Positions 1 through 38,491 of a stretch of 38,491 nucleotides of DNA are shown in pieces. Each line of letters begins with the position of its first letter. Positions within the stretch are counted from its first letter, which is position 1. The notes beneath the pieces were generated by a model that searched no databases, was not told where the DNA came from, and was given only the letters and a program-made list of their open reading frames with translations. Where the stretch lies: positions 19,654,001 through 19,692,491 of the forward strand of contig OZ116700.1 in NCBI GenBank assembly GCA_964199315.1, read 5' to 3'. The DNA is from Orbicella franksi. Taxonomy: Eukaryota. A program made the position numbers and the translations under genes.

Positions 1-282
1 TTTGTAATTTCTCCTTCTCAGCATGTCACTAACTTACTTTCTTTTTTTTTTTTTTTTTTTTCTCTCTGTATTTGGGTAGCTGCACTATTGTAAACAACGC
101 ATTGTATATTCTTTAGGTATAATTAGGCTACGATTAGTAATTATAATTTGTTGTATGTAATCTATTGTAGTTATGACGTATTGTAAGTATTGTAACTAGT
201 GTTATGTCTTGTGTTGTATTGTATGTATTATAACCCAAAATGTTGAAAAAAAATAAAAATTACAAAAAAAAAAAAAAAAAAA
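1..282 (+). mobile_element. Probable 3' end of a LINE (non-LTR retrotransposon) with poly(A) tail; 5' part outside the window
   Basis: TGTA/T-rich low-complexity tract, AATAAA at 252-257 and a 19-nt A run at 264-282. No coding part is visible, so the family is not assignable. Confidence 0.45.
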
Positions 283-734
283 TTCTTAATAGGACTATAA
301 CAGTCTGCTATAAAACTTATTCGACCGTCTGTTTATAATACTTCTAGCTTTCAAGTAAACATAGAACGACTTTTTAAAATAAGTATTTCGAATGACTTCG
401 TTAGTTTCGGCGATTACAGCGAATAGAATAGCAGCTGCTAAAATACGACGTGAAAATGAGTGAGTGAAATACAATGGTAGTGCAAACAAAACGAAGAGGA
501 AAGCAAGAAATTAACATGACAAAGTTGTTCGTTTAATAAAGAGGGTTTTCCGTCGAGGATTGTAAAACAGCCTTTGGAACATGAACCTTTCAGGTGTTAG
601 CTGGTGTTAGGAGTCGGGCAAATTCTTGTCATTTGCTAAATGTTTACCCACAGGTGTAGCAAGGTGTCGGTTTCCTTCGCCAACATGACAGGCGTTACAA
701 CCTGCGCGGAACAATTTGCAAGCTACACGAGGGC

Positions 735-911
735 ATATAATGCATGGTAGGACACATTTAGCCGCTATCCCTTTCACCCCTTAAATGCTAACCGGAAGCA
801 GACAGCAGTAAATAAATGCTAACCGCAAGCAAACACATTATATAAATGCTAACGCAAGCAAACGGCAGTGAATAAAAGCAAACTATATAAGTGTCCTACC
901 ATGAATTATAT
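735..911. mobile_element. MITE-like element with ~21-bp terminal inverted repeats and internal ~30-bp tandem repeats
   Basis: ATATAATGCATGGTAGGACAC (735-755) matches the reverse complement of GTGTCCTACCATGAATTATAT (891-911) at 20/21. Three internal TAAATGCTAAC(C)G(G/C)AAGCA units lie at ~782-870. Confidence 0.65.
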
Positions 912-1335
912 TCCTACACGAGCTCGAAATGTTTTGAGTATCGCATCTTTCCCACACACCATTGCTCACGAGAGTTGTTCAACGTAGAACTGATAACAAG
1001 TTTAACCTAGCGCACTTCCGCTAGAACTAAGGTACTGAGTTGGTTGATTGTTGCCCCAACAAAATCAAGATCTTGTTCGGATTTTAAAATTTTAGAAATT
1101 TGGCAACTTTGTTACTTCTTGTAATACTTTGCGAGTACACAGTAGGGGGAGCGAGATGAAAATCGGCTTTCATTCTTGTAAGAAGGAAGAAGAAAACTGA
1201 AATTGGCCCTTTAGTTACCAGCTGAATCCGCTCTGGTTCATCTTTTCTAACATTTGAACTGGTTTCTCAACAGAGATTCGCAGCAGTAGTCTGTACATGG
1301 TAGACGATCGCGGAAGTCAATGAAAATTAAGTTCC

Positions 1336-4300
1336 ATGGAGGGAAAAACGAGTGACTTTGCAATGGCAAAATTTGAAGAGGAACAAAAACCACCCAAGCC
1401 AAATAACAAAAACCAGACCTCAGCTGAGATGTGGCGGGAGTTTGTGGATAACACGACATTGCATGGGATTCGTTATGTCTTCATGAGGCGCCATGTTCTC
1501 ATTCGTCTTCTCTGGCTTTTGTTATTGCTTTCCTCAGGTGGTTACTATGTATTTACAGTTTACAGAGCTTTTAACAAATACTACAGTCGTCCAATAAGCA
1601 CTGTATTAAGCAGGAAAAATCTCAAAGAAATGGACTTTCCAGCTGTTACGATCTGCCAACTCAACCTTTTTGCTAGAAGCAAAATTCTCATGACTGATGA
1701 CAACCCACAATTTGCATCCAGCGGTTTAAACCTCAGCTCATGCGCCGTGACCTCAGAGGTTCGAGGTCATCGGCCATGTGGGTTGTCACTGCTTTGCTGC
1801 TGTGCGCCCATTTCTGAAGAAAAGGCTCTTGTTTTACCAAACTGCACAAGACAATATCGACAAGATCTCTTAGCTGTCATGCAGACATCAGGTCATCAGC
1901 CCAATATCGAAGAATTGTATCAGTACTACAGCCAGAACATAAGTGAATTCGCTAGAACCTGGTGCACGTTTGGCTGGCAAGAGACGGAATGTTCAGCAAA
2001 AGACTTCGTTCCCGTGGTAACTCCATGGGGGATGTGTTATACCTTTAACTCAGGTATTGATGGTAAGGTAAAATCAGTGAATACCGCTGGGGTTTCCTCC
2101 GGTTTGACTCTGATTCTCGACACACAGACATATGAGTATACTCAAGGAAAGTTTTCTGAAGGATTTAAGGTGTTGATTCATGGACAAGGTGAATATTTCG
2201 ATGAATGGGAAGGAATCAATGTAGGACCAGGACAGCACGCCTTTATTGCTCTCTCACAGAAAAGGGTATGTTTGCAATCCTTTGTTATTTATAACAGTTA
2301 TTGACCAATCATAGCAAGAGTTTAGCAATGCGAATAGAGTGACCTGTAAAAGTTGTTTGTCATGCCCTGAATTCGGTTCCAATTTCTTTGCTCTAGGGCC
2401 TAAAATCACTTCTGTCGCTGTCTTTTGTGGTTGGTTTCGGAATAATTTCAATCTCTTGGTAAAACGTTATTTTGGGGTCTGTGTTTACTTTGTTTACTCC
2501 ATGCACGGTTAAAAATTACTTTTGTCTGTGCATATTTAAATTTGTAGTAAGACGCTAGATCGTATTTGTTCTGGATTTGTGACTTATTTTCACGCAGGTT
2601 TCAAAATTATTTTGGTCGTCATTATTCTTAATGGTTGACTTAACTTGTTTTTGTACAGTTTGAGAATTTGGAAAAGCCATACGCCACCAACTGCACGAGA
2701 AAAACGTTGAAAACCTTTTCTACTTACACACCAGAAGGATGCCTCCATGAATGTGGAGCAGAAGAAACTATAAACAAGTGTAAATGTCGAATCGCGGGCT
2801 ATAAAGGTAATGTATATGTGAGACATGTAGTAATGTTGAGTCTAGTCCACTGAAAAATTAACACCATATGGAATCTCCCTCAAAAACATTTATATATCGA
2901 ATATCGCTGCATACAAAAGGCTACGAAAAGTAACCCGCTTCCGTAACTGTTTAGCAGAACTAGGCTGTTGCAAATGGTTGTTAGTTTATTTTAGTTTTTA
3001 TTCGTTTTTCTTTTTGAGGTTCTCCCGAGATTCGCACCTGCACATCACCCGAAGACGAGACCTGCAATTACGAGATAGACGGTGAGCAACAACTGCGATT
3101 ACATGTCGAGGAAAAGGTTGTTGCTATTCATCGTGGTAGATGCAATAATAAAGTGTATTATCGTTTGTCTCACGATGTAGCAGCAGGCGACAAGGTCGAC
3201 TGATTGCACGGTATCATTTATATCACAAAGGTCGGCTGTGATTGGTGCATTTCGATCCTCCTATTGTTCCATTGTTCCGGCGAGTAGCTGTTCCCTCAGT
3301 GGTCCGCTGTCGTACCGTTCTCCTGTTGTTGTGTATTTTGGCCGGTCTCGTGGGTCTCACCCACGAGACCGACCACTATCCTATCTGGAATGAGGTCAAG
3401 TTTATTGATCGAGATCCTCACTCGTACACACGTAGGGTCAAGGAAGGTATTCACATGAGACTTCACCCTAATAACATCAACAGGGATAGTGGAATTGAAA
3501 TTCCACTAAAACAGCAGACCACTGAGGGAACAGCTAATCGCCGGAACAATGGAACAATAGGAGGATCGAAATGCACCAATCATAGCCGACCTTTGTGATA
3601 TAAATGATACCGTGCAATCAGTCGACCTTATCGCCTGAAGAAGACTAGCAGTAAGCAGTCGAAAAGTCGCGATCTACATCTCAAGAAACAATGATTTTTC
3701 AACGTGCATGTTCTGATAACGAGACGAATCAGGCTATTCTCTATTTCAAGAAAATTTCTTGCTTCATAGGCCTGGGCAAGTCCGCAAAGCATCGTAGTGC
3801 TTCTTGTGAACTTAAAAACGCGTTTTTCTACCAGTGTTGAAATGGGAAATTGCTGAGAAATTCAAGAAAGTCTGCACTTGTAAAGTCTGAACAATGAAAT
3901 AGTCAAGACAGATTTGAAGCAATTAATTCAAAAGTTTGCCTTTCCGAATATTCCCTTGAGAAATAAGCAAGATGAAATGCGTGTGATCTCTAGATGGATA
4001 TACTAGTGATGATGTCTTTTTCTGCGCAGCATCTTTAGACGAGGACATCTGTGATTGCCAAGTTCCCTGTGCTCAGACTAGGTACAATACTGAAGTATCT
4101 TATTCAAGGTTCCCCGACACTGGCACCGCTAATGCACTTATACTGGATGGCTACTATGACAACGAGCAGTACCAAAGGTAGTGTGATTTGTCCTCGATGT
4201 ATGTCAATCCTGTTTGTGTAACTTTTATAGAGAAGTAAGTCATAGATGAAAGGTCCGCATACTATACTCAGCGGAGCATGATACGACGTTGAGTTATTTC

Positions 4301-5030
4301 AGTCAATTTTCAATTTCATTTGATTTTCATCCTTATAAAATTATCAAAGATAGTGGTCGGTATTTACTAAATTAATAACGTGGTTTAAACTACCTTTTCC
4401 AAAATAAGGCCCATAACATATGATAAATATCGCACATTTTGTTATTCATTCATTATTCTCACTTCTCAGGGATAATCTGGTGCTGTTACAAGTGGGATTC
4501 AAGTCACTGAGTTATGAGATGCAAAAACAGGAACCAGCTTACGATAGCAACTCCTTGTTTGGTAAGAAACGTTATTTTGTGCAAGATTATAGTACAGACA
4601 GATTTTTACAACACCACCCTCTCGTTAACGCTATCTGTTTCCTATACACTTTCTAATTCAACTAAATGCGGAATGACAAATGACTGATTTGTAAGTATAG
4701 CGCTTTTTGTAAGTGATTGTTAAACGATTGAATGATGTACAAATGGCTTGCTACTGAAACCTATGACAAACAAACAAAAAACTGACTTCTTTTTAGGTCT
4801 TTACACATCCAGAGCACGTGATTAACCATGCTGATCTTTCACACCCTTACGTAATTCTGTTAAAGTTGATATTATCTTTAAAGGTTTTTGTTTTCTTTCC
4901 TTCTGTAGGTGAGATCGGAGGTAACATGGGATTGTTTCTGGGATGCAGCCTTCTGACCATTTGTGAATTTTTCGACTTTCTCGTCAGTTTCCTAGCCTCA
5001 AGAAACCGTCAAACTACTCATCCAGTATGA
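1336..5030 (+). CDS. DEG/ENaC family (ASIC/NaC-like) amiloride-sensitive cation channel subunit, ~500 aa, 6 coding exons: 1336-2265, 2659-2806, 3019-3081, 4030-4177, 4470-4561, 4909-5030
   Basis: Pre-TM1 TTLHG motif, TM1 (LLWLLLLLSSGGYYVFTVY), FPAVTIC, GMCYTFN, Cys-rich thumb (CLHEC..CKC; CTSPEDETC; CDCQVPC), TM2 GEIGGNMGLFLGCSLLTICEFFDF. All five introns are GT-AG with matching phases (0,1,1,2,1); total CDS 1503 nt. Confidence 0.95.
3184..3680 (+). mobile_element. 5'-truncated Penelope-like element (GIY-YIG C-terminus plus pLTR) with an inverted pLTR copy, in intron 3 of the DEG/ENaC gene
   Basis: Translation HETDHYPIWNEVKFIDRDPHSYTRRVKEGIHMRLHPNNINRDSGIEIP resembles the C-terminus of Penelope GIY-YIG endonucleases. 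127-bp inverted repeat 3184-3310 / 3511-3637 with 4 mismatches. Junction hairpin at 3344-3370. Confidence 0.85.
3631..3672 (+). ncRNA. Minimal type I hammerhead ribozyme in a Penelope pLTR (stem III slightly degenerate)
   Basis: TCGC-CTGAAGA-A-GACT(A)GC agtaa GCAGTC-GAAA-AG-TC-GCGA: stem I TCGC/GCGA, core CUGANGA and GAAA, stem II hairpin, UC cleavage site. Stem III reads AAGU rather than a palindrome such as ACGU. Confidence 0.75.
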
Positions 5031-5867
5031 CTTCACGCACCCAGAACACCGAAAAGGGCTCTGGTTTAAATTGCAACAGTCAGGTTCTTTAAGCGAATAA
5101 AGGACAAAGTGAAGCATTTATTACTCAGGATTATACCATTGCTCAGTTTATGAATTCATTACAGTTCATTACGTTTTTATAAAAGAGAACAACCTTTGAT
5201 ATATGAAACTAACGTTACATAACGCGTATTTAACAATTCGCTTTACATCTGTAAGTCGTTTATTTCACTAGTTTCTATTATTTTAGTTCGAAGTTGTAAT
5301 CCAGTTGTTACGTAATAAGAAAAGTTGCAGACGGTTTCATCTGTTTAATACAATTTAAATATTCTCCTATTTTATAGATCGATGTTTTGGAAGACTTCAG
5401 TTTCCTCCAACTTAATTGCTAGCCTGAATTTGAGTTCTTTACAACATTTCTAGAATATTCACTTTATTTAGTTTGTTGTACGGCTTGTTCTTTGTCCCTA
5501 CATACATTGCAAAGCTATTTTGCTCTTTACTCCCTCTCATACTGTCATTATATTATTTCTCAACGAATCACATTTAATCATTTAACTCGGATTACAATAG
5601 AGTACAATATAGATAGATAATCACATAACGAAACTTGCGTATGTAAGGCTAGCCATTGTAAAATTCTCACACTTTTTATAATCACATTAAAAATAAAAAA
5701 AGATTTATTAATGAGTGTGTGGATAGCATGTACGGACAGCAGATCGCACAAATGGAGTAAGAATAAAGTGTTGCTTGGCATTTCTTTGCATTGTATTGTA
5801 CCAAATACCAATACCATTGCAAAAAAAATATATGGTAACATCAAGGGGTTGTTTCACTGCTTTTTAA

Positions 5868-6250
5868 AGGGACACTGTCACGATATATTTGCTTAAAACT
5901 GTCATAAATTTACCTAAATTTATGTAACAAGAACTTGATTAGCTCTAACTAAATGATGAAAAGAAATTTCTTGAAGAAAGTACACACTGCAGCAACATTT
6001 TTGCAAAATTTCAACGATTTTCGAGCCAAGCTTGAACTTTTGAAAAACTGCCATCCTGACACTTTTTCAAAAATCCATATCGCAATCCGTTTCCATCCTC
6101 GCCATCGTTAGTCATCCTCACTTCCTAATGGGTTTTAATCATTTGTCGAGCACTGCTCTGCAAAATAAAACCATCATTGCTCAGCTTCCATTCATCGACA
6201 TATGTTTTTGAGACTTCCGAAATCATGCTAAAAGTGGTGACAGTGTCCCT
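5868..6250. mobile_element. Non-autonomous Kolobok-like DNA transposon (MITE), 383 bp
   Basis: Perfect 14-bp TIRs AGGGACACTGTCAC (5868-5881) / GTGACAGTGTCCCT (6237-6250), flanked by TTAA on both sides (5864-5867, 6251-6254). Confidence 0.85.
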
Positions 6251-6498
6251 TTAATCACAGATGTCATTCAGAGGGTTAAATTATCGGATATGGCCGATTT
6301 GCTGTTTTTAACTAACCTGGCAAAGTTCGTTCTTGTCTTTGTAACCTAGCAGACTCCATGACTCTATTAGCCGGCGAGCCCACGGAGATCTACTGATGCA
6401 CGAGTATGAAATGGCTCCTGGCTAAATTGACACGTACGGCGTATACAAAGAGCATTGAGACTTCCCATGTGATGTAAAATGCGTTTTTAAGAACCTAC

Positions 6499-6550
<52 letters not shown>

Positions 6551-6561
6551 CATTATTATTA
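6499..6561. repeat. (ATT)n microsatellite
   Basis: About 20 near-perfect ATT units. Confidence 0.95.
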
Positions 6562-6789
6562 GCCTCAAAAGAGAAAGGAAATTGAGGCAATTAATATATC
6601 GCCAAACTGATAAGAAACGGCAGATCTAGGGGCAGATCTTTGTTTAAAACTGAAGAGGGCATTGAGATTGTAATTCATCATTACATGACCATCTCGGTGT
6701 GCAAACTGCTTCTATCCTTGTAGAACATTTACCTTGTATAACGGCCCTCTGCCACGACAGCATTTGGGAAGCAGCACAGCTAGTAAACA

Positions 6790-7075
6790 GAAACCTTAAA
6801 AAGTGCGGAACAGTCTATCACATCCATTGCGAACAATGTGACCAAGAAAATGTTGGCGAAACCTCTTGTTTATTAGAAGCTTGAGTAGAGGACCATCTTT
6901 CGAGGAATTAGTCGGCTGTTCATGATGAACATTGCCAGCTTACGGAACATCCAGTGGATTCTAGCGAGCCAAAAGTTCTGCCACGGAAAGCAACACGTTC
7001 AAACGTCGCATAAGGGAGGCAATCGAGATCCGATTACGAAAGCCCTCTTTGAGCAGAGACAATGGTTTCGAATTA
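6790..7075 (+). mobile_element. Degenerate Penelope-like element, GIY-YIG endonuclease relic
   Basis: KKCGTVYHIHCEQCDQENVGETSCLLEA*VEDH, then with frameshifts SAVH..H...H.VD and VLATESNTFKRRIREAIEIRLRKPSLSRDNGFEL, match the VYxIxC..C...YVGET.R.L..R..EH and EAIEI..LNRD motifs of PLE endonucleases. Contains stops and frameshifts. Confidence 0.8.
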
Positions 7076-7157
7076 CCCAACATCTGTGACACCATTTTAG
7101 CTCCCTCGAGACAATACTGAACATCATATAACCCTTCTTAACATTCAAATTTTTATT

Positions 7158-7198
7158 GTGGCTGACGAAGTTCGGAGGAACCGAACTAAATATCCTAC
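7158..7198 (+). ncRNA. Degenerate minimal hammerhead ribozyme (G12 to U) downstream of the PLE relic
   Basis: GTGG-CTGACGA-A-GTTCGG aggaa CCGAAC-TAAA-TA-TC-CTAC: perfect 6-bp stem II, palindromic ATAT stem III, stem I GTGG/CTAC with one G-U pair. The core GAAA reads TAAA. Confidence 0.55.
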
Positions 7199-7672
7199 TT
7201 TTTAATAAGATTTTTAATTGCGCTCTCAGTGCAGAGTGTTTTTTTTTATATATTCTAACACTGATTTTGAACAGAGTTATCAGACTCGACGTTCATGCAC
7301 GATTGTTGCTATGGAGGCAACAAGTTATGTCTCAAATAGCGGTGTAGTGGGAAGAGCTTTTAAACTCTGACTGTTTTGCAAACAGTTTACTTTGAATTCA
7401 TGTGTAAGCGAAGAATAAATGCTAAATTAAAAGCCCCGAGAATGTTACGTCTTGAGCTTTGCCAATGACTGGTAATCGAATCACCATGGTTTAGCTCCCC
7501 TCACTAGGAACATAAAAAGTTAGTTTTATATGTTAACTTTGCTTTGCTTTCCAAAGCTTGTCATCTCAACGAATTGAAAGGTTTGTGGACAAGAGTGATT
7601 TCGTGTGATTTAAATGCTCTTGGTAGGCGCTCCGAAGTGCCCTTGATGTATGGCACTGGAGCATACTCAGTA

Positions 7673-8509
7673 TTAGTCTAGCAATGGTTTTGTGAAATAA
7701 CAGTGAGATGTTATGTTTTCATTCCAATTTGTAGGATAGATATATCGTAATATTTCCAGTCCTCCTCGTGGCACAGGAATATCCACCCTTCCGAAGCGAA
7801 CTTTGGGGAGAGCAGGTGCCAAAAACGACGACGGGAAAGAATGATATTTTTTGTAATTTATGAAAAACAACCAAGACCACAACCCTGTACGCTGAACTAT
7901 GCCATTGCAGTTATAAAAGGTATAAACTTTGACCACAAGATCTTTGAACGGGTTCCTACGAAAATTCATTGAACCTTTGATAAACAAACGTTCTTTGTTG
8001 CCCGAAACAATGAAACCTGCAGATTTAAATGGTGCTAAAAATTTACGCCACGTTTTATCAGTAAAAGCTCGGTTTGCGAGAATACCAATGTCAACAGAGT
8101 TTCCGCTCATTAAAGGATATTTTAAACGGCGCATCTCCCAAAGCGTTCCGTAAAAGAGCCAATGAACAATGTGCATTTCATCTAAAATTTGAGACACTTG
8201 GTTTGTGATGTTCATCAGATGTCTCCTACCTGCAGAACCAACGCCACACTTTTCTTTACTTTCCCATGGCCGACTTTCGACGAAGAAAGTTGAGTTTAAA
8301 TTTACATGAAGATACACCATAACAAGTAGTACAATACAGCCTAGTATGAGAAGTCGTCGCCAAGATCCAAAAAGCCTCCAACCCGTTTGTTTAACAAGTC
8401 GTGCGGCGTGTAGCAGGGGACATTTACCTGTTGCCATAACTAAAATTCTTCCTCTCATAACAAGGTCCTTTTGTTTACCAGAGATCCATAAACCATTGTA
8501 TTGTACCAT
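7673..8509 (-). CDS. LicD/FKRP-like nucleotidyltransferase-fold protein, type II membrane topology, single coding exon, 278 aa; predicted catalytically impaired
   Basis: N-terminal TM (LLILGCIVLLVMVYLHVNL). HWLFYGTLWEMRRLKYPLMSGNSVDIG aligns without gaps to the GS/TLxG.LR....PWDxDxDIG motif. C-terminal HSFP..L...LP...FG...PVPR.G.EIL.Y.YP..W is typical of animal LicD-like proteins. Confidence 0.8.
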   Translation of the reverse strand: MVQYNGLWISGKQKDLVMRGRILVMATGKCPLLHAARLVKQTGWRLFGSWRRLLILGCIVLLVMVYLHVNLNSTFFVESRPWESKEKCGVGSAGRRHLMNITNQVSQILDEMHIVHWLFYGTLWEMRRLKYPLMSGNSVDIGILANRAFTDKTWRKFLAPFKSAGFIVSGNKERLFIKGSMNFRRNPFKDLVVKVYTFYNCNGIVQRTGLWSWLFFINYKKYHSFPSSFLAPALPKVRFGRVDIPVPRGGLEILRYIYPTNWNENITSHCYFTKPLLD

Positions 8510-10421
8510 CGCTACTCAATTTAGGGCAGTGTTGTATGTATATTTGGGCAGGAAAAGTTAGAAGCTGAATTTCGGCAGCATGACAGGTCGCCTAGACCAG
8601 AGTGCACCGAGAGCACTAGGTCAAGCGCTTTCCTCGTTCCAGAGCCCTCTCTTAGATTAGGTATGTCCGGCGCTCTGATGAAATCTTTACATACAGGTTC
8701 CTTCGGTGGTCTAGTATTCGTTTTATTTCCCTGTTTATTCTGGTGAAACTGACCTGCATTTCCAGGTTGAGACTCGATTGAGACTGCCTTTCCACCGGCG
8801 GATGCGAAATCACTGACCAGAATGAAAATGGGTTACAGCGATGTCTGAAAAAAGAACTGAGAATAGTAATTTGCGATTACAGTTGAACTGACATTTGTAT
8901 TATTATGAGTAGTTACTAATTAGCCACTGAATGGCTGATAATAACAGAAACGGCGCTAATAAAGAATCTCGCAAAATTCACATCAGCGCAAATTTTAGCT
9001 ACTCAAGTAGGGTCCCTATACTGGACAGGGAGGTTATTTCGTCTTTTTTTTAGCTTTAAATAATTTGCACCACGATTGACGCTACAAACAAAGTAAGCTT
9101 TCATATATTTTCAATCTCTTTGCTTGGAAACGTTGAGCGATTCCAAAAAATATCTTGATTTTGGACTGGGCATACATTGGAATCCATAAGAGATCTTAGC
9201 GATTTTATGTTATGCTTTAAGCTCTGAAATTGTCATTTCCGAAAAAAAGATAAAATACATTTCCTGGTGAATCTGTGAATGCTTCTTTGTTCCTTTCGTC
9301 TATCTCAATCGATCTTAATCAGGTTTTATATTCACAATCTTTACTTCCGCTACCAGAAGGCTTTGCAAGCTTTTTACCACAAGAAACCTTTGCGCGTATG
9401 ACATCATAACCAATCCTTACAGCGAAGGGGTCTGACGGTTTGTAAACCGGCATTCTTCAAATTCCTCTCCACGTTTTGTCCAACTCAATTTATTTGATTT
9501 GATTTCACAAAGACCATGCTGAATCGGGTATGGTTAGTTCCCTCTTAAATCGGTAAAAAGTAGTCGAATGAGTCAAATTAATTATTGAGGTATTACACTA
9601 AAATGGAGCGTGAAATAGCTTGTGCGCAAGCGCGCATTCCAGTAAAAGTTTTAAAAAACGCTTTAGCATTCTGTAGTTGTAAATATGTTTTATTCATAAT
9701 TTTATCGTAAATATACACCAACGGGCTTGACGGGAGCGTGCGGAAAGTGAAGTCTGCAAATTTGATTGAAGTCTGTAAATTATTAAAAAAGGAATAAAGT
9801 TTTGTTGTTTTTTTTGTTGTTGTTGTTCTTGTTGTTTTGAAGGTTGATAGACTATATAATTTCGGGCTTTGTAATGTAATTTCAATATACCAATGGAATA
9901 CATTTTAACTCCAGACATTTGCAATGACATTTTTACATAACTATTGAGTGAGCACTTATTTATATTTACCTCATAGAAAAAAAGGAAGGAAGCGTGGAAC
10001 TTCATTTGGAAACTCTGGTGAAGTTTTTCTTTTTCTTGTTTCACTTTTATCATCAGAGATCTGGCTGTTCATATAAAGCCTAACGCATGCGATTGTCTAT
10101 ACAGTTTCTAATCAAATTAATCTCGCTTCTAACATCAGGCGCTGTATACATTTGAGACTCCTATTGGTTTCTGGCTTGGACAGTGAACGCTTTTGTCATT
10201 GAAATTTTCGGCAAATTTCGCCCGAGATTTTTACCTCAAATATTCAGAACCTCCGTAATCACGCATGGCTTCCGGTACTACTATTGTACAGATACCACTG
10301 GCACGTAACACGCGACATTTTGGCGGGTCTCATATCCAATGGTGCATATCGTAACAAGCCCGCCGCAACGTATGGCTAGAAAGCGAGGACAGATTGCTGC
10401 TGGCGTGGATTTTAACAAAAC

Positions 10422-34700: not shown

Positions 34701-35418
34701 GAGAACCATAAAATTTGACTAAAATCTTGTGAGATCCAGAGTTTTTGAAGGACAATTCACCACCCCTAGCATTTCAATTCAATTCTTTACTTACACTATA
34801 AAGGGCATTTACATACATTTTATAAGGTAAAGTAATGAAAATAGTAAAAATTTAGAATATTAAGCCGTAATGAAATAAAATTCATATGTGAGTGCTGACC
34901 AAAGTGGCAAGTCAAGAGCTTTCTGGTAAATGGAAGCATAATAAATTAATTTAGCCAAGGGGAAAACTAGATCTGCATACACTACATTACAACATACATA
35001 CACTACATTCACACTTACATAGCAACAAAATCAAGCAGCAAAAGTTTGATTATTCAGAATCTAACTTGTTAGTTATCATGTGCAAGAGAATAGAGGGAGA
35101 AACAACAGCCTCTCTTTCTATATGTTAACTGCAATAATAACAATTACTTTACTATTACAACCTTTTTCAAACAGTAGTATCAAGTTGAAACAGATCAGCA
35201 CAGACTAACAATTAAATTCCATTCGATAAACGGCCTACCAATGATGGTAAAATTGGGTCCTTCTCTCCCTTTGCAAACCAATTTCCCCAACCATTTGCTG
35301 AGGAAGAATTAGAACTTTGACCATTTTGAATATTCCCGGAAGAAGACGAGCCGTTTTTCGATCTAGATCCAAAAGAAGCAAAATCCTTAAGAGCAGATAT
35401 TTTCCCTTCCAAATCCAT
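25758..35418 (-). CDS. SFT2D3: Vesicle transport protein SFT2 (SFT2D3/SFT2C-like), ~204 aa. Exons 35418-35239, 33337-33272, 29877-29792, 28156-28039, 27553-27495, 25863-25758
   Basis: Spliced translation ...PSLSQTQRIMGFFLFLLLGIFCFVMAGFIAPVMILKARKFVLLYTMGSLFTIGSFSLLWGPVNHVKHLCSLERLPFTAAYFGSMFATLY...QILALIWYFVSYIPGGTTGMKFF shows the Got1/Sft2 family motifs. Phases 0,0,2,0,2 are consistent; CDS 615 nt. Confidence 0.93.
26795..27020 (+). mobile_element. Highly degenerate Penelope-like RT C-terminal relic in an SFT2 intron
   Basis: With frameshifts: TFVTT..HPSVCDLRKTFINNWVTIQNQLLLNTIYTKHSTISYRCPK..DALVK, resembling the PFVTTYHP...LK..L...W..IQNQP.L..I...PP.ISY......D.LV.AK tail of PLE ORFs as I recall it. 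Confidence 0.55.
27738..27940 (-). mobile_element. Decayed tRNA-derived SINE
   Basis: Minus strand begins AGTGGCCTTAAGGGTTAG (A-box-like), then a degenerate B-box GGGCTCCAGCCC, followed by CTTGGGCAAGACAC and GCTGGGGGTAACCCTGTGAT...TCCCAACCAGGGGGG...ATACTCCTAGTCAC, a body typical of aquatic-invertebrate SINEs. Confidence 0.6.
29142..29652. mobile_element. MITE with GGTAATTGTGAAGAAGAGCTCCCTG-type TIRs and internal CTGTCGGT/GACAG repeats
   Basis: Left GGTAAT(aattat)TGTGAAGAACAGCTCCTG versus right CAGGGAGCTCTTCTTCACAATTACC, with multiple short subterminal repeats. Confidence 0.65.
30527..30939. mobile_element. Tc1/mariner (pogo/Tigger-like) MITE, decayed
   Basis: Termini CAGTGGAACCC / GGGTTCAACTG. 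The expected TA duplications are mutated (TG / TT). Confidence 0.6.
31102..33081 (+). mobile_element. Internally deleted hAT-like DNA transposon (1980 bp) with a 6-bp target duplication, in an SFT2 intron
   Basis: TIRs CAGAGTTCTCC / GGAGAACCCTG (10/11), flanked by CCTTTG on both sides (31096-31101, 33082-33087). A short ATG exon at 31445-31520 (MKRKTQQSLLSAWDKLKRNRDDTNE, GTAAG donor) resembles a transposase first exon. Confidence 0.7.
31860..32597. mobile_element. Long-TIR (~200 bp) non-autonomous element nested inside the hAT-like element
   Basis: 31860-32058 is the reverse complement of 32397-32597 at roughly 90% identity (TGAAGGCTTTCATGCA...CTTTTGGAG). Confidence 0.85.
33790..33860. mobile_element. 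Terminal fragment of a hAT-like element
   Basis: Ends TTGGCGACCGTATCGGTCACAATTTCGAGCCCTG (reverse complement CAGGGCTCGAAATT). No matching opposite end found. Confidence 0.45.
34033..34068. repeat. (TACATTG)n short tandem repeat
   Basis: TACATGTACATTGTACATTGTACATTGTACATTGTA. Confidence 0.85.
34523..34667. mobile_element. hAT-like MITE (145 bp) with a 5-bp target duplication
   Basis: TIRs CAGGGACAGATCT / GGATCTGCCCCTG (11/13), flanked by GAGAC on both sides (34518-34522, 34668-34672). Confidence 0.8.
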
Positions 35419-36007
35419 ATCTTTCGACTATCTTTTCAATACTTTACTGTCTACTTGTCTACGAAAATCGCGGGCTCAAAAGGAAACTCGGTACAACTCA
35501 CTTAACACCAGACTCCTCTCGTTGAATAAATCACAGTGAGTCATCTATAGCTATGAATAATTCTAGTTGGTCATTGCTATATATAACTTAACGAGGATTT
35601 TAAAATCTTTGATAATAAGTAGCCCCCATTTTTCTTTCAATAGATCATGTTCTATACCATTTTTCTACCTTCCAGAAAAAATGAAAACATTTAAAATTCT
35701 TTCTCCATGCATCATCAGATCGAAGTTTGCTCTTTTGAGCTCTTCATTTTAATGACTGTACGATGGTTTCAAATGCTTCTTTGAGAATTTGAGAATTGTT
35801 AACCCAACATACCCACTTGTGCAAAATATACTTGGATACTTGCCTCTCACGAATCACCTTCTGCGATAGGGACCTGAGAGAAATGTGAATGCTGAGATAA
35901 CCTGCGCCAAATTTATCAAAGCAAGGTATTTTTCTACGCGCTCTCGCTACCATCTGACAACGTATTACCCATGGACTAATCAACTAATTCCAAGGGCTGC
36001 AAGGGAC

Positions 36008-36135
36008 ACTTCCGTACCGGAAGTTATTTCCCGCCATTAAAAATCAACTCGATATATATCAACCTCATTTATATCCTCCACCTAACCTTACTTTAGTATA
36101 TGACGTCATTGGAAAGGCCAAGGGCAACATGGCGG
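36008..36135. promoter_or_regulatory. Candidate bidirectional promoter between SFT2 (-) and the UBL-UBL-SH2 gene (+)
   Basis: Inverted ETS-like pair ACTTCCG (36008-36014) and ACCGGAAGT (36016-36024), YY1-like CCGCCATT (36031-36038) and CAACATGGCGG (36125-36135), CRE TGACGTCA (36101-36108) with overlapping ATTGG. Located between divergent ATGs at 35418 and 36381. Confidence 0.5.
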
Positions 36136-36380
36136 ATGAAATGTTGAACGGTCTGCAGCCAGCTACCTTTTGACGGTATATTGTACACACAGAAGTGCGA
36201 GCTTAGATAGCTTCGTAACTGATTTTTTAGTTTTTCCTGCCTGACTTTTACCATCACGCAAATGAAATAAGGCCAACCTTGAGATCAGGACGTGAACAAG
36301 TTCAGCGAATGAATGAATGAATCAATGAACTTAACCTAATTGGGTTTATTAGGCGTCCCTAAGAGATTCTGCGATTCAAC

Positions 36381-37561
36381 ATGCAGATTTTCGTGAATCT
36401 GTTAAACGCAAAGAAGATTGTGGTGGAGGTGGAACCTTTGGATACCGTGGAAACCCTGAAGAATAAGATCTCAGAAGCAACGGGACTTCCACTACCTGCC
36501 CAATCTCTCAACGCGCAAAATGGCGCTAAGATCGAAAATGGCCGTCGCATTTATCTGGGAGATTTGATAAAGCCAAACACAATCATCAATTTGGCTCGCA
36601 AACGGGATGCATCGTTATCTTCGTTTTATGTCAATGCTGTGACAGAAGCGGGGAGAGTTTTAACTGTAATTCCTGAGGGAGGGAACTCTTCAAGTGTCCA
36701 GAATTTGAGAAGTAAATTATCGACAATGCTGGATCTACCAGCAGACAGCATGTTTCTGCGTCTGGTGGATTTGTCTCGTTTCGTGAATAAGGGTTTAGTG
36801 GTATTATTTAACAGTATGGAGGAGTGTGGTGTGGTCAGTGGTTCTGTTTTGTACGTGCAAATTCATCCATGGAAAGAAGAGTAAGTTTAAAATATAAAGA
36901 AAAATAAAGGCTAAAGTGTACGTGATCCGGTTAATGCAAATTAATCAGTGTGTGATTTTATTTATATTAGAAAAACAATATTTAGTTTCGTGATGTGGTC
37001 AAAAATATAAATTCTAAAAAAGGAAAAAAATTCTTAGCATTTCTAATTTATTATAGTAATACAAGAGTGACCATGAGTGGTCATTCCCCAATGTCCCCAA
37101 AATATGGTCCAGCGCCCGGGTGCAGCGAAATATTGACACTGTTAGACTTAACAAGTTTTATCTTTATTTTTATTTGCATTTTCATTTTAATTACCCGTTC
37201 TGTTTTATTAAATAAAATGAAATTTTAAATTTCATGACTGACATATACAAATCATGTACATGTATGGATCTCTATACTGCACCTACAGTTTTTAGGATGT
37301 AATAACCATCAAAATATCAAAATCTATACATGTATTTATGAAAAACACAGAATAACTTATGACTAAGTGTTTCAGCATTTGTTAACACATTTTTACTTAG
37401 TGATATTTCTTCGCTAAATGTACTCTTCTTCTTTTTTACAGTTGGTTCCATGGGAAAATAACTCGTGACCAGGCAGAACAAGTTATGTCTTCTGCTACTA
37501 ATGGACAGTTCCTGGTCAAAGAGAGCCTGACCTTTCCTGGTGATTATGTTCTCTTTGTTTG
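36381..37561 (+). CDS. 5' part of a gene encoding two ubiquitin-like domains fused to a Csk-type SH2 domain (exon 1 36381-36880; exon 2 37442-37561; continues beyond the LINE, probably outside the window)
   Basis: Exon 1 starts MQIFVNLLNAKKIVVEVEPLDTVETLKNKI (ubiquitin-like), and a second, more diverged UBL follows. Consensus donor GA|GTAAGT at 36880/36881 (phase 2), acceptor TTTTTTACAG|T at 37441/37442. Exon 2 reads (D)[39 protein letters not shown], close to Csk [36 protein letters not shown]. Confidence 0.8.
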
Positions 37562-37577
37562 GTAAGTTTGTCTTTTT

Positions 37578-38491
37578 TGCAAGTTGTTCGATTGGTTAAC
37601 GGCTAATAAATTAACCTTAAATATTAAAAAAACAAATTTTGTTATCTTTAGACCAGCTCAGAGAAAACTCACTTATCATCCCAAAATTATGATATTCGAT
37701 AATGATCAACAAAAGAATGTGGCTCTAGAATGTAAAGAATTTGTGAGATATCTAGGTGTAATAATTGACAATAATCTTTCTTGGAAACATCATATTGATC
37801 ATGTAGCTATTAAAATAAGCCGAACTGTAGGATTGATTTGTAAACTACGGCACTTTCTGCCAAGACAAACTCTTTTAACTATTTATAGATCCTTAGTTAC
37901 TCCTTATTTAACTTATGGTTTGGTGGCCTGGGGCCAAGCATATAAATCACACCTTGAAAAGCTTCTCAAGCTCCAAAAGCGAGCTCTTCGCTTTATTTAT
38001 TTTTCTGAGCGAAATCAACATACGATTCCTTTATTTATTGATGCCGGTGTTTTACCGTTAAAATTTTTGTATTATGAGCTTTTAGCTAACCTTATGTTTG
38101 AAATAAGACACAGAAATGCTCCTGGAAACATTCAAGATCACTTTCAAGACATTTCTGATATTCATTCTTACAATACTCGATGCTCTGTCTCAAATAATTT
38201 TTACACACAAAGTTCTAGACTCTCAATTCAAGTGAATTCATTTTCTAGAATCGGAACAAAAATTTGGAATGAAATGCCTATATATTTAAGAAAGCTTCCA
38301 AAAAAATGTCTTTAAGAGGAAAATAAAACAAACACTTTTTGAAATTCTAGCTTCAGAAGACTGTTATATTGATCTTACAGAAATCGTTCAAAAAGTAAAG
38401 TTGAATTTATTTTCCTCCTAGTATGTATTCATTAATACTCAATAATTTCGCTTTAGGGTATCTGTAGTCTGGTCGTAACTGTTGTTAATTA
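37578..38491 (+). mobile_element. 5'-truncated CR1/L2-group LINE (RT C-terminal region), intronic, sense orientation, running off the window end
   Basis: ORF 37584-38315 DWLTANKLTLNIKKTNFVIF..YLGVIIDNNLSWKHHI..LRHFLP..TLL.IY.SLV.PYL.YG..AWG..LQKRALR..HSYNTR..SF...G.KIWN is typical of CR1-group RT tails. One frameshift near 38310 continues FKRKIKQTLFEIL..ED.YID. Confidence 0.9.

Follow-up and report, generated by a model that had tools for sequence, protein, structure and literature searches.

A probable coral ROCO gene with repeated ubiquitin-like and SH2 domains ahead of Roc-COR and a death domain

Roco proteins have been sorted into three topologies, none of which has SH2 or ubiquitin-like domains, and the third group, that of DAPK1, carries Roc-COR followed by a C-terminal death domain and has no LRR (PMC6337361). 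Kaur et al. (2021, PMC8195603) regard the Roc-type AP-GTPase as a switch in systems of apoptosis and immunity and count SH2 among the adaptor domains to which invertebrate death-fold proteins are fused. Here we describe a locus on the forward (+) strand of a coral genome of 497 Mb, located in a stretch of 38,491 nucleotides (G000:C3:19654001-19692491; hereafter the window). We read the exons found there, with a probability of about 0.72, as the 5' end of a single coral gene that has 13 coding exons, spans ~17 kb from window position 36381 to ~53524, and encodes a ROCO ('AP-GTPase') protein of the DAPK1-like Roc-COR-death-domain kind with input modules made of ubiquitin-like (UBL) and SH2 domains. 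The product is most likely a coral signalling protein of ~1,300 residues with the order UBL1-UBL2-SH2a-UBL3-SH2b-linker-Roc-COR-death domain; on our best reading, the duplicated UBL-SH2 unit is its N-terminal input module and the kinase, ankyrin and LRR parts are absent. The Roc-COR-death-domain kind is known, but the UBL-SH2 input modules are new: in the literature searched we found no ROCO or death-domain protein that carries UBL/SH2 domains, nor any characterised protein with a di-UBL-SH2 layout, in line with what a first-pass annotation of the window, made from its letters, had supposed. To our knowledge, no human protein joins an SH2 domain to a death domain.

Exon 1 (E1, 36381-36880) encodes UBL1 and UBL2. 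Its open reading frame (ORF), 36381-36884, is 167 aa long and begins MQIFV; the exon ends at a phase-2 donor at 36880/36881 (GAAGA/GTAAGT, the slash marking the exon boundary), and the TAA of this donor is the stop codon of the ORF. AlphaFold, given an alignment of 16 sequences (the ORF and 15 homologs), produced a model (pLDDT 86.4, pTM 0.80) with two beta-grasp units, UBL1 (aa 1-73) and UBL2 (aa 84-161); the di-UBL, like its donor and the acceptor at 37441/37442, is found where the first-pass annotation had placed it. Pfam ubiquitin matched ORF residues 3-43 (E 6.8e-9), and UBL1 is 37-39% identical to ubiquitin; UBL2 had no Pfam match and was recognised by the model and by homology to the downstream UBL3, itself a Pfam ubiquitin match (E 1.9e-10). 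Among solved structures, linear di-ubiquitin and ISG15 fitted the model best (~163 columns, Foldseek E ~5e-13), and the ESM Atlas returned only generic di-UBL or ISG15 look-alikes. The di-UBL is single-copy in this genome. In an HMMER search with it, the best 150 matches were mostly polyubiquitins and included four useful stand-alone ORF homologs (100-175 aa); the di-UBL homologs are 53-89% identical ORF calls of ~167 aa, all from coral contigs, and the stop is at the same position in 14 of the 15. Di-Gly is absent: UBL1 ends LARKRDAS, the last residues of exon 1 are ...VQIHPWKE, followed in frame by the spliced SH2 exon, and a C-terminal GG occurs in none of the 16 aligned di-UBL sequences. 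Because the di-UBL continues into SH2 after 3-4 residues and has no Gly-Gly, it forms an integral domain pair and not a modifier. The three UBLs of the gene are non-conjugatable, integral domains, which agrees with the earlier reading of the first two.

RNA reads were placed on 36001-38491. The joint from 36880 to 37442 (GT..AG, skipping 561 nt), which had been proposed from the splice consensus, is carried by 12 raw poly-A reads with 10 start positions in run X24 and by one 886-nt contig from a second, independent study (X12); the acceptor at 37441/37442 reads ttttttacag. Seven X24 reads and the X12 contig extend past 37561, where they read TATTGAAGGTAAAACCAAGC..., the start of the third exon, which lies behind an acceptor at 42256. 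Since the read ends behind 37561 match this sequence, splicing connects exon 2 with an exon that lies 4.7 kb further downstream. The transcript start region and 5' UTR lie at 36100-36380, with RNA depth from the bin 36085-36168 in X24 and the X12 contig starting at 36150. The reads over 36001-38491 contained no joint to an upstream exon and no loose end pointing to one, and because coverage begins at ~36100-36150 without such a joint, the ATG at 36381 is likely the start. If transcription begins before 36130, the probable 5' UTR also holds a short upstream ORF of 14 codons at 36130-36174 (ATGGCGGATGAAATG...TGA). About 1 kb upstream of the gene, and facing away from it, a 68-aa ATG ORF that is rich in Ser, Asn and Gly lies on the minus strand (35212-35418) and has no Pfam match. 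At the homologous locus of another coral (L010), the upstream minus-strand neighbour matches Pfam Got1/Sft2, and ORF 35212-35418 may be the first exon of a divergent vesicle-transport gene that shares the promoter region.

Some transcripts retain intron 1 (36881-37441, 561 nt) and would encode a free 167-aa di-UBL. The sole X14 contig over exon 1, a poly-A contig at 36234-37110, runs 230 nt into the intron, and X14 contains no exon-2 contig; X12 likewise has an intron piece of low depth (37009-37310). If the stop codon inside the exon-1 donor and the presence of ISG15 among the fold and protein-language-model look-alikes are taken together with these contigs, the di-UBL might be viewed as a protein that, like ISG15, occurs mainly in free form and stems from transcripts with intron 1 retained or with premature polyadenylation. 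We consider this very improbable, because X24 has 12 spliced raw reads and zero depth over the intron, the spliced X12 contig is ~5x deeper than its intron piece (26.1 vs 4.9), and a protein without a C-terminal LRGG cannot be conjugated. Moreover, a stop within a phase-2 G/GTAAGT donor arises automatically and is no sign of a selected terminus.

Exon 2 (E2, 37442-37561; 120 nt, ending TG/GTAAGT) encodes the first half of SH2a, matching Pfam SH2 with E 2.3e-11 over model positions 1-39 of 77. SH2a continues in exon 3 (E3, 42256-42358) and ends in the short exon 4 (E4, 42900-42957 or 42900-43008), which carries its C-terminal motif (FYQNNTGCLPIELTEPV). Exons 2, 3, 6 and 7 all match the Pfam SH2 profile, with E values of 2e-11, 5e-4, 1e-7 and 9e-5, respectively. 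The SH2 domain had been called Csk-type, and among solved single-domain structures the CSK SH2 does match the 39-aa exon 2 best (43 bits, E 1.4e-10), but the SH2 domains of SHP2 and RasGAP score about equally and the invariant Arg of the FLVRES motif is a Lys, and the label fits only in a loose sense. The Lys of the SH2a motif FLVKES (codon 37518-37520) stands at betaB5, opposite the R of FLVRES in the alignment with the SHP2 C-SH2, and it is kept in all four species (this genome, L008, L009 and L010), SH2a lacking the canonical Arg in each of them. Arg-to-Lys at betaB5 is the classical binding-dead mutation of SH2 domains, and very few human SH2 domains lack this Arg.

The first-pass annotation had suspected a kinase or an adaptor, with the two UBLs sitting where SH3 would be; on the kinase reading, the UBL-UBL-SH2 part would run on into a Csk-like tyrosine kinase domain. 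Apart from the CSK SH2 match to exon 2, what we found speaks against it. No HRDxxxxN catalytic-loop motif and no GxGxxG glycine-loop motif occurs in any of the six frames of 30001-67000, the RNA joins exon 2 to the SH2 exon at 42256, and the next conserved exons encode UBL3, SH2b, Roc, COR and a death domain. Looking downstream, as had been advised, recovered the rest of the SH2 domain (exons 3-4) and no tyrosine kinase domain; the latter was rejected on the six-frame motif scan of 30001-67000 together with Pfam on the downstream ORF pieces, which gave only ubiquitin, SH2, Roc, COR-A and Death. At the other end, an SH3 domain N-terminal to SH2 was not found: the N-terminus consists of the two UBLs, the transcript starts ~250 nt before the ATG, and the reads point to no upstream exon. 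We regard a Csk-like kinase at this locus as scarcely credible.

The single ROCO gene that we favour extends beyond the window, and 30 kb of further sequence was added past the window end and translated in all six frames; positions above 38491 are extrapolated window coordinates (the G000:C3 position minus 19654000, with L002:5256 corresponding to window 42256). Thirteen exons, all GT-AG, chain into one stop-free ORF of 1314 aa (the alternative exon-4 donor would lengthen it to 1331 aa), and the remaining two frames of the 13-exon CDS contain 60 and 92 stops. Two of the 12 junctions (E1-E2 and E2-E3) are read-supported, and those from E3-E4 through E12-E13 are predicted. Protein-database searches, whose length limits leave out models of ~1300 aa, recovered no annotated full-length gene model and gave only prokaryote-style single-exon ORF calls on coral (meta)genome contigs. 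Intron 2 (37562-42255) runs past the window end at 38491. Within it lie two retrotransposon-like ORF fragments, at 37584-38315 on the plus strand (243 aa) and at L002:4118-4828 on the minus strand (237 aa), neither of which has a Pfam match; the fragment at 37584-38315 is not part of the product, and RNA depth over it carries many variant letters, which is what dispersed copies would give when transcribed. The same intron contains a tetranucleotide microsatellite (ATGT/CATA-type) of ~1.3 kb (L002:1480-2850), which yields MYVC / IHTY repeats whichever frame is read. Further on, the intron that separates the UBL3 exon from SH2b contains a hexanucleotide-type repeat (L002:8071-8349) with the translations (MT)n / (DN)n / (HC)n.

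Exon 5 (E5, 44073-44349) encodes UBL3, and SH2b is built from three exons (WYVGK...FLVRES), E6 (45559-45687), E7 (46465-46564) and E8 (47907-47979). In SH2b the betaB5 Arg is kept, within FLVRES here and FLIRDS in the orthologs, and the alphaA2 Arg is absent. When UBL2-SH2a is aligned with UBL3-SH2b, the match extends over ~158 residues (local BLOSUM62 score 275) and the intron positions agree, and in both units a GA/GTAAGT donor stands right behind HPW(K/N)E, UBL3 ending VQVHPWNE. Between the last UBL strand (HPWKE or HPWNE) and the first SH2 tryptophan there are just 3-4 residues. The alignment and the equivalent introns imply that the UBL-SH2 unit was duplicated in tandem.

The exon 4-exon 5 junction is without reads so far, and it is here that one gene might be divided into two neighbours, a UBL-UBL-SH2 adaptor (exons 1-4, ~260-280 aa) and a separate UBL-SH2-Roc-COR-death-domain gene that starts at ~44 kb. 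The intron between exons 4 and 5 is longer than 1 kb, and a terminal extension of exon 4 is compatible with the DNA search alone. The junction pattern is absent from JGI metagenome contigs, but so is the RNA-proven E1-E2 junction, this collection being devoid of such transcripts. We nevertheless find two genes unlikely. The UBL3 exon has no in-frame ATG ahead of the domain and begins mid-codon after a good acceptor; it needs an upstream phase-1 donor, and this is supplied by exon 4, whose two candidate donors, 42957 and 43008, are both phase 1 (the choice between them is ambiguous, the ortholog favouring the longer exon). The same phase compatibility is seen in two other corals, and reading through the exon-4 donors leads to a stop after ~25 more codons of unconserved sequence. 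Further downstream, the linker behind SH2b and the Roc P-loop share one uninterrupted exon (E9), and a 28-nt micro-exon bridges exon 11, which ends in phase 0, to the death-domain exon, which needs phase 1. These links, too, argue for one gene.

The Roc-COR part is encoded by exon 9 (E9, 48534-49058), which holds the linker, an internal phase-1 GT at 48605/48606 and the Roc P-loop, and by exon 10 (E10, 49768-51232; 1465 nt), which holds the rest of Roc and COR-A. Both the P-loop and the DxxG motif of Roc are present (GQDHAGKTS, WDFAGQ, GTHADK), and a Ser/Pro-rich insert of ~170 aa lies between them; Pfam Roc scored 23.5 bits on exon 9 and 29.9 bits on exon 10 against a cutoff of 27. COR-A, in the same exon as the C-terminal half of Roc, was matched with E 7.6e-17 (62 bits, cutoff 35.3), and COR-B had no Pfam match. 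Of the features that mark DAPK1, the Ca/calmodulin-regulated Ser/Thr kinase and the ankyrin repeats were not found, there being no kinase motif in 30001-67000 and no ankyrin Pfam match on the exon pieces. A Cys/His-rich exon (E11, 51867-52125) and the micro-exon (E12, 52781-52808) lead to exon 13 (E13, 53217-53524, stop included), which encodes a C-terminal death domain, as in ROCO proteins of the DAPK1 type, the linkage of COR to it resting on the conserved micro-exon and not on reads. The micro-exon has a conserved acceptor tract and, in the ortholog, a counterpart of 25 nt at the corresponding position. Against the PDB, the death domain matched that of RIPK1 (E 5.6e-5) and also those of TRADD and PIDD, these three being its nearest solved relatives; Pfam Death gave 19.4 bits here, under the cutoff of 22.6, and 29.2 and 30.4 bits in two orthologs.

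Three longer coral contigs carry the same gene order, L008 as far as its sequence reaches. In the ortholog assembled from L010 and L020, with splice sites chosen by similarity score, 13 exons form an ORF of 1320 aa that is ~66% identical to this gene end to end, with identical phases, seven exons of exactly equal length and the micro-exon present. A chain of nearest boundaries for the same ortholog also gave an open ORF, but it was rejected, its exon 4 and 5 boundaries being non-homologous. In a more distant coral (L009, 53% identical), 10 exons form an ORF of 606 aa with the order UBL-UBL-SH2-UBL-SH2-linker-death domain; the locus has no room for Roc-COR, and the linker donor G/GTAAAG joins the death-domain acceptor in frame. 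To judge from the genomic sequence, the short form is the sole form at L009. Behind the linker-exon donor of L009 (L009:17786-18733) stands GKACD, matching the GKTCD that leads into the Roc P-loop here. This match hints at a deletion of Roc-COR in the L009 lineage, the locus having lost Roc-COR or never had it.

A short form without Roc-COR could arise in this genome as well, from the internal donor of exon 9: the donor at 48605/48606 (CGTG/GTAAAA) shares phase 1 with the exon-13 acceptor, and joining them leaves a 579-aa ORF open. Given that the homologous donor and acceptor in L009, which lacks Roc-COR, give the open 606-aa ORF, and that UBL/SH2 and death domain can thus do without the GTPase module, one may ask if this UBL-UBL-SH2-UBL-SH2-death-domain adaptor is the main product, with Roc-COR left out by splicing or confined to a minor isoform. 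We hold this to be improbable. The Roc-COR exons are highly conserved, with orthologs 58-92% identical and the ORF open over 488 codons, and the micro-exon that restores the frame from COR to the death domain is conserved too. The Roc-COR exons are also present in RNA libraries: poly-A and cDNA libraries contain 0.74-0.79 of the words of 48534-51232, of which the exonic fraction is 0.74, and this share is consistent with spliced expression of Roc-COR. Finally, GTAAAA is a weaker donor than the terminal GTAAAT of exon 9, which stands in AG/GT context. We therefore retain the full-length, Roc-COR-containing protein as the more probable main product.

From the domain families, we infer the following roles for the parts of this protein. 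SH2b, with its FLVRES Arg, would dock the protein on a tyrosine-phosphorylated receptor or adaptor, and SH2a, with its Lys, and the three UBLs may form a packed scaffold or offer binding surfaces that do not depend on phosphotyrosine. Roc-COR would act as a GTP-controlled, dimerising switch, and the death domain may bring in further death-domain proteins to build a signalling complex for cell death or innate immunity. A role in immunity, as the first-pass annotation had guessed, or in cell death is thus plausible by way of the Roc-COR and death domains, and not by way of ISG15/FAT10-like conjugation. A bolder idea, which we offer tentatively and with more doubt than belief, is that UBL-SH2 is an unrecognised two-domain recognition unit that was duplicated together with its introns, one copy changing its Arg to Lys, and that both copies couple tyrosine-kinase signalling or a phosphotyrosine-independent ligand through the Roc-COR switch to death-domain assembly, which would give corals a pathway of their own, without a bilaterian counterpart, that leads from the phosphorylation of receptors to innate immunity or cell death. 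If our model of the gene is true, phosphotyrosine recognition, a GTPase switch and death-fold assembly are linked in one polypeptide. Corals with and without the GTPase module offer a natural comparison for what Roc-COR adds to the adaptor, and the conserved Arg-to-Lys change of SH2a, the natural counterpart of a standard loss-of-binding mutation, may reveal other uses of the SH2 fold. The expansion of cell-death and immune scaffolds that reef corals have undergone is poorly characterised, and the gene also provides a concrete, expressed case of it.

When set beside known systems, the protein resembles several of them in part. With ISG15, FAT10 and linear di-ubiquitin it shares two tandem beta-grasp domains of ~165 aa; unlike ISG15 and FAT10, its di-UBL has no C-terminal Gly-Gly and is not free-standing. 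The first half of SH2a aligns with the SH2 domains of Csk, SHP2 and RasGAP over 38 residues (E 1e-10 to 1e-12) and shares their WFHGK, PGDY and HY motifs, whereas the betaB5 Lys of SH2a sets it apart from them, as does the lack of an attached SH3, kinase or phosphatase domain. The NCOA6-clade TRADD-N proteins, lineage-specific death-fold adaptors of invertebrates (Kaur et al. 2021), likewise combine a death-superfamily domain with peptide-binding adaptor domains including SH2, but no TRADD-N was detected here, and the order and the partners (UBL, Roc-COR) differ. Within corals, the Roc-COR family is large (>600 matches), and in it the orthologs of the present gene stand apart, at 58-100% identity. 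Paralogs such as the 'putative serine/threonine-protein kinase pats1' of Acropora cervicornis (P0261), which likewise has a death domain, and the RING-Roc-COR protein of Oculina patagonica (P0289) are 39-47% identical in the Roc-COR-A core; the paralogs listed have death or RING domains and no ubiquitin or SH2 Pfam matches. In overall plan the coral protein is like the DAPK1 group, with which it has in common Roc, COR and a C-terminal death domain without LRR. In place of the kinase-ankyrin-Roc-COR-death-domain order of that group, it has an N-terminus of UBL-UBL-SH2-UBL-SH2 and a Roc domain that carries the ~170-aa insert.
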